DNA of 64,000 nt from Candidatus Limnocylindria bacterium (GTDB lineage Bacteria > Chloroflexota > Limnocylindria > QHBO01). The notes beneath the pieces were generated by a model that was given only the letters and a program-made list of their open reading frames with translations, was not told where the DNA came from and made no database searches. The translations under genes were made by a program, and so were the position numbers. The stretch spans positions 4,590-68,589 of the forward strand of contig DASSCI010000039.1 in assembly GCA_035697845.1 (NCBI GenBank), read 5' to 3'. Positions 1-64,000 of the stretch are shown piece after piece; position 1 is the first letter of the stretch; every line of letters starts with the position of its first letter.

Positions 1-1
1 G

Positions 2-2335
2 GTGGCCTTGTCCACGACCACGGCTGATGACCTGGATGCCTCCGTCGGCGACCGCCTCGAGCTCGTGCCGGATCCGGACGATCCGCTGGTCGGCCAGTTC
101 GGCCTCCAGCAGGCCGCCGTGGCCGAGGTCGTGGGGATCTACGAGGTGGTCGATCCCAACGCCGACTACTGGGTGGGGGACTACGCGCTCGACCGACCGA
201 CGCGGGTGCCGGTCGGCATCAACGTCGTGTTGATCTACGCCACCGCGCTCGCATCCCCAGACGCCTACCCGGCGCTGGATGCGCTGCACGAGCCGATGCG
301 CTACACCTTTCGCTACTACGTCGACCCCGATCAGATCGATGCCGGCAAGCTCGACCAGCTGGTGGTCGACCTCCAGCAGATGGAGGCCAGCTACGCCTCC
401 TTCGCAAGCGGGTCGAGCGACTCGCTCACCACGCTCCAGACCGGCCTGCTCGACCTGACACAGCAGTACCTCGCCGAGCGCCGTACCTCGGAGGCCGTGC
501 TGACCACGGCGGCCATCGGCCCGACGGCGGTGGCCATCGCGGCCATCGCCATGGTCGCCCTGCTCGCCGTCCAGCGGCGGCGTGGCGCGCTCATCCTCCT
601 GCGGGGCCGTGGCGGGTCGGGATGGCAGCTGATCGGCTCGCATCTCGTCGAGGGGCTGCTATTGACCGCTGCCCCCGCAGCCTTGGCCTCCGTGGTCGCG
701 GTGGCTGTGGTGGACGGGCGCGCGACGCCGATCACGCCGCTCGCGGCTGGCCTGGTGGCGCTCGGTACGATCCTCGTGCTCGCGGCGACCACCCTTCCGA
801 TCGCGCTCGCGCCGCTGCGCCGCTTTGCGCGGGAGGCACCTCAGGCCCTGGGCGCCAGTCCGCGGCGACTCGCGTTCGAGGGATTGGCCGTCGGGCTGGC
901 CATCGGCGGCATCATCCTGCTCCGTCAGCGTGGGCTGGCCGGTGGCAGCGCGGCGGGGGAGCTGGCCGGGGTCGACCCGTTCCTGGCTGCCGTGCCGGCA
1001 CTGGTCGGCCTGGCGGTCGGGATCGTGACCATCCGCCTCTATCCGTACCCGATCCGCGCCGCCGGATGGGTGGCGGGCGGCGGCCGAGGGCTCGTTCCGG
1101 CCCTTGGGCTTCGCCGCGCGGAACGGCAGGTCGGGACCGGACACCTGCCGCTGATCGTGCTGCTGCTGACGATCGCCATCGGCACCTTCTCGTCCACCAT
1201 GCTGGCGACGATCGACCGTGGCCAGGTGGCCGACTCATGGCAGTCGGTGGGCGCCGCGTACCGGATCAGCGGAGGTTCGCTGCCGACGAACTTCGACGTC
1301 AGCGACGTTCCCGGGGTCGTGGCGGTCGCCGGCGCGCACGAGACGGATGCCTCGCTCGGTATCGGCGGCAGCGGCCGAATACCCGTCATCGCGATCGATG
1401 CGGCCGACTACGAGCGGGTCACCGCTGGCACGCCGGCAGAGACGTCGTTTCCCGGCTCGTTCAAGCAGGAGGTCGACCCGTACTGCACCGGCGAGCTGTC
1501 GGCGGAGGAGGTTGCCCAGCTCGGCGACGATCGGCCCGACTGCCCGGGCACCAGCGCTGCGCCGATCCCGGCGATCGTCTCGCGATCGCTCGCGCGGGAG
1601 AGCACGACGCCGCTGGGCGTGGGCGATACGTTCCAGCTGACCTTCGCCGCGCGCTTCGCCACCTTCGAGGTGGTCCAGCTGCGCGATGAGCTGGCCGGCC
1701 AGCCTGCCGGCCCGAGCTTCGTCATCGTTCCGCGCGACCTCGTGCTCGCGTCAATCGGCAACCGCCAGCTGCCGACGACCACCGTCTACGTCGACGCACC
1801 ACCCTCATCGGCCGATGCGCTGCGCGAGCGAGTCACAGCCAGCGGCTCGGGCGCAGCGCTCGATTCGCAGGCCGAGCGCGTCACGTCGCTTCGCGAACGG
1901 CCGCTGGTCGAGGCCGTCAGCAACGGCTTCCTGCTCGCCATGGGCATCGCCGTCGCGTACGCGGCCCTGGCCGTGGTGCTGTCGCTGCTGCTGTCCGGCG
2001 TCGGCCGGGCGCGCGAGACGGCGCACCTGCGGACCCTCGGCATCGCGCGGCGCCAGATCACGGCACTGACGATCATCGAGCACGGTCCGCTGGTGCTGAT
2101 CGCCGTGATCGCCGGGCTGCTGCTCGGGGTTGCCGTGGCGTGGGTGGTCCTGCCCGGGCTGGGTCTGAGCTCGTTCACCGGAGCCGACGTGGATCCGGCG
2201 CTGACGGTCGACATCGGTCAACTGGCCATCCTGACCGGAGTGCTGGTGGTCATCGTCGCCATCGGTGTCGCGCTGGCCGCCTGGGTCCAGCGCCGGACCG
2301 ATCCAGCAGCCGCCGTGCGCGAGGGGCTCGAATGA
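2..2335 (+). CDS. ABC transporter permease, FtsX/MacB-like, large extracytoplasmic loops (5' partial)
   Basis: Open frame continues from window edge. Two clusters of hydrophobic helices (res ~160-400 and ~630-770) separated by large soluble regions, typical of FtsX-domain permeases. The next gene, 16 nt downstream, is an ABC ATPase. Confidence 0.65.
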   Translation: MALSTTTADDLDASVGDRLELVPDPDDPLVGQFGLQQAAVAEVVGIYEVVDPNADYWVGDYALDRPTRVPVGINVVLIYATALASPDAYPALDALHEPMRYTFRYYVDPDQIDAGKLDQLVVDLQQMEASYASFASGSSDSLTTLQTGLLDLTQQYLAERRTSEAVLTTAAIGPTAVAIAAIAMVALLAVQRRRGALILLRGRGGSGWQLIGSHLVEGLLLTAAPAALASVVAVAVVDGRATPITPLAAGLVALGTILVLAATTLPIALAPLRRFAREAPQALGASPRRLAFEGLAVGLAIGGIILLRQRGLAGGSAAGELAGVDPFLAAVPALVGLAVGIVTIRLYPYPIRAAGWVAGGGRGLVPALGLRRAERQVGTGHLPLIVLLLTIAIGTFSSTMLATIDRGQVADSWQSVGAAYRISGGSLPTNFDVSDVPGVVAVAGAHETDASLGIGGSGRIPVIAIDAADYERVTAGTPAETSFPGSFKQEVDPYCTGELSAEEVAQLGDDRPDCPGTSAAPIPAIVSRSLARESTTPLGVGDTFQLTFAARFATFEVVQLRDELAGQPAGPSFVIVPRDLVLASIGNRQLPTTTVYVDAPPSSADALRERVTASGSGAALDSQAERVTSLRERPLVEAVSNGFLLAMGIAVAYAALAVVLSLLLSGVGRARETAHLRTLGIARRQITALTIIEHGPLVLIAVIAGLLLGVAVAWVVLPGLGLSSFTGADVDPALTVDIGQLAILTGVLVVIVAIGVALAAWVQRRTDPAAAVREGLE

Positions 2336-2363
2336 CCGGCAAGATAGATAGGTGGACGAGCGA

Positions 2364-3356
2364 ATGAGCGAACGCGGCAGCGAGATCGTCGACCTCCCAC
2401 GCGACGTGCCGGCGCCCAACGCCGCCGCGTGGGCCGAGGCTCCGACGCCCGCGCCCGAAGCCCGGGCGCGTCGCCGATTCGGCGAGGGCGCCCAGATCGT
2501 GTGCGACAACCTCGTCAAGATCTACAAGGTCGCCGACCTCGAGGTCGTGGCGCTCCAGGGACTCGACCTGCTGGTGAACGCCGGCGAGATGATCGCCATC
2601 GTCGGCGCGTCTGGCTCCGGCAAGTCGACGCTGCTGAACATCCTCGGCGGGCTTGATGTGCCTTCCGCTGGACGCGCCGTTGTTGCGGGCCACGACCTGA
2701 CCCAGATGGGACGCCGCGAGCGGACTCGATACCGGCGCCGCACCATCGGCTTCGTCTGGCAGCAGACCGCCAAGAACCTGCTGCCGTACCTGTCGGCCGT
2801 CGAGAACGTGGAGATGCCGATGATCCTCAATGGCTCGGCCGACCGCGAGCGCGCCTTGGAGCTGCTGCGAACCGTGGGTCTTGCCGAGCGTGCGGATCAT
2901 CGGCCGGAGCGCCTCTCCGGAGGCGAGCAGCAACGGGTGGCTATCGCCGTCGCCTTGGCCAACTCGCCCGAGGTCCTCCTGGCCGATGAGCCGACGGGCG
3001 AGCTCGACACGGCGACCAGCGCCGAGATCTTCGACCTGATGCGCCACGTCAACGCCTCGCTGGGCACGACGGTCATCATCGTCACCCACGACCCGCTCGT
3101 GTCGGAGCAGGTGCAGCGCACGGTCGCCATCCGCGACGGCCGGACGTCGTCGGAGACGCTGCGCCGGGGCCGACTCTCGGACGAGGGCGAGCACGAGATG
3201 TTCGCCGAGGAGTTCGCGGTGCTGGACCGCGCAGGCCGCCTGCAGCTTCCACGTGCGCATGTCGAGGCGCTGGGCCTCGAAGGTCGCGTCCGCGTCCATC
3301 TCGAGGACGACCACATCGAGATCTGGCCGGACGCTCACACGGAGCCTGACCGATGA
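2364..3356 (+). CDS. ABC transporter ATP-binding protein with ~90-aa C-terminal extension
   Basis: Walker A GASGSGKST, ABC signature LSGGEQQRVAIA, Walker B LLADEPT. AGGTGG sits 8 nt upstream of the ATG at 2364 (track ORF begins at an in-frame GTG at 2352). Confidence 0.85.
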   Translation: MSERGSEIVDLPRDVPAPNAAAWAEAPTPAPEARARRRFGEGAQIVCDNLVKIYKVADLEVVALQGLDLLVNAGEMIAIVGASGSGKSTLLNILGGLDVPSAGRAVVAGHDLTQMGRRERTRYRRRTIGFVWQQTAKNLLPYLSAVENVEMPMILNGSADRERALELLRTVGLAERADHRPERLSGGEQQRVAIAVALANSPEVLLADEPTGELDTATSAEIFDLMRHVNASLGTTVIIVTHDPLVSEQVQRTVAIRDGRTSSETLRRGRLSDEGEHEMFAEEFAVLDRAGRLQLPRAHVEALGLEGRVRVHLEDDHIEIWPDAHTEPDR

Positions 3357-4075
3357 CCGCCACGGACCGATGGGCTCCAGGCCACGGCGCCATGGTCATC
3401 GCCGACGCGCTCGTGCGCGACTATCCCTCCGGCGACTCCGTCGTCCACGCCCTGCGCGGCGTTTCCTTCGAGGTTGCCCGCGGTGAGCTGATGGCCGTCA
3501 AGGGCCGATCCGGTTCCGGCAAGACGACGCTGCTCAACCTGCTGGGCGGGTTGGACAAGCCGACGTCGGGGCGCGTCGTCGTCGACGGGCGGGAGATGTC
3601 GAGCATGTCAGAGGCACAGCTCGTGGACGCACGCCGCAACACCGTCGCCTTCATCTTCCAGGCGTTCGGGTTGGTGCCCATCCTGTCCGCGGCAGAGAAC
3701 GTCGAGATCCCGCTGCGCCTGGTCCGGGCCAATCCAGCCGAGCGCGATGACCGGGTCATGGAGCTGCTGGAGCTCGTGGGCCTGGCGGAGCGGGCGAACC
3801 ATCGGCCCCATGAGCTCTCCGGCGGCGAGCAGCAGCGCGTGGCGATCGCCCGCTCGCTGGCGAACCGGCCCAAGCTGCTCCTGGCCGATGAGCCGACCGG
3901 CCAGCTCGACTCGACGACCGGCCACTCGATCATGGCCACGTTGCGGTCCGTGGTCCGGGCGGAGGGCGTCACCGCGGTCGTCGCCACACACGATCCGGCG
4001 CTGCTCGACCTGGCCGATCGCGTCCTCGAGATCCAGGACGGCCGCATCCGCGAGGCGGAGTCCGTCGCGTCCTGA
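3353..4075 (+). CDS. ABC transporter ATP-binding protein (second ATPase, probable heterodimer partner)
   Basis: Walker A GRSGSGKTT, signature LSGGEQQRVAIA, Walker B LLADEPT. ATGA overlap with the upstream stop. Confidence 0.85.
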   Translation: MTATDRWAPGHGAMVIADALVRDYPSGDSVVHALRGVSFEVARGELMAVKGRSGSGKTTLLNLLGGLDKPTSGRVVVDGREMSSMSEAQLVDARRNTVAFIFQAFGLVPILSAAENVEIPLRLVRANPAERDDRVMELLELVGLAERANHRPHELSGGEQQRVAIARSLANRPKLLLADEPTGQLDSTTGHSIMATLRSVVRAEGVTAVVATHDPALLDLADRVLEIQDGRIREAESVAS

Positions 4076-4121
4076 CTCCCCACGGTGCCCGTCGATCGGG
4101 CCGACCCGGACCCGGCCTGGA

Positions 4122-4712
4122 TCAGCCGACGTCCTCGAGCCAACCCTCGCGAAGCGCTCGAGCCGCGAGCTCCGTCCGCGACGCGACGCCGAACCGCTCG
4201 AACAGCCGGCGCAGGTGTGACTCGACGGTGCGCGAGCTGATGCCCAGCCGCGAGCCGATCTCGTCGTTCGAGGCGCCATCGACCACCAGCTGGAGCACTT
4301 CGCGCTCCCGGGCGGACAGCGCGACCCCGCCACCCGGCCGAACGCCGAAGGCGAGCCCGCCGGAGGCAGCGCGGCGGATTGCGTCCAGCAGCTCGGCGGT
4401 CGGAGCGGTCTTGACCACGAAACCGGCAGCGCCGAGGCGGAGGGCCGCATCGGCGTACTGGGGGTAGTCGTACGACGTCACGACGACCACGGCTGGCATG
4501 GCGACGTCGGATCGGAGCAGCTCGAATCCGGACTCCTGCCCGAGGCGGAGGTCCAGCAGCAGCACGTCGGTCGAGCCGGCCTCGAGGATCGGCCGCAGCT
4601 CGTCGAGCGAGCCGGCCACGCCGGCGATCTCCATGTCCTCCTGTCGGTCGACCAGCGCCGCAGTGCCCTCGCGGACCAGTGGATGGTCGTCGACCACCGC
4701 CACCCGGATCAC
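4122..4712 (-). CDS. Two-component response regulator, NarL/LuxR family
   Basis: N-terminal receiver domain (VIRVAVVDDH...LLLDLRL) and C-terminal LuxR HTH (REREVLQLVVDGASNDEIGSRLGISSRTVESHL). Start placed at the GTG (VIRV) 10 nt after the HK stop; the track ORF extends further upstream. Confidence 0.85.
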   Translation of the reverse strand: MIRVAVVDDHPLVREGTAALVDRQEDMEIAGVAGSLDELRPILEAGSTDVLLLDLRLGQESGFELLRSDVAMPAVVVVTSYDYPQYADAALRLGAAGFVVKTAPTAELLDAIRRAASGGLAFGVRPGGGVALSAREREVLQLVVDGASNDEIGSRLGISSRTVESHLRRLFERFGVASRTELAARALREGWLEDVG

Positions 4713-4722
4713 GAGGTGAAGG

Positions 4723-7125
4723 TCACTGAGGACGCCACTCCAGCGCGACGCGCGTGCCGCCCGCCGGCCAGCGCCTGACGTCGAGCAACGCGCCGATCTG
4801 TTCGGCACGCTGCTGCATGTTGGCCAGGCCGAAGTGGCCGACCCGCGGCGCCTCCTCGGCGGCTTCGCTGTCGATGCCGGCGCCGTTGTCGTCGATCGCC
4901 AGGGTCACCCGGCCATCCCCGCGCACGTCGTACCGCACGGCGATCGGCGGCTTGCCGTGCTTGATCGCGTTCGTCAGGGCCTCCTGGGCCACGCGGAAGA
5001 CCGCGAGCTCGACGTTCGCCGGAGGACGCGTCTCGTCGGAGCGCTCAAGCTTCACCGGACCACCGGCCAGCGGCTCGACCCGCTCGACCAGCCACTCGAG
5101 CGCGGCGCCGGCGCCCAGGTCGTCGAGGATCGGCAGTCGCAGGTCGCCGACCACGGAGCGGAGCTTGGTTGCGACCTCGCGTGCCTGTTCCGCGGCGTCG
5201 TTCTGCCCGCTCTCGTCCAGGGTGCGCACCAGCATGGTGAGCTGCTGAAGCGCGTCGTCATGGAGGTCCGCTGCCAGTCGCGCCCGCTCCGTCTCGGCGG
5301 CCGCAACCGCGAGGTCGCGCTGAAGCTGCGTCCGCTGAGCGAAACCGATCAGCGGGTTCAGCGTGAATTGGCGCCAGATGACGACTGCTGCGAGCCAGGC
5401 GATCAGCACGATGAGGCCGATGGTGGCCACGACCGCCGTCGCCGCTGCGCCGGGCGTCAATGCCACCACCAGCGTCTCGAGGCGCTCGCGGACGGCACGT
5501 GTCTCGCTGCCGTCCTCGGCGAACGCGATCGGGATGCCCGCGATCAGCGGCGTGAAGGCCACGAGGACGACCGCCAGGGCCGAACCCGCCGCCATTGCCA
5601 CAAAGGCGAGCGCCATCGGCACCAGTGACGCCGCGAATACGCGCCATCGCCACTCCGGGTCGTTGTGCCTGGAAGCGAGCAGGTGCGCGACGCTGACGGC
5701 GGCGAGGGCCACGGGGACGAGGATCGTCGGGTTCGCGGCGGAATAGGAAACGTATTCGAAGGAGAGCTGGATCACCGGAATGCCAACCGCCGCGGCGAGC
5801 GGGACGGCCGCATCGGTCCATGCGTCTCCCAGGAATCCTCGGCGTATGGCGAAGCCCACGAGCGCCGCGAGGCCGGTCCCGACGATCACGGCCCACGTGT
5901 TGTACTGCGTGATGCCGGCGAAGATCACCAGGGCGAGCAGCGCGTACGTCAAGCGGTCACGCCAGGTCGCGATGATCGGGGCGATCCGGTTCGGCTCGAG
6001 CCGCGCAGCGCGTACCGAGCCCATGCTCGCGGTGACCGCGGCAACGGCTCGCTCCACGGGCAGGAACTGCCAACCGAGCGCGATACCGAGAAGCACGACC
6101 GGCAGGACGGGGTCGGGCATCGGCTGGGTGAAGAGCGTCACCGCCAGGGTCGGCACCAGGGCAAGTGAGACGAGCTGCGCGCGAGCCCGGAGCTGCCGTG
6201 GCATTCCGGTCGCGGCGATCGCCGCCGGGATCACGGCGATGGCGGCGATGACCAGGAGGAGCGCGCCGCGCTGCGTCGGGTCGAGCGCGGGCGAGGTCAT
6301 GTAGCGCACGACGAACAGCACGGCGAGCGCCGCGGCACCGACCGTCGCGGCCACGCCCGTGCGCATCCACGACGGATCGGAGAGTGTGCGCAGCAATGAG
6401 AGGCCGACGAAGAGCGCCAGGGCGATGGGGAGGAGATACCCGGCATAGATGCCGATGGGTGTCCCGACCTGCACGACGGGCAGCAGCAGGAACGGTGTTG
6501 CCGCGGCGACGCCAAGCAGCACGGCAAGCTCCCGGCCCCGGTCACCGCCGAGCCCGTGGGCCAGGAAGCGCCAGATCGCTGCGCCGATCACGACGCCGAG
6601 AATCATCACCCACACCGACTGGCGCAGGGCTGCCTCGAGCGCCCCACGATCGATGGTGCCGATTACCTGGATCCAGTTCGCCTCGAGATCCACGTATCCG
6701 GCCGTCGCGCTGGCAATGTTCTCCGACCGGACCGGCTCCACCGGGATGCTGAACTCGCCACGCTCGTAAGTCCCAAGCTCCTGGGCCATCGGTCCGAGCT
6801 GCTCCCAGATGGAATTGGGAGTCGGGTTGTAGATCGGGATCGGCCCCTCCAGCCTCGCGTTGACCGGCTCGCGCTTCACAGTGGCGCCATCCACGGTCGT
6901 GATGTCGATGATCGGAGACAACGGGCTGAAATACGCTCGGGCGGCATTTCCGTCAGGAGTGACGTCCGCGACGATCACCCCCGGCGGATTGGTCAGCCCG
7001 TGGTCATCGAAGGCCAGTGTCATGCCGATGTCGACCCGGCCGTAGTCCCAAACGACGATCGACGCAATGGCCGCGCCCAGCGCGATGAGCAGCGCGGCGG
7101 CGTCTCGCACTCGGGTCAACGACAT
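4723..7125 (-). CDS. Sensor histidine kinase (HisKA_3/HATPase) with large N-terminal extracytoplasmic plus multi-TM sensor region
   Basis: C-terminus has an H-box (LHDDALQQL) and HATPase motifs (EALTNAIKHG...DDNGAGID). The first ~600 aa carry one TM, a ~150-aa soluble domain and then ~10 hydrophobic helices. Start chosen at MSLTRVRD. Confidence 0.75.
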   Translation of the reverse strand: MSLTRVRDAAALLIALGAAIASIVVWDYGRVDIGMTLAFDDHGLTNPPGVIVADVTPDGNAARAYFSPLSPIIDITTVDGATVKREPVNARLEGPIPIYNPTPNSIWEQLGPMAQELGTYERGEFSIPVEPVRSENIASATAGYVDLEANWIQVIGTIDRGALEAALRQSVWVMILGVVIGAAIWRFLAHGLGGDRGRELAVLLGVAAATPFLLLPVVQVGTPIGIYAGYLLPIALALFVGLSLLRTLSDPSWMRTGVAATVGAAALAVLFVVRYMTSPALDPTQRGALLLVIAAIAVIPAAIAATGMPRQLRARAQLVSLALVPTLAVTLFTQPMPDPVLPVVLLGIALGWQFLPVERAVAAVTASMGSVRAARLEPNRIAPIIATWRDRLTYALLALVIFAGITQYNTWAVIVGTGLAALVGFAIRRGFLGDAWTDAAVPLAAAVGIPVIQLSFEYVSYSAANPTILVPVALAAVSVAHLLASRHNDPEWRWRVFAASLVPMALAFVAMAAGSALAVVLVAFTPLIAGIPIAFAEDGSETRAVRERLETLVVALTPGAAATAVVATIGLIVLIAWLAAVVIWRQFTLNPLIGFAQRTQLQRDLAVAAAETERARLAADLHDDALQQLTMLVRTLDESGQNDAAEQAREVATKLRSVVGDLRLPILDDLGAGAALEWLVERVEPLAGGPVKLERSDETRPPANVELAVFRVAQEALTNAIKHGKPPIAVRYDVRGDGRVTLAIDDNGAGIDSEAAEEAPRVGHFGLANMQQRAEQIGALLDVRRWPAGGTRVALEWRPQ

Positions 7126-7249
7126 GGCCCGGACGGTAGCAGAGGGGCATCGGCACACCAATGCGGGAGATCACGCAACGGGGCTCGGTGACCTGCCGGA
7201 TGGACGCTCGCTCGGTGGGCGGCCACCATCGGTGCCAGGAGGTGAACCG

Positions 7250-7345
7250 ATGCAGACCCTTCGCGCATCCGCGATCGCGCTTCCCTTCATCGGGCTGGCA
7301 GTGCTGATCGGCGTCCTATCGATCCTGCTCGCCTCTCCTCGCTGA
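7250..7345 (+). CDS. Possible 31-aa hydrophobic small protein (MQTLRASAIALPFIGLAVLIGVLSILLASPR)
   Basis: Strong SD GGAGGTG sits 6 nt upstream of the ATG. A single predicted TM helix. Lies in the divergent intergenic region between HK and saccharopine-DH-like gene. Confidence 0.25.
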   Translation: MQTLRASAIALPFIGLAVLIGVLSILLASPR

Positions 7346-7483
7346 CTCGCTGGTATCATCCGCTCGGCGCCACCGAGCCAGTACGGATGAGGCCCCTTTT
7401 CCACTGATTCGGTAGGCTCCCGGCACTCGAGATCCTGTTGCGCAGACGCGTGCCCCACGTCGGAACACGCACCCTGGTGATTC

Positions 7484-8710
7484 ATGCGAGTCCTGCTGAT
7501 CGGTGTCGGGACGGTGGGCGAGGCGATCGCGCGCATCTCCGCCCAATCGGACTGGTGCGAGGCGATGATCCTCGCCGATTACGACCTCACCCGCGCTCGC
7601 ACTCTCGCCGATTCCCTCGGCGATCCCGAACGCTTCCCGGCCATCCAGCTGGACGCCCGCGACGCCGCAACAGTCGCGGAAGCCGCCCGCGCCCATCGGG
7701 CGGACCTGGTCATGAACGCGGTCGCCCCGCAGTTCGTCATGCCGATCTTCCGCGGCGCCCTCGAGGCCGATGCGCACTACATGGACATGGCCTGCTCGCT
7801 GTCGAAGCCGCATCCGGATCGGCCGTTCGAGCTGCCGGGCGTGAAGCTGGGTGACGAGCAGTTCGCCATGGATGACGCCTGGAAGGCGCGCGGCAAGCTG
7901 GCCCTGGTCGGCATGGGCATGGACCCAGGCCTGACCGATGTCTTCGCCGCCCACGCCGCGAAGCACTCGTTCGACGAGGTGCACGAGGTCCACGTCCGCG
8001 ACGGCGGCGACCTCGAGATTCCCGGCTACGCCTTCGCCCCGGTGTTCAGCATCTGGACCACCATCGAGGAGTGCCTCAACCCGCCGGTCATCTGGGCCGA
8101 CGGCGACTGGCACACCACCGAGCCGTTCAGCGCGCCGGAGAACTTCCCGTTCCCGGAGGGCATCGGCCCGGTCGAGTGCGTCAACGTCGAGCACGAGGAG
8201 GTCCTTCTCGTGCCGCGCTGGGTGGACGCGCGAAAGGTCACCTTCAAGTACGCGTTGGGGTCCGACTTCATCGACAAGCTCAAGACGATCCACGCGCTGG
8301 GCATGGATCGGACCGATAAGGTCGCCGTCAAGGGCGTCGAGGTCTCACCGCGCGACGTTCTGGCCGCCATAACTCCCGATCCCATCTCACTCGGTGACAA
8401 GTTCCGTGGTCGCGCGATCGTCGGCACCTGGGTGATCGGCTCCAAGGACGCCCGGCCGCGCGAGACTTTCGCCTACCAGATGGCCGATGCCGAGGAGATC
8501 TGGGCCAAGCATCACCTGCAGGTCGTCGGCTGGCAGACCGGCTTCAATCCGACCATCGCCATGGAGCTGCTCGCCACGAACGCCTGGTCCGGCGCCGGCG
8601 TACTGGGCCCCGAGGCGTTCGACCCGGATCCATACCTCGGCCTGCTGGACCTGCATGGCATCCACCACGCGGTCGTGGAGATGGAGCCGGGCGCGCATCG
8701 GCCAACCTGA
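7484..8710 (+). CDS. Saccharopine dehydrogenase NADP-binding domain protein (LysDH/homospermidine-synthase-like)
   Basis: N-terminal Rossmann motif VLLIGVGTVGEAIA and overall saccharopine-DH-like architecture; 408 aa. Confidence 0.75.
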   Translation: MRVLLIGVGTVGEAIARISAQSDWCEAMILADYDLTRARTLADSLGDPERFPAIQLDARDAATVAEAARAHRADLVMNAVAPQFVMPIFRGALEADAHYMDMACSLSKPHPDRPFELPGVKLGDEQFAMDDAWKARGKLALVGMGMDPGLTDVFAAHAAKHSFDEVHEVHVRDGGDLEIPGYAFAPVFSIWTTIEECLNPPVIWADGDWHTTEPFSAPENFPFPEGIGPVECVNVEHEEVLLVPRWVDARKVTFKYALGSDFIDKLKTIHALGMDRTDKVAVKGVEVSPRDVLAAITPDPISLGDKFRGRAIVGTWVIGSKDARPRETFAYQMADAEEIWAKHHLQVVGWQTGFNPTIAMELLATNAWSGAGVLGPEAFDPDPYLGLLDLHGIHHAVVEMEPGAHRPT

Positions 8711-8889
8711 CGCTGCCGGTTCTCGCCCGATGGGACTAACGGACACTCATTGGCCGAATATCTACCCGGCGGGACTCCCAGCCACGCACCAGCGCCCCAT
8801 ACGCTGGCCGAACGTGCCATCCCACGAGAATTCAGCCACTCATTGGCCGATGGTCCCGCCCCACGAGAGTCGAACGCGAGGTCCGAAGT

Positions 8890-8918
8890 TTGACCGATGC
8901 GGACCTACCCCCTATCAT
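8890..8918 (+). promoter_or_regulatory. Sigma-70-like promoter for tRNA-fMet (TTGACC-N17-TATCAT)
   Basis: -35 TTGACC at 8890-8895, 17-nt spacer, -10 TATCAT at 8913-8918. The tRNA 5' end lies 7 nt downstream. Confidence 0.45.
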
Positions 8919-8925
8919 TCGAAGT

Positions 8926-9000
<75 letters not shown>

Positions 9001-9044
9001 CGCATACGAGATCGAAAGCCGCCTCCCGCCAGGCGGCTTTCGTG

Positions 9045-9422
9045 TTATCCGGCGCGAGCGCCGATGATGATCTCGTTGCCATCGGGATCGAGCACGCGCG
9101 CAACCCGCTCTCCCCATGGCTGGTCGACCGGTTCCGCCGTGACGCGAACGCCGGCTTTCCGCAGCCGATCGACCGCCGCGTCGCAGTCATCGGCGTAGAC
9201 CCACAGGCTCACGGCTCGGGCGACCGGCGACGAGGGCACATCGGCAGCGAGGCCGATGCCGATCGAGGACGCGCCGATCTCGAGGCCGACGTATGCCGGC
9301 AGTCCATCGGGGCCGGGAAACTCGTACGTCACGCGACCGTCGAGCAGGTCGCGGTAGAACCGCAGTGCCCGCTCCATGTCCGGCGTCGAGAGGATGGGAA
9401 ACAGCTCACTGAACATCGGCAT
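9045..9422 (-). CDS. VOC/glyoxalase-family protein
   Basis: MPMFSELFPILSTPDMERALRFYRDLL... resembles the glyoxalase/bleomycin-resistance fold. The track ORF is longer but overlaps the tRNA, so the start was set at the internal ATG. Confidence 0.65.
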   Translation of the reverse strand: MPMFSELFPILSTPDMERALRFYRDLLDGRVTYEFPGPDGLPAYVGLEIGASSIGIGLAADVPSSPVARAVSLWVYADDCDAAVDRLRKAGVRVTAEPVDQPWGERVARVLDPDGNEIIIGARAG

Positions 9423-9555
9423 ACCTCCTGCTCCGAACGACGAACGGTCGCCGGTGGGATCGACGTCTCGGCGGCCATGATGCGTCCGTCGTTCGGTACA
9501 ATGCGGCGACCTACCTCGCCCCCGAGCGATCCCCGCAGAAAGGGTTGACGCGCCC

Positions 9556-11052
9556 GTGACGGTGAATCCCAGGGTGAACCCGAAGAAGCTCCGCCCGTAC
9601 GACGAGCCGCCGAAGCGGCGTCGCACGCTGATCCCCGACGGCCCGGACACCGCCGCCGCCGGCTTCTTCATCGTTGCCGCACTGTGGCTGGCGATGGCGA
9701 CGGCGCTCGGCGCCCTCGCCATCGGCCTTCGCATCGTCCCCTTCGAGATCAAGGCGCCGATCGGCATCTTCGACCTGGCCTTCGAGCTCAACGAGCGGCG
9801 CGTCGAGTACGCCTTCGTGAACGCCACCGTCTACGGCTGGCTGAGCAATGTCGGCTTCGCGGCCATCGCCTTCATCACGCCGCGGCTGACCGGCCACCGG
9901 CTGGCGATGGAGAAGATGCTGCTGCTTGCCCTGCTGGCTTGGAACGGCGCGCTCGCACTCGGGATGGTGCTGCTGTACTTCCTCGACATCAATCCGCACT
10001 CGCCGCTGACTGCCTTCCCGTGGTTCGTGGATGGCGGCCTGGCCACCGGCGCGCTCATCGTGGCCGGCTCGTTCGTGCTGACGGCCGCGTCGTCGCTGCG
10101 GACCGGCTACGTCAGCCTCTGGTTCATCGGCGTCGCCATCCTGTCGCTGCTGGGGCTGATGAGCCTCAATGCGGGGCTCGGCATCTTCGAGCAGTTCCTG
10201 AACCTTGACGAGCTGCCGACCGCGCTCGCATCGGCCTTCTTCGAGGTCGCCCTGCCGGCGATGTGGCTGCTCGGCATGTCGTTCTCGATCCTCTACTACG
10301 TGGTGCCGCGAACCGCCAACCAGCCGCTCGCCTCCGGAGCGGCCGCGCTGCTCGCGTGGCTGACGTGGCTCGTCTTCGCTCCCGCCTCTGCGCTGGCCGC
10401 GCTGGTCGATCCCAGCGTGCCGTTCATCGTCACCACCCTCGGGGGCACCGCCACCATCCTGCTCGTCGTGCCGGCGCTGCTGACCGTTGGGAACCTCGCC
10501 GCAACCATGTCCGGCCGTTGGACGCTGCTGTTCGGCATCGGCGTGGCCGCCTTCGCGGCCGTGTCACTGGTCTTCCTGATGGGTACCAGCCTGTTGGAGG
10601 CCATCGGCGCGCTGCGCGCGGTCGATGCGCGCGTCAGCGGCACCGACTGGGAGGACGGCGTCTTCATCTGGGCCATGTACGGCACCTTCACCCTTGCCGC
10701 ATTCGCGCTGGCCGAGCACGCCATGCCGCGCATCCTGCGCCGCGCGTGGGGCGGGGGCCTCCTGTCCGGCGCGCAGCTGTGGCTGGCATTCGGCGGCGCG
10801 ACCGTCGGCGGCCTTGCCCTGATGGGGGGTGGTCTTGCGCAGGCGGCGCTCATCGCGGGTGGCGCCACGCCGGACGCGCTGTCCGCCGAGCTGCTGATCT
10901 ACCGCGCCATCGCCTTCGCCGGATTCGGGCTCGTGGCACTGTCCGGGATCGCCATGCTGGTGAACATGTTCCTGATGTACACGACCGCCGAGCCCGCGCA
11001 GTACGTGGCTCCCGTGGGCTCGACCTCCGCCCCGGCAGCGGCGAGCCACTGA
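9556..11052 (+). CDS. Polytopic membrane protein (~12 predicted TM), function unknown
   Basis: 498 aa and almost entirely hydrophobic helices. Translationally coupled (4-nt gap) to the downstream cytochrome c. Confidence 0.6.
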   Translation: MTVNPRVNPKKLRPYDEPPKRRRTLIPDGPDTAAAGFFIVAALWLAMATALGALAIGLRIVPFEIKAPIGIFDLAFELNERRVEYAFVNATVYGWLSNVGFAAIAFITPRLTGHRLAMEKMLLLALLAWNGALALGMVLLYFLDINPHSPLTAFPWFVDGGLATGALIVAGSFVLTAASSLRTGYVSLWFIGVAILSLLGLMSLNAGLGIFEQFLNLDELPTALASAFFEVALPAMWLLGMSFSILYYVVPRTANQPLASGAAALLAWLTWLVFAPASALAALVDPSVPFIVTTLGGTATILLVVPALLTVGNLAATMSGRWTLLFGIGVAAFAAVSLVFLMGTSLLEAIGALRAVDARVSGTDWEDGVFIWAMYGTFTLAAFALAEHAMPRILRRAWGGGLLSGAQLWLAFGGATVGGLALMGGGLAQAALIAGGATPDALSAELLIYRAIAFAGFGLVALSGIAMLVNMFLMYTTAEPAQYVAPVGSTSAPAAASH

Positions 11053-11055
11053 CCG

Positions 11056-11532
11056 ATGACGATCCACACCCCCATCGAGACGCGTGGCTCGGGCATCCCG
11101 GCCTGGGTCATCGGTCTCACCGTCTTCGTCCTGCTGGTCGGGGGCGTCTACCTCGCCTCCAACCTGGCGGGCGAGAATCCGGCCTTCGCCATTCCAGGCG
11201 CCAGCGCGCCAGCTCCCGAGGGCAGTGCCGGCGCCGATCCCGCCGTCGGCGAGCAGCTCGTCGGCTCGGTCACGCCGGCATGCACCGCCTGCCATGGCGC
11301 CGACCTGAGCGGCTCGGGCAATTTCCCGAGCCTGCACGGGGTGAACGACGGCCCGGTCAGCGAGAACCTCCAGCAGCTGGCCACCGACCACCCCGACGAT
11401 TGGATTCAGCTCTGGATCGACGGCACCACGCCCGAGACCGAGGGCCTCGACCGCGGCGGCATGCCAGCCTTCGGCGAGCAGCTCTCGCCGGACCAGATCG
11501 ACTCGATCGTCGCCTACCTCAAGAGCCTTTAG
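11056..11532 (+). CDS. Membrane-anchored mono-haem class I cytochrome c
   Basis: N-terminal TM (IGLTVFVLLVGGVYLA) and a single CTACH haem-binding motif. C-terminal half is characteristic of cyt c (PAFGEQLSPDQIDSIVAYL). Confidence 0.75.
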   Translation: MTIHTPIETRGSGIPAWVIGLTVFVLLVGGVYLASNLAGENPAFAIPGASAPAPEGSAGADPAVGEQLVGSVTPACTACHGADLSGSGNFPSLHGVNDGPVSENLQQLATDHPDDWIQLWIDGTTPETEGLDRGGMPAFGEQLSPDQIDSIVAYLKSL

Positions 11533-11539
11533 CTCCCTC

Positions 11540-12451
11540 GTGGCCGATCCGGCCGCGCGACCTGAGCGCGCGGTTCCCGTTCTCATCGGCGCCGACGAGA
11601 TGGCGCGCATCGACGAGGCCGCTCAGCGCCTGGGCATGAGCGAGGACGCGCTGATGGAGTCCGCCGGCGCTGCGGTGGCCGATGTCGCGCTGGCGGAGCT
11701 GACGCGCCTCGCCGAGCGCGTTCGCGGCCCCGGCGGTCCGCTCGTGCGCCCGCCGCTGGTCGTCGTCCTGTGCGGCCCGGGCAACAACGGCGGTGACGGC
11801 TTCGTCATCGCGCGCCGCATGGCCACGGCTGGCCGGCAGGTGATGGCCGTGCTCGTCGCCGATGCCAGCCGCCTGTCCGGGGTCGCGGCGACGCACAACT
11901 GGAATGTCCTCCAGGCCATGGCATCGGCGCATTCGCTGGAGCTGTTCGTGGCGCCGAACCCGGAGATGCTGCTGCGTCTGCGCGAGCGGATCGCCGGAGC
12001 AACGATGCTCGTTGACGCATTGCTGGGCTCGGGCGCGTCGGGTCCCTTGCGCGAGCCGATCTCGACGGCGGTCGACCTGATCAACGCGACGCGCACGCAC
12101 GCGCAGGCCGCGGGCCGTCCGTGTGCCGTGGTCGCGGTGGACACGCCGACGCGCGTCGATCTCACCGGTGGCTCGCGCTCGACGCCGGTGGTGCAGGCCG
12201 ATATCACCGTCACGTTCCATCGAGCCAAGGCGGGCTTCGCGCTCGATCGCGACGCTCGTCAGCTGGCGGGACGCTACCTGGTTGCGCCGATCGGCATCCC
12301 GCTCGAGGCGGAGGAGGGCATCGTGCCGGCCGACGGCGAGTGGCCGCCGGCGCGCATCACCGAGATCACCTGGCAGGAGCCGGTGCCGCACCCCGATGCC
12401 GCGCACAGGGCGGGCGGGGGCATCGCCGCGGGACCCGGCCGCACGGACTGA
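11540..12451 (+). CDS. nnrE: NAD(P)H-hydrate epimerase (YjeF N-terminal domain only)
   Basis: LCGPGNNGGDGFVIARRM motif of YjeF_N. At 303 aa it lacks the C-terminal dehydratase domain. Confidence 0.7.
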   Translation: MADPAARPERAVPVLIGADEMARIDEAAQRLGMSEDALMESAGAAVADVALAELTRLAERVRGPGGPLVRPPLVVVLCGPGNNGGDGFVIARRMATAGRQVMAVLVADASRLSGVAATHNWNVLQAMASAHSLELFVAPNPEMLLRLRERIAGATMLVDALLGSGASGPLREPISTAVDLINATRTHAQAAGRPCAVVAVDTPTRVDLTGGSRSTPVVQADITVTFHRAKAGFALDRDARQLAGRYLVAPIGIPLEAEEGIVPADGEWPPARITEITWQEPVPHPDAAHRAGGGIAAGPGRTD

Positions 12452-12490
12452 ACCGTGGCGGCAATCCGTTAGCCGCGCTAACCTTCCCGA

Positions 12491-13933
12491 ATGTTCGAAC
12501 TTGCCGAAGCCGCCGTCGAAGCGGCCATCGCCGCCGGTGCCAGGTACGCCGACGCGCGGGTGATGGACCGCCGCCACGAGTCCATGAACGCCCGCAACGG
12601 CGAGATCGAGGGACTCAGCCAGGATGGCGCGGTCGGCATCGGCGTCAGAGCGCTCATCGGCTCAGGGTGGGGCTTCTTCTCGACGGCGCAGCTGACTCGC
12701 GAGGCAGCCCATGCGGCCGGCGCGCAGGCGGCCGCGATCGCGCGCGCCAGCGCATCGGTCCCCGGCGCCGATCTGGAGCTGACGCCGGTCGAGGTGCGCC
12801 AGGACCACTGGGAGAACGCCGTCGACGAGGACCCATTGAGCGTGCCGCTGGCGGAGAAGGGCGACCTGCTCGTCAGCCTGACGCGGACCATGCGCGAGCA
12901 CGGGGCCGACGTCGCCAACGCGGGCTACGACATCTGGGACACCACCAAGTGGCTGGTGAGCAGCGAGGGCCATCGCATCGACCAGCGCATCCGCGAGTGC
13001 GGCGCGCGCATGGACGCCACCGCCAACGGCGACAACGAGACGCAGCGCCGCAGCTACCCCGGCATTCGCGGCCAGTACGGCACGCGCGGCTGGGAGCTGG
13101 TCCGAGAGCTGGACCTGCCGGGGAATGCTGCCCGGATCGCCGAGGAAGCCCGCGCGCTGCTGACCGCGCCGCAGTGCCCCAGCTACGACGCGACTGACCT
13201 CATCATCGGCGCCGAGCAGATGGCCCTCCAGATCCACGAGTCGGTCGGCCATGCCGTCGAGCTCGACCGGATCCTGGGTTGGGAGGCCGCCTTCGCCGGC
13301 ACGTCCTGGCTGGACCTGGCGCAGATGGGCTCGATGCGCTTCGGATCCGACCTCATGAACGTCACCGCCGATGCAACCCTGCCCGGTGCGCTCGGTTCCT
13401 TCGGCTACGACGACGAGGGCACGCCCGCGCACCCGGTCGACATCGTCCGCGACGGCATCTGGGTCGGCGTTCTCTCCGGCCGGGATAGCGCCGCCCTCGC
13501 GGGCCTCGACTCGTCGGGTGGCGCCGTCCGGGGCGACGGCTACAACCGCCTGCCGATGGTGCGCATGACGAACGTCGGCCTCCTGCCGGGCTCGTCCAGC
13601 CTCGAGGAGATGATCGCCGCCACCGACGACGGCATCCTGATGGACACGAACCGCAGCTGGTCCATCGACGACAAGCGCCTGAACTTCCAGTTCGGCTGCG
13701 AGATCGGCTGGGAGATCAAGAACGGCAAGCGCGGCCGGATGATCAAGAACCCGACCTACACCGGCATCGGCCCGCGCTTCTGGCAGAGCCTCGACATGCT
13801 CGGCAACAAGAGCGAGTGGACCTTCTGGGGCACGCCGAACTGCGGCAAGGGCCAGCCCGGCCAGGTCGGGCACACCGGCCACCCGGCGGTTCCGTGTCGC
13901 TTCCACGGCGTGCGGGTGGGGGTGACCGGATGA
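12491..13933 (+). CDS. tldD: TldD metalloprotease (peptidase U62)
   Basis: HESVGHAVELD (HExxxH) motif and overall TldD/PmbA family similarity; 480 aa. Confidence 0.85.
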   Translation: MFELAEAAVEAAIAAGARYADARVMDRRHESMNARNGEIEGLSQDGAVGIGVRALIGSGWGFFSTAQLTREAAHAAGAQAAAIARASASVPGADLELTPVEVRQDHWENAVDEDPLSVPLAEKGDLLVSLTRTMREHGADVANAGYDIWDTTKWLVSSEGHRIDQRIRECGARMDATANGDNETQRRSYPGIRGQYGTRGWELVRELDLPGNAARIAEEARALLTAPQCPSYDATDLIIGAEQMALQIHESVGHAVELDRILGWEAAFAGTSWLDLAQMGSMRFGSDLMNVTADATLPGALGSFGYDDEGTPAHPVDIVRDGIWVGVLSGRDSAALAGLDSSGGAVRGDGYNRLPMVRMTNVGLLPGSSSLEEMIAATDDGILMDTNRSWSIDDKRLNFQFGCEIGWEIKNGKRGRMIKNPTYTGIGPRFWQSLDMLGNKSEWTFWGTPNCGKGQPGQVGHTGHPAVPCRFHGVRVGVTG

Positions 13934-15267
13934 GCGACCAACTGCTCGACACCTGCGAGCGCGTCCTCGCCCTGGTCGGGACCGATGCGGAAGCCGAGGT
14001 CACCGTCACGGCGGGCACCGAGGCGCTCACGCGCTTCGCCACCGGCTTCATCCACCAGAACGTCGCCGATGCGGTCCAGCAGGTGCACCTGCGCCTCGCC
14101 CTCGACGGGCGCGTCGCCGAGGCATCCGCCAACCAGACCGATGACGACGCCCTCGCCCGCCTGGTTCGCTCGACCGCCGATGCGGCACGCCTGCAGCCGG
14201 TCGATCCCGGCTGGCCCGGGCTCGCACCGCCCGCCGATGCGCCGGCGGTCGACCACTGGGACGACGCCACCGCTGCCGCCGAACCGGCCGAGCGGGCGGA
14301 GCGCGTCGGCGCGTTCGTCACCGCCGCCGACGATCTCGAGACCGCCGGCTACTGCTCGACGGAGGGCGTGAGCATCGCCTTCGCCAACTCGGCGGGCCAG
14401 CGGCTGTCGGGGCGGACCACCGGCGCCACCCTCGACGGCATCGCCCGCACCGGCTCCTCCGACGGCTCCTCCCGCGCCTCGTCCGTTCGTCTGGCCGATC
14501 TGGACGGAACCGTGACCGGTCTGGAGGCCGTTCGCCGCGCCCGCGACTCCGCCGACGCGACGGACCTGCCGCCCGGGTCGTACGAGGTCGTCCTCTCGCC
14601 CTCGTGCGTGGTCAACATGCTCACCTTCCTGGCGCTGCACGGCTTCAACGGCCGCGCCGTCGAGGAGGGGCGCTCCTTCGCGCGCATCGGCGAGTCGCAG
14701 TTCGACGAGGCCATCTCGCTGGCCGATGACGTCTCCCACCCCATGGCGACCGGCGTCGGGTTCGACGCCGAGGGCACGCCCAAGCGTCGCGTCGAGCTCG
14801 TGCGGGCGGGGGTGACCAGCGGCCTCATCCACGATCGGCGCACCGCGAAGGCGCTCGGCACGGAGTCCACCGGCAACGCCGTCGCAGGCGCCGGCCCCTT
14901 CGGCGCCCTGCCCGCGAACCTCGTGCTGGAGGCCGGATCGGCGTCAGAGGACGAGTTGGTCGGCGGGGTCGAGCGCGGCCTGCTGGTGACCGACTTCTGG
15001 TACACGCGCATCCTCGATCCGCGGACGCAGGTCGTGACCGGCCTGACGCGCAACGGCGTGTGGCTGATCGAGAACGGGCGGATTCAGCGCCCGGTGACGA
15101 ACCTGCGCTTCACGCAGTCCTTCCTGGATGCGCTCGGACCGGGCCAGGTCCGTGGCGTCGGCTCCGATCTCACGCTGGTCGGAGGGGCGGTGTTTGGCAT
15201 CGGCGCCTACGTGGTGCCCTCGCTGCACCTCGCGGCGTGGAACTTCACGGGCGGTGCCAAGGGCTGA
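13930..15267 (+). CDS. pmbA: PmbA/TldE, non-catalytic partner of TldD
   Basis: TldD/PmbA family without HExxxH. ATGA overlap with tldD. Confidence 0.8.
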   Translation: MSDQLLDTCERVLALVGTDAEAEVTVTAGTEALTRFATGFIHQNVADAVQQVHLRLALDGRVAEASANQTDDDALARLVRSTADAARLQPVDPGWPGLAPPADAPAVDHWDDATAAAEPAERAERVGAFVTAADDLETAGYCSTEGVSIAFANSAGQRLSGRTTGATLDGIARTGSSDGSSRASSVRLADLDGTVTGLEAVRRARDSADATDLPPGSYEVVLSPSCVVNMLTFLALHGFNGRAVEEGRSFARIGESQFDEAISLADDVSHPMATGVGFDAEGTPKRRVELVRAGVTSGLIHDRRTAKALGTESTGNAVAGAGPFGALPANLVLEAGSASEDELVGGVERGLLVTDFWYTRILDPRTQVVTGLTRNGVWLIENGRIQRPVTNLRFTQSFLDALGPGQVRGVGSDLTLVGGAVFGIGAYVVPSLHLAAWNFTGGAKG

Positions 15268-15271
15268 AGCA

Positions 15272-15886
15272 ATGACGGCACTCACCGTCCAGCACCTTGA
15301 CCTCAACGGAGTCCGGTCCGTGTCCTTCGACCAGGGCGCCCAATCCTGGGCGATCGTGCTGCCCGGGGCCGGCTATTCAGCCCAGGCACCACTGCTCTGG
15401 TACGCACGCCGTGCCGTGATGGCGGCGGGAAGGAACGCTGTCGTCGTGACCGATACCTTCGATCGTGAGCGCGACGAAGCCGTTTCCTGGGTCGAGGAGC
15501 GCGCAGCGGCTGCCCTGAGCCACGTTGCCGCGATGGATCCGCATCCGTTGCTCGTTGCGAAGTCGATCACTTCCCTGGCGACACCGTTCGCGGCTGTCCA
15601 TGGTCTGCCGGCGGTTTGGCTCACACCTCTCATCGCGAAGGCATCGCCCGCTTCGGAGGCAGTTCTTCGCGGCCTGCGATCCTCGAGCAAGCCAAGACTT
15701 CTCGTGGGCGGCACGGCCGATCCGTCGTGGGACGGCGCTGCATTGAGCGCCATGTCGAATGCCGATGTTCTCGAACTCCCACGGGCGGATCACTCTCTCG
15801 AGCTGGCAGGCGATGTAGGCGCATCGCTCGAGTACCTGCGCCAGGTGACGGACGCCATCCACACCTTCGCGTCGCAACTGCCCTAG
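15272..15886 (+). CDS. Hypothetical protein, possible alpha/beta-hydrolase fold
   Basis: ORF whose ATG lies 5 nt after the pmbA stop. No clear catalytic motif, so the assignment is weak. Confidence 0.4.
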   Translation: MTALTVQHLDLNGVRSVSFDQGAQSWAIVLPGAGYSAQAPLLWYARRAVMAAGRNAVVVTDTFDRERDEAVSWVEERAAAALSHVAAMDPHPLLVAKSITSLATPFAAVHGLPAVWLTPLIAKASPASEAVLRGLRSSSKPRLLVGGTADPSWDGAALSAMSNADVLELPRADHSLELAGDVGASLEYLRQVTDAIHTFASQLP

Positions 15887-15937
15887 GCCGACGACGACGA
15901 CCGGCTCGCCACGTCACCGGCGAGCGGTGGGTACCTA

Positions 15938-16062
15938 GCTCGTGCCCGGTTTGCGCAGGGGAACGCCGGCGTCGCAGAGCTGACAGTTCCCCGCGTCCCA
16001 GGACGGGATCTCGATGCGGCCCAGCGCGTGCAGCGGGAACCGGAGCTGATGGGCGCTAGGCT
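15938..16062 (-). pseudogene. Diverged duplicate of the pyrE 3' end (C-terminal ~40 codons), gene fragment
   Basis: This DNA aligns with the 3' end of pyrE at 16270-16390 (~75% overall, ~90% over the last ~50 bp). Encoded FPLHALGRIEIPSWDAGNCQLCDAGVPLRKPGTS matches pyrE FPLHALGRIEIPSWEPDACELCTAGIPVRKPGSS. Confidence 0.5.
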
Positions 16063-16265
16063 GAGCGGCCCGCCGCGTGCGTTTGTCAGGTACCAACCAG
16101 GATCGGCTTAGGCGACCGGGAAGGACCGCGGGCGGCATCTCCGTCGTCATATCTGCGCCTGAGTGCTATGTGACGGGCCGCTGGTCGGCTGAGTGCCCGC
16201 ACCGTGGCCTAAGAGCTCGGTGATTGGTAGGTGGCGACGCCTGCGGCGCCCGTGGAATCGCGCGC

Positions 16266-16862
16266 TCAGCTGCTCCCCGGCTTACGCACTGGGATCCCGG
16301 CGGTGCACAGCTCGCAGGCGTCCGGCTCCCACGAGGGAATCTCGATACGACCCAGCGCGTGCAGCGGGAACCCGAGCTCGATGGGCGCCGTGGAACGGTC
16401 GACGATGACTGCCGCGGCCACCGGCTCGACGCCCGCGGCTCGCACGGCCTCCACCGTCTCGACCAGGGACGCGCCGGTGGTGAGGATGTCATCCACGATC
16501 ACCACGCGCTCATCGGCGCCGACCGTCCAGCCTCGGCGCAGGGCCCGCCCGCCGGAGGGAATCGCCTCGGCGAAGGCAGCGCGCACGAAGCCGCCCAGCT
16601 GGCGGGCCGTCTCGAACGACAGCAGCACGCCGCCGGTCGTCGGTCCGACCACCAGGGTTGGCGAGTGGGGCGCCAGGAGCTCCGCGAACCGGCGGCAGAT
16701 CTCCACGCCGAAGCGCGGATGCTGAAGGACGAGGAACTTCTCCAGGTAGCGGCCGGCATGACGGCCCGACTTCAGGAGGAAGTGCCCCTCGAGGAGCGCA
16801 CCCGAGCGAACGAACAGCGACTCGACCGAGGCGCCGGCAAGGGACGCATCGGCGTCGGTCAT
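16266..16862 (-). CDS. pyrE: Orotate phosphoribosyltransferase
   Basis: PRPP-binding motif VVIVDDILTTGASL; ~198 aa type-I PRTase. The start codon overlaps the upstream gene's stop (ATGA). Confidence 0.8.
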   Translation of the reverse strand: MTDADASLAGASVESLFVRSGALLEGHFLLKSGRHAGRYLEKFLVLQHPRFGVEICRRFAELLAPHSPTLVVGPTTGGVLLSFETARQLGGFVRAAFAEAIPSGGRALRRGWTVGADERVVIVDDILTTGASLVETVEAVRAAGVEPVAAAVIVDRSTAPIELGFPLHALGRIEIPSWEPDACELCTAGIPVRKPGSS

Positions 16863-17692
16863 TCGTAGACTGCGGTGAAGTCGACCGCCGGGTAGCGCTC
16901 GGCCAGCGCTTCGGTCACCCAGTGCAGGACGTCGGCGGGATCGTAGAAGGCGGCGATGACCTTGGCTTCCGTCACCGACAACCCAGGACGTTGTGCCTCA
17001 ACGCCGCCCACCACGTCCTCCGGTCGATCGGACAGGTCCAGCGACGTCTCGAAGCGGCCATCGGGCCGCAGGACGAGCACGTCCTCCGCTTCGTCGAGCA
17101 GCACCAGCTCGCCGGTCCGACGGAGTACCTCCTCGGCATTCGCGCTGAACTCGCGCAGGTGCTGCGCCTGGGCCGTCGAGAGCTGGAGGCGGTACGCATC
17201 GGCCAGCTGCCAGAGGCGCTGCGCGGCCAGGGTCTCCTGCTGCGATGGCGACAGATCCGCCTCCCAGTCGTCGCCGAACTCGCCGAGCTCCTCCTCGCGC
17301 TTGAGGTCGTCGGCAGCGACCAGGTGCGATGGGGCGTCGCGCGATGTCTCGATCAGCCAGGCGAAGATGTCGGCCGGGTTGTACAGCTCGACCAGCTCGC
17401 TGATCGTCTCGACCAGCTGCTCCTGGTCGTACCACTCGTTGTCCGCCGGATCCTGGTAGGTGAGCCGGGTGGTCCAGGTCTCGTCGACGGGGTGGTAGAG
17501 CAGGTAGTCCTGCTCGTCGTCGACCAGCTTGATGGGGCCGATCTCCCGCAACCGCTCGCGGTTCTGGTCCAGGAAGCGGCGCAGCTGCTCGGTGGCCTCG
17601 TACAGGAAGTCGCGGCGCTCCAGCTCCGCCTCGCCGGCCAGCTCGCGGAGGGCAACCAGTCGCGGCGACCCGCCGCCCGGTGAGCGGCTCAC
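16859..17692 (-). CDS. Acidic hypothetical protein with internally duplicated Y-[ND]-PAD-[IV]-x-x-W-[LV]-x-E motif
   Basis: GTG start overlaps the upstream stop (GTGA). The motif occurs twice: YNPADIFAWLIETS and YDPADVLHWVTEAL. No family recognised. Confidence 0.45.
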   Translation of the reverse strand: MSRSPGGGSPRLVALRELAGEAELERRDFLYEATEQLRRFLDQNRERLREIGPIKLVDDEQDYLLYHPVDETWTTRLTYQDPADNEWYDQEQLVETISELVELYNPADIFAWLIETSRDAPSHLVAADDLKREEELGEFGDDWEADLSPSQQETLAAQRLWQLADAYRLQLSTAQAQHLREFSANAEEVLRRTGELVLLDEAEDVLVLRPDGRFETSLDLSDRPEDVVGGVEAQRPGLSVTEAKVIAAFYDPADVLHWVTEALAERYPAVDFTAVYE

Positions 17693-18015
17693 GGCTTGAA
17701 GACGAAGTCGGGGCCCATCCGCTCGCGCAGGAAGATCGTGTGCTTCGAGTCGAACACCGACTCGGCCACGCGGTGCCCGAAGCCGCGCATGGATGGATCG
17801 GCGTAGAGCTTGTCGAGCACCGCGTAATTCGGCAGGTCCACGATGATCACGTTGTTCCAGGTCGAGCCCTCGGTGACGTTGAACCAACCGACGAAGCGCA
17901 CGCCGTACTTCTCCTCCGTCTGACGGGCGGTCCTCGGAAAGATGTGGCGCATGCCGCGCTTGAAGATCGTGTCGCGGCCCTTGCGCACGTTGAAGAAGGT
18001 GACCATCAGGGGCAT
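17689..18015 (-). CDS. Small hypothetical protein (108 aa)
   Basis: MPLMVTFFNVRKG...; translationally coupled to the downstream acidic protein and pyrE. Confidence 0.45.
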   Translation of the reverse strand: MPLMVTFFNVRKGRDTIFKRGMRHIFPRTARQTEEKYGVRFVGWFNVTEGSTWNNVIIVDLPNYAVLDKLYADPSMRGFGHRVAESVFDSKHTIFLRERMGPDFVFKP

Positions 18016-18099
18016 CAGGCTTGCCCTCGATTCGACTGCGAGATCACGACGCCGATGATGAACCTCACCCAGAGGCCGAGAGAGGCCACGTTCCGCTTC

Positions 18100-18414
18100 T
18101 CATTCATCGGTCTGGTCCTCATCCGTGCTGATTATCCGAGTCTGCGGCTTCGCGATGCCGGTCTGGCGGCCCCTTCCGCGCCGCCGGTCGGCGAAGAAGA
18201 CGCGCAGCAGGAAGACGCTGGTCATGCTGACGAAGAAGAGCAGGAACAGTGCTGCAAAGAGCAGGACCGCCAGCAGCCAGACCGGCCAGTTGAACGTGAA
18301 CAGCCCGATCGGGATGAGGAAGAGCAGGATCGCGAACAAGATCGCCTGTGTGATGAAGCATCCGAATCCCGGGCCCTCGTTCGGGTCGAGGTCCTCGTTG
18401 TAGCGAACTGACAA
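18100..18414 (-). CDS. Small membrane protein (2-3 TM), hypothetical
   Basis: Hydrophobic core ILFAILLFLIPIGLFTF...LLAVLLFAALFLLFFV with charged tails. Confidence 0.4.
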   Translation of the reverse strand: MSVRYNEDLDPNEGPGFGCFITQAILFAILLFLIPIGLFTFNWPVWLLAVLLFAALFLLFFVSMTSVFLLRVFFADRRRGRGRQTGIAKPQTRIISTDEDQTDE

Positions 18415-18513
18415 GCCGATTCCTCAAGGAATTTGGCGGGGCGTGGGCGGTCCAGATCGTCCCACATCCGGCTCGTCCACGCTCCTGCCGTGCCTGGCCG
18501 TTGATGAGCGCGA

Positions 18514-18586
18514 GGTAAGCGTCCGGTAAGCGTCTGGTAAGGCCGACCGTGCTATCACAGTGTTCAAGAGTCTTGAACACTCGTGG
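18514..18586. repeat. Composite intergenic element copy 1: 3 x 11-bp tandem repeat (GGTAAGCGTCY) + spacer + 21-bp palindrome GTGTTCAAGAGTCTTGAACAC
   Basis: Direct inspection of the sequence. The reverse complement of the same ~70-bp architecture occurs at 56959-57029. Confidence 0.7.
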
Positions 18587-18616
18587 GACCGTGCTGCCCG
18601 GGAGCAGGAGACTCGA

Positions 18617-19944
18617 TCAAGACCGATACGTCACGCGCCCATCGGCGACGGTGAGCCGTACGACGCCGGGCAGCTCCATATCCACGAGCGGCGAATTGGC
18701 CGATGCAGACCCCAGCGTCGTCGCATCGACCCGCCAGCCAGCAGCCGGATCGAAAGCGACGAGATCGGCCCGCTCGCCGGTGCGCAATCCGCGCTTCTCA
18801 CCAACGATCGCCGCCGGCCGCGTCGACAGCGCTGCCAGGAGCGCCGACAAGCTCAGGCGTCCGGCCTCGACCGTGAGAAGGCCGACGCTGAGGGCGGTCT
18901 CGAGGCCGATGAGCCCGGGTGCGGCCTGCGCGAACGGCACCAGCTTGCTCTCGGCCGGGTGCGGAGCATGGTCGGTGGCGATGGCGTCCACCGCTCCGTC
19001 GGCGACCCCTGCCAGCAAGGCCATCGCGTCGTCGCGTGAGGCGAGCGGCGGGTTCACCCGGCAGCGACCGTCGTAGGCAAGCTCCGAGCGCGGGTCCGCC
19101 TCTTCCCAGGCGAAACGGCGCGAGCCGGCGACCCATTCGTCGGTGAGCGCCAGGTGGTGCGGCGTCACGTCGCAGGTCACCGCCACGCCGCGCGCTTTCG
19201 CGGCGCGGACAGCGTCAAGCGAGCGCGCCGTGGACAGGTGGGTGAGGTGCAGCCGTGCATGCGCCGCCTCGGCCAGAGCGATGTCGCGCTCGACGATCGC
19301 CACCTCGGCCTCCGGTGGCCAGGGAGCCAGGCCGAGGCGCGTGGCCGCCGGTCCTGCGCGCATGACGCCGCCCCCGGCGACGGACGCATCCTCGGCATGC
19401 TCGAACAACGGCAGGCCGAGCGGTGCGAGTCGCGCGAGCAGGTCGGCTGTCAGCGCGGCCGATGGAACGGCCGCCCCGTCATCGGACACGCCGATGGCGC
19501 CCGCGCGCCCCAATTCCTCGACCGCGGTGAGCTCGCCTCCCGCGCGGCGCCGGGTTGCCGCAGCGATGACGCGCACGCGCGCCGACGCCGGTGCCGCGAC
19601 CACCGCACCAACGGCATCGGCCGAGTCAAGCGGCGGATCGGTGTTCGGCATGGCGCACACCGTGGTGAATCCGCCGTGGGCGGCAGCGCGGGTGCCGCTG
19701 GCAATGGTCTCCGCCCCGCTGATGCCCGGCTCTCGGAGGTGAGCGTGCAGATCGCAGAAGCCGGGCGCGATGACCCAGCCCGATGCATCGATCCGCTCGG
19801 CATCGTCGGCCGCCTCGACGACCAGCCCGTCGCGCACGGCGATGTCCCTCTCCTCGTCGCTGCCGTCCGACGGGTCGATCACCCGGCCGCCGACCAGCAC
19901 GAAGGTGGCGGGTCGATCGGTCAGCAGGCCGAAACGAGCGTCCC

Positions 19945-19948
<4 letters not shown>
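18617..19948 (-). CDS. pyrC: Dihydroorotase
   Basis: Metal-binding motif DLHAHLREPG and amidohydrolase-family similarity. Overlaps the pyrB stop. Confidence 0.85.
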
Positions 19949-21455
<1,507 letters not shown>

Positions 21456-21478
21456 TCGCCGCGGAGTATACCGATGCG

Positions 21479-23152
21479 CTAAGGCGTCTCGGCCTCGTTG
21501 AAGGCGTCGAAGCCGGCCGGTCCGAACCAGCCTTCCTCTGCGGAGCCGATCACGGCCACCTCGTCGGAGACGTTGCCCGTGTTTCGGGTCACCAGCAGAA
21601 GATCGGCTGACGGCGGATCCATGATGCCGGCGCTTGGGCGGCCGGCGGTCACCACGAGGTGATTGCCGGTCGGCGAGACCTTCACGTCGACGACGAACGA
21701 GCCTCCGGGGATATCGGTCGCGTCGATCGCGTGACCGCTGGTCACGCCGCGGGCGTCGGTTGCATGGCTGAAATAGACCCGCTGCGCATCGGGATAGGCG
21801 TTCGGAACCCCGGTCCACGCCGTATTCCAGACGGCGTAGGCGTCACCGTCCGGACCCCACGCGATGGCTGCCGAAGTGAATGCGTCGCGGCGGATCGTGA
21901 CATCCGAGAAGAGCAGGCGCGATTCGGTGAAGTCGTATCCGCGCTCGCCGTCGGGCTGGTTCTCGGCGAGCCACGGCGCCCCACCCTGCACGAACAGCCA
22001 CTCGCTGCCCGATTGCTCCATCACGCCGCTCCAGAAGATGACGAAGGCTCCGTTCGGGCTGACGAGTGGCTGGAAGATGTTCTCGGCCGGCGGGAACTCA
22101 CTGTCCGCCGGATCGGCGGCAGCGATGCTGCCAGCCTCGGGATCGAAGGCGACGAGGTAGCTGGACGGCGTTTCGCCCGCGGTGCTGACCCAGAGGACCG
22201 AGGTCCCGGGCACCCAGCTGCCGGCGTAGGCATTGCCGACGTCGGTCAGGCGCTCCGCCTCGCCGACGGATGGACGGAAGACCCACGCATCGGTCGTTTC
22301 GTCCTTCTGGTCTGCCAGCGTGAAGGCGAGAGTCGACCCGTCGTCGGACCATGACATCTGCTCGAGGAACGGGCTGCCGGCGACGGACTGGCCGAGATCC
22401 ACGGTGTCGCCGACGACGAACGGCGAATCGGGATCATCGGCCACCAATGTGGCGCGCACCTCGTGGAGCCCGCTCTCGCCGAGGGCGCTGATGTACGCCA
22501 GCCACTGCCCGCCGGGCGAGAGCGCGGCGGCAACGACCGGACCGCTCGGCGCCACCGCATCGGTGATCGTGTCGCCGGTCGTGCCGTCCCGGATGGACAT
22601 CTGCCGGTTCTCGACCGGACCGCTGACGGCGATGTAGACGTCGGGTTCGGGCGAGGCCGGGATCGGGGTCGCCGTCGGTTCCGGCTCGGGGGAAGGGGCC
22701 GCAGACTCGACCATCGAGGCGGACGGAGCAGGAGCCGATGCGCTCGGGGCGGCGCTGAAGCTGGCGGTGCCCGTCGGCGTGGGCGAGGCGTCGCCGATGG
22801 GCCGATCGGTCGTTCCGTTCAGGAGCACGATCGCCAGCAGCGCCCCGGCCACGACGGCCAGGCCACCGCCCGCGGCCGCGAAGATCGTGGTCGGACGGCG
22901 CCACCACGGGATCCCGACGGTCGAGCCGCCCTCGATGCCGGCACGCACCCGGGCGCCTAGATCCGCCGGCGGAGCGACGTGGCGAAGCCCGGCGACGATG
23001 CGTCGTTGGTCCGCGAAGGCCGCGAGGGTCGCGCGACACTCGGCGCAGGTATCGAGGTGCGCGTCGAGCCGGACGCGCTCGTCCGCGGAGAGGTCGCCGC
23101 GCAGCGAGGCGCTGATGAGCTCCTCGAACGGCTCGTGGCGGTCCATCGTCAT
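21479..23152 (-). CDS. Anti-sigma factor: N-terminal zinc-finger anti-sigma domain, single TM, large extracytoplasmic beta-propeller-like domain
   Basis: HLDTCAECR zinc-binding anti-sigma motif and a TM at ~res 90-110. The C-terminal ~400 aa are rich in W/G/D repeats (TolB/WD40-like). Start overlaps the ECF sigma stop. Confidence 0.65.
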   Translation of the reverse strand: MTMDRHEPFEELISASLRGDLSADERVRLDAHLDTCAECRATLAAFADQRRIVAGLRHVAPPADLGARVRAGIEGGSTVGIPWWRRPTTIFAAAGGGLAVVAGALLAIVLLNGTTDRPIGDASPTPTGTASFSAAPSASAPAPSASMVESAAPSPEPEPTATPIPASPEPDVYIAVSGPVENRQMSIRDGTTGDTITDAVAPSGPVVAAALSPGGQWLAYISALGESGLHEVRATLVADDPDSPFVVGDTVDLGQSVAGSPFLEQMSWSDDGSTLAFTLADQKDETTDAWVFRPSVGEAERLTDVGNAYAGSWVPGTSVLWVSTAGETPSSYLVAFDPEAGSIAAADPADSEFPPAENIFQPLVSPNGAFVIFWSGVMEQSGSEWLFVQGGAPWLAENQPDGERGYDFTESRLLFSDVTIRRDAFTSAAIAWGPDGDAYAVWNTAWTGVPNAYPDAQRVYFSHATDARGVTSGHAIDATDIPGGSFVVDVKVSPTGNHLVVTAGRPSAGIMDPPSADLLLVTRNTGNVSDEVAVIGSAEEGWFGPAGFDAFNEAETP

Positions 23153-23685
23153 CGTGCGAAGCCCTCAGCGGCCAGGGCTCGACGCATCTCGCCGCGCGCC
23201 CGACACAGCAGCGTGCGGACCGCGCCGTACGAGAGGCCCATCACCTCGCCGATCTGCTGCGCGCTCATGTCCTCGAGATCACTCAGGAGCAGGCACTGTC
23301 GATGATTCGGGCGCAGACCCATCAGGGCGCGCTGCACGCGCTCGTCCAGCGTGGAGGCCATGACCTGTGCCTCGGGGCCGGGGCGCTGATCGGGACGGTT
23401 CACGTACGTCGGCTCATCGGCGCCCATGGGGCGCACGTGGCGACGGCGGCGCATCTCGTCGATGGCGGTGTTCGTCGCGATCCGGTACAGCCACGACTTG
23501 CGCGACGTTGCTTCGTTCACGGTTCCGAGCTTGCGATAGGCCTTGATGAAGGTGTCCTGGGTGATGTCGGCGGCGCGATCGCGGTCGGCGACCATGCGCA
23601 GCACGTAGTTGTAGATCGGGGCCGAGAATTCATCGAACAGCTGGGCGAAGGCCAGCTCGTGCGCGTCGTCCGACCGGCGACTCAT
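23149..23685 (-). CDS. ECF (sigma-70 family) RNA polymerase sigma factor
   Basis: Region 2 (DITQDTFIKAYRKL) and region 4 HTH (LSDLEDMSAQQIGEVMGLSYGAVRTLLCRAR). Start set at MSRRSDD. Confidence 0.8.
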   Translation of the reverse strand: MSRRSDDAHELAFAQLFDEFSAPIYNYVLRMVADRDRAADITQDTFIKAYRKLGTVNEATSRKSWLYRIATNTAIDEMRRRRHVRPMGADEPTYVNRPDQRPGPEAQVMASTLDERVQRALMGLRPNHRQCLLLSDLEDMSAQQIGEVMGLSYGAVRTLLCRARGEMRRALAAEGFAR

Positions 23686-23795
23686 CGTGGGAGCATCCCA
23701 CGAGACCCTGCCGGGCAGCGCCATCGACTCCACCTCGTCCTCCGCACACACGGCCCCCAACTGTTCGCGTTCTGACGCAGGTGGCTGCCCATCTG

Positions 23796-24788
23796 TTACC
23801 GATGCAGCCGTTCGCGCAGCACCTGGGCGGCGTATTCGGGGGCCGCAGGGTTCACCGCAAGCGCGGTGGCGCGCTCCAACCCCGCGATGACACGCAGCCG
23901 CGGATGGATCTCCCAGTGCCAGTGGAAGGTCTGGTCCAGGCGCTCCCCGGCGGGCGCCGTGTGGAGGAACAGGTTGTAGGGCGGGTCCCCCAGCACGTCG
24001 AGCGCGTGCAGCGCCCGCTGCAGCGTGGCGGTCGCATCGGTGATGGCGTCATCATCGAGCTGCGTGAAGTCGGCGGCGTGCTGACGCGGCACCACCATCA
24101 TCTCGAACGCCGATCGGCTGGCGGCCGGGGTGAAGACCACCGCGTGATGGTCCGCGAGCACCAGGCGCTCGCCGTTCTCCTCCTCGGCCTCCGACAGGGC
24201 GCACCAGACGCATCGGCGGGTCTTGATCACCTGCCTGGCGCCGCCGCCGATCTCCTCCGCGACCCAGTGCGGAACCTGCGGGATGGCGTACAGCTCGAGG
24301 TTGAGGTGGGAACTGCGGGATCCGGCCTGCATGCCGTAGCTCTGGACGGCCTGGATGTAGAGCGGTTCCTGCCGGCCGTCGGCATCCGTCTCGCGCGGCT
24401 GCGACGCGATCTCGCGCATCGCTTCGCGGGCCGCGCGCAGGAGCGCTCCGGCCAGCTGTGGCGAGGCATCGGCCAGGCGCTCGTGATGGTCGCGCGGCGC
24501 GACGAGGATCTCCCACGAGCCGGTCGCGCGCTCGACCTCCGACAGGCTCAGCTGAGCGGCGCTTGCCTTGGTCGAGTCGATGCGGTGGAAGGCCTGCGAC
24601 CGCAGCGCGACGCGGCGAACGAGGTGCGGGGGGCCGTCGTCCGGGGACTCGTCGCAGTGGCGGCAGTGGCTGCCTTCGATCCGCTGCGCCTGGATCTCGA
24701 ACGCCTCGCGCTGGAAGGCGCGGTCCGCGACGATGGCCGACCACCACCCGGTGACCGGGTCCCGACGCAGCTCGAACACGCGGCGCAT
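23796..24788 (-). CDS. GalT-like (galactose-1-phosphate uridylyltransferase family, HIT superfamily) protein
   Basis: N-terminus (RRDPVTGWWSAIV...HCRHCD) resembles GalT N-terminal zinc-binding half; 330 aa. Confidence 0.5.
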   Translation of the reverse strand: MRRVFELRRDPVTGWWSAIVADRAFQREAFEIQAQRIEGSHCRHCDESPDDGPPHLVRRVALRSQAFHRIDSTKASAAQLSLSEVERATGSWEILVAPRDHHERLADASPQLAGALLRAAREAMREIASQPRETDADGRQEPLYIQAVQSYGMQAGSRSSHLNLELYAIPQVPHWVAEEIGGGARQVIKTRRCVWCALSEAEEENGERLVLADHHAVVFTPAASRSAFEMMVVPRQHAADFTQLDDDAITDATATLQRALHALDVLGDPPYNLFLHTAPAGERLDQTFHWHWEIHPRLRVIAGLERATALAVNPAAPEYAAQVLRERLHR

Positions 24789-24847
24789 CGTACCCGATGG
24801 ACATCGGCGTCCCCGGAGAAGGCAGTGCTTCCTTGGGCCGCAACGGC

Positions 24848-25957
24848 TCAGCGCAGCTGCGACATCACCTCGTATGGATCGGATCCGACGATTGGCGTGC
24901 CGTACAGCTCCATGGCGCCGATGTCGGATGGCCGGCTGAACGGATCACCGCGATCCACCAGGCGGACCATCGGCGCGAACTCGGGCCAGCGGCCGTCGAG
25001 CGGCGCTCGCCACAGCGCCAGGTTGAACGACGACACGCCGATCTGGTCGCGGTAGGCGATCAAGGCCCGCGCCACGGCATCGGTGAAGGCTGGATCGCGC
25101 TCGTCCAATCCCGGGCGGCCGATCACCAGCAGCTCGCGCTCCTTGATGGGCGTGAGGTGGGCGATGGTCGTCACGCCCGAGGATTCCATGGCGAGGCCGA
25201 GGTCGCGGTGCAGCTCGACCAGATCGGCCACCAGGTCGCGGTCGTGTGCGCCCCGGTAGGCGACCGCCGCGCGATGGAAGCGCTCCAGGTGCGCGTAGTG
25301 CAAGCCCGAACCGAGCAGTGCCTGCGCGTGGCCGTGGACGATCGAGCCACCCGCCCGCCAGAGGCAGTTCCAGATGAGCATGTAGTTCGCCGCTTCGGCG
25401 TCATCGGCTCTGGCTCGATCGGCCCATTCGCGGCCGGTCGAGAACAGATCGGCGACGAGTGAGGCGTCGAAGGCGAGCGGGTCATGGGTGTCGAAGACGA
25501 GGACGGCATGGTGCGCATCGGCCATGGCTGCGTTCGCGCCGCTCACCATGTGCGCTCCGCGGACCCGGCCGAAGGGCTCCGCCGGCGTGCCAGTCTCCGG
25601 CGAGCAGAAGGGGTCGTCTTCGGTGGCGGCGATTTCATCGGCCAGGTTGCGCCCACCGCTCGAGCCGTCGATGGGACGCCGGGCGCGAAGCGGCGCAAAC
25701 AGCGTCGCCTCCAGCGTGGCGATATTGGTGACCTTGACGACGCGCTGCTCGCGAACCGCATCGGCCGACCCGAAGTGCTGCGCCAGCCAGGCTTCGAGCG
25801 CATGAGGAGGCGAGGTGCGTCCGGTGACGACCCGGACGTCGAGCAGGCGGTCGGCACGCGCACGCGCCTCGCCCTCGAGGCCGGCAGTGCGCGACGGCAG
25901 TCCCAGCAGCCCTTTCAGCCGAGCTCCCAGCCGCGCTTTCGTGGCTGCTCCTGCCAT
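24848..25957 (-). CDS. HIT-superfamily nucleotidyltransferase/phosphorylase-like protein (GalT-like), H-x-H-x-Q motif
   Basis: SIVHGHAQ matches the HxHxQ active-site pattern of GalT-branch HIT enzymes. The true start is probably downstream of 25957 because the ORF overlaps the GNAT gene by 43 nt. Confidence 0.5.
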   Translation of the reverse strand: MAGAATKARLGARLKGLLGLPSRTAGLEGEARARADRLLDVRVVTGRTSPPHALEAWLAQHFGSADAVREQRVVKVTNIATLEATLFAPLRARRPIDGSSGGRNLADEIAATEDDPFCSPETGTPAEPFGRVRGAHMVSGANAAMADAHHAVLVFDTHDPLAFDASLVADLFSTGREWADRARADDAEAANYMLIWNCLWRAGGSIVHGHAQALLGSGLHYAHLERFHRAAVAYRGAHDRDLVADLVELHRDLGLAMESSGVTTIAHLTPIKERELLVIGRPGLDERDPAFTDAVARALIAYRDQIGVSSFNLALWRAPLDGRWPEFAPMVRLVDRGDPFSRPSDIGAMELYGTPIVGSDPYEVMSQLR

Positions 25958-26502
25958 TCGGAGCGGAGAAGGCTCATCACGTGGACGTCGTGGTGCTCGC
26001 CGCGCGCGAAGTGCGCCCGCCGCAGCGTGCCCTCGTGGACGAACCCCGCCTTCGCGTACACACGGCGCGCGGCGTCATTGCCGTCGTAGACATACAGGCC
26101 GATGCGTTCCAGCCGCAGCGCCCCGAAGCCGAAGTCACAGATGGCGCGCAGCGCATCGGTGGCATACCCCTTGTTCCACTCATCCTTCTCGCCGATGGCG
26201 ATGCCGAAGTCGGCAGTGCCGTCCTTCCAGCTGATCTCGTGCAGGCCGATGGTTCCGATCGGCCGGGCATCGGCCAGCAGGCAGATGACGAAGTGGTAAT
26301 CGGTCGTGCCCTGTGCGGCCAGCATGCGGTCGAACCAGGCGGTCTCGGCCGCGTCGCTCATTGGCGCGAACATCTCGAGGTTTCGCAGGACGTCCGCGTC
26401 GTTGAACCAGCGGACGAAGGTCGGGACGTCGTCGCGCTCCGCGGGGCGGAGGTAGACCTGCTCGCCTCGGATGATCGGTCGGCGTTCGGGTAGGCTGGTC
26501 AT
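25915..26502 (-). CDS. GNAT family N-acetyltransferase (RimJ/RimL-like)
   Basis: Acetyl-CoA binding region RIGLYVYDGNDAARRVYAKAGF; 195 aa. Confidence 0.8.
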   Translation of the reverse strand: MTSLPERRPIIRGEQVYLRPAERDDVPTFVRWFNDADVLRNLEMFAPMSDAAETAWFDRMLAAQGTTDYHFVICLLADARPIGTIGLHEISWKDGTADFGIAIGEKDEWNKGYATDALRAICDFGFGALRLERIGLYVYDGNDAARRVYAKAGFVHEGTLRRAHFARGEHHDVHVMSLLRSEWQEQPRKRGWELG

Positions 26503-26535
26503 CCCGGGCCGAGTGTAACGAAGGAGACTGCGCCG

Positions 26536-26988
26536 ATGGCTGCAACAAGAACCGCAACCGTGACCTGGACCGGGACGTTGGCCGAAGGCGCCGGCACGGT
26601 CAGCGCCGGCTCGAGTGAGCTTTTCACTGATCTGCCGGTGTCATGGGCATCTCGCACGGAGGAGGTCGACGGCCGCACCTCGCCGGAGGAGCTGCTGGCC
26701 GCCGCCCACGCGTCGTGCTTCGCCATGGCGCTCTCGGGCGGCCTCGCGCGCGCCGGAACCCCGCCCGATCACGTTCACGTGTCCGCCACGGTGACGTTCG
26801 CGCAGGTCGGCGAGGCGTGGACCGTGACCCGCTCCGAGCTCGACGTCGTGGGCACCGTTCCGGGCCTCGACGAGGCCGGCTTCGACGCGGCGGCTCAAAC
26901 CGCGAAGGAAGGCTGCCCGATCTCGCGTGCGCTCGCGGGCAATGTGGAGATCTCCGTCCATTCGACGGTCGAGGATGCCCACGACTGA
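26536..26988 (+). CDS. osmC: OsmC/Ohr family peroxiredoxin-like protein
   Basis: Conserved Cys pair (HASCFAM ... EGCPIS) typical of OsmC. SD AAGGAG sits upstream of the ATG. Confidence 0.85.
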   Translation: MAATRTATVTWTGTLAEGAGTVSAGSSELFTDLPVSWASRTEEVDGRTSPEELLAAAHASCFAMALSGGLARAGTPPDHVHVSATVTFAQVGEAWTVTRSELDVVGTVPGLDEAGFDAAAQTAKEGCPISRALAGNVEISVHSTVEDAHD

Positions 26989-27063
26989 CTCGCGGTGAAA
27001 CCTTTCGGCAACCCATCGGCTCGGTAGTGGTAGGGGCCACAAACGGCCCGGCAAGCACGATCG

Positions 27064-27582
27064 ATGGGAGCCGACACCGTGAACCTTGGCAGCACTCTTC
27101 GAGGAATCGCCTTTGCCATTGGCGGACTGCTCGTCCTGGCGGGCGTGGCGTTCGCCACCAGCGACCGGGGAACCGATGACGTCGCCGGTGCCTCGCCCAG
27201 CGCCCCGGCAGTAGCCACCTTCGGCGGCAGCGTCAGCGCCGATCCGACTGCGAGCGCCAGCGCGGAAGCCGGCGCCAGCGCCGATTCCGCGGCGACCGCC
27301 AGCGGGGCCCCATCGGCCACTGCAGACGCCACGGCCAGCGCGGATCCGAGCGCCAGCCCCGAGACAGCGGCATTCGGCGCGGCGTCGCCGAGCGCATCAG
27401 GCGACGACCATGGCGGCATCGACAATTCCGGTCCGGGCAACGCCGAAGACGACGACGACGAGGACAACTCGGGCCCCGGCAACGGGGATGACGACGACCG
27501 CGACGACAGCTCCGGTCCGGGCCACGGCGGCGACGACGATGGGTCGGACGACGACAGCTCCGGGCACGGCAGCGACGACTGA
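27064..27582 (+). CDS. Secreted/membrane-anchored low-complexity protein with acidic D-x-SGPG repeat tail
   Basis: N-terminal TM/signal (IAFAIGGLLVLAGVAFA) and an Ala/Ser-rich linker. C-terminal repeats are DNSGPGNAEDDDDEDNSGPGNGDDDDRDDSSGPGHGGDDDGSDDDSSGHGSDD. Confidence 0.5.
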   Translation: MGADTVNLGSTLRGIAFAIGGLLVLAGVAFATSDRGTDDVAGASPSAPAVATFGGSVSADPTASASAEAGASADSAATASGAPSATADATASADPSASPETAAFGAASPSASGDDHGGIDNSGPGNAEDDDDEDNSGPGNGDDDDRDDSSGPGHGGDDDGSDDDSSGHGSDD

Positions 27583-27590
27583 CTCGGCGC

Positions 27591-28175
27591 GTGACCGCGC
27601 GGATGTGGCAGGCGGCATGGGACGATGAGGGCGTGGATGACACCGCCCTCATCGCCGCGCTGCGCGCCGGTGACCGCGATGCCTTTGCACTCCTCGTCGA
27701 GCGCGAGACGAGCTCGGTCTATCGCGCCTGCCTGCGCATTCTCGGCCGCCCGCACGACGCCGAAGACGTGACCCAGGAGAGCTTCGTGGCTGCCTACCGC
27801 GCCATCGGCCAGTTTCGATCGGAGGGCTCCCTGCGCGGGTGGCTGCTGCGGATCGCCACCCGCCAGTGCTTCCGTCGGCTCGCGCAACGCCGGCCGGCCG
27901 CCGACCTCGGCGCCATCGGCGATGGGCTGCTCGTCGACACGTCTGCGGAACCGGCGCGCGTCGCGGTCGCCGCCGAGGCGCGAGACGAGATCCGGGCCGC
28001 CGTTGCCGCGCTCGATGATCCGTACCGCGAGGTGGTGGCCCTGCGCTTCTTCGGCGACATGTCGCTGGCCGAGGTGGCCGAGACCACGGGGCGACCGATC
28101 AACACCGTGAAGACGCATCTGCGCCGCGGCCTCGAGCGGCTGCGCCCCGTATTTGCTTCCGAGGTGGACCGATGA
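27591..28175 (+). CDS. ECF RNA polymerase sigma factor
   Basis: Region 2 (DVTQESFVAAYRAIGQF) and region 4 (LSLAEVAETTGRPINTVKTHLRRG). Confidence 0.85.
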   Translation: MTARMWQAAWDDEGVDDTALIAALRAGDRDAFALLVERETSSVYRACLRILGRPHDAEDVTQESFVAAYRAIGQFRSEGSLRGWLLRIATRQCFRRLAQRRPAADLGAIGDGLLVDTSAEPARVAVAAEARDEIRAAVAALDDPYREVVALRFFGDMSLAEVAETTGRPINTVKTHLRRGLERLRPVFASEVDR

Positions 28176-28735
28176 CGCGACATCCCTACGGTCACGACGA
28201 GCTCGACCGCGTCGACCCCGAGCTGGACCGAGTTGCCGGCGAGCTCGAGCGCTACGCGGCGGCACGGTCAGGCGAGCCACCGCTCGGACTCGCCGCGCGC
28301 ATCCAGGCGGCGATCGACGACGAGCCTGAGCGGCGCGCGGGATGGTGGGCGCCCTTCACGGCCGGACTCCGTGGCCTGCGAGGTCCGGCGCGCGCGGTTG
28401 CCGTGGCAGCCGTCGGCGTGGCCGTGGTCGTGGGCGCTCTGGCCCTGGGAGACCTGGCGGAGCGGGCGCGTCAGAACAACGTCGGCGCCTCGTCCACGCC
28501 AAGCCCTCTCGTCACGCCGACCGCCTCACCGACCGCCTCACCAACGCCAAGCGTCACGCCCTCCCCCAGCCCGTCGCCGTCCGCGACGGCGAGTCCGAGC
28601 GACGAGCCGAGTGTGAGCCCGTCCCCGAGCGCATCGGACGATGACGACGTCGAGACCCCCGAGCCGAGCGAGTCGGATCACAGCGGACCCGGGGGCGGCG
28701 GTGACGACAACAGCGGCCCGGGCGGAGGCGGTTGA
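28172..28735 (+). CDS. Putative anti-sigma factor (single TM, Pro/Ser/Thr-rich extracytoplasmic tail ending in SGPGGGG repeats)
   Basis: ATGA overlap with the sigma gene. TM at VAVAAVGVAVVVGALAL. C-terminus ...SDHSGPGGGGDDNSGPGGGG echoes the tail of the protein at 27064-27582. Confidence 0.55.
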   Translation: MTRHPYGHDELDRVDPELDRVAGELERYAAARSGEPPLGLAARIQAAIDDEPERRAGWWAPFTAGLRGLRGPARAVAVAAVGVAVVVGALALGDLAERARQNNVGASSTPSPLVTPTASPTASPTPSVTPSPSPSPSATASPSDEPSVSPSPSASDDDDVETPEPSESDHSGPGGGGDDNSGPGGGG

Positions 28736-28739
28736 GGAC

Positions 28740-29306
28740 TCAGACGCCCTCGAACTTCGGCGGGTAGACGACCATCCCGGCGGGCAGCTCCGTGACGCCG
28801 GGCCGCGGACGCACCTGGAACGCGTCGCCGGCTTCGTCGTACGGCCCGTGGATGTCGTGATCCGACGCAGGCTCGAAGCCGAAGCGCGAGTAGAAGGGCG
28901 GTGAGCCGAGGACCGCGACGAAGGGCTCAGGATGCGTGTCTGCAATGGCGAGCGCGTCGCGCATCAGTGCGGAGCCGATGCCGTAGCCCTGGTAGGGAGG
29001 CAGGACTGCCAGCGGCGCCAGCGCCAGGACGGTGTCGCCGGCCGGCTCGCCGTCGTCGGGGTGGAAGCTGACCCGGCTGATCAGGATGTGACCCAGAACG
29101 CTGCCGTCTCGCGTGGCGGCCACGAGCGAGAGCTCGGGCACGAAGTCCGGGCCGCTGCGGATGGCGTCGACCAGTTCGGCCTCGTCACGCCGGTGGAAGG
29201 CCTCGCGATGGAGGTCGTGGATGAGGTCGAGATCGATCGGCTGCTCCGCGCGGATCGTCCACTCGGGCGCGTCGACAAGATCGGGGGCAGGCAAGGTGAG
29301 CGTCAT
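28740..29306 (-). CDS. GNAT N-acetyltransferase (YhbS-like)
   Basis: QGYGIGSALMRDAL acetyl-CoA motif; 188 aa. Confidence 0.75.
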   Translation of the reverse strand: MTLTLPAPDLVDAPEWTIRAEQPIDLDLIHDLHREAFHRRDEAELVDAIRSGPDFVPELSLVAATRDGSVLGHILISRVSFHPDDGEPAGDTVLALAPLAVLPPYQGYGIGSALMRDALAIADTHPEPFVAVLGSPPFYSRFGFEPASDHDIHGPYDEAGDAFQVRPRPGVTELPAGMVVYPPKFEGV

Positions 29307-29334
29307 GCTCGCCTCCTAGCACGTGGCGCGCCAG

Positions 29335-30423
29335 TCAGCGGCCCGTGACGACGCCTCCGGCGAGCTCCCAGATGTCGGCCCGGGTCCCCTGGCCATCTCG
29401 CCCGCCGAACAGGAGGGCGCGCCCGCGGACGCCGTCACGGACCATCTCGGCGCCGGCCCGCCCCGGCGGCGCGGGGGCGACGGCCTCCAGCGCGACGGCA
29501 TCCGCCTCGCCGTCGACCAGGAGCCATAGGTCTCCGAGGTAGCCGCCGTCCGGGGCCTGGCCGCCGAACACGAGCGTTGCACCGTCGAGGCGTGCCCGCG
29601 CGTAGAGGTTGCGCTCGGGCGGCAGGGCGCCGTCGACCTGGCTCCAGCCCCCGCGGGAGAGCAGCCATCGGTCACCGAGGGCGGTGACGCCGGTCGTTTG
29701 ACCGGCGTACAGCGTGAGCTCGCCGGCATCGGTCCACCAGCAGCCGTGCAGGCAGCGCTCGACGGGTGCGGCGCCGTCCGGCGTCTCGTCGGCCCAGGCC
29801 TCGGCTGCGAAGTCGTAGGCGCGCGTATCGGCGAAGCGGGAGCCATCGGCGGTGAAGCCATGGCTGATCCAGAGGCGGCCGTCCGGTCCGACCGACGCAC
29901 AGGTGCCATATCGAGCGACCGGCACGTCGCCGCCGGCCGAAAGCAGGCGCCACGTCCCCGTCCCCGGCGAGAAAGCCCACAGATCGTCGAAGAAGCGCGA
30001 GCCGGCCTGCCCAGCGAAGATGACCAGCCCGACGCCCTCGACCCACGCGGCCTCGTGGCCGAATCGCGCCTCGGGACCCGGCGGCACGTCGAGCCTGGTC
30101 CATCCGTCGCTCTCGAGGTCGTACGTCCAGAGGTCGTCGTATACGGTCGCGCCGTCGCGCCCTCCGAAGAGGTACGCCAGCCGTCCGTCGCCGTCGACGG
30201 TCCAGGTGTGGTCCTCGCGCGACGGCGGTCCGACGACGTCGAGCTGCGTCCAGGTCATCGGTTCAGTCGCCGGGCCGGGCGGTGCGCTGGGTGGCGGTGT
30301 CGCTGTCGCCGTCGCCGCCGGCGATGCGGCGAGCGTCATGGTCGCCGAAGCCGATGGCTGCGCCGGTGCAGCGCAGGCCGTCAGCACGAGCGCATAGCCG
30401 ATCACCGTCGCCCGCTTCGACAT
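29335..30423 (-). CDS. Kelch-repeat beta-propeller lipoprotein
   Basis: Lipobox-like signal (ALVLTAC). Repeated Kelch-like blades (YLFGG..DLW.., ..LVIFAG..DLWAF.., LLFGGRDG..DIWEL). Confidence 0.7.
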   Translation of the reverse strand: MSKRATVIGYALVLTACAAPAQPSASATMTLAASPAATATATPPPSAPPGPATEPMTWTQLDVVGPPSREDHTWTVDGDGRLAYLFGGRDGATVYDDLWTYDLESDGWTRLDVPPGPEARFGHEAAWVEGVGLVIFAGQAGSRFFDDLWAFSPGTGTWRLLSAGGDVPVARYGTCASVGPDGRLWISHGFTADGSRFADTRAYDFAAEAWADETPDGAAPVERCLHGCWWTDAGELTLYAGQTTGVTALGDRWLLSRGGWSQVDGALPPERNLYARARLDGATLVFGGQAPDGGYLGDLWLLVDGEADAVALEAVAPAPPGRAGAEMVRDGVRGRALLFGGRDGQGTRADIWELAGGVVTGR

Positions 30424-30588
30424 GCGGGCAGGATGCCATGGCGCTCCAACATCGAGCATTCGACGTAGCTCCGACTGGACCGATGCGGCGGTGTCGGCAC
30501 CGCCGCCTGCCGGATGGCGCACGGACCGCCGCGCCTGACGATGAGGGCGTCATCCATCCGCAATCCTCCCTCAGGAGCCGCCCGCACC

Positions 30589-31980
30589 ATGGACACCGCC
30601 GTTACCCTGCGCTTCGCCTCCCAGCCCGTCGACCTCTCCGCCCTTGGCCGCGCACTCCGCGGACGGATCATCGAGGCCGGCGATCCCTCGTTCGACGATG
30701 AACGCCAGGTGTGGAACCTCGCCCACTCCGCCCAGCCGCTGGCGATCGTCCGAGCCGCCGATGCCCGAGACGTTGCCACCGCAGTCGGGTTCGCTCGCCG
30801 CAACGGCATCGAGATCGCGGTCCGCAGCGGCGGCCACAGCCTTGCCGGCCATAGCACCGGCGACGGCGTGCTGGTCATCGACCTGCGCGACCTGCGTGGC
30901 CTGCACATCGACCCGGCCGCAGGGATGGCGTGGGCGGGCGCCGGCCTGACTGCTGGCGAGTACACGGCCGCCGTGGCTGAGCACGGTTTGGCGACGCCAT
31001 TCGGTGACACGGGCTCTGTCGGCCTGGGCGGCATCACCCTGGGCGGCGGCATCGGCTGGCTGGCGCGCAAGCATGGCCTGACGATCGACTCGCTGCTGTC
31101 CGTCGAGATGGTGCTCGCGTCCGGCCAGATCGTGACCGCTTCGGAATCGGAGAACGCTGACCTGTTCTGGGCCGTCCGGGGCGGCGGCGGCAACTTCGGG
31201 ATCGTCACCCGCTTCTGCTATCGGCTGCATCCCGTCGACCAGATCCTTGGTGGCGCGCTCGTCCTGCCACCCACGCGCGACGTGCTCCGCAGCCTGGTGC
31301 CGATCGCGGCCGCGGCTCCTGACGAGCTGACCACGATCGCCATGATCATGCCCGCGCCGGCGCATCCGGCGATGCCCGAGGAGCACCACGGCCGCTTGAG
31401 CCTGGTCCTCATGTTCGTCTACGCCGGGGACCCTGAGGCCGGTCGTGCCGCCATCGCGCCGTTCATGGCCGTCGCCGAGCCGTACGGGGTGCTGGCCTCG
31501 CCGATGCCGTATCCGGGCATCTACGAGCTGACGGCGGGCGGCGCAGCACGCCATGCCAGCACCACGCGTTCGGTCTTCATGAGGACGCTGGACGACGCGT
31601 CGGTCGATGCGATGATGGCGGCGATCGACGTGATCCCGGCGGGCTCGATGATCCAGCTGCGCGTGTTCGGTGGCGCGATGTCACGCGTCCCGGCGACCGC
31701 CACCGCGTTCGCTCACCGCGATGCGGCGGTCCAGGTCAGCGTCATGTCGGCGTTCGTGGATGAGGCATCTGCCCCCGCGGCGGTCGCCTGGAACCGCGGC
31801 CTGTTCGCCGCACTGGAGCCGAAATCCACCGGCGTCTACGCGAACTTCCTCGAAGACGAAGGCGACGCGCGCATCAGAGCCGCCTATCCCGCCGGCGCTT
31901 ACGAGCGCCTGGCCGAGATCAAGCGCCGATACGACCCGGCCAACGTGTTCCATCGCAACCAGAACATCGCGCCGCGCTGA
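30589..31980 (+). CDS. FAD-linked oxidase (PCMH-type FAD-binding, BBE/vanillyl-alcohol-oxidase-like)
   Basis: FAD-binding segment RSGGHSLAGHSTGDGVLVIDL...GAGLTAGEY...GSVGLGGITLGGGIGWLARKHGL and an ADLFWAVRGGGGNFGIVT motif. Confidence 0.8.
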   Translation: MDTAVTLRFASQPVDLSALGRALRGRIIEAGDPSFDDERQVWNLAHSAQPLAIVRAADARDVATAVGFARRNGIEIAVRSGGHSLAGHSTGDGVLVIDLRDLRGLHIDPAAGMAWAGAGLTAGEYTAAVAEHGLATPFGDTGSVGLGGITLGGGIGWLARKHGLTIDSLLSVEMVLASGQIVTASESENADLFWAVRGGGGNFGIVTRFCYRLHPVDQILGGALVLPPTRDVLRSLVPIAAAAPDELTTIAMIMPAPAHPAMPEEHHGRLSLVLMFVYAGDPEAGRAAIAPFMAVAEPYGVLASPMPYPGIYELTAGGAARHASTTRSVFMRTLDDASVDAMMAAIDVIPAGSMIQLRVFGGAMSRVPATATAFAHRDAAVQVSVMSAFVDEASAPAAVAWNRGLFAALEPKSTGVYANFLEDEGDARIRAAYPAGAYERLAEIKRRYDPANVFHRNQNIAPR

Positions 31981-31999
31981 TCGGCCCGGCGAGCGCGGC

Positions 32000-32026
32000 A
32001 ACGGCCCGGCGATGTGCCGGGCCGTT
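32000..32026. terminator. Putative bidirectional rho-independent-like hairpin (11-bp GC-rich stem, 5-nt loop)
   Basis: AACGGCCCGGC-gatgt-GCCGGGCCGTT is a perfect inverted repeat. It lies between the FAD oxidase stop and the tRNA-Gly 3' end. There is no U-tract. Confidence 0.4.
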
Positions 32027-32040
32027 CGTGCGTGATCAAG

Positions 32041-32116
32041 TGGAGCGGGAAACGGGTCTCGAACCCGCGACCTTCTGCTTGGGAAGCAGACGCTCTGCCA
32101 ACTGAGCTATTCCCGC
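32041..32116 (-). tRNA. tRNA-Gly (anticodon CCC)
   Basis: Reverse complement GCGGGAATAGCTCAGTTGGCAGAGCGTCTGCTTCCCAAGCAGAAGGTCGCGGGTTCGAGACCCGTTTCCCGCTCCA. Cloverleaf with anticodon loop UUCCCAA, very similar to known tRNA-Gly. Confidence 0.9.
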
Positions 32117-32237
32117 GCCAGCCGATCGTAGCGGACGAGCGCGCCCTCAGTCCATCGGCCCAGTGGATTTGCGCATGGACATGCCAGACGCCGGGGGGTA
32201 GGTCCCGGCGTCGGCTGGTCGCTGTCGAGTGGAAGGC

Positions 32238-32510
32238 CTAGCGGATCAGGGTCACCCCACCGCCCTGGGCATGGCTCGGGGAGGCTGCGACGGTTCCGAC
32301 GGTGCCGGCGGCGACGGCCGCCATCAGGGCCACGCCAGCCAGGCCGGCCGCCAGCCGCCGAGCTGTCAGTGAGCGGAACGCGTCGCGATTGAACGGTCGC
32401 GCATGCTCGTGGCGGTCCTTCTGGACCATGCGGATGCGGGCCGCGTGATCGAGTCGCTCGCCGTACGTCTGCTTGGCCAGGTGATAGCTGGTGGTGTTCG
32501 GTCCGAGCAT
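32238..32510 (-). CDS. Hypothetical small protein with C-terminal TM
   Basis: Only ORF evidence; weak. Confidence 0.2.
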   Translation of the reverse strand: MLGPNTTSYHLAKQTYGERLDHAARIRMVQKDRHEHARPFNRDAFRSLTARRLAAGLAGVALMAAVAAGTVGTVAASPSHAQGGGVTLIR

Positions 32511-32623
32511 TGAAGTGTCTCCTTCGAGCTGGAGTGGTTGGCTCGTCGTCGTTGGAGGAATGCTCGCCCCGAGCGGGCCGAATCGGTGATCAACGGGCCG
32601 ACAGGAGGCCGGTCAACCTGCCG

Positions 32624-33424
32624 ATGCGCTCCCTGTCGGCCCAGCCGCGCATGCGCTGTCGTACGCGCGACACCTTGACGCCGAGCGCGCTGACGGGGGA
32701 GAGTGTCCGCGCGTACGAGGGTGCCTGCGTGCTCGACCATTCCGTCGCGATCGACCTGCTGCGCCGATGCGCGCTCTTCGCGCACGCGTCGGACGACGGC
32801 CTTCGTGCGCTGGCTGGCCAGATGCGGCGCCGCCGGTATCGGCGCAACGAGGTGATCTTCCACCAGGGAGACATCGGCGATTCCTTCCACGTGGTTGCTG
32901 CCGGCGCGGTCAAGATCGTGCTCCCGTCGGCCGAGGGCGACGAGGCAATCATCGCCAGCCTCAAGCCGGGCGACTTCTTCGGCGAGCTGGCGCTGCTCGA
33001 CAGCTCACCGCGCTCGACGACCGCGACGGCCATCGAGGTGACGGAGACGCTGACGCTTCCCCGTGAGCACTTCCTGCACCTCCTCCAGGACGATCCGGAG
33101 CTCGTCCGCGCCCTGCTGCGAGCGCTGGCCGAGGAGCTGCGCCGCCTCACGGGGCACGTGGAGGAGCTGCACTTCCTGGATCTCGCAGGGCGGTTGTCGA
33201 TGCGCCTGGTCCGCCTTGCCCGCGACGCCAACCCCGACGCCACCGGCCGCTGCGAGCTCGACTGGCCGTTCACCCAGTCTGACCTGGCTGCAATGATCGG
33301 CGGGACGCGCCAGAGCGTGAACAAGCTGCTCAGCGGCCTCGTCGAGGATGGGCTGATCAGCATCGAGCGCGACACCCTCGTCATCAACGACGTGCTCCAG
33401 CTCGAGCGTCATGGAAGCCGATGA
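32624..33424 (+). CDS. Crp/Fnr family transcriptional regulator (cNMP-binding + HTH)
   Basis: cNMP-binding motif (GDFFGELALLDSSPRSTTATA) and C-terminal HTH (QSDLAAMIGGTRQSVNKLLSGL). The start is uncertain; the track ORF begins at 32510. Confidence 0.8.
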   Translation: MRSLSAQPRMRCRTRDTLTPSALTGESVRAYEGACVLDHSVAIDLLRRCALFAHASDDGLRALAGQMRRRRYRRNEVIFHQGDIGDSFHVVAAGAVKIVLPSAEGDEAIIASLKPGDFFGELALLDSSPRSTTATAIEVTETLTLPREHFLHLLQDDPELVRALLRALAEELRRLTGHVEELHFLDLAGRLSMRLVRLARDANPDATGRCELDWPFTQSDLAAMIGGTRQSVNKLLSGLVEDGLISIERDTLVINDVLQLERHGSR

Positions 33425-33528
33425 GTGTCGCGCAGGCGACAGCCAGAGTGTCGGATCAGTGCTTCGGCGAGCGCACCGGGCACCGTAGGATCAGCCACAT
33501 TGCGGTCGATGCTGCCAGCTAGGAGGCA

Positions 33529-33921
33529 ATGAACGATATGGACAGATTCCGGCGGCGACCGCCGATGGAAGGGTTCTCGCGCCCGGGTTCGCTGGGCGGC
33601 GAGGCATACGATGACGACTCAGTGGAGGGTCACATGATGGACGACGATCGCACCCAGGACATCGACACCGAGGGCCACGCCTTCGTCCGCCGCGCGGATG
33701 AGAGCGACGACACCGAGGGTCACGCGTTCACCCGTCGCGCGGACGACAGCGACGATACCGAGGGCCACGCCTTCACCCGCCGAGCGGATGATGACGAGGA
33801 CACCGAGGGCCACGCGTTCACGCGTCGAGCCGACGACGAGGACGACACGGAAGGTCACGCCGGCTGGCTGAAGGCCACCGACGAGGACGACACAGAGGGC
33901 CACGTCTCCAAGATCAAGTAG
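33529..33921 (+). CDS. Small acidic tandem-repeat protein: six copies of a ~15-aa unit D-[DE]-x-D-T-E-G-H-A-F-[TV]-R-R-A-D
   Basis: Protein is MNDMDRFRRRPP...DTEGHAFVRRADESDDTEGHAFTRRADDSDDTEGHAFTRRADDDEDTEGHAFTRRADDEDDTEGHAGWLKATDEDDTEGHVSKIK. The 45-bp DNA repeats differ at synonymous positions. AGGAGG RBS upstream; the start may be ATG 33529 or 33538. Confidence 0.6.
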   Translation: MNDMDRFRRRPPMEGFSRPGSLGGEAYDDDSVEGHMMDDDRTQDIDTEGHAFVRRADESDDTEGHAFTRRADDSDDTEGHAFTRRADDDEDTEGHAFTRRADDEDDTEGHAGWLKATDEDDTEGHVSKIK

Positions 33922-33931
33922 CCACCCGCGC

Positions 33932-34711
33932 GTGGCACAAGATCCCCCAGTGGATGCCGCGATCGCCGCGCTTGTCGCGGCATCGCGGCGTTCCGCCGTT
34001 GGACGACGGCTGCAGGGCGACGTCGAGACCCGTCTCCTCCAGAGCATCGTCGACGCGACCGTGCGACTGTTCGATGCCGAGGCGGCCTCGATTGCGCTTT
34101 TCGAGCCGGATCCGGACCGGCTCGAGTTTCGTGTTGCCGCCGGCGAGCAGGGCGCGGGAGCGATCGGCCTGTCCGTTCCTCCCACCCAGGGCATCGTCGG
34201 CTTCGTCTACTCGACCGGCCAGGCGCTCGCTCTCTCCGACGTCGCCAACGATCCGCGCTTCAACCGGGATGCGGCGGAGCAGACGGGCTACGTGCCTCGC
34301 TCGATCGCCGCGGCCCCGCTGCTCGACGAGAACGGGACGCAGGGCGTCCTGCAGGTGCTCGACAAGCACTCGTCGGCGACCTTCTCACTGCGCGACATGG
34401 AGCTGCTGGCCGTCTTCGCGCGACAGGCGACCGTTGCCATCGCCGCCACCCGGGTCCAGCGCGACACCGCCCGTCTCCTGCGCGGCGTGCTGGCCGATCT
34501 CGCTCCGGACCTGACGGACGAGCAGGCCGAGGCCGCCGTATCGGCGGCGACGCAGGGGCTCGACGCAGAGGACGAGCCCTTCTGGAGTCTGGTCGACCAG
34601 ATCGCCCGACTTCGCGGGCTCAGCGACCGCGAGACGAGCCTGGTCTCGGCCATCCTGGAAACCGTGGCGGCTCACGCGGAGCGAACGCAGCGCGGCCGCA
34701 TCGGTCGATGA
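33932..34711 (+). CDS. GAF domain-containing protein
   Basis: GAF-like core (GIVGFVYSTGQALALSDVANDPRF...SIAAAPLLDENGTQGVLQVLDK). GTG start. Confidence 0.75.
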   Translation: MAQDPPVDAAIAALVAASRRSAVGRRLQGDVETRLLQSIVDATVRLFDAEAASIALFEPDPDRLEFRVAAGEQGAGAIGLSVPPTQGIVGFVYSTGQALALSDVANDPRFNRDAAEQTGYVPRSIAAAPLLDENGTQGVLQVLDKHSSATFSLRDMELLAVFARQATVAIAATRVQRDTARLLRGVLADLAPDLTDEQAEAAVSAATQGLDAEDEPFWSLVDQIARLRGLSDRETSLVSAILETVAAHAERTQRGRIGR

Positions 34712-35556
34712 CGTCGTCCGAGCTCCCGGCCTGGTCCGAGCCGTTCACCAACCGCCGGCGCGAGCTTCGCCGACGCCTCCGGGTCAAGGGCGTCACGCGT
34801 GATTGGGCCTGGGGCGGGGCGACCGGGGCCGGCGTCCGGGTTGGCATCATCGACTCGGGGCTCGAGAACGCACATCCGAGGCTCCGCGGACGCGTCGCCG
34901 AGAACGTCACGGTCGAGATGACCGATGACGGTCCAAGGGTCGTGCCGGACGACCCGATCGACATGTTCGGACATGGCACTGCGTGCGGCGACATCATCCT
35001 CTCGCTCGCTCCCGACGTGGAGCTCGTCAGCATCCGGGTCCTTGGCGCCGACCTGCGCGGCAAGGGAACCGCCTTCGCCGCCGGGCTGGAGTGGGCCCTC
35101 GAGCATGACATCCAGGTCTGCAACCTGAGCCTGTCGTCGAAGAGCGAGTCGCTGTACCCGGTCTTCCACGACCTGGCCGATCGCGCCTACTTCCAGTCGA
35201 TGGCGCTCATCAGCGCCGCCAACAACGTGCCGGCGCCGAGCTATCCGTCCCTGTTCAGCTCGGTCTTCTCGGTGGCCGCTCACGCCGAGCCGGACCCGTG
35301 GCGCATCTACTACAACCCGGCGCCTCCGGTCGAGTTCGGCGCGTGGGGCGTGGACGTGCCGATCGCCTGGAAGGACGGCGGCTCCACGGTGGCCACTGGC
35401 AACAGCTTCGCCGCGCCGCACGTGGCGGGGCTGGTGGCGCTGATCCTCTCGAAGCACCCGGGCCTGAGCCCGTTCGAGGTGAAGGCCATCCTGGCCAGCG
35501 TGGCCGACAACCCCGGACGGCGACATCCGTGGCGTCGGCGCGTGTCCGCTCCGTGA
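34708..35556 (+). CDS. S8 family (subtilisin-like) serine peptidase, no signal peptide (cytoplasmic)
   Basis: Catalytic triad motifs VGIIDSG (Asp), HGTACGD (His) and GNSFAAPHVAG (Ser). ATGA overlap with the GAF gene. Confidence 0.8.
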   Translation: MTSSELPAWSEPFTNRRRELRRRLRVKGVTRDWAWGGATGAGVRVGIIDSGLENAHPRLRGRVAENVTVEMTDDGPRVVPDDPIDMFGHGTACGDIILSLAPDVELVSIRVLGADLRGKGTAFAAGLEWALEHDIQVCNLSLSSKSESLYPVFHDLADRAYFQSMALISAANNVPAPSYPSLFSSVFSVAAHAEPDPWRIYYNPAPPVEFGAWGVDVPIAWKDGGSTVATGNSFAAPHVAGLVALILSKHPGLSPFEVKAILASVADNPGRRHPWRRRVSAP

Positions 35557-37169
35557 GCCTGCTTCGGACCTACCTCGACCTCTTCCGCCGCAACGGTGCG
35601 CTCTCGCGCCTGCTGGCAGGCGAGTTCGTGTCGGGCATCGGCGACTGGCTGTATCTCGTGGCGGTCCTCGTCGTCGTCTACGCCGACAGCAACTCGCCGG
35701 TGCTCCTCGGCATCGTGGGCGCCGCGCGGATCCTGCCGTACGTGCTGCTGTCCGTTCCGGCCGGCATCGTCGCCGACCGCTTCGACCGGCGGATGGTCCT
35801 GTTGGTGACCGACGTCGCCCGCGGCGTCCTGATGCTCGTGCTGGTCGGTGCGGTGATGGTCGATGCTCCGACCCTCGTGATCGTGGCGGTGTCCATCCTG
35901 GCGGCCTGCTTCTCGACCTTCTTCGGCCCGGCCATCGCTGCGCTGGTGCCGACGATCGTCGATGAGCGCGACCTCGGAATCGCCAACAGCGCGTGGGCCA
36001 CGCTCGACAACGTCGCCTTCATCGTGGGGCCCGCGCTCGCGGGGCTCCTGCTCGCCGGCGGAGGGCTGGAGATCGCCTTCCTGCTCAACGCCGTCTCGTT
36101 CGCCGTCGTGGCCGTCGTGCTCTGGCAGCTGCCGATTCCACGCACGGCCGACGTGGTGGTGAGCCCCGAGGACGAGCAGCCGGCATCGGCCTCCTGGCGC
36201 GATCTCGTTCGGCCCCTGGCGGGCCCCTTCATCCTCGACTCGACCACCAGCATCGTCGGAGGCGGCCTGGGCGTGCTGACGGTCGTCATCGCCATCGACG
36301 TGCTGGGCGCGGGCGATGCCGGGACCGGCTACCTGAATGCCGCCATCGGCGTCGGCGGAGTCGTGGCGGGCATCGCCGGAGGTGCGCTCCTCGCACGCAG
36401 GCTGAGCGTGCCGCTCCTGCTGGGCGGCCTCGCCGGAGGTGTCGGCCTCGCGTGGCTCGCGCTGACCGGTGATCTCCTGACCGCCATGCTCGCCATCGGC
36501 GTCGCCGTGGCCGGGCTGCTGCTCCTCGACGTGGTCAACACCACGCTCATCCAGCGCATCGTTCCCGATGCGCTCCGCGGACGCGCCGTGGGCGCGATGC
36601 AGACCAGCTCATCGGTCCTGTATGCCGCCGGCTCGCTGGTCATGCCGCTGCTGGCGGACGCGCTGGGCGTGCCCGTGGTGCTGATCGGCGCAGCGGTCAT
36701 CATGGCCGCCGGCGCAATCCTGGCCCTGGTGCTCAGCGGGAGCCAGGAGGAACCCGCGGCCGTCGATGCCTCGCGCATCCGGTTGCTGGAGCGGCCGATC
36801 TTCGCCGGGCTTCCGCCAGCTCGCATCGAGGCAGCCGCACGAGGACTGGTCCCCGTGCCGGTTGATGCGGGCGAGGCCGTCGTTCGCCAGGGCGAGGCGG
36901 CCGACCGCTTCTACGTGATCGATTCCGGAGAGCTGCGCGTCACGCAGGTCAGCGACGGTGACGTCCATTTCCTGCGTGATCTCGGCCCGGGCGACGTCTT
37001 CGGCGAGATCGGCCTGCTGCGAGGAGTGCCCCGCACGGCGACCGTCACGGCCAGCACTCCCGCCGTGCTCTACGCCCTCGACGCCGCGGCCTTCGGTGAG
37101 CTGGTTGGCTCCGGGCCTGGATTGAGCTCGCGGCTGCTCGATCTGTACCGGGGCGCGCTCAGCCGTTGA
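35553..37169 (+). CDS. MFS transporter fused to a C-terminal cyclic-nucleotide-binding domain
   Basis: ~12 TM helices followed by a cNMP-binding domain (FYVIDSGELRV...GPGDVFGEIGLLRGVPRTATVTA). GTGA overlap with the S8 peptidase stop. Confidence 0.75.
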   Translation: MSLLRTYLDLFRRNGALSRLLAGEFVSGIGDWLYLVAVLVVVYADSNSPVLLGIVGAARILPYVLLSVPAGIVADRFDRRMVLLVTDVARGVLMLVLVGAVMVDAPTLVIVAVSILAACFSTFFGPAIAALVPTIVDERDLGIANSAWATLDNVAFIVGPALAGLLLAGGGLEIAFLLNAVSFAVVAVVLWQLPIPRTADVVVSPEDEQPASASWRDLVRPLAGPFILDSTTSIVGGGLGVLTVVIAIDVLGAGDAGTGYLNAAIGVGGVVAGIAGGALLARRLSVPLLLGGLAGGVGLAWLALTGDLLTAMLAIGVAVAGLLLLDVVNTTLIQRIVPDALRGRAVGAMQTSSSVLYAAGSLVMPLLADALGVPVVLIGAAVIMAAGAILALVLSGSQEEPAAVDASRIRLLERPIFAGLPPARIEAAARGLVPVPVDAGEAVVRQGEAADRFYVIDSGELRVTQVSDGDVHFLRDLGPGDVFGEIGLLRGVPRTATVTASTPAVLYALDAAAFGELVGSGPGLSSRLLDLYRGALSR

Positions 37170-37181
37170 TCCTCGCGCACG

Positions 37182-38102
37182 TCAGGCGGCGAGGTCACCG
37201 GTGAGCATGCGCCGATAGGAGTCGTAGCGCGCCTCGCTCACCGCGCCGGCCTCCACCGCTGCCCGCAGCCCGCAGCGCGGCTCATGCAGGTGGCTGCAGT
37301 CGTTGAAGGCGCAGTTTCCCAGGTGCTCGCGAAACTCGGGGAAGCACCAGGCCAGCTCGCTGGGCGGGATCTCCCACAGGCCGAGCTCACGAATGCCCGG
37401 CGTGTCGGCGACGTACCCACCACCCGCGAGCGCATGCAGCTCCGCGTGGGTGGTGGTGTGCTTGCCCTTGCCGGCGAGCACCTGCGAGACCTCGCCGGTC
37501 GCCAGCTGCAGGCCGGGTTGGATGGCATTCAGGAGCGTCGACTTGCCCACGCCGGACGGCCCGGTGACGATCGACAGCTTGCCGGCCAGCCGCGCGCGCA
37601 GCTCCTCGACGCCCATGCCCGTCTTCGCCGACGCGTAGACGACCTCGTAGCCGATCTGTGCATAGCCGCCGAACAGCCGCTGCGCCTCCGCCTCGCCGAC
37701 GAGGTCGACCTTGTTGGCCACGAGCAGCACGGGCACCTCGTTGTATTCCGTCACCACCAGGAACCGATCCACGAGCCGCGGATTGGGCGGCGGTCGATCG
37801 CACGCGAACACGACGGCCACCAGGTCCGGATTGGCGACCATCACGTCCTCGCGCCACGACCCGCGCGGCCCGGGCTGCCGGCGGCTGAACCGCCGCTCTC
37901 GAGGCTCGACGGCGTCGATGGCGCCGGTCCCATCCGCCAGGCGCTCGACGCTCACGCGGTCGCCGATGACCGCGAGGTCGGACGCCTGGCGCTCCTTCTT
38001 GACCCGGCCGCGCAGGCGCGCCTCCACGAGGTCACCTTCGTCGGTCAGCACGGTGTAGAAGCCGGATCGGGCTCGCAGGACGACCCCGCGGGTGCGGCTC
38101 AT
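37182..38102 (-). CDS. rsgA: Ribosome small-subunit-dependent GTPase A
   Basis: Circularly permuted GTPase motifs (NKVDL...GPSGVGKSTLLN...DTPG) and a C-terminal zinc-binding Cys cluster (CAFNDCSHLHEPRC). Start at MSRTRGVV. Confidence 0.85.
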   Translation of the reverse strand: MSRTRGVVLRARSGFYTVLTDEGDLVEARLRGRVKKERQASDLAVIGDRVSVERLADGTGAIDAVEPRERRFSRRQPGPRGSWREDVMVANPDLVAVVFACDRPPPNPRLVDRFLVVTEYNEVPVLLVANKVDLVGEAEAQRLFGGYAQIGYEVVYASAKTGMGVEELRARLAGKLSIVTGPSGVGKSTLLNAIQPGLQLATGEVSQVLAGKGKHTTTHAELHALAGGGYVADTPGIRELGLWEIPPSELAWCFPEFREHLGNCAFNDCSHLHEPRCGLRAAVEAGAVSEARYDSYRRMLTGDLAA

Positions 38103-38965
38103 CCGAGCGCGCCCACCGCCATGCCGTAGAGCGTCTCCTCGCGCTTCGGCACATCCGCGCCGCGTGCCATCCGTCCGTCCCAGCCGACCGTCTCGACCCC
38201 CAGTCCTCGGAGCCATCTGGCTCCGATCTCGTTGCCCGGTGGCAGATTCAGCCGCAGCCGCTCGACGTCGGGCGCTTGGTCGAACGCCGAAGCCAGGAGG
38301 GTCTCGGCAACGGTCGGTGCGTCGGCCAGGAACGGACCGATGCGGCCGCCGTCGGCACGCACGCACGCGTATCCGGCCAGTTCGTTTGCAGTCGCCGCGG
38401 CGAGCACGGTCGCGCCGGCATCGGCCAGGAGGAGCTCCAGGATTCGCCGTCGATCGCCACCGAAGCGCGGCCGATCGTAGGAGCAGAGTGCCTCGAGGTC
38501 AGCGATGGCCGCGACGCGTACGTCCAGGGATGGGTCGGCCGTGAGAGATAGGCCCCGTGGAATCTCGGCCGTGGCGCTGGTACCCGTGCTGTGGAAGCCG
38601 TGGCGTTCGTAGAGCGGCCGCCCCTCGCTCGTGGCGTTGAGCTCGAGCCGGACGCAACCGGCGGCCTCGAGGAAGCCGATGACGCCGTTCAGGATCGCCG
38701 AGCCCAGGCCTCGCCGCTGCACGTCCGGCGCGACGACCATGTTCCCGACGAAGCCGAGTGGCCCATAGGCGATGCCCGAGCCCACGGCGATGAGCTGGGC
38801 GTTGCCATCGGCGGCGACGAGGCATCGAGCGGACGGTTCGCCGATCACGGCGCGGAGCGCCCATTCGTGGACGCCCCAGCCAACCGACTCGCGCAGGGCC
38901 GCGATCGCGGGCAGGTCCTCGCTCGTCGCGTCGCGCAGGGTCACCCCGTCGGGCAGGCGGCTCAT
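38099..38965 (-). CDS. GNAT acetyltransferase with C-terminal accessory domain (YitH-like two-domain)
   Basis: N-terminal GNAT motif (VQRRGLGSAILNGVIGFLEAAG). Confidence 0.65.
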   Translation of the reverse strand: MSRLPDGVTLRDATSEDLPAIAALRESVGWGVHEWALRAVIGEPSARCLVAADGNAQLIAVGSGIAYGPLGFVGNMVVAPDVQRRGLGSAILNGVIGFLEAAGCVRLELNATSEGRPLYERHGFHSTGTSATAEIPRGLSLTADPSLDVRVAAIADLEALCSYDRPRFGGDRRRILELLLADAGATVLAAATANELAGYACVRADGGRIGPFLADAPTVAETLLASAFDQAPDVERLRLNLPPGNEIGARWLRGLGVETVGWDGRMARGADVPKREETLYGMAVGALG

Positions 38966-39006
38966 CGGGCGGGAGTGTATCGGAGGCGCGCCGGGCGGTC
39001 GCTAGC

Positions 39007-40185
39007 ATGGAGCCCATGCCCCCCCATTTGCTCCGCGCCGATGTCCTGCTGGTCGGTGGTGGCGTGGCGGCCGTGCGCTGCGCCCGCACGCTGCGCCGGC
39101 GCGGCTTCGCCGGCTCGATCCTGCTCGTCGGCGACGAGCCGATGCTCCCGTACAACCGCCCGCCGCTGAGCAAGGAGCTCCTCCGCGAGGATCTGCCCGA
39201 CGACCTCGTGTTGGCCGAACCCGAATCCTGGTACGAGCGGCGTTCGGTGGACCTCCGGCTCGGAACGCGGGTCGAGCGTCTCGAGGCCGCCGACCACCGC
39301 GCCATCCTGGACGATGGAACCGCCGTCGCCTTTGGCCAGTGCCTCCTCGCGACCGGCGCCGAGCCGCGACGCCTGCCCATCCCGGGTGCCGATCGTGCGC
39401 TGGTGCTGCGGACCATCGCCGATGCGCGCCGCCTGGGCGCGGCCGCGACGCCGGGCGAGACCGCGGTGATCATCGGCGGCGGCTTCATCGGCGTCGAGGT
39501 CGCCTCGTCGCTCGCCGCGCGCGGGGTGCGCGTCGTCATCGCCGAGCTTGCGGATGCGCTGTGGGGCGGCGCGTTCGGCGCAGACCTGAGCAGCTGGGCC
39601 CGGGCGCGCCTGGAGGACGCGGGTGTCGTGGTGAGGACCGGCGCCGCGGCGACCGCCGTCGACGAGCGTGCCGTCCATCTGGGCGACGAGCGGATCGACG
39701 CCGGCGTGGTGCTCGTCGCCGCCGGCGTGACGCCCCGGACGGAGCTCGCGGCCGACGCAGGGCTGGACGTCGACGATGGCATCGTCACCGATGCGCTGCA
39801 TCGGACCAGCGCGCCATCGGTCTTCGCCGCGGGCGACGTCGCGCGTGTTGCGGGCGCGCGCGTCGAGCACTGGCATGCCGCGCGGGAGGGAGGGGAGCGA
39901 GCGGCCCTCGCCATGCTGGATGAGCCGGTTCCTCCCGCCCGGGCGCCGTGGGTCTTCAGCGAAGTCGCCGGCCACCAGCTCGACGTCGTCGGTTCGGCGA
40001 CGAACGCGGCCCAGATTCGGCGCATCGGCGACCAGGAGCGCTTTGCCCTGGCGTACGTGTCCGATGGCGTGGTCGAGCAGGTCGCGATCGTGGACGCCGC
40101 CGTCCCGGTGGACGACGCCCGCGCCCTCGTGGAGCGTGGCGCGAGCGCCGAGGAGCTGGAGCGCGCCCTCCTCTCCGGAGTTTGA
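39007..40185 (+). CDS. FAD-dependent pyridine nucleotide-disulfide oxidoreductase (ferredoxin/putidaredoxin-reductase-like)
   Basis: FAD motif VLLVGGGVAAVRCA and NAD motif AVIIGGGFIGVEVASSL. Confidence 0.8.
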   Translation: MEPMPPHLLRADVLLVGGGVAAVRCARTLRRRGFAGSILLVGDEPMLPYNRPPLSKELLREDLPDDLVLAEPESWYERRSVDLRLGTRVERLEAADHRAILDDGTAVAFGQCLLATGAEPRRLPIPGADRALVLRTIADARRLGAAATPGETAVIIGGGFIGVEVASSLAARGVRVVIAELADALWGGAFGADLSSWARARLEDAGVVVRTGAAATAVDERAVHLGDERIDAGVVLVAAGVTPRTELAADAGLDVDDGIVTDALHRTSAPSVFAAGDVARVAGARVEHWHAAREGGERAALAMLDEPVPPARAPWVFSEVAGHQLDVVGSATNAAQIRRIGDQERFALAYVSDGVVEQVAIVDAAVPVDDARALVERGASAEELERALLSGV

Positions 40186-40222
40186 CCAGGGACGGCGGCT
40201 GGGGGACAATGGCGGCGTAACA

Positions 40223-40239
40223 CCGACTATTTCGGTCGG
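40223..40239. promoter_or_regulatory. Inverted repeat CCGAC-N7-GTCGG upstream of sufB (candidate operator)
   Basis: Seen in sequence ~45 nt upstream of the sufB start. Function not established. Confidence 0.25.
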
Positions 40240-40281
40240 GATTCGCGTCGCAGCGAAACCCGGCCCGAGTCCGAGGAGCGC

Positions 40282-41694
40282 ATGGCCCTTCCGAATCCCG
40301 CCCTGACCCAGATTCCAGACTCATACAAGTACGGCTGGAGCGATCCCGAGGCGACGCACCTGAACATCGCCCGCAAGGGCCTTTCGGCCGAGATCGTCGA
40401 GGAGATCAGCCGTTTCAAGGGCGAGCCGGAGTGGATGACGAAGCTTCGCCTCAAGGCCTATCGGCACTTCGAGGCGCGGCCGATGCCGAACTGGGGCGCC
40501 GACCTGTCGGCCATCGACTTCCAGGACATCTACTACTACATCGCGCCGACCGACAAGGCGGTCCAGAGCTGGGACGACGTGCCCGACTACATCCGGCGCA
40601 CGTACGACAAGCTCGGCATCCCGGAGGCGGAGAAGAAGTACCTCGCCGGTGTCGGCGGCCAGTACGACTCCGAGGTCGTGTACCACAACATCCGCGAGGA
40701 CCTCGAGAAGCAGGGCGTCATCTTCCTCGGCACCGATGAGGCCCTCAAGAAGCACCCGGACATCTTCCTCGAGCACTTCGGGACCGTCATCCCGGCCAAC
40801 GACAACAAGCTGGCCGCGCTGAACACGGCGGTCTGGTCGGGCGGATCGTTCATCTACGTGCCGCCGGGCGTGCACGTCGAGCTGCCGCTGCAGGCCTACT
40901 TCCGGATCAACACCGAGAACATGGGCCAGTTCGAGCGGACGCTGATCATCGCCGACGAGGGGTCGAGCGTTCACTACGTCGAGGGCTGCACCGCGCCGAC
41001 GTACTCGACCGCTTCCCTCCACAGCGCCGTGGTCGAGATCATCGTCAAGAAGGGCGCGCGGGTGCGCTACACGACGATCCAGAACTGGAGCCACAACGTC
41101 TACAACCTCGTCACCAAGCGCGCCGTGGCGCACGAGGACGCGGTCATGGAGTGGGTCGACGGCAATCTCGGCTCGCGCGTGACGATGAAGTACCCGTCCA
41201 TCTACCTGGTCGGTGAGCGGGCGCACGGCGAGGTGCTGTCCATCGCCTTCGCGGGCGACGAGCAGCACCAGGACGCCGGCGGCAAGGTCATCCACGCGGC
41301 GCCGCACACGACCTCGCTCATCACCTCGAAGTCGATCAGCAAGGGCTCCGGCCGCACCTCGTACCGCGGCCTGGTCAAGGTCTATCCCGGCTGCGAGAAG
41401 TCGAAGTCGACGGTCCGTTGCGACGCCCTGATCCTCGACGAGCAGGCGCGCTCCGACACGTATCCGTACATGGAGATCGACGAGGAGGACGTCACCATCG
41501 GCCACGAGGCGACCGTCTCGAAGGTCGGCAGCGAGCAGCTCTTCTACCTCATGAGCCGCGGCCTGTCGGAGGCCGAAGCCGCCGCGATGATCGTGAACGG
41601 CTTCATCGAGCCAATCGTCAAGGAGCTGCCGATGGAGTACGCGGTCGAGATGAACCGCCTCATCCAGCTCCAGATGGAAGGCGCCGTCGGGTGA
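40282..41694 (+). CDS. sufB: Fe-S cluster assembly protein SufB
   Basis: 470 aa; highly conserved SufB sequence (e.g. ...[30 protein letters not shown]...). Confidence 0.9.
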
Positions 41695-42929
41695 CGACCG
41701 CGACCACGGCGATCAGCCTCGACGCGGCCGCAATCGCCGATATCTCCAAGCAGCTCGACGAGCCCGACTGGCTGCGCGACCTCCGTGCCGCGTGGTGGGA
41801 GCGCGCGAGCTCCACCCCGCCTCCCACCGGACACGAGGAGGAATGGCGGCGCACGGACCTCGCCGCGCTCCCGCGTGATGGTCGGCTGCTGACGGATGCC
41901 CCACGGCTTGACGTCAGCGGCGTCGCCGAATCCGGCGTCATCCTGACCGACCTGCGGACGGCCGTCGCCGAGCACCCCGAGCTCGTGCGCCGGTACCTCG
42001 GCCAGGGCCAGCCGCAGGCTTCGCACGCGCACTTCTGGGCGCTTGCGCAGGCGGCCTGGACGGGCGGCCTCTTCTGCTACGTGCCGAAGGGCGTCCACGT
42101 TGACGGCACGCTCGTCGCGCGCACCGCACTGCCGGCCTCGGATGTCACCTACCTCCCGGTCAGCCTGGTGGTCGCGGAGGAGGGCAGCAGCGTGTCGCTC
42201 CTCCAGCAGGTCACGTCACCGGACGGCGCCGCCGGCTGGTTCGGTGGGATCGTCGAGATCATCGCCGGCGAGGGCGCCGAGGTGCGCTTCGCCAACCTCC
42301 AGCAGCTCGGTGACGAGACGTGGAACGTCGGTGCGCAGCGCGTGGTGGTCGGGCGCGACGCGCACGTCACGACGCTCGACGCCGAGGTCGGCTCGCGCAT
42401 CACCAAGGTCGGCCTGGATGCCGAGATGGCGGGAAAGGGTGGGACCAGCAAGCTGCTCGGCCTGCTCGCCGCGGGCGACGACCAGCACATCGACATCAAC
42501 GCGCACCAGGTCCTTGCGGCGGACTACACCACCAGTGACCTGCTCTATCTCTCGGCGCTGTACGACCGCGCCCGCGCGGCGTTCTACGGCGTCACGCTGG
42601 TCGAGCAGGGCACGCGCCAGACGAGCTCCTACCAGGAGTGCCGCAACCTGCTCCTGAGCCCCAACGCCGGCGCCGAGCCGATCCCGGTGCTCGAGATCAA
42701 GGCCAACGACATCCTGCGCTGTGGCCACGGTGCGACGGCCGGGGCGATCGACCCCATCCAGCTGTTCTACGCCCAGACCCGCGGCCTGGATCCCGATGCC
42801 GCCGAGCGCATGATCGTGCGCGGCTTCTTCGAGCAGGTCGTTTCCCAGATCCACGACGAGACCATCCGCGCCGAGGTGCTGACCGCCCTCGCCGGCCGCA
42901 TCGGATTCGCTGACGAGGACGCGGCATGA
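41691..42929 (+). CDS. sufD: Fe-S cluster assembly protein SufD
   Basis: SufBD-family C-terminal beta-helix region. GTGA overlap with sufB. Confidence 0.85.
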
Positions 42930-43267
42930 CGGCCCTCGAGCGCGCGACGGGCGGATTCGTGGCCGTGGCACGCGTCGGCGACGTCGAGCCGGGCACCGTC
43001 CGCGTGGTGGAGGTCGACGGACGTTCGCTGTGCCTCGGGCTGACCGAGGATGGCGAGTGGGGAGCCATCGACAACATCTGCACGCACGACGGCGGCACCC
43101 TCGGCGAGGGCGAGCTCGACGACTCGGCCGTCGAGTGCCCGCGTCATGGCGGCCGCTTCGACCTGTTCACGGGACGCGTCCTGGCGCTGCCGCCCGTTCG
43201 GCCCGTGACGGCCTACGAGACGGAAGTCGATGGCGACGACGTGCTCGTCAGGATCGGCCCCGCATGA
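42926..43267 (+). CDS. Rieske [2Fe-2S] ferredoxin-like protein
   Basis: CTHDGG...CPRHGGRFD gives the Rieske CxH...CxxH motifs. Confidence 0.85.
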   Translation: MTALERATGGFVAVARVGDVEPGTVRVVEVDGRSLCLGLTEDGEWGAIDNICTHDGGTLGEGELDDSAVECPRHGGRFDLFTGRVLALPPVRPVTAYETEVDGDDVLVRIGPA

Positions 43268-43769
43268 AGATCAGCACCCGCACCGAATACGGCATTCGCG
43301 TCCTGGTGACGCTGGCGCGCATCGAGGATGACACGAGCTGCCTGTCGCTGACGGAGATCGCGCGCCGCGAGAAGCTGCCGCACGCCTACCTCGAGCAGCT
43401 CGTCGGCGACCTGCGCCGCGCGGAGCTCGTGACGGCAACTCGCGGCCAGTCCGGCGGGTATCGGCTCAACCGACCTGCCGATGAGATTCACATGTCCGAT
43501 GTGATTCGCGCCCTCGAGGGACCGCTGCTGGAGATGCCGTGCGCCGGTGCCGAGGACCTGGAGCACTGCGACCGGCCTCAGCCGTGCAGCGTGCACGAGG
43601 TCTTCAAGCGCGTCTACGAGTCGCTGTCCGTATCGCTCGGCTCCACCAACCTGGCCGACGTGGCCGCGAGCGCAGGCGGGCCTCCCTATCCACCCCAGGT
43701 GCGCCGGCGCCGAGCCGCCGAGCACGCCGCCCTCCTCGATCCGAAGGCATCCCAGCAGGCAAGGAACGC

Positions 43770-43773
<4 letters not shown>
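43264..43773 (+). CDS. Rrf2 family transcriptional regulator (IscR/SufR-like) with three Cys in the C-terminal half
   Basis: N-terminal Rrf2 HTH (MKISTRTEYGIRVLVTLA). C-terminal half contains CAG...C...C. Confidence 0.8.
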
Positions 43774-44630
<857 letters not shown>

Positions 44631-44637
44631 GCCTTCG

Positions 44638-45897
44638 ATGGCCGTCGGGCAGGTCGGCGCCCCGCTCCTGGACGGGGCCGCGCTGCGGGCCGACTTCCCG
44701 GTCTTCGAGCGTCCGACGGCGTCCGGCCGGCCGCTGGCCTATCTCGACTCCGCGGCGTCGTCGCAGAAGCCACGGGCCGTCATCGAAGCCCTGGCCGATG
44801 CGTACGGCCATCACTACGCCAACGTCCATCGCGGCATCTACGAGCTGAGCGTCGACGCCGACTCGCGCTACGAGGCTGCGCGCACCGCCGTCGCCCGTTT
44901 CATCGGCGCATCCAGCCCGCGCGAGGTCGTCTTCGTCCGCAACGCGACCGAGGCGCTCAACCTGGTGGCGGCGAGCTGGGGTGGCGCGAACCTCGGCCCG
45001 GGCGACCTCGTCCTCTCGACCGAGATGGAGCACCACGCCAATCTCGTGCCCTGGCAGCAGGTCGCGCGCGGAACCGGCGCCTCGCTGGAGTACGTCGCCA
45101 TCACCGATGACGGCCGCCTGGATCTCGACGACCTGCGCGCGCGCCTGGCGCGCGGCCCGAAGCTGTTGGCCCTCGCGCACGTCAGCAACTCGCTCGGGAC
45201 CATCAACCCGGTGGCTGAGATCACGCGCATGGCGCACGAGGCCGGCGCCCTGGTGGTCCTGGACGCCGCCCAGAGCGTGCCCCACATGCCCGTCGACGTG
45301 ACTGCGCTCGGCGTCGACTTCGCGGCGCTATCGGGGCACAAGATGCTGGGACCGTCGGGCATCGGCGCGCTGTGGGGCCGCCGGGAGCTGCTCGATGCGA
45401 TGCCACCCTTCCTGACCGGCGGCAGCATGATCACGCGCGTCACGCTGGAGGGTGCCGAGTGGAACGAGGTGCCGTGGAAGTTCGAGGCCGGCACCCCTGC
45501 CATCGCCGAGGCGATGGGACTCGCCGCGGCCATCGACTACCTCCAGAGCATTGGCATGGACCGCGTCCGCGCCCACGAGCGCTTCCTGTTCGAGCGTGCC
45601 TGGGCGTCGCTCGAGGACATGCCCGGCGTCCGCCTTCTTGGCCCGGCCTCTCCGGACGAGCATGCGGGCGTCATCGGCTTCGTGGTGGATGGCATCCATC
45701 CGCACGACGTGGCCACCATCCTCGACAGCGAGGGAATCGCCGTTCGGGCCGGCCACCACTGCGCTCAGCCGGTCATGCTGCGCTACGACCTGCCGGCCAC
45801 CACGCGCGCCAGCTTCTACGTCTACAACGACCTCGATGATGTCGAGCGCCTCGTCGACGGCATTCGCACGACACAGCAGGTCTTCGGCACCGCATGA
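44638..45897 (+). CDS. sufS: Cysteine desulfurase SufS
   Basis: Class-V aminotransferase with PLP lysine region SGHKMLGPSGIGALWG and catalytic Cys in RAGHHCAQP. Confidence 0.9.
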   Translation: MAVGQVGAPLLDGAALRADFPVFERPTASGRPLAYLDSAASSQKPRAVIEALADAYGHHYANVHRGIYELSVDADSRYEAARTAVARFIGASSPREVVFVRNATEALNLVAASWGGANLGPGDLVLSTEMEHHANLVPWQQVARGTGASLEYVAITDDGRLDLDDLRARLARGPKLLALAHVSNSLGTINPVAEITRMAHEAGALVVLDAAQSVPHMPVDVTALGVDFAALSGHKMLGPSGIGALWGRRELLDAMPPFLTGGSMITRVTLEGAEWNEVPWKFEAGTPAIAEAMGLAAAIDYLQSIGMDRVRAHERFLFERAWASLEDMPGVRLLGPASPDEHAGVIGFVVDGIHPHDVATILDSEGIAVRAGHHCAQPVMLRYDLPATTRASFYVYNDLDDVERLVDGIRTTQQVFGTA

Positions 45898-46334
45898 CCG
45901 GCGACAACCTGTACCGCGACTTCATCCTCGAGCACTATCGAGAACCTCACAACCGAGGCGTGCTCGAGCCGCACGACCTGCACTTCGCCGATTCCAACCC
46001 GACCTGCGGCGATGAGATGAGCATGACCCTGCGCCTCGATGAGGCCAGGGAGCGCGTTGCCGACGTCGCCTTCGATGGACGGGGATGCGCCATCAGCCAG
46101 GCATCGGCCTCGATCCTGACCGATGACCTGCGCGGGCTGACGCTGGGCGAGCTTCGAGAGCTCGATCCGGCCGAGGTCGTCGCCAACCTCGGCGTGCCGA
46201 TCGGCCCGGCCCGGCTGAAGTGCGCGCTGCTCGTGTACAAGGTCCTCCAGGGTGCGGTGCGAGGAGCGGCGGTCGGCTGGCCCGAGGAGGCGGACGTCCT
46301 GGCCGGCGGGAACGCCGGCGGCTCGGCGCCGTGA
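45894..46334 (+). CDS. sufU: SufU/IscU-like zinc-dependent sulfur transferase
   Basis: Conserved Cys motifs NPTCGDEM, GRGCAIS and KCALL. Confidence 0.85.
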   Translation: MTGDNLYRDFILEHYREPHNRGVLEPHDLHFADSNPTCGDEMSMTLRLDEARERVADVAFDGRGCAISQASASILTDDLRGLTLGELRELDPAEVVANLGVPIGPARLKCALLVYKVLQGAVRGAAVGWPEEADVLAGGNAGGSAP

Positions 46335-47446
46335 GCGTTCGCAACGTCGGTGCGGCCGAGGCGGTCGCGCTCGCGCGGGCCGGCTATCGGGTCATCGACG
46401 TGCGCGAGCCGGTCGAATGGGATGCCGGTCACATCGCCGATGCGACGCTGCTGCCGCTCGGCGACGTCGTCGAGCGCATCAACCGGGTGGCCCCCGATCG
46501 CGACGCTCCACTGCTGCTGCATTGCAGTGCCGGTGCTCGCTCGGCGCGCGCTGCCGGGTGGCTGGTCGACCTCGGCTACACGAACGTCGCCAACCTTGAC
46601 GGCTCGATCGACGGCTGGCGTGAGCAGGGTGGGGCCTGGGTGGAGCCGACGACCTCGTTGACGGACGCCCAACGGCGTCGATACGCCCGTCAGCTCGTCC
46701 TGCCCGAGGTCGGCCCGGAGGGTCAGCGGCAGCTGCTCGAGGCCCGCGTGCTGGTCGTGGGTGCGGGAGGGCTCGGCTCGCCCGTGGCCCTGTACCTGGC
46801 GGCGTCCGGCGTGGGCACCCTCGGGATCGTCGACGACGACGTGGTCGACGAGTCGAACCTCCAGCGGCAGGTCGTGCACGCCGCGGAACGGCTCGGAATG
46901 CGCAAGGTCGCCTCGGCAGCGGTGGCGGTGCGTGCGCTCAACCCCGAGACGAACGTGGTCGAGCACGACGCGCGCCTGAGCGCCGCCAACGTCGCCGATG
47001 TCATCGCCGGCTACGACCTCGTGGTCGACGGCACCGACAACCTCGACACCCGCTACCTGCTCAACGATGCTGCCGTCGCCACCGGCACGCCGGTGGTGCA
47101 CGGATCGGTATACCGATGGGATGGCCAGGTCACGACGCTCGTCCCGTTCGAGGGGCCCTGCTACCGATGCCTCCACCCGGTCCGGCCGCCCGACGATCTC
47201 GTGCTCGACTGCGACGTTGCGGGCGTGCTGGGCGTGCTGCCCGGCATCGTCGGCACCATCCAGGCTGCTGAGGCGCTGAAGCTCCTGCTTGGCGTGGGCG
47301 AGCCACTGGTCGGCCGGATGCTCATCTACGACGCGCTCGGGGCCCGATTTGACGAGATCGCCATCCCGCGCGACCCGGCGTGCGTGACCTGCGGGTCGGC
47401 CGCGGCTCCCTGGAGGCATCCGGCCATCGCGCCCGCCTCGGCGTGA
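46331..47446 (+). CDS. Rhodanese-ThiF/MoeB fusion (E1-like sulfur-carrier adenylyltransferase/sulfurtransferase; rhodanese domain N-terminal)
   Basis: Rhodanese with active Cys (LLLHCSAGARSA) followed by ThiF motif (VLVVGAGGLGSP) and a CxxC...CxxC zinc site. GTGA overlap with sufU. Confidence 0.8.
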   Translation: MSVRNVGAAEAVALARAGYRVIDVREPVEWDAGHIADATLLPLGDVVERINRVAPDRDAPLLLHCSAGARSARAAGWLVDLGYTNVANLDGSIDGWREQGGAWVEPTTSLTDAQRRRYARQLVLPEVGPEGQRQLLEARVLVVGAGGLGSPVALYLAASGVGTLGIVDDDVVDESNLQRQVVHAAERLGMRKVASAAVAVRALNPETNVVEHDARLSAANVADVIAGYDLVVDGTDNLDTRYLLNDAAVATGTPVVHGSVYRWDGQVTTLVPFEGPCYRCLHPVRPPDDLVLDCDVAGVLGVLPGIVGTIQAAEALKLLLGVGEPLVGRMLIYDALGARFDEIAIPRDPACVTCGSAAAPWRHPAIAPASA

Positions 47447-47472
47447 CGCCCGCGGCACCGGTCGCGAGCCTC

Positions 47473-47880
47473 GTGCTCCCGGTGGATCTCGCCGCGCGCA
47501 TGCTCGAGCATGCTCGAGCCGAGCTGCCGAACGAGGCATGCGGCCTGGTGGGCGGTGACCCGTCCACCAGGCGAGCGGTCAGCTTCCATCCGGCTCGCAA
47601 CCGGCACGCCAGCCCGCTGCGATACGACATTCATCCGGAGGACCTCGTCCGGATCGTCTTCACGATCGAGTCGGCCGGCGAAGCGCTCCTGGCCGTCTTC
47701 CATTCGCACCCGCGATCGGCAGCCGTTCCGTCGCCGACGGATGTGCGCGAGGCCCGATACGAGGCCGTTCACCTGATCGCCACGCTGGCCGACCCAGGGG
47801 GCGATGCCGCGGACGCGCTCCGCGGCTGGATCGTGAAGGACGGCGCGGTATCGGAGGTCGCGATCCGGATCAGCGCGTGA
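47473..47880 (+). CDS. JAMM/MPN+ metalloprotease (Mec+/QbsD-like)
   Basis: JAMM motif E...HSHPRSAAVPSPTD. The start is uncertain (GTG 47473 or ATG 47500). Confidence 0.7.
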   Translation: MLPVDLAARMLEHARAELPNEACGLVGGDPSTRRAVSFHPARNRHASPLRYDIHPEDLVRIVFTIESAGEALLAVFHSHPRSAAVPSPTDVREARYEAVHLIATLADPGGDAADALRGWIVKDGAVSEVAIRISA

Positions 47881-50434
47881 GCGCGCGGTGCAGGAAGGCC
47901 GCCATCTGCTCACGGCTCACGGCACTGCCCGGGCAGTAGGTGGACGGACCACATCCGCGCGTGATCCCGCTCGCGGCGAGCGCGTTGATGTCGGCCTGGT
48001 GCGGCGAGGCCGAGTCATCGGTGAAGAAGTCGGTCCCGGACGCCGGGAGCCTGAGAGCCCGCACCAGGAACGAGGCCATCTCCTCGCGCGTGACCGCCCG
48101 GTCCGGGCAGTAGACGCGCCACCCGCAGCCGAGCGTGATGCCTGCCGCCGCCAGGGCGTTGATGTCGGCCTGGTGCAGGCCCGCGTCGTCGTCGAAGTAG
48201 TCGGTGCCCGCACCCGGCAGGCCGAGCGCGCGGACGAGGAACGAGGCCATCTGCGCACGAGTCACGGCGTCCGTGGGGCAGAACATCCCGCTTCCGCAGC
48301 CGATGGTGATGGCGCGCTGCGCGATCCACAGGATGTCGTCATAGAACGGCGATCCGGCGGCATCCGAGAAGGGGCTCGTCATGGCCCACGCCAGCCCGAA
48401 CGGCTCCTCGGCAGCGTTGAAGCGCGGCTGAAGGATCTCGATCCGCATCACTCCCGTGGCTGCCGCCGAGATGTCGACCACCTCGTACGGGTTGTCGTAG
48501 CTGATCGAGAGGCCCGGTGCGCCGCTCGGCATGGTCACGCGCAGGTCGAGATCGGCGGTGAGCACGTCCGCCTTCCCCAGGTTCGTGCCCGAGGTATGGC
48601 TGCTCCAGGCGAGGGCGACCCGAACCTGCTGGCCGGCCACGACCGGGACCTCCTGCACGATCGACTCGCCGGGATGCGCGGCGCCGATGCGGTAGCCGCC
48701 CCATGGACCGTTGCCGTTGACCAGGATCCGGTTCGACCACACCGCCGACGCCGTTCCGACGCCCTCGTGATCGTTGTTCGCGCCGCCGCCGGGCAGCGGC
48801 GTGCGGCGAAGTGCTCCGGCCATGAGGATGGCGCGCGTCCCTTCCGGCCACACCGCCAGCGACGGTGCACGAGCCAGCAGCTGCGCCGCCAGGCCGGCGA
48901 CGATCGGGCTGGCCACGCTGGTGCCATCGCCCGAGATGCCGTTGGCGGTTCGCACGCTCACCGCGGGAGCGGAGAGGTTCGGCTTGTTGTAGTCGCCGTG
49001 AGGGTTCCATGCCGTACCGCCCAGGTCGACGTAGTTCGCGCCGTTGACGCCGGGCCGATACCACAGGATGTCGTCGGCGGTGCCGGCGGAGTTGCGGTCG
49101 TCGATGCCGCCGACGGTCAGCACGTTGTATCCGGTGCCCGGCGAGACGACGTTCCAGTTCCCGAAGGTGGTGAAGTTTCCGGACGAGGCGACGACGAGGC
49201 GGTTGCCCTCCCAGCCGATCGAGTCGAAGTAGCGACGCGCCTCCTCCGCGCCCTGCGCGGTGTCCTGGCCGATGCTGGCGTTGAGGATGTCGGCGTTCCC
49301 GCCGCCCGGTGCAACGGCCCAGTCCGCGGCGGCGATGATGGCCCGGTCGTAGGCCAGGCTCGGCGTGTAGCCACCGGTCCCGGCCGAGACGATGACCGCG
49401 CCGGGAGCGACGCCGCCGTACGTCCCGTTCTGGCTGGCGATCGCACCCGCGACCCAGGTGGGATGCCCGCCGACGACGGTCGTTCCGCTGGTCGAATAGC
49501 TGGCGGCGACCTTGCCCGCCAGGTCGCCCGAGTTCGAGACGTTGTGGTACTCCACGATGCCGACGCGGACGCCGCTGCCCTGGTCGCCGCCGTCGCCCGT
49601 CCAATCGGCGCCGATCGCCGGGCCGGCGGAGGACATCTGCGCCTCCCATTGCTCCTCGAGGCCCAGGCTCAGGACGTCGGCGCGCGCGGCGAGCCCCGCC
49701 ACCGCCGGGGCGGGCACGTCCAGGAACACGAGCGGGGCGGAGGTGCTGGCGTAGCCGATGCCGCCGCCGGCGGCCTCCACCGCCGGACGGAACGCGTTGG
49801 CGGCCGCCTCGTAGGTCGCCCGCCGCGCCTCCCACAGCTCGGCGCGCAGGGCGCGGACCTGCTCGATCGATTCGGCCATTGGCCGGCCGGCGACCCAGGT
49901 GATCTCCGGATGTGCGTCGCGCACCGCGGCCTCCGCCGCGGCCGGATCGGCATCCAGCCAGACGGCCACGCGCAGCGAGTCGGGCTTGCCGCCGGCGACG
50001 GCTGCCTGGAGTGCGGCATCCGCCTTCCGCTCCAGCGCGGGGAGATCCTTGGCGGCTGCCGCCGAGCGCTCCTCGCGCAGGCCCGCTCCGGCCGTGACGC
50101 CGGCCGCAGGATCGCTGTCGACGGCGACGATCTCACCGGTCGTCCGATCCAGGAACTTCCCGGCCCAGAGCGTCGCATCGGAGTGCTCGACCGCGGCGTC
50201 GCGTTCGTAGAGCAGCTCGAAGTCGTTCGGCGATCCGCCGCGCGTCTCGGCCAGATGGCGTGCCGCAGCCGCAGCTGGCGGCTCCGCGGCACGCGCCGTC
50301 CCGCCGGGCACCAATACCGTCCCACCCACGACCAGCGAAATCACGAGCGCCCCCCCACGGGCGAGCGCGCGCGGTCTGCGACTGCGCACTTTCAGCCTCT
50401 CTCGTTCGTAAGACGCCGTATGACAGTCTTGCAT
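47870..50434 (-). CDS. Secreted S8 subtilisin-like peptidase with three C-terminal Cys-containing SLH-like repeats
   Basis: Signal peptide after MQDCHTASYERERLKVRSRRPRALARGGALVISLVVGG. S8 Ser motif GTSVASPIVAG. Three ~60-aa C-terminal repeats follow the pattern F.DD....H..DI..LA..GIT.GCG...YCP...VTR.QMA.FL.RAL.LP. Confidence 0.75.
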   Translation of the reverse strand: MQDCHTASYERERLKVRSRRPRALARGGALVISLVVGGTVLVPGGTARAAEPPAAAAARHLAETRGGSPNDFELLYERDAAVEHSDATLWAGKFLDRTTGEIVAVDSDPAAGVTAGAGLREERSAAAAKDLPALERKADAALQAAVAGGKPDSLRVAVWLDADPAAAEAAVRDAHPEITWVAGRPMAESIEQVRALRAELWEARRATYEAAANAFRPAVEAAGGGIGYASTSAPLVFLDVPAPAVAGLAARADVLSLGLEEQWEAQMSSAGPAIGADWTGDGGDQGSGVRVGIVEYHNVSNSGDLAGKVAASYSTSGTTVVGGHPTWVAGAIASQNGTYGGVAPGAVIVSAGTGGYTPSLAYDRAIIAAADWAVAPGGGNADILNASIGQDTAQGAEEARRYFDSIGWEGNRLVVASSGNFTTFGNWNVVSPGTGYNVLTVGGIDDRNSAGTADDILWYRPGVNGANYVDLGGTAWNPHGDYNKPNLSAPAVSVRTANGISGDGTSVASPIVAGLAAQLLARAPSLAVWPEGTRAILMAGALRRTPLPGGGANNDHEGVGTASAVWSNRILVNGNGPWGGYRIGAAHPGESIVQEVPVVAGQQVRVALAWSSHTSGTNLGKADVLTADLDLRVTMPSGAPGLSISYDNPYEVVDISAAATGVMRIEILQPRFNAAEEPFGLAWAMTSPFSDAAGSPFYDDILWIAQRAITIGCGSGMFCPTDAVTRAQMASFLVRALGLPGAGTDYFDDDAGLHQADINALAAAGITLGCGWRVYCPDRAVTREEMASFLVRALRLPASGTDFFTDDSASPHQADINALAASGITRGCGPSTYCPGSAVSREQMAAFLHRALTR

Positions 50435-50501
50435 AGCGGCGATCCTCACTATCGGCTCAGCACGCGTCGGCGGCAATGGGCAATCGGTGTAGCCTTCGTC
50501 C

Positions 50502-51638
50502 ATGACGACTCCGGCGTTTGACGTAGGTGGCTCCGTTGCAACGCGCCACCGCGAGCGGCTGCAGCGCGCCGCCGCGCAGGCGCGCGAGACCGGCGTGGAC
50601 GTGATGCTCGTCACGCCGTCGAAGGACTACGCCTATCTGCTGGGCTACGCGGCGCCGGCCATGGAGCGCCTGACCTGCCTGGTCGTCCCCGCGGATGGCA
50701 ACGCGACGCTGGTCCTGCCGCGACTGGAGGAGCCGCTCGCCCGCCACGAGCTCGGCGACCTCGCCGATGAGCTCGAGATCGTGCCGTGGGCGGAAACCGA
50801 GGACCCCATCCGCACCGTCCAGACCCTGGTTGGATCGGCCGGCCGGGTGGCCGTGCAGGACCAGATGTGGGCGCGCTTCGCCCTGGCCCTGCAGGCCGCG
50901 CTCGACCCGGCCCAACTGGTGGCGGCTGGACCGATCCTCAGCTCGCTTCGGCGGGTCAAGGACGTCGATGAGGTCGATCGCCTTCGCGCGGCGGCCGCCG
51001 CGGCGGACCAGGCGATGCTGGCCATCACCGGCGAGCGCCTCTCCGGGCGCACCGAGCGCGACGTGAGCACACGGGTCCGTGAGCTGCTGCTCGAGGCCGG
51101 CCACGACGAGGCGGGCTTCGCCATCGTCGCATCCGGGCCGAACGCGGCGAGCCCGCATCATGCGGCCGGCGATCGGGAGATCGAGGCCGGTGATGCGATC
51201 GTGCTCGACATCGGCGGCTTCCGCGCCGGCTACGGCAGCGACACGTCACGCACGGCGTTCGTCGGCGAGCCACCGCCCGACTTCGCCGCGCTCTACGAGG
51301 TGCTGCGCCACGCCCAATCGGCCGCGTGCGACGCCGTCCGCCCGGGCGTCCCGGCGGCGCAGATCGACCGCGTGGCGCGCGACATCATCACCGATGCCGG
51401 CTACGGCGACGCATTCCTGCACCGGACCGGCCACGGCATCGGCATGGAAACCCACGAGGAGCCGTACATCGTCTCGTCCAACGCCGAACCGCTGGTTGCC
51501 GGCAACGCCTTCAGCGTCGAGCCTGGCATCTATATCCGTGACACGTGGGGCGCGCGCATCGAGGACATCGTGGTCTGCACCGAGTCCGGTGGCGAGCGCC
51601 TCAACACCACCTCGACGCAGCTCTACCTCGTCTCCTGA
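50502..51638 (+). CDS. M24 family Xaa-Pro aminopeptidase/dipeptidase
   Basis: Pita-bread fold metal ligands (DIGGFRAGYGSD...HRTGHGIGMETHEEP...SVEPG). Confidence 0.8.
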   Translation: MTTPAFDVGGSVATRHRERLQRAAAQARETGVDVMLVTPSKDYAYLLGYAAPAMERLTCLVVPADGNATLVLPRLEEPLARHELGDLADELEIVPWAETEDPIRTVQTLVGSAGRVAVQDQMWARFALALQAALDPAQLVAAGPILSSLRRVKDVDEVDRLRAAAAAADQAMLAITGERLSGRTERDVSTRVRELLLEAGHDEAGFAIVASGPNAASPHHAAGDREIEAGDAIVLDIGGFRAGYGSDTSRTAFVGEPPPDFAALYEVLRHAQSAACDAVRPGVPAAQIDRVARDIITDAGYGDAFLHRTGHGIGMETHEEPYIVSSNAEPLVAGNAFSVEPGIYIRDTWGARIEDIVVCTESGGERLNTTSTQLYLVS

Positions 51639-51642
51639 CTGG

Positions 51643-52299
51643 CTAGTCTCGGCCCCGGTGTGAGCTGACCAGGGCGGTCAGCACCTGGTCGATCGCCGCG
51701 TTGGCCTCATGGAAGGCGGCTGTGACCTCGGCCACGTCCGCGGAGCGCCGTCGCAGATGGCCCACGATCGCGTCCAGGACCGGCGAGCGGAAGAACAGGA
51801 ATGCCTCGACCGTCTCGGCCAGCGACAGCCCGGCGCGCGAGGCCTCGCCTCCGTACAGCGCGCCCATCTTCTCGGCCTCCTCCAGCAGGAGCTGGCGCTC
51901 GGCCTTCTTCGAGGCGGCGACGTACTCGATCACCAGCTGGAAGGTGCGCTGTCCCCATCGGCGGAACTCGTCGCGCTGCTCCGCCGACAGTCGCGCCTGC
52001 CACGGCTGGCTGGCGTAGCCCGTCCGCTGCATTCGCCGATGCAGCTCGCCGGCCATCGTCTGTCGCGAGTCGGGCAGGCGGTCCATGCCGTATCGCTGCC
52101 GGCGCGGCGCGTTGATCATCGCCTCGAGGCTGGAGCGCAGGAAGCGCCGATGGCCGCCGGGCGTGTGATAGCTCTGGACCTTGCCGGTGTCAGCCCACCG
52201 CCTGAGCGTGTCCGGACCGACGCCCACCAGGCGCGAGGCAGCGCCGAGCGGCAGCCAGGGATCGTCGGGATCGGCGGCTGGTGCGGGGCGTTCGGGCAC
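51643..52299 (-). CDS. MerR/excisionase-type HTH (HTH_17) DNA-binding protein with uncharacterised C-terminal domain
   Basis: LGAASRLVGVGPDTLRRWADTGKV matches the MerR-like HTH. The start (GTG 52299) is inferred from the position of the upstream M20 stop. Confidence 0.5.
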   Translation of the reverse strand: MPERPAPAADPDDPWLPLGAASRLVGVGPDTLRRWADTGKVQSYHTPGGHRRFLRSSLEAMINAPRRQRYGMDRLPDSRQTMAGELHRRMQRTGYASQPWQARLSAEQRDEFRRWGQRTFQLVIEYVAASKKAERQLLLEEAEKMGALYGGEASRAGLSLAETVEAFLFFRSPVLDAIVGHLRRRSADVAEVTAAFHEANAAIDQVLTALVSSHRGRD

Positions 52300-52316
52300 G
52301 AAGACTCCGGTGGCCG

Positions 52317-53744
52317 TCAGCCGCGCAGCTCGTCCGCGCCCATCGCCCCGAGCTCGGCCCAGAGATGGACGAGCGAGGCCATGCCGTCGCGGATGTTGCG
52401 CAGGCTCATCCACTCGTTGGGGGCGTGGAAGTTGCCGGTGGGATTGGCGAAGCCGACCATCAGGGTCTTGATGCCGAGGTGGGCATCGAGCGCCGCGACG
52501 ACCGGGACCGATCCACCCGACCGCTGGAACAGGGGCGCGGTCCCGAAACCAGCCTCGAGCGCCCGGGCCGCAGCGGCGACGCCGGGATGGTCGAGCGGCG
52601 TCAATGCCGGCGCCCCGCCGTGGATGACCTTGACCTCGACGCGAACGGTCGGTGGGGCGATGGCCCTCAGGTGATCGACCACCTGCCGTTCGATCTTGCG
52701 GTGATCCTGGTCGGGAACGAGGCGGGTCGAGATCTTGGCCGCGGCCCAGGCGGGGATGATCGTCTTCGAGCCCTCGCCGGAATAGCCGCCCCAGAGCCCG
52801 TTGACGTCGAACGTGGGTCGAGCGGAGAGGCGTTCGCGGAGCGTGTAGCCCGCCTCGCCCTGCATCGGCTGCGCGACGCCGGTCTCGTCGGCCCAGGCGC
52901 GCTCGTCGAAGGGGAGGGAGGCGTAGGCGGCGCGCTCGTCGTCGGTGAGCTCGCGGACGTCGTCGTAGAAGCCGGGAACGGTGAAGCGGCCGTCGGCATC
53001 GGTGAGCGAGGCGAGCATGCGGACCAGGACGTTGGCCGGGTTGTCGACGCCTCCGCCGTACTGACCGGAGTGCACGTCCTGGCGCGGGCCATGGACCTTC
53101 ACCTCCCAGTACGCGATGCCACGCAGGCCGTGGCCGATGGCTGGGGTGCCCTCGTCGTCGAAAGTGTCGCCGTCGCTGACGACGCAGACATCGGCCTGGA
53201 GCAGCTCGGCGTGATCGGAGATGAACTGCTCGATCGGCTCGGAGCCGACCTCCTCGTCGCCCTCGAAGAAGAAGCGCAGGTTGACGGGCAGGCTGCCGGC
53301 GGTCTCCATCCAGGCCTCGACCGCCTTGAGATGCATGAACAGCTGGCCCTTGTCGTCCCCGGCTCCGCGCGCGTAGACGCGGTCGTTCTCGTGGCGTGGC
53401 TCGAACGGGGGACGGATCCACTCCTCGAGCGGATCGGCCGGCTGGACGTCGTAGTGGCAATAGACGAGCACGGTCGGGGCACCGTCGCCGGCCTTCAACC
53501 ACTCGCCGGTGACGATGGGGTGGTGCGAGGTCTCGTGCAACGTGGCGCGCTCGATGCCGAGTCGGCTGAGCTCGTCGACGATCCACTCCGCCGTGCGGCG
53601 CACGTCCGCGACACGCTCCGGATCCGCGCTGACGCTCGGGATCGACAGGAAGGCGTCGAGCTGGGCAAGATGCTGGTCCTGGTGCTCGCGCAGGTAGTCG
53701 AGGGCCGCATCGGTCATGCGGACGGTATCGGTCTGGCTCGTCAT
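52317..53744 (-). CDS. M20 family dipeptidase
   Basis: M20 motifs (YCHYDVQPAD, ARGAGDDKG, FFFEGDEEVGS). Confidence 0.8.
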   Translation of the reverse strand: MTSQTDTVRMTDAALDYLREHQDQHLAQLDAFLSIPSVSADPERVADVRRTAEWIVDELSRLGIERATLHETSHHPIVTGEWLKAGDGAPTVLVYCHYDVQPADPLEEWIRPPFEPRHENDRVYARGAGDDKGQLFMHLKAVEAWMETAGSLPVNLRFFFEGDEEVGSEPIEQFISDHAELLQADVCVVSDGDTFDDEGTPAIGHGLRGIAYWEVKVHGPRQDVHSGQYGGGVDNPANVLVRMLASLTDADGRFTVPGFYDDVRELTDDERAAYASLPFDERAWADETGVAQPMQGEAGYTLRERLSARPTFDVNGLWGGYSGEGSKTIIPAWAAAKISTRLVPDQDHRKIERQVVDHLRAIAPPTVRVEVKVIHGGAPALTPLDHPGVAAAARALEAGFGTAPLFQRSGGSVPVVAALDAHLGIKTLMVGFANPTGNFHAPNEWMSLRNIRDGMASLVHLWAELGAMGADELRG

Positions 53745-53808
53745 ACGTCGATGATAGGCTGGTTGGGCCGATGCAACCGATGGCCACGCTCGAGCGTCTC
53801 CGGCGCCA

Positions 53809-54390
53809 ATGAGGCTCCTGCTGGCGCTGGCCGCCGCCTTCGCTCTCGCCGCGCTGCCCATCGACCAGGTCGCCGCCTGCTCGTGCGCACAGACGACCGT
53901 CGAGGAGGCGGCCGCGAATGCGCAGGCGGTGTTCGCCGGAACGGTCGTCGACCAGCGCCCGGTCGGCCGCGAGGATGGTCCGCTCCGCGCGGTCGCGGCC
54001 ACGGCGCCGATGCCCGGGCCGCTCGGCCAGGTGATCTACACCTTCAAGGTCGACGGCGTTGCCAAGGGCGAGGTCGGCGCGCAGGTCGAGCTGCTCGGCG
54101 GCGGCGATGGCGCGTCGTGCGGCATGAGCTTCGGCATCGGCGAGCGGTGGCTGGTGTTCGCCTCCTGGGATGGCGCGGTGCACACCACGAGCCTGTGCGC
54201 CGGCAACCTCATGCTCGCGCCGGACGAGGCGCCGCCGTTGCCGATGTCAGCACCAGGCGCCGAGGGTGCCGTGCCCGATGCGCCGATGCAGATCCCATGG
54301 ACCGCGCTCGGCGTGCTTGGCGCGGTCGCGCTCATCCTCGGCGCGTCCTGGTTCGCGTTCCGCTCGGAGCCGCCGCGCCGGATCAGCTGA
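53809..54390 (+). CDS. Membrane-anchored TIMP/NTR-like protein (N-terminal Cys-x-Cys exposed after signal cleavage)
   Basis: Signal peptide MRLLLALAAAFALAALPIDQVAA|CSC. Several patterns parallel TIMP N-domains: AVFAGTVVD; YTFKV...KGE; CGMSFGIGERWLVFAS...HTTSLC. C-terminal TM anchor. Confidence 0.45.
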   Translation: MRLLLALAAAFALAALPIDQVAACSCAQTTVEEAAANAQAVFAGTVVDQRPVGREDGPLRAVAATAPMPGPLGQVIYTFKVDGVAKGEVGAQVELLGGGDGASCGMSFGIGERWLVFASWDGAVHTTSLCAGNLMLAPDEAPPLPMSAPGAEGAVPDAPMQIPWTALGVLGAVALILGASWFAFRSEPPRRIS

Positions 54391-54655
54391 AGGCGCCGAA
54401 CACGAAGCCAAGGAAGAGCGCGACCGCCAGCAGCGGCACGATGCTCGCCGCCCGCAGGAATGGCGGCCATCCGGCGCCTCCCGCGAACGCGTAGACCGGA
54501 ATGGCAAGCGGGAAGACGAACGCCGCCGCCGACCAGGCGATGCGGCCGCGGACGCTGAGGTCGGCTCGGTCCTGCACGTCCAGCCAGTAGGCCGCGATCA
54601 TGAGGAAGCCGCCCACGGCAAGCACGGCGAAGATCGCCCAGATGACCGGAAGCAT
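54383..54655 (-). CDS. Small 3-TM membrane protein (PLD-nuclease N-terminal-like)
   Basis: Hydrophobic 90-aa ORF. Weak resemblance to the PLDc_N family. Confidence 0.35.
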   Translation of the reverse strand: MLPVIWAIFAVLAVGGFLMIAAYWLDVQDRADLSVRGRIAWSAAAFVFPLAIPVYAFAGGAGWPPFLRAASIVPLLAVALFLGFVFGAFS

Positions 54656-54684
54656 GTCCAGATGCTACCCGCGGCGACGCCTCG

Positions 54685-55431
54685 TCAGCGCACGTCCCGC
54701 CGGCGCGCGACGTCATCGGCGCCGTTGAGCAGGTCGCTCACGAACGCCAATGGTCGCCAGCGCGGAAGGGTGGGCTGCTGGCGCGGAAGCAGCTCGAGGA
54801 TCCCCTCGCGCACCGCGCGCTCGAGCGCAGCTCTCGCCTCGCGGCCGCGGGTCGCACCCGCCTCGATCGGCGCACCGAACCGGATGTCGACGCGCTTGCG
54901 GAGCCAGAGGTCCGTGCTGCCGACGATCGCGCATGGAACGACTGGGACCGCGGATGCGGCGGCGAACGCGGTCGCACCCTCCTCGAACGGCAACAGGGAG
55001 GTCTCGTCGAAGCCGATGCGCCCCTCGGCGAAGATGCCGAGCACGCCATCGGCGTCGAAGACTCGCCGGACCGCCCGAACCGCCGACGTCATGGTGGTCC
55101 CGGCGGGGTCGTACGGGATCATGCCGCCGAAGAAGGCCATGATCCTGTTCTTGAAGCCGCGGCTGAAGTCGGCCTCGCGCGGCCCGAACCAGGTGATGCG
55201 CGGCTCCATCGGCGTGACCGCGATCACGAGCAGAGGGTCCCAGCCGTTGTGGTGGTTGGCGACGAGCTGAAACGGTCCCGCGGGCCAGTTCTCGAGCCCG
55301 CTGACGCGGACGTCGAACAGTGGCCGGACCAGCGCGCGAACGAGCCAGCGCATGAGCCGGTAGCGCGGCGTCACGGACACGCTCAGCTCGCGCGGTCCCG
55401 TGCGGCGGACGCGATCGGTGACGGCGTTCAC
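54685..55431 (-). CDS. 1-acyl-sn-glycerol-3-phosphate acyltransferase family protein (PlsC-like)
   Basis: HxxxxD motif NHHNGWD and an FAEGRI motif. Confidence 0.75.
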   Translation of the reverse strand: MNAVTDRVRRTGPRELSVSVTPRYRLMRWLVRALVRPLFDVRVSGLENWPAGPFQLVANHHNGWDPLLVIAVTPMEPRITWFGPREADFSRGFKNRIMAFFGGMIPYDPAGTTMTSAVRAVRRVFDADGVLGIFAEGRIGFDETSLLPFEEGATAFAAASAVPVVPCAIVGSTDLWLRKRVDIRFGAPIEAGATRGREARAALERAVREGILELLPRQQPTLPRWRPLAFVSDLLNGADDVARRRDVR

Positions 55432-56825
55432 GCCGCCACTGCCCGTTGTTCGTCCGCGCGCGACGGGCTTCCCGCACGGACCGGCTCACGAACGCGGCGC
55501 AGCGCCAGCGCCCCGAGCCCGAGCTCGAGGGCCATGACGACGAACAGCGCGCGGAAGCCCAGCTCGGCGGCCACCGTCCGATCGGCGATGAAGAGGGCCA
55601 CCGCGAAGGTGATCAGTCCGCCGATGGTCGAGCCGATCGGCCCTGCGCTGGCGACGGCGATGTTGCTGATGCCCATGTATCGGCCCGATGCCGCCTTGGG
55701 AATGATGTCCGTCATCAACGCCCAGTCGACGCCGAGGAAGACGCCGGTGCAGAGCCCGATGGGCACCGCCGCCGCGAGCACCATCCAATAGGCGGGCGCG
55801 AACGCCAGCATCAGTCCGCCCACGGCGCCGAAGCCGATGGCGACATACAGGACCGGCTTGCGGCCGATTCGGTTCGAGATCCGCCCGCCCGGCACGGAGC
55901 TGATGAGCGCCGCGGCAAGCATCAGGACGAGCACCGGGAAGCTGGCGCCCTGCGCCTCGTCCGGCCCCATGCGATGAGCGTTCTCCAGGTAGAAGACCGC
56001 GAACGCCTGGAGCGTCACGAGGCCGGTCAGCACGAGCAGGCGGCTGACCATGACCCACACGAAGTCCTTCTCTTCGAGGATGTCCGTGCCCCATGCCGAC
56101 TTTGCGCGCTCGAGGAGGCCCAGCTCATTGGGCGGTGCCGGTCGGTCGGGGACCCAGATGACGGTGATGAGCATGGTCACCACCTCGATGAGACCGATGG
56201 TCACGAACAGCCCGAGCGTGATTTCCGGGAAGCCGAGGACGCCCGGCAGGACGGTGATGAACAGGATCGCCAGGCCCGGCCCGAGCAGGTTGCCGGCGAT
56301 GTTGGCGCCGCCCAGGAGGCCGGATGCGAGCCCGACCTGGTGCGAGGGCACGAGGTCCGGGACGTAGCCCTGGTAGGGGCCCTGCGCGAAGTTGCTGCTG
56401 AACTGGAGGCACGCGACCGCGATGAGGAACGGCCAGTACAGCTCGTTCCAGAAGGCCCACGCAAGGAACGCCAGGAACACGAGGTCCATCAGCGTGCCGG
56501 CCACGATGAACGGCTTGCGCCGCCCGAGCCGATGCTGGGTTCGGTCGCTGATGGCTCCCATGGTCGGCTGCACGACGATGGCGATGAGCACCCCGGCCGT
56601 GGTGATGGCGCCGACGGCGAGTCCAGCCAGCGGGTGGTTCGAGTTCCCGAGCACCGACTCCACCAGGCGCGGGATGACGCTGAAGGTGAGCGCTCCCATC
56701 AGGGTCGTGATGGCCAGCCAGTAGGCGGTGACCGCCAGGAGCCGCCCGGTCGACAGCTCGGCCTTCGGCCGGCCGAACTCGTCGCGGTCGTCCGCAGCCG
56801 TCGCAGGTGCCGCCGATTCGAGCAT
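55428..56825 (-). CDS. MFS transporter
   Basis: 12-TM topology with MFS loop motif GRRKPF. Start set at MLESAAP (the track ORF starts upstream, inside the repeat element). Confidence 0.7.
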   Translation of the reverse strand: MLESAAPATAADDRDEFGRPKAELSTGRLLAVTAYWLAITTLMGALTFSVIPRLVESVLGNSNHPLAGLAVGAITTAGVLIAIVVQPTMGAISDRTQHRLGRRKPFIVAGTLMDLVFLAFLAWAFWNELYWPFLIAVACLQFSSNFAQGPYQGYVPDLVPSHQVGLASGLLGGANIAGNLLGPGLAILFITVLPGVLGFPEITLGLFVTIGLIEVVTMLITVIWVPDRPAPPNELGLLERAKSAWGTDILEEKDFVWVMVSRLLVLTGLVTLQAFAVFYLENAHRMGPDEAQGASFPVLVLMLAAALISSVPGGRISNRIGRKPVLYVAIGFGAVGGLMLAFAPAYWMVLAAAVPIGLCTGVFLGVDWALMTDIIPKAASGRYMGISNIAVASAGPIGSTIGGLITFAVALFIADRTVAAELGFRALFVVMALELGLGALALRRVREPVRAGSPSRADEQRAVAA

Positions 56826-56958
56826 GCCGTGGCCTCGTCGTGGTGTGGTGCGCAGCCTACGGCCGCGCGTTGGCGAGCACCATGGGTCACCGGCACTGCG
56901 GCCCGAATGCGGGCGGCTTGCTCCAGCCTTCTGGCGCCTCGAGGGCAGCGCCGTGCCG

Positions 56959-57029
56959 CGAGTGTTCAAGACTCTTGAACACTGTGATACCACCGGCCGC
57001 TTACCGGCCGCTTACCGGCCGCTTACCGG
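56959..57029. repeat. Composite intergenic element copy 2 (reverse orientation): palindrome GTGTTCAAGACTCTTGAACAC + spacer + 3 x CGGCCGCTTAC
   Basis: Reverse complement matches the architecture at 18514-18586. ~30 bp (GAGTGTTCAAGACTCTTGAACACTGTGATA) is identical between the two copies. Confidence 0.7.
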
Positions 57030-57058
57030 TCCCTATCGGCCGCGTACCCTGAGCGCTC

Positions 57059-58303
57059 ATGTCGACCGATCCGGCGGAAGGCCGGCTCATCGTCCTGCGC
57101 CATCCCGACCTGCGTCGCTACCTGACGGCTCGCTTCATCGCGTCCATCGCCACCCAGGTCCAGACCGTCGCCGTCGGCTGGCAGGTCTTCCGGGCCACGG
57201 GCGACCCCTTCGACCTGGGCCTGGTGGCGCTATCGCAGTTCCTGCCCTTCGTGCTGCTCATCCTGCCGGCCGGACATGTCGCCGACCGATACGATCGGCG
57301 CCGCATCCAGCTCGTGACGTACGTGCTGCTGGCGGCCTGCGCCGCGGCGCTGTTCGGTCTCGCGCTGTCCGGAAACATCGATACCGGGCCCGTCTTCGCC
57401 GTGATGGTGCTGTTCGGCACCGCGCGCGCCTTCAATCACCCCGTCGGCCAGGCGCTCCTGCCGAACCTGGCCCCGATCACGCTGTTTCCTCGCGCCGTTG
57501 CCGTCAACTCGTCGCTCGGTCAGGTCGCCACCATCGCGGGGCCGGCGATCGGCGGCGCGCTGGTCCTGTTCGGAGAGCAGGTGGCGTTCGGGCTCTCGCT
57601 CGTGCTGCTGGTGGCCGCGGTGGTGCTGGTCGCAGGGCTGCGCGGAGGTGGTCGCACCGAAGCCTCGACCGAACCGGTGTCGTGGGCGGCATTGCTCACG
57701 GGCGTCAACTTCGTGCGCAGCCGTCCGATCGTGCTTGGCTCGATCTCGCTCGACCTGTTCGCGGTCCTGTTCGGCGGGGCGGAGGCGCTGCTGCCCATTT
57801 ATGCCGGTGAGATCCTCGATGTTGGACCGGTCGGCCTGGGCATCATGCGGGCCGCTCCGGCGGTCGGTGCCGGCGTCCTCGCGGCAGTCGTGGCTGTGCG
57901 CCCCATCCGGCGCAACGTGGGCAGATGGATGTTCGGCGGCGTCATCGTGTTCGGGATCGCCACCATGCTCTTCGGCGTGTCGACCAGCTTCCCACTGAGC
58001 GTGGCGGCGCTGGTCGTGATGGGGGCCGGCGACATGGTCAGCGTGTACATCCGCCACCTGCTCGTGCAGCTCGAGACGCCCGATGCGATCCGGGGTCGCG
58101 TGAGCGCGGTCAACTCGGTGTTCATCGGCGCATCCAACGAGCTCGGTGAGTTCGAGTCGGGCATCACCGCGTCGTGGTGGGGGATCGTCCCGGCCGTTGT
58201 CGTCGGCGGAGCGGCGACGCTCGCGGTCGCCGCGACCTGGACTCGCGTCTTCCCGGTTCTGCGACGCCTCGACCGTTTCCCCGAGCCTGAGGACGTGCCC
58301 TAG
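57059..58303 (+). CDS. MFS transporter (EntS/MFS_3-like)
   Basis: 12 TM and a DRYDRRR loop motif. Confidence 0.8.
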   Translation: MSTDPAEGRLIVLRHPDLRRYLTARFIASIATQVQTVAVGWQVFRATGDPFDLGLVALSQFLPFVLLILPAGHVADRYDRRRIQLVTYVLLAACAAALFGLALSGNIDTGPVFAVMVLFGTARAFNHPVGQALLPNLAPITLFPRAVAVNSSLGQVATIAGPAIGGALVLFGEQVAFGLSLVLLVAAVVLVAGLRGGGRTEASTEPVSWAALLTGVNFVRSRPIVLGSISLDLFAVLFGGAEALLPIYAGEILDVGPVGLGIMRAAPAVGAGVLAAVVAVRPIRRNVGRWMFGGVIVFGIATMLFGVSTSFPLSVAALVVMGAGDMVSVYIRHLLVQLETPDAIRGRVSAVNSVFIGASNELGEFESGITASWWGIVPAVVVGGAATLAVAATWTRVFPVLRRLDRFPEPEDVP

Positions 58304-58352
58304 CGCCTTTGCCGTCATCGGCCGATCCGTGGATCGGCGCTAGAATCGGCCG

Positions 58353-59249
58353 GTGATCGACCCCATCGCTCTCGAGATCGGCCCGATCCAGCTGCACTGG
58401 TACGGGATCATCATCGCCACCGCGGTGCTCGTCGCCGCGCTCGTCGGCTCCCGGGTGGCGGCGTGGCTCGGCGAGGACCCCGACGACGGCTGGTCGATGC
58501 TCCTGCTCGTCATCATCCTGGCCGTCATCGGCGCGCGCGTGTACCACGTGATCCACATGTGGGACTTCTACCGCGAGAATCCGATCCTGATCCCGCAGGT
58601 CTGGAACGGTGGCATCGGCATTCCGGGGGCGGTCGCCGGCGGGGCGCTCGGGATCTTCCTCTACACGCGGTCGAAGGGCCTGAACACCGCCCGCTGGCTG
58701 GACATCTTCGCGCCCGCCCTGCTGCTGGGCCAGGTGATCGGCCGCCTGGGCAACTTCGTCAACCAGGAGCTCTACGGACCGCCGATCAGCGAGTGCGGCA
58801 ACGGCTTTCCTCCGTGCCTGCCATTCGGCATCCCGATCGACGCGGCGCACCGGGCCGGGACTCCCTGGGATGCGGCGACCTACCCGGTGGAGACGACCCA
58901 GTTCGTTCCGATGTTCGCCTACGAGATGGTCCTGAACCTCATCGGCATGGCGGTCCTGCTGTACGTCATCCGGCGCTTCGCGCCTCGCCTCTTCGCCGGG
59001 GACGCGGCCCTGATCTACATCATGTGGTACGGCGCCGTGCGAACCCTGCTCGAGACGTATCGAGTCAATAACTGGACGATCATCGGTGTGCCGACCGCGA
59101 TGTGGGTCGGGATCATCGGCTTCATCCTGGCGGGCGGCTGGCTGATCTACCGTCATCGCCGAGGCTGGGGCTCGCCGATGCTTCGGCCCGATCCCGAGCT
59201 CTCGACCGGATTGGGTTCGCAGCCGCACGTCGAGGCCTCCGCTGGCTGA
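58353..59249 (+). CDS. lgt: Prolipoprotein diacylglyceryl transferase
   Basis: Lgt signature GRLGNFVNQELYG and a conserved N-terminus. Confidence 0.9.
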   Translation: MIDPIALEIGPIQLHWYGIIIATAVLVAALVGSRVAAWLGEDPDDGWSMLLLVIILAVIGARVYHVIHMWDFYRENPILIPQVWNGGIGIPGAVAGGALGIFLYTRSKGLNTARWLDIFAPALLLGQVIGRLGNFVNQELYGPPISECGNGFPPCLPFGIPIDAAHRAGTPWDAATYPVETTQFVPMFAYEMVLNLIGMAVLLYVIRRFAPRLFAGDAALIYIMWYGAVRTLLETYRVNNWTIIGVPTAMWVGIIGFILAGGWLIYRHRRGWGSPMLRPDPELSTGLGSQPHVEASAG

Positions 59250-59271
59250 ACGGCCGGGCATCCTGCCCGAT

Positions 59272-60291
59272 GTGACCGCCGCGGTTGGCAGGACGCCGCT
59301 CGTCGCCCTTGATCGGCTGGCAGCGGACGTCCGGCCGCGCATCGTGGCCAAGCTGGAGCACATGAACCCCGGCGGGTCCGTGAAGGACCGGATCGCGGTG
59401 CCGATGATCGAGGCTGCCGAGCGCGCGGGTCTGCTCAAGGCGGGCGGAACGATCGTGGAGCCCACGTCCGGCAATACCGGCGTCGGGCTCGCGCAGGCGG
59501 CCGCAGCGCGAGGCTATCGGTGCATCTTCGTGATGGCGGACAAGCAGTCGGAGGAGAAGCGGGCGCTGCTGCGGGCGTATGGCGCCGAGGTCGTCGTCTG
59601 CCCCACCGATGTCGACCCGGGTGACGAGCGTTCCTACTACCGCGTCTCCGATCGGCTGGCGCGCGACATTCCGGGCGCCTGGAAGCCCGACCAGTACTCG
59701 AACCCGGCCAACCCACAGGCCCATTACGAGACGACCGGCCCCGAGATCTGGGAGGCGACCGAGGGGCGCATCACCCACCTGGTGGTCGCGCTCGGCACCG
59801 GTGGGACCGTGTCGGGCGTCGGCCGCTACCTCAAGGAGCGCAACTCGTCCGTCGTCGTCGTTGGGGCCGATCCGGACGGCTCGGTGTATTCCGGTGCCGC
59901 GCCGCACCCATATTTGACCGAGGGCATCGGCGAGGACTTCTGGCCGACAACCTACGACACCTCGATCTGCGACGTGGTGATCCGCGTCAGCGACCGCGAC
60001 TCGATGCTCACGGCGCGCGTTGCGACGGCGCGCGAGGGGATCCTGATGGGGGAGTCGGCGGGGACGGCGCTGTGGGCCGCGCTGCAGCATGCCCGCGAGG
60101 TCGACGATCCCGATGCCCTGTTCGTGGTGCTGCTGCCGGACTCCGGTCGCAACTACGTCGGCAAGCTCTACGACGATGCGTGGCTGCGTGAGAACAGTCT
60201 GCTTGGCGTGGACGAGGAGGTGGCGGCCTACGACTGGCGGGAGACGTCGCCGGCGGTGGTCCTGACTGGCGACGAGGTCCCGCGCGGCTGA
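59272..60291 (+). CDS. Cysteine synthase / cystathionine beta-synthase family PLP enzyme
   Basis: PLP-lysine motif NPGGSVKDR and glycine loop GTGGTVSG. GTG start. Confidence 0.8.
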   Translation: MTAAVGRTPLVALDRLAADVRPRIVAKLEHMNPGGSVKDRIAVPMIEAAERAGLLKAGGTIVEPTSGNTGVGLAQAAAARGYRCIFVMADKQSEEKRALLRAYGAEVVVCPTDVDPGDERSYYRVSDRLARDIPGAWKPDQYSNPANPQAHYETTGPEIWEATEGRITHLVVALGTGGTVSGVGRYLKERNSSVVVVGADPDGSVYSGAAPHPYLTEGIGEDFWPTTYDTSICDVVIRVSDRDSMLTARVATAREGILMGESAGTALWAALQHAREVDDPDALFVVLLPDSGRNYVGKLYDDAWLRENSLLGVDEEVAAYDWRETSPAVVLTGDEVPRG

Positions 60292-60292
60292 C

Positions 60293-60454
60293 CTAGGCTT
60301 CGGCCTCCGTGTCCGATGGCATCCATCGGTCGCGCTGCTCGACGTCCGTGTTCGAGTACACACAGCCGGAATGCGCCGCGGCGCCGTCGTCGGCCTGCAT
60401 CCAGGCGTGGTCCGCGTCGATGGGATCGCCACACATGTCGCAGGTTCTCGTCAT
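60293..60454 (-). CDS. Possible small zinc-ribbon protein (53 aa)
   Basis: CDMC...HSGC Cys/His cluster. Only ORF-level evidence. Confidence 0.25.
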   Translation of the reverse strand: MTRTCDMCGDPIDADHAWMQADDGAAAHSGCVYSNTDVEQRDRWMPSDTEAEA

Positions 60455-60597
60455 CGGTTCCACGCCGTCACGATACGCGTCCGGGACAAGCGCTCGGTCC
60501 GCCGCGCCAGGGGAGACCTCCGTTCTGACGGGTTGGGGCGCGCGGAGTATGGTTGAGGCCGTACGAGATACACCGAGCGCGCACACGAAGGAGCGTC

Positions 60598-62145
60598 ATG
60601 ACGCACGTCGCAGAGCCGCCGGTCGCCGGGGAGCGCGACGCGACCGAGCTGGAGCGGGTCAATCACTGGATCAACGGTGCCCGCGTGGCGGGCACGAGCG
60701 GCCGCAAGGGCCCCGTCTTTAACCCCGCCACGGGCGAGACGGCCCGAGAGGTCGACTTCGCATCCGTCGAGGAGGTCGACGCGGCAGTTGCCGCCGCGCA
60801 GGCAGCCCTTCCCGGTTGGCGTGCGACGAGCATCAGTCGACGGACCGAGATCCTGTTCCGGATGCGGAACCTGGTCGACCAGCATCGCGAGGAGATCGCG
60901 GCGTTCCTGACGCGCGAGCACGGCAAGGTCAGGACCGATGCGCTGGGCGAGGTCGCGCGAGGCCTGGAGAACATCGAGTTCGCGACCGGCATCCCTCACC
61001 TGCTCAAGGGCGGCTTCAGCGAGCAGGTGTCGACCGGGATCGACGTCTACCAGATCCGTCAGCCGCTGGGCGTGGTGGCGGGCATCACGCCGTTCAATTT
61101 CCCGGCCATGGTGCCGATGTGGATGTTCGCCAACGCCATCGCCTGCGGCAACACCTTCATCCTCAAGCCCAGCGAGAAGGACCCGTCCGCATCGGTCTAC
61201 CTGGCCGAGCTGTGGAAGGAAGCTGGGCTGCCGGACGGCGTCTTCAACGTCGTCCATGGTGACAAGGTCGCGGTCGACCGCATCCTCGAGCATCCCGACA
61301 TCGCCGCCGTCTCGTTCGTGGGTTCGACGCCGATCGCGAGGTACATCTACGAGACCGGCACGAAGGCCGGCAAGCGGGTGCAGGCCCTGGGTGGTGCCAA
61401 GAACCACATGGTCGTCCTGCCGGACGCCGATATCGCCATGGCCGCCGATGCCGCCGTCTCCGCCGCCTACGGCTCCGCCGGCGAGCGCTGCATGGCGATC
61501 TCGGTGGTCGTCGCCGTCGGCGACGTCGCCGATCCGCTGGTTCAGGCGATCGAGGAGCGACTGCCGAAGATCAAGGTCGGTCCCGGTCACCAGGAAGGCT
61601 CCGAGATGGGGCCGCTCATCACCAAGGAGCACCGCGACAAGGTCGCCTCGTACCTGGACAGCGGCAAGCACCAGGGCGCGACGCTGCGCGTCGATGGCCG
61701 TGAGCACGTCCTGTACGACAAGGACGGCGGCGGCTTCTTCCTGGGCGTCTCGCTGCTCGACAACGTCACACCGGAGATGGAGTGCTACCGCAACGAGATC
61801 TTCGGGCCCGTCCTCGAGATCGTCCGCGTCCCGGACTACCCATCGGCGCTGAAGATCGTCAACGACAACCAGTACGGCAACGGGACCGCGATCTACACCC
61901 GCGACGGCGGTGCGGCGCGGCAGTATCAGTTCGACGTGGAGGTCGGCATGGTCGGCATCAACGTGCCGATCCCGGTGCCGGTCGCCTACTACAGCTTCGG
62001 CGGTTGGAAGGCGTCGCTGTTCGGTGACCTGCACATGTACGGGCCGGAGGGCATCCAGTTCTACACCCGCGCCAAGGTGGTCACGGCCCGCTGGCCTGAC
62101 CCGGGAACGTCCTCGGTCGACCTCGGGTTCCCGCGCACGCGCTGA
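60598..62145 (+). CDS. mmsA: CoA-acylating methylmalonate-semialdehyde dehydrogenase
   Basis: ALDH family with catalytic Cys (GSAGERCMAIS) and Glu region. SD GAAGGAG precedes the ATG at 60598. Confidence 0.85.
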   Translation: MTHVAEPPVAGERDATELERVNHWINGARVAGTSGRKGPVFNPATGETAREVDFASVEEVDAAVAAAQAALPGWRATSISRRTEILFRMRNLVDQHREEIAAFLTREHGKVRTDALGEVARGLENIEFATGIPHLLKGGFSEQVSTGIDVYQIRQPLGVVAGITPFNFPAMVPMWMFANAIACGNTFILKPSEKDPSASVYLAELWKEAGLPDGVFNVVHGDKVAVDRILEHPDIAAVSFVGSTPIARYIYETGTKAGKRVQALGGAKNHMVVLPDADIAMAADAAVSAAYGSAGERCMAISVVVAVGDVADPLVQAIEERLPKIKVGPGHQEGSEMGPLITKEHRDKVASYLDSGKHQGATLRVDGREHVLYDKDGGGFFLGVSLLDNVTPEMECYRNEIFGPVLEIVRVPDYPSALKIVNDNQYGNGTAIYTRDGGAARQYQFDVEVGMVGINVPIPVPVAYYSFGGWKASLFGDLHMYGPEGIQFYTRAKVVTARWPDPGTSSVDLGFPRTR

Positions 62146-62218
62146 TCGGCACCACGGTTCGTTCCGGACGCCTGGACGAGGGAGCGAAGCCGCGATCTGA
62201 GGCCCTCCCCGGCCATCG

Positions 62219-63391
62219 GTGGCAGAATGGCCGCCGATGACCGACCGATTCGAGACCCTGGCCGTTCACGCTGGCGCCGCGCCCGATCCGGAGACCGGCG
62301 CGGTGGTGCCGCCGATCCAGATGAGCACCACCTTCAAGCAGGACGGCGTCGGCGGCCTGCGCGGCGGCTTCGAGTACGGACGCTCCGGAAACCCGACGCG
62401 AAAGGCGTTGGAGGAGGCCATCTGCGTCCTGGAGAACGGTGCTCACGGTCTCGCCTACGCGTCAGGACTGGCGGCCACCCAGAACATCCTGTACCTGCTC
62501 GAGCCGGGCGACCGGCTGCTCATGAGCGATGACGTCTACGGCGGCACCTGGCGCCTGGCTGACAAGGTCTGGCGCCGTTACGGGATCGAGACCGATACGA
62601 TCGACCTCCGCGACCTGGACGCCGTCGCGACCACCTTGTCGAGCGCGAAGCCCCCACGCATGGTGTGGATCGAGACTCCGTCCAACCCGCTTCTGAAGGT
62701 CATCGACATCAGCGCCGTGGCCCGCCTGGCGGCCGTGGCGGGCGCGATCACGGTGGTCGACAACACATTCGCCACGCCGTACCTGCAACGGCCGTTGGAG
62801 CTCGGCGCCGACCTGGTCCTGCATTCGGCCACGAAGTACCTGGGCGGCCACTCCGACGTCATCGGCGGGCTGGTGGTCACACGCTCCGACGAGCTGGCCG
62901 AGCGGCTGCGCTTCCACCAGAACGCCGCCGGCGCGGTGCCGAGTCCCTTCGACTGCTTCCTGGTCATGCGAGGCCTCCGCACGCTCGCGGTTCGCATGGA
63001 GCGGGCATGCGCCAACGCGCTTGTCCTGGCCCTGTGGCTCAGCGAGCGACCCGGCGTCGCCGCGGTGCATTACCCCGGTCTACCGGACCATCCGGCCGCC
63101 GAGCTGGTCGAGCGGCAGATGCGCCTGCCCGGCGCCATGCTCAGCTTTGAGATGAGCGGTGGGGAGGAGGCGGCACGGCGATTCGCGGCCGCCACCCGCC
63201 TGTTCACGCTGGCCGAATCGCTCGGTGCGGTCGAGTCGCTGATCGAGCTGCCAGCACCGATGACCCACGCATCCGTCGCCGAGTCCGCCCTGGCCGTGTC
63301 GCCCTCACTGGTGAGGCTGTCGGTCGGCATCGAAAACGCTGGCGACCTCCAGTCGGATCTCGAGGCGGCCTTCCGAAGCGCGGGCTCGTGA
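62219..63391 (+). CDS. Cys/Met metabolism PLP-dependent enzyme (cystathionine gamma-synthase/gamma-lyase family)
   Basis: PLP lysine motif HSATKYLGGHSDVIGG. The start may be 62237. Confidence 0.8.
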   Translation: MAEWPPMTDRFETLAVHAGAAPDPETGAVVPPIQMSTTFKQDGVGGLRGGFEYGRSGNPTRKALEEAICVLENGAHGLAYASGLAATQNILYLLEPGDRLLMSDDVYGGTWRLADKVWRRYGIETDTIDLRDLDAVATTLSSAKPPRMVWIETPSNPLLKVIDISAVARLAAVAGAITVVDNTFATPYLQRPLELGADLVLHSATKYLGGHSDVIGGLVVTRSDELAERLRFHQNAAGAVPSPFDCFLVMRGLRTLAVRMERACANALVLALWLSERPGVAAVHYPGLPDHPAAELVERQMRLPGAMLSFEMSGGEEAARRFAAATRLFTLAESLGAVESLIELPAPMTHASVAESALAVSPSLVRLSVGIENAGDLQSDLEAAFRSAGS

Positions 63392-63906
63392 CGGACGAGA
63401 AGCCGCGCGAGGACGGTCCGACGGAGGTCGTCGAGACCGAGGAGGGCGAGCTCATCGAGCGGCTGTCCGGTGGGACGGCGACGCTCCTGTTGGTGTGGCT
63501 GATCGGCATCGGCGCGCTCTCGACCCTGCTGGCGGCGTGGATCTTCGTCTGGATGGTCAGTGGCCAGCGGCTCGGCCTCGACGCCTTGTTCGGAGGCTTT
63601 GGGATCTACACCGCGCTGGCTGGCGCTGCGGGGCCGTGCGTCCTGTGGCTGGCCGGCCGCGCTCAGGGGCACACGCTCGGCTGGTTCATGCTGACCGCGG
63701 CGAAGATCGCGCTGGTCATGGTCGTCGTCATCGCGCTGATGATCCTGGGCGCGGCGCTGATCATGGGCGGCGCGATGCCGGTCGGAGGCACGCTCGTCGC
63801 CGCCGGCGTCATGGTCGCTATGGCCCTGGTCCTGAGCCAGGTCTGGGCAGTCGCCACCTGGGGCGCCGACCGCTGGATCGCGCGGGCTCGGCTGGACGAG
63901 CCCTAA
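63388..63906 (+). CDS. Hypothetical membrane protein (4 TM, acidic N-terminus)
   Basis: GTGA overlap with the upstream stop. Hydrophobic helices. Confidence 0.45.
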   Translation: MTDEKPREDGPTEVVETEEGELIERLSGGTATLLLVWLIGIGALSTLLAAWIFVWMVSGQRLGLDALFGGFGIYTALAGAAGPCVLWLAGRAQGHTLGWFMLTAAKIALVMVVVIALMILGAALIMGGAMPVGGTLVAAGVMVAMALVLSQVWAVATWGADRWIARARLDEP

Positions 63907-64000
63907 GCCTTGCTCCGAGCCTCGAGCTCGGCGCGCAGATCCTTGCGCAGCGCCTTGCCGATCATGGTCTTTGGCAGCTCGTCGCGAATCTCGACCGTGG
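63903..64000 (-). CDS. C-terminus of an AMP-dependent synthetase/ligase (acyl-CoA synthetase), 3' partial in window
   Basis: Reverse-strand translation ...TVEIRDELPKTMIGKALRKDLRAELEARSKA* matches the conserved C-terminal LPKTxSGKIxR motif of adenylate-forming enzymes. Confidence 0.5.
   Translation of the reverse strand, partial: TVEIRDELPKTMIGKALRKDLRAELEARSKA

What the first reader, a model, noticed from the sequence alone, without database searches (positions are those of the whole stretch)
56959..57029. Second copy of the composite palindrome/tandem-repeat element in the divergent MFS-MFS promoter region
This is the same element as at 18514-18586 in inverted orientation. It occupies the 233-bp divergent region between MFS genes at 55428-56825 (-) and 57059-58303 (+). 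It could be a shared operator for the two transporters. The six-frame track's long ORFs starting inside it (MVSQCSRVLNTRG...) are artefacts of the palindrome.
Basis: seen in the sequence. Interest (0 to 1): 0.5.

Follow-up and report, generated by a model that had tools for sequence, protein, structure and literature searches.

The report
Dispersed palindrome-repeat element in Limnocylindria
The palindrome plus 11-base repeats between the two transporter genes is real, but it is one copy of a roughly 110-base non-coding element scattered in front of a dozen unrelated housekeeping genes in a small group of uncultured soil Chloroflexota; a close relative lacks it at this promoter, so it is an acquired, probably protein-binding module and not a dedicated switch for these transporters.

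Summary
A perfect 23-bp palindrome lies at 56961-56983. It is followed by about five 11-nt units (GCTTACCGGNC) and preceded by a conserved 21-25-nt arm (GGGCAGC...). The same composite occurs, inverted, at 18514-18606.

It is not specific to the MFS pair. The palindrome occurs at 12 distinct intergenic loci in two related Candidatus Limnocylindria MAGs; 10 carry the whole composite. The flanking genes are unrelated housekeeping genes (pyrC, glyA, purH, hom and others).

Relatives have empty sites at three loci. One genome that carries the element at pyrC lacks it between the MFS genes, yet keeps both core promoters. So the element is an insertion/deletion unit of about 120 nt. At this locus it sits just upstream of the -10 of the apparently leaderless MFS_3 gene.

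The palindrome is far better conserved than the rest of the element (60/66 against 181/306 positions). It shows no compensatory changes, so its sequence is read, most likely by a dimeric DNA-binding protein.

One lead is a NanR-like GntR regulator whose start codon lies inside one copy. On its coding strand the array reads (GGTAAG-N5)3.

No terminal inverted repeats, target duplication or transposase were found. I file it as a new variant of small dispersed bacterial repeats, of moderate interest.

The parts
56914..57036 (+). Segment present in the window, L017 and L043 but absent from the orthologous MFS-MFS spacer of L040 (and of L042): the insertion/deletion unit at copy 2
   Evidence: MAFFT alignment A3; raw sequences
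56936..56960 (+). Left arm of the element, consensus (GCTCC)CGGGCAGC-RCC-KTCC-NNN-GA. GGGCAGC is at 56943-56949, a fixed 12 nt from the palindrome
   Evidence: Anchored comparison of 10 paralogous loci; alignment A2
56961..56983 (.). Perfect 23-bp palindrome AGTGTTCAAGA-C-TCTTGAACACT, the invariant core of the family and the putative dimeric protein-binding site
   Evidence: Identical at 21 Limnocylindria loci. Conserved 60/66 against 181/306 for the rest of the element in protein-anchored orthologues
56992..57048 (+). Array of 11-nt units (GCTTACCGGNC): three exact units then two degenerate ones. It reads GGTAAG-N5 on the opposite strand. The number of units varies between loci and species (2-6)
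   Evidence: the repeat finder D1/D2; TRF 5.3 copies; the arrays occur only next to the palindrome
57045..57050 (+). Inferred -10 box TACCCT of MFS_3, 8 nt before the ATG at 57059 (leaderless-type promoter). It predates the element
   Evidence: TAnnnT is conserved at the same place in L017, L043, L040, L041 and L042; the inference rests on conservation only
56854..56859 (-). Inferred -10 box (TAGGCT on the minus strand) of MFS_1, 28 nt before its ATG (56825)
   Evidence: Conserved in L017, L043 and L040; TAnnnT variants in L041 and L042
56894..56913 (.). Ancestral conserved block CACTGCGGCCCGAATGCGGG between the two core promoters. It is also present in relatives that lack the element, and the element separates it from the MFS_3 promoter
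   Evidence: Invariant columns in A3, including L040 and L042
55428..56825 (-). MFS_1-family transporter gene
   Evidence: Pfam PF07690, 2.7e-43
57059..58303 (+). MFS_3 / EntS-like transporter gene
   Evidence: Pfam PF05977, 1.2e-32; NCBIfam EntS-like, below cut-off
18484..18612 (-). Copy 1 of the element, as the segment absent from the pyrC-orf104 spacer of L044 and L045. Palindrome 18559-18581, left arm 18582-18606, 11-nt array 18514-18545
   Evidence: alignment A4

Best explanation
Copy 2 belongs to a previously undescribed family of small (about 100-125 bp), non-coding, dispersed intergenic repeats. The family is confined to a subclade of soil Candidatus Limnocylindria (Chloroflexota). Each full copy has four parts: a 21-25-nt left arm (GGGCAGC...), an invariant AT-rich 23-bp palindrome, a spacer of about 18 nt, and 2-6 tandem 11-nt units.

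Shown: copies were gained or lost as whole units at individual loci. At the MFS locus the unit lies between two pre-existing back-to-back core promoters. It abuts the region upstream of the -10 of the apparently leaderless MFS_3 gene, and it pushes an older conserved block about 125 nt away.

Inferred: the palindrome is held constant because a sequence-specific dimeric DNA-binding protein reads it, and the 11-nt array is a second, cooperative binding platform. The element would then act as an acquired cis-regulatory or architectural module shared by a dozen unrelated promoters, not as a private MFS operator.

The best candidate reader is a NanR-like FadR-subfamily GntR regulator, but the evidence for it is weak. 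Its start codon lies inside the palindrome at one locus. Its coding strand carries (GGTAAG-N5)3 just upstream.

The confidence given is for the whole statement.
For: Family and distribution
- The exact 21-mer is found at 21 loci in two Limnocylindria MAGs, which make 12 distinct loci. Ten carry the full composite.
- Further copies come from soil metagenomes of the same lineage.
- There are none in about 125 kb from seven outgroup Limnocylindria loci.
- Neighbouring genes are unrelated housekeeping genes.
- TTAY x3 arrays at 11-nt period occur 19 times, always 14-42 nt from a palindrome.

Indel nature
- The element is absent between the MFS genes in L040, which is on the same contig as the element-bearing pyrC locus L037.
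- There are empty sites at pyrC in L044 and L045, and at glyA in L046-L048.

Constraint on the palindrome
- In protein-anchored orthologues, which are free of ascertainment bias, the palindrome is conserved at 60/66 positions against 181/306 for the rest of the element (Fisher p = 1.7e-7).
- 9 of the 12 loci are perfect in both MAGs, although flank identity is only 79-87%.
- The central base differs in 3 of 12 comparisons.
- There are no compensatory pairs. The AGAG variants break a pair instead of compensating it.
- The same T-to-A variant is seen at two loci in more distant genomes.

Pre-existing promoters
- TAnnnT lies 6-11 nt before the ATG and is conserved in filled and empty sites.

GntR lead
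-. NanR binds a (GGTATA)3 direct-repeat operator as three dimers (PMC8012715).
Against: - No binding protein has been shown.
- All 22 non-central positions are invariant, and no degenerate sites turned up in 220 kb. That is unusual for a transcription-factor regulon.
- The position of the palindrome relative to start codons ranges from about -36 to about -140. There is no single promoter geometry.
- The phase of the array relative to the palindrome is only loosely kept (Rayleigh p about 0.06).
- The mechanism of spread is unknown: no convincing terminal inverted repeats or target duplication, no transposase in the window, and no phage source.
- The GntR link rests on one locus. The idea that the family's left arm derives from the GntR 5' end failed a permutation test.
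Confidence: 0.55

Rival explanations
1. The element is a purely selfish non-autonomous mobile element (MITE-, REP- or PATE-like). The palindrome is the recognition hairpin or site of its mobilising enzyme. Its uniformity reflects recent activity or gene conversion between copies, not a host function.
For: - Filled and empty sites at three loci.
- Restriction to a narrow clade.
- All-or-nothing copies, with no degenerate sites.
- Local instability: variable unit number and a 40-nt tandem amplification in L020.
- The same variant shared by two loci in other genomes, as expected for concerted evolution.
- Pneumococcal BOX, RUP and SPRITE repeats were judged parasitic on similar grounds (PMC3049150).
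Against: - Copies sit at orthologous positions in at least five species-level genomes. Their arms and arrays have diverged (54-66% identity), yet the palindrome is 86-95% identical. Old selfish relics should decay evenly.
- No terminal inverted repeats, target duplication or transposase were found (Pfam).
- Copy number is low: 10-11 per MAG.
Confidence: 0.22
2. One reading: a dedicated operator shared by the two divergent MFS transporter genes.
For: It is a dyad-symmetric site lying between two divergent genes of the same superfamily.
Against: - The same composite lies next to at least ten other, unrelated gene pairs.
- It is absent from the orthologous spacer in L040, L041 and L042, where both promoters are intact.
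- There is no adjacent regulator gene.
- An older conserved block (56894-56913) is the better candidate for an ancestral shared site.
Confidence: 0.05
3. The element is a structured RNA: a small RNA, a 5'-UTR element, or an intercistronic stabiliser or processing hairpin. The palindrome would act as an RNA stem-loop.
For: - The region folds better than shuffles (z = -3.8 and -3.5 for copy 2, -2.1 and -1.5 for copy 1).
- Copy 1 lies inside the pyr gene string and is probably transcribed.
Against: - 0 of 14 predicted pairs show compensatory change, and the variant copies break a pair.
- There is no Rfam match, even at E up to 1.
- No terminator-like T run.
- At MFS_3, glyA and Nha the element lies upstream of the inferred transcription start.
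- The element occurs in either orientation relative to its neighbours.
Confidence: 0.07
4. The palindrome is a chromosome-level site of the parS, Ter, matS or recombination type. It would be bound by a lineage-specific partition, fork-arrest or recombinase protein, and the flanks would be accessory sites.
For: - About a dozen near-identical long sites per genome, with a free central base.
- Two copies 38 kb apart in inverse orientation.
Against: - Gene order and orientation between pyrC and MFS_3 are the same in the window (37 kb apart) and in a relative with only one of the two copies (41 kb apart). No inversion between the copies has been fixed.
- Sites were gained as 110-nt cassettes at promoters, which is not how known parS or Ter sites arise.
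- All copies are intergenic, and none lies between convergent genes.
- Clustering along the chromosome cannot be assessed from fragmented MAGs.
Confidence: 0.06

Closest known systems
Pneumococcal BOX elements (with RUP and SPRITE), small interspersed repeats of Streptococcus pneumoniae (PMC3049150)
   Same: Both are short, non-coding, modular and intergenic. Both have an internal module present in a variable number of tandem copies. Both are confined to a narrow clade, show slow gain and loss at orthologous sites, and have no known mobilising enzyme. Both may affect neighbouring genes.
   Different: There is no sequence relationship and the phylum differs. The variable module here is only 11 nt (boxB is about 45 nt). 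The core here is one perfect 23-bp palindrome under strong sequence constraint. Copy number is about 10 times lower.
REP/BIME elements and REPINs with RAYT transposases (Enterobacteria, Pseudomonas); from my own knowledge
   Same: Extragenic palindromes dispersed through the chromosome. Host proteins (IHF, gyrase) bind some composite forms, and a dedicated protein recognises the hairpin.
   Different: REPs are imperfect palindromes present in hundreds of copies. They are often inverted doublets, typically at 3' ends or between convergent genes. Here the palindromes are single and perfect, number about a dozen, lie mostly upstream of genes, and no RAYT was seen.
MITEs that bring regulatory sites to promoters, for example Neisseria Correia elements; from my own knowledge
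   Same: About 100-150 bp, non-coding, with filled and empty site polymorphism. They insert next to promoters, where they can supply or displace promoter and binding sites.
   Different: Correia elements and other MITEs have terminal inverted repeats and a target-site duplication. Neither could be shown here.
FadR-subfamily GntR operators, especially the E. coli NanR (GGTATA)3 direct-repeat operator (PMC8012715)
   Same: Three or more direct repeats carry a GGTA-type hexamer (GGTAAG on the GntR coding strand). The only regulator gene next to any copy is a FadR-subfamily GntR whose best NCBIfam match is the NanR subfamily. The array lies 25-50 nt upstream of that gene's start.
   Different: The repeat period here is 11 nt. 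The regulator is far below the NanR family cut-off (58 against 260 bits). The NanR operator has no accompanying 23-bp palindrome and is not dispersed as a cassette. Binding is untested.
Helically phased direct-repeat sites: OmpR/PhoB-type response-regulator boxes and plasmid iterons such as R1 parC; from my own knowledge
   Same: Tandem units of about one helical turn (11 bp), in variable number. At three loci they overlap the -35 region.
   Different: There is no fixed distance to the -10 across loci, no response regulator or partition gene nearby, and the units occur only together with the palindrome.

Membership tests
MITE (miniature inverted-repeat transposable element) | Many dispersed, short, non-coding copies | tested here: met
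   12 loci in two MAGs plus 2 in the window; about 100-125 bp; no ORF
MITE (miniature inverted-repeat transposable element) | Filled and empty sites among related genomes | tested here: met
   MFS, pyrC and glyA loci
MITE (miniature inverted-repeat transposable element) | Terminal inverted repeats shared by the copies | tested here: not met
   Conservation ends about 21-25 nt left of the palindrome and after the last 11-nt unit. An inverted GGGCAG/CTGCCC pair is seen only at 2-3 loci
MITE (miniature inverted-repeat transposable element) | Target-site duplication | tested here: inconclusive
   A possible CGGC at the MFS locus, nothing at pyrC; the junctions are blurred by small indels
MITE (miniature inverted-repeat transposable element) | Related autonomous element with a transposase | not tested
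   No transposase among about 55 window genes (Pfam).
REP / REPIN-RAYT | Imperfect palindromes in hundreds of copies, often as inverted doublets | tested here: not met
   Single perfect palindromes, 10-11 per MAG
REP / REPIN-RAYT | RAYT gene flanked by the repeats | not tested
   None seen in the loci held; not searched genome-wide
Dedicated operator of the divergent MFS pair | Conserved in the orthologous promoter region of relatives | tested here: not met
   Absent in L040, L041 and L042, with both promoters conserved
Dedicated operator of the divergent MFS pair | Specific to this promoter or to a functionally coherent regulon | tested here: not met
   The neighbours are pyrC, glyA, purH, hom, proC/manC, IMPase, Nha and others
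Transcription-factor binding site (general) | Dyad symmetry, with sequence (not structure) conserved beyond the neutral rate and a free centre | tested here: met
Transcription-factor binding site (general) | Identified cognate protein that binds it | not testable with these tools
   Only a candidate exists: a GntR/FCD gene whose start codon lies in the palindrome
NanR-type GntR direct-repeat operator | At least three direct repeats of a GGTA-type hexamer upstream of the regulator gene | tested here: inconclusive
   (GGTAAG-N5)3 lies upstream of the GntR at L011, L005, L031 and L034. The regulator is below the NanR cut-off, and the repeat period could not be compared (the NanR spacing was not retrieved)
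Known RNA family (Rfam 15) | Match to a covariance model | tested here: not met
   No match at gathering score. At E up to 1 there was only a spurious snoRNA hit
Canonical parS | TGTTNCACGTGNAACA-type 16-mer | tested here: not met
   The palindrome differs from it. There is no canonical parS within 3 mismatches in the window

The most novel reading that the evidence does not exclude
The element is a portable operator cassette. On this reading, a module of about 110 bp carries the binding sites of a lineage-specific regulator: the NanR-like GntR on the (GGTAAG-N5)n array, and the same or a second protein on the palindrome. The module has been copied in front of a dozen housekeeping promoters (pyr, glyA, purH, hom, MFS and others). 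A new regulon would then have been built by dispersal of a ready-made cis-element, and the sites would co-evolve with the protein, as the AGAG variant shared by two loci in sister genomes suggests.
Probability: 0.2. Interest if true: 0.7.

Novelty: new variant of a known kind. Interest (0 to 1): 0.4.

Why it matters
Small dispersed repeats are well known in cultivated Proteobacteria and Firmicutes. They are essentially undescribed in soil Chloroflexota, one of the most abundant uncultured soil lineages.

This family shows an unusual contrast. The 23-bp core is frozen, while the arms and repeat array evolve freely, and whole units are gained and lost at promoters of central-metabolism genes. 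If the core is a regulator's site, the family is a natural example of regulon growth by dispersal of a cis-element, and it gives a handle on gene regulation in organisms that cannot be grown.

There are also practical consequences. The element creates spurious long ORFs. It breaks metagenome assemblies (three contigs end exactly at the palindrome). It could be mistaken for a locus-specific operator, as happened here.

Tried and rejected
- Sigma-70 promoter or intrinsic terminator inside the element: none found by consensus scan. Manual checks found no consistent -10 at 16-18 nt from the TTGAAC in either palindrome arm. The GGGCAGC motif does not fit sigma-54 spacing (GG-N10-GC).
- Known RNA family or tRNA-like element: none.
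- RNA structure: no covariation. The closing stems seen in single-sequence folds are not shared between loci.
- The 18.5-57 kb interval as a mobile island bounded by the two inverted copies: rejected. The interval holds ordinary housekeeping genes (suf, ECF sigma factors, rsgA, peptidases). The arrays face outwards. Synteny is kept in a relative that has only one copy.
- Phage origin: a scan of viral contigs gave only chance matches in low-GC phages.
- Published operator: a literature search for the half-site found only shRNA loop sequences.
- Degenerate extra copies: none found by mismatch scan or by an nhmmer model.
- Left arm derived from the GntR 5' coding sequence: not supported (permutation p = 0.13-0.55). 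A left-arm-only HMM has too little information to test it.
- Strict helical phasing of array and palindrome: only a trend (p about 0.06).
- Recalled operators (LexA, Rex, SoxR, HAIR, CRP, DasR, parS): none fits. This is from memory, and only parS was scanned.

Full report
OBSERVATION

The window has 70% G+C. At 56961-56983 lies a perfect 23-bp palindrome, AGTGTTCAAGA-C-TCTTGAACACT, with 11-nt arms and a 1-nt centre. The same 23-mer occurs at 18559-18581. No other site within 3 mismatches exists in the window, and none appeared in 100 shuffles.

To the right of copy 2 there are three exact and two degenerate 11-nt units (GCTTACCGGNC). TRF.3 copies over 56992-57048. Copy 1 carries the same array on the other strand, at 18514-18541. 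Aligned in inverse orientation, the two copies share an identical 30-nt core, an upstream GGGCAGC and the phased CTTACC units.

The flanking genes are MFS_1 (55428-56825, minus strand) and MFS_3 (57059-58303, plus strand).

One correction is needed for copy 1. It lies downstream of pyrC, inside the string pyrR-pyrB-pyrC-[element]-orf104-...-pyrE. It is not in a divergent promoter.

A DISPERSED FAMILY

An exact-match scan of one genome per species found the 21-mer core at 23 places. Twenty-one of them are in two Candidatus Limnocylindria soil MAGs (Chloroflexota), 11 in one and 10 in the other. The other two, in a Gemmatimonadales contig and an "Angelobacter" contig, are a chance match and a probably mis-binned contig. 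A metagenome scan added 12 contigs of the same lineage, and three of those end exactly at the palindrome.

The MAG hits form 12 distinct loci. Nine of these are perfect in both MAGs, and both window copies have orthologues among them.

Ten loci carry the whole composite:
- a left arm (GCTCC)CGGGCAGC-RCC-KTCC-NNN-GA, at a fixed 12 nt from the palindrome;
- the palindrome;
- a spacer of about 18 nt;
- 2-6 units of 11 nt.

Two loci have the palindrome with no unit or only one.

Arrays of three TTAY motifs at 11-nt period occur 19 times in about 250 kb, always 14-42 nt from a palindrome. Neither a mismatch scan (no site with 2-6 mismatches in 220 kb) nor an nhmmer model found degenerate copies.

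The neighbouring genes are unrelated housekeeping genes: pyrC; the two MFS genes; a Na+/H+ exchanger and an aminotransferase; an O-methyltransferase and a PIG-L deacetylase; an IMPase-like gene and a GntR regulator; glyA; a hydrolase and cbiQ; hom and a SnoaL-like gene; purH; manC and proC; a luciferase-like monooxygenase; xdhC and an FAD oxidase. Every copy adjoins at least one gene start, and none lies between convergent genes.

GAINED AND LOST AS A UNIT

I fetched orthologous loci through the flanking proteins. This retrieval does not depend on the palindrome.

pyrC locus. Relatives at 89%, 80% and 77% protein identity keep the element. Relatives at 72% and 69% have a spacer of 67-71 nt without it. 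The stop codon and a downstream conserved block align across the gap.

MFS locus. L017 (98%) and L043 (93%) have the element. L040 (91%) does not: AATGCGGGG is followed directly by CCGGCCGCGTACCCTGAGCGCCCATG. L040 is on the same contig as L037, which carries the pyrC-linked copy. L041 and L042 (82% and 80%) also lack the element.

glyA locus. Three relatives have 10-53 nt upstream of glyA and no element.

Seven outgroup loci, about 125 kb in all, contain neither the palindrome (up to 7 mismatches allowed) nor an array.

The family is therefore confined to a subclade, and its copies are indel units of about 120 nt. At copy 2 the unit spans 56914-57036.

I could not find shared terminal inverted repeats, a clear target duplication, a transposase in the window, or a phage source (Pfam).

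WHAT THE INSERTION DID AT THE MFS LOCUS

In filled and empty genomes alike, a TAnnnT hexamer lies 8-9 nt before the MFS_3 ATG (TACCCT at 57045-57050). Another lies about 28 nt before the MFS_1 ATG (TAGGCT on the minus strand, 56854-56859). The same leaderless-type arrangement, TAnnnT 6-11 nt before the ATG, recurs at glyA, Nha, hom, SnoaL, IMPase and other genes. These promoter assignments are inferences from conservation.

Both core promoters therefore predate the element. The element sits between them. Its array reaches the -35 position of MFS_3. It also separates MFS_3 from an older conserved block, CACTGCGGCCCGAATGCGGG (56894-56913), which is also present in relatives that lack the element. 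That block, not the palindrome, is the better candidate for an ancestral shared site.

THE PALINDROME IS READ AS SEQUENCE

In the protein-anchored orthologues, the 22 non-central positions are conserved at 21/22, 19/22 and 20/22. The rest of the element is 56%, 54% and 66% identical. The totals are 60/66 against 181/306 (Fisher p = 1.7e-7).

Between the two MAGs and the window, flanks are 79-87% identical. The palindrome is unchanged in all 12 comparisons, and its central base differs in 3 of them. If the palindrome diverged like its flanks, having 9 of 12 loci unchanged would have probability below 1e-11. That figure is affected by ascertainment, because these loci were found by exact match.

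RNAalifold finds no compensatory pair. The variant copies (AGAG...) break a pair instead of compensating it. There is no Rfam match.

The same T-to-A change appears at both the pyrC and the MFS locus in more distant genomes. This points to concerted change.

The simplest reading is recognition by a dimeric sequence-specific protein. What argues against an ordinary regulon is the invariance of all 22 positions, the lack of degenerate sites, and the variable distance to start codons (about -36 to -140).

A CANDIDATE PROTEIN

The only regulator next to any copy is a FadR-subfamily GntR (GntR + FCD domains). It is divergent from an IMPase/HisN-like gene.
- Its TTG start lies inside the palindrome (TTG AAC ACT = L/M-N-T) in two diverged orthologues.
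- In a third orthologue the gene starts ATG AAC ACG 28 nt further on, after a partial duplication.
- Its best NCBIfam match is the NanR subfamily, far below the cut-off. NanR, PdhR and YvoA are the nearest solved structures.
- On its coding strand the array reads (GGTAAG-N5)3, 25-50 nt upstream of the start.

E. coli NanR binds a (GGTATA)3 direct-repeat operator as three cooperative dimers (PMC8012715).

This is a lead, not a result. The further idea that the family's left arm is a relic of the GntR 5' end failed a permutation test.

RIVALS

- Purely selfish MITE/REP-like repeat. It fits the indels, the narrow distribution and the local instability (a 40-nt tandem amplification in L020). It resembles the verdict reached for pneumococcal BOX, RUP and SPRITE repeats (PMC3049150). 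It does not explain why only the palindrome resists decay at old orthologous copies.
- Dedicated MFS operator. The distribution and the empty site in L040 contradict it.
- RNA function. It lacks covariation, and several copies lie upstream of the inferred transcription starts.
- parS-, Ter- or recombination-type site. This cannot be excluded from fragmented MAGs. However, gene order and orientation between pyrC and MFS_3 are the same in the window and in a relative with only one copy, and there is no canonical parS.

VERDICT

The feature is real and highly non-random. It is a copy of a lineage-specific dispersed composite repeat with a strongly constrained palindromic core, acquired upstream of a pre-existing promoter.

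It works like the small interspersed repeats known from other phyla. It fails the defining tests for a MITE and for REP. I therefore rate it a new variant of a known kind, with interest 0.4.

The most novel reading not excluded is a portable operator cassette that has built a GntR regulon (probability about 0.2).

Noticed in passing
window 56894-56913: The block CACTGCGGCCCGAATGCGGG between the two MFS core promoters is conserved even in relatives that lack the element (L040, L042). It is a more plausible ancestral shared regulatory site than the palindrome.
   Followed up: partly
window 57045-57061; also L006, L013, L016, L023, L014, L046-L048: Many genes of this lineage have a TAnnnT hexamer 6-11 nt before the ATG and no Shine-Dalgarno sequence. 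This suggests widespread leaderless mRNAs in these Chloroflexota.
   Followed up: partly
L011:4355-4375 with L011:4368-5090; L031:215-949; L034:181-903: The start codon of a NanR-like GntR/FCD regulator lies inside the palindrome. In L034 and L027 a 28-nt partial duplication moves the start (now ATG) beyond it.
   Followed up: partly
L020:3715-3882: 4.2 tandem copies of a 40-nt unit made of the element's left arm plus the left half of the palindrome, next to an array of 6.5 units. This is local amplification within one copy.
   Followed up: partly
window 18437-18475 (minus strand): The block GAGCCGGATGTGGGACGATCTGG upstream of the small membrane ORF (18100-18414) is conserved in all relatives, including those without the element. 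Its role inside the pyr cluster is unknown.
   Followed up: no
L025:2-22, L032:6073-6093, L035:1-21: Three metagenome contigs begin or end exactly at the palindrome, so the repeat apparently breaks short-read assemblies.
   Followed up: no
L009:3407-3427: A contig binned as 'Candidatus Angelobacter' (68% G+C) carries the palindrome with an arm-like flank. It is probably a mis-binned Limnocylindria contig.
   Followed up: no
window 33663-33904; 47955-48311; 27420-27539: There are tandem repeats of 45/90 nt, 171 nt and 42 nt. The first lies inside the ORF at 33529-33921, which has no Pfam family. The second lies inside the S8 peptidase/SLH gene. The third overlaps the short ORF picked at 27397-27618 (-).
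   Followed up: no
window 16266-21413: The pyr cluster runs pyrR-pyrB-pyrC-[element]-orf104-orf59-orf108-orf280-pyrE. It has four conserved ORFs with no Pfam family (the first has hydrophobic, membrane-like stretches) and no carAB. The order is conserved in six relatives.
   Followed up: partly
L036:7539-7561, L037:11366-11388, L043:9893-9915: More distant genomes share the same asymmetric palindrome variant (AGAGTTC...) at two different loci. This suggests concerted evolution of the copies, or co-evolution with a binding protein.
   Followed up: partly
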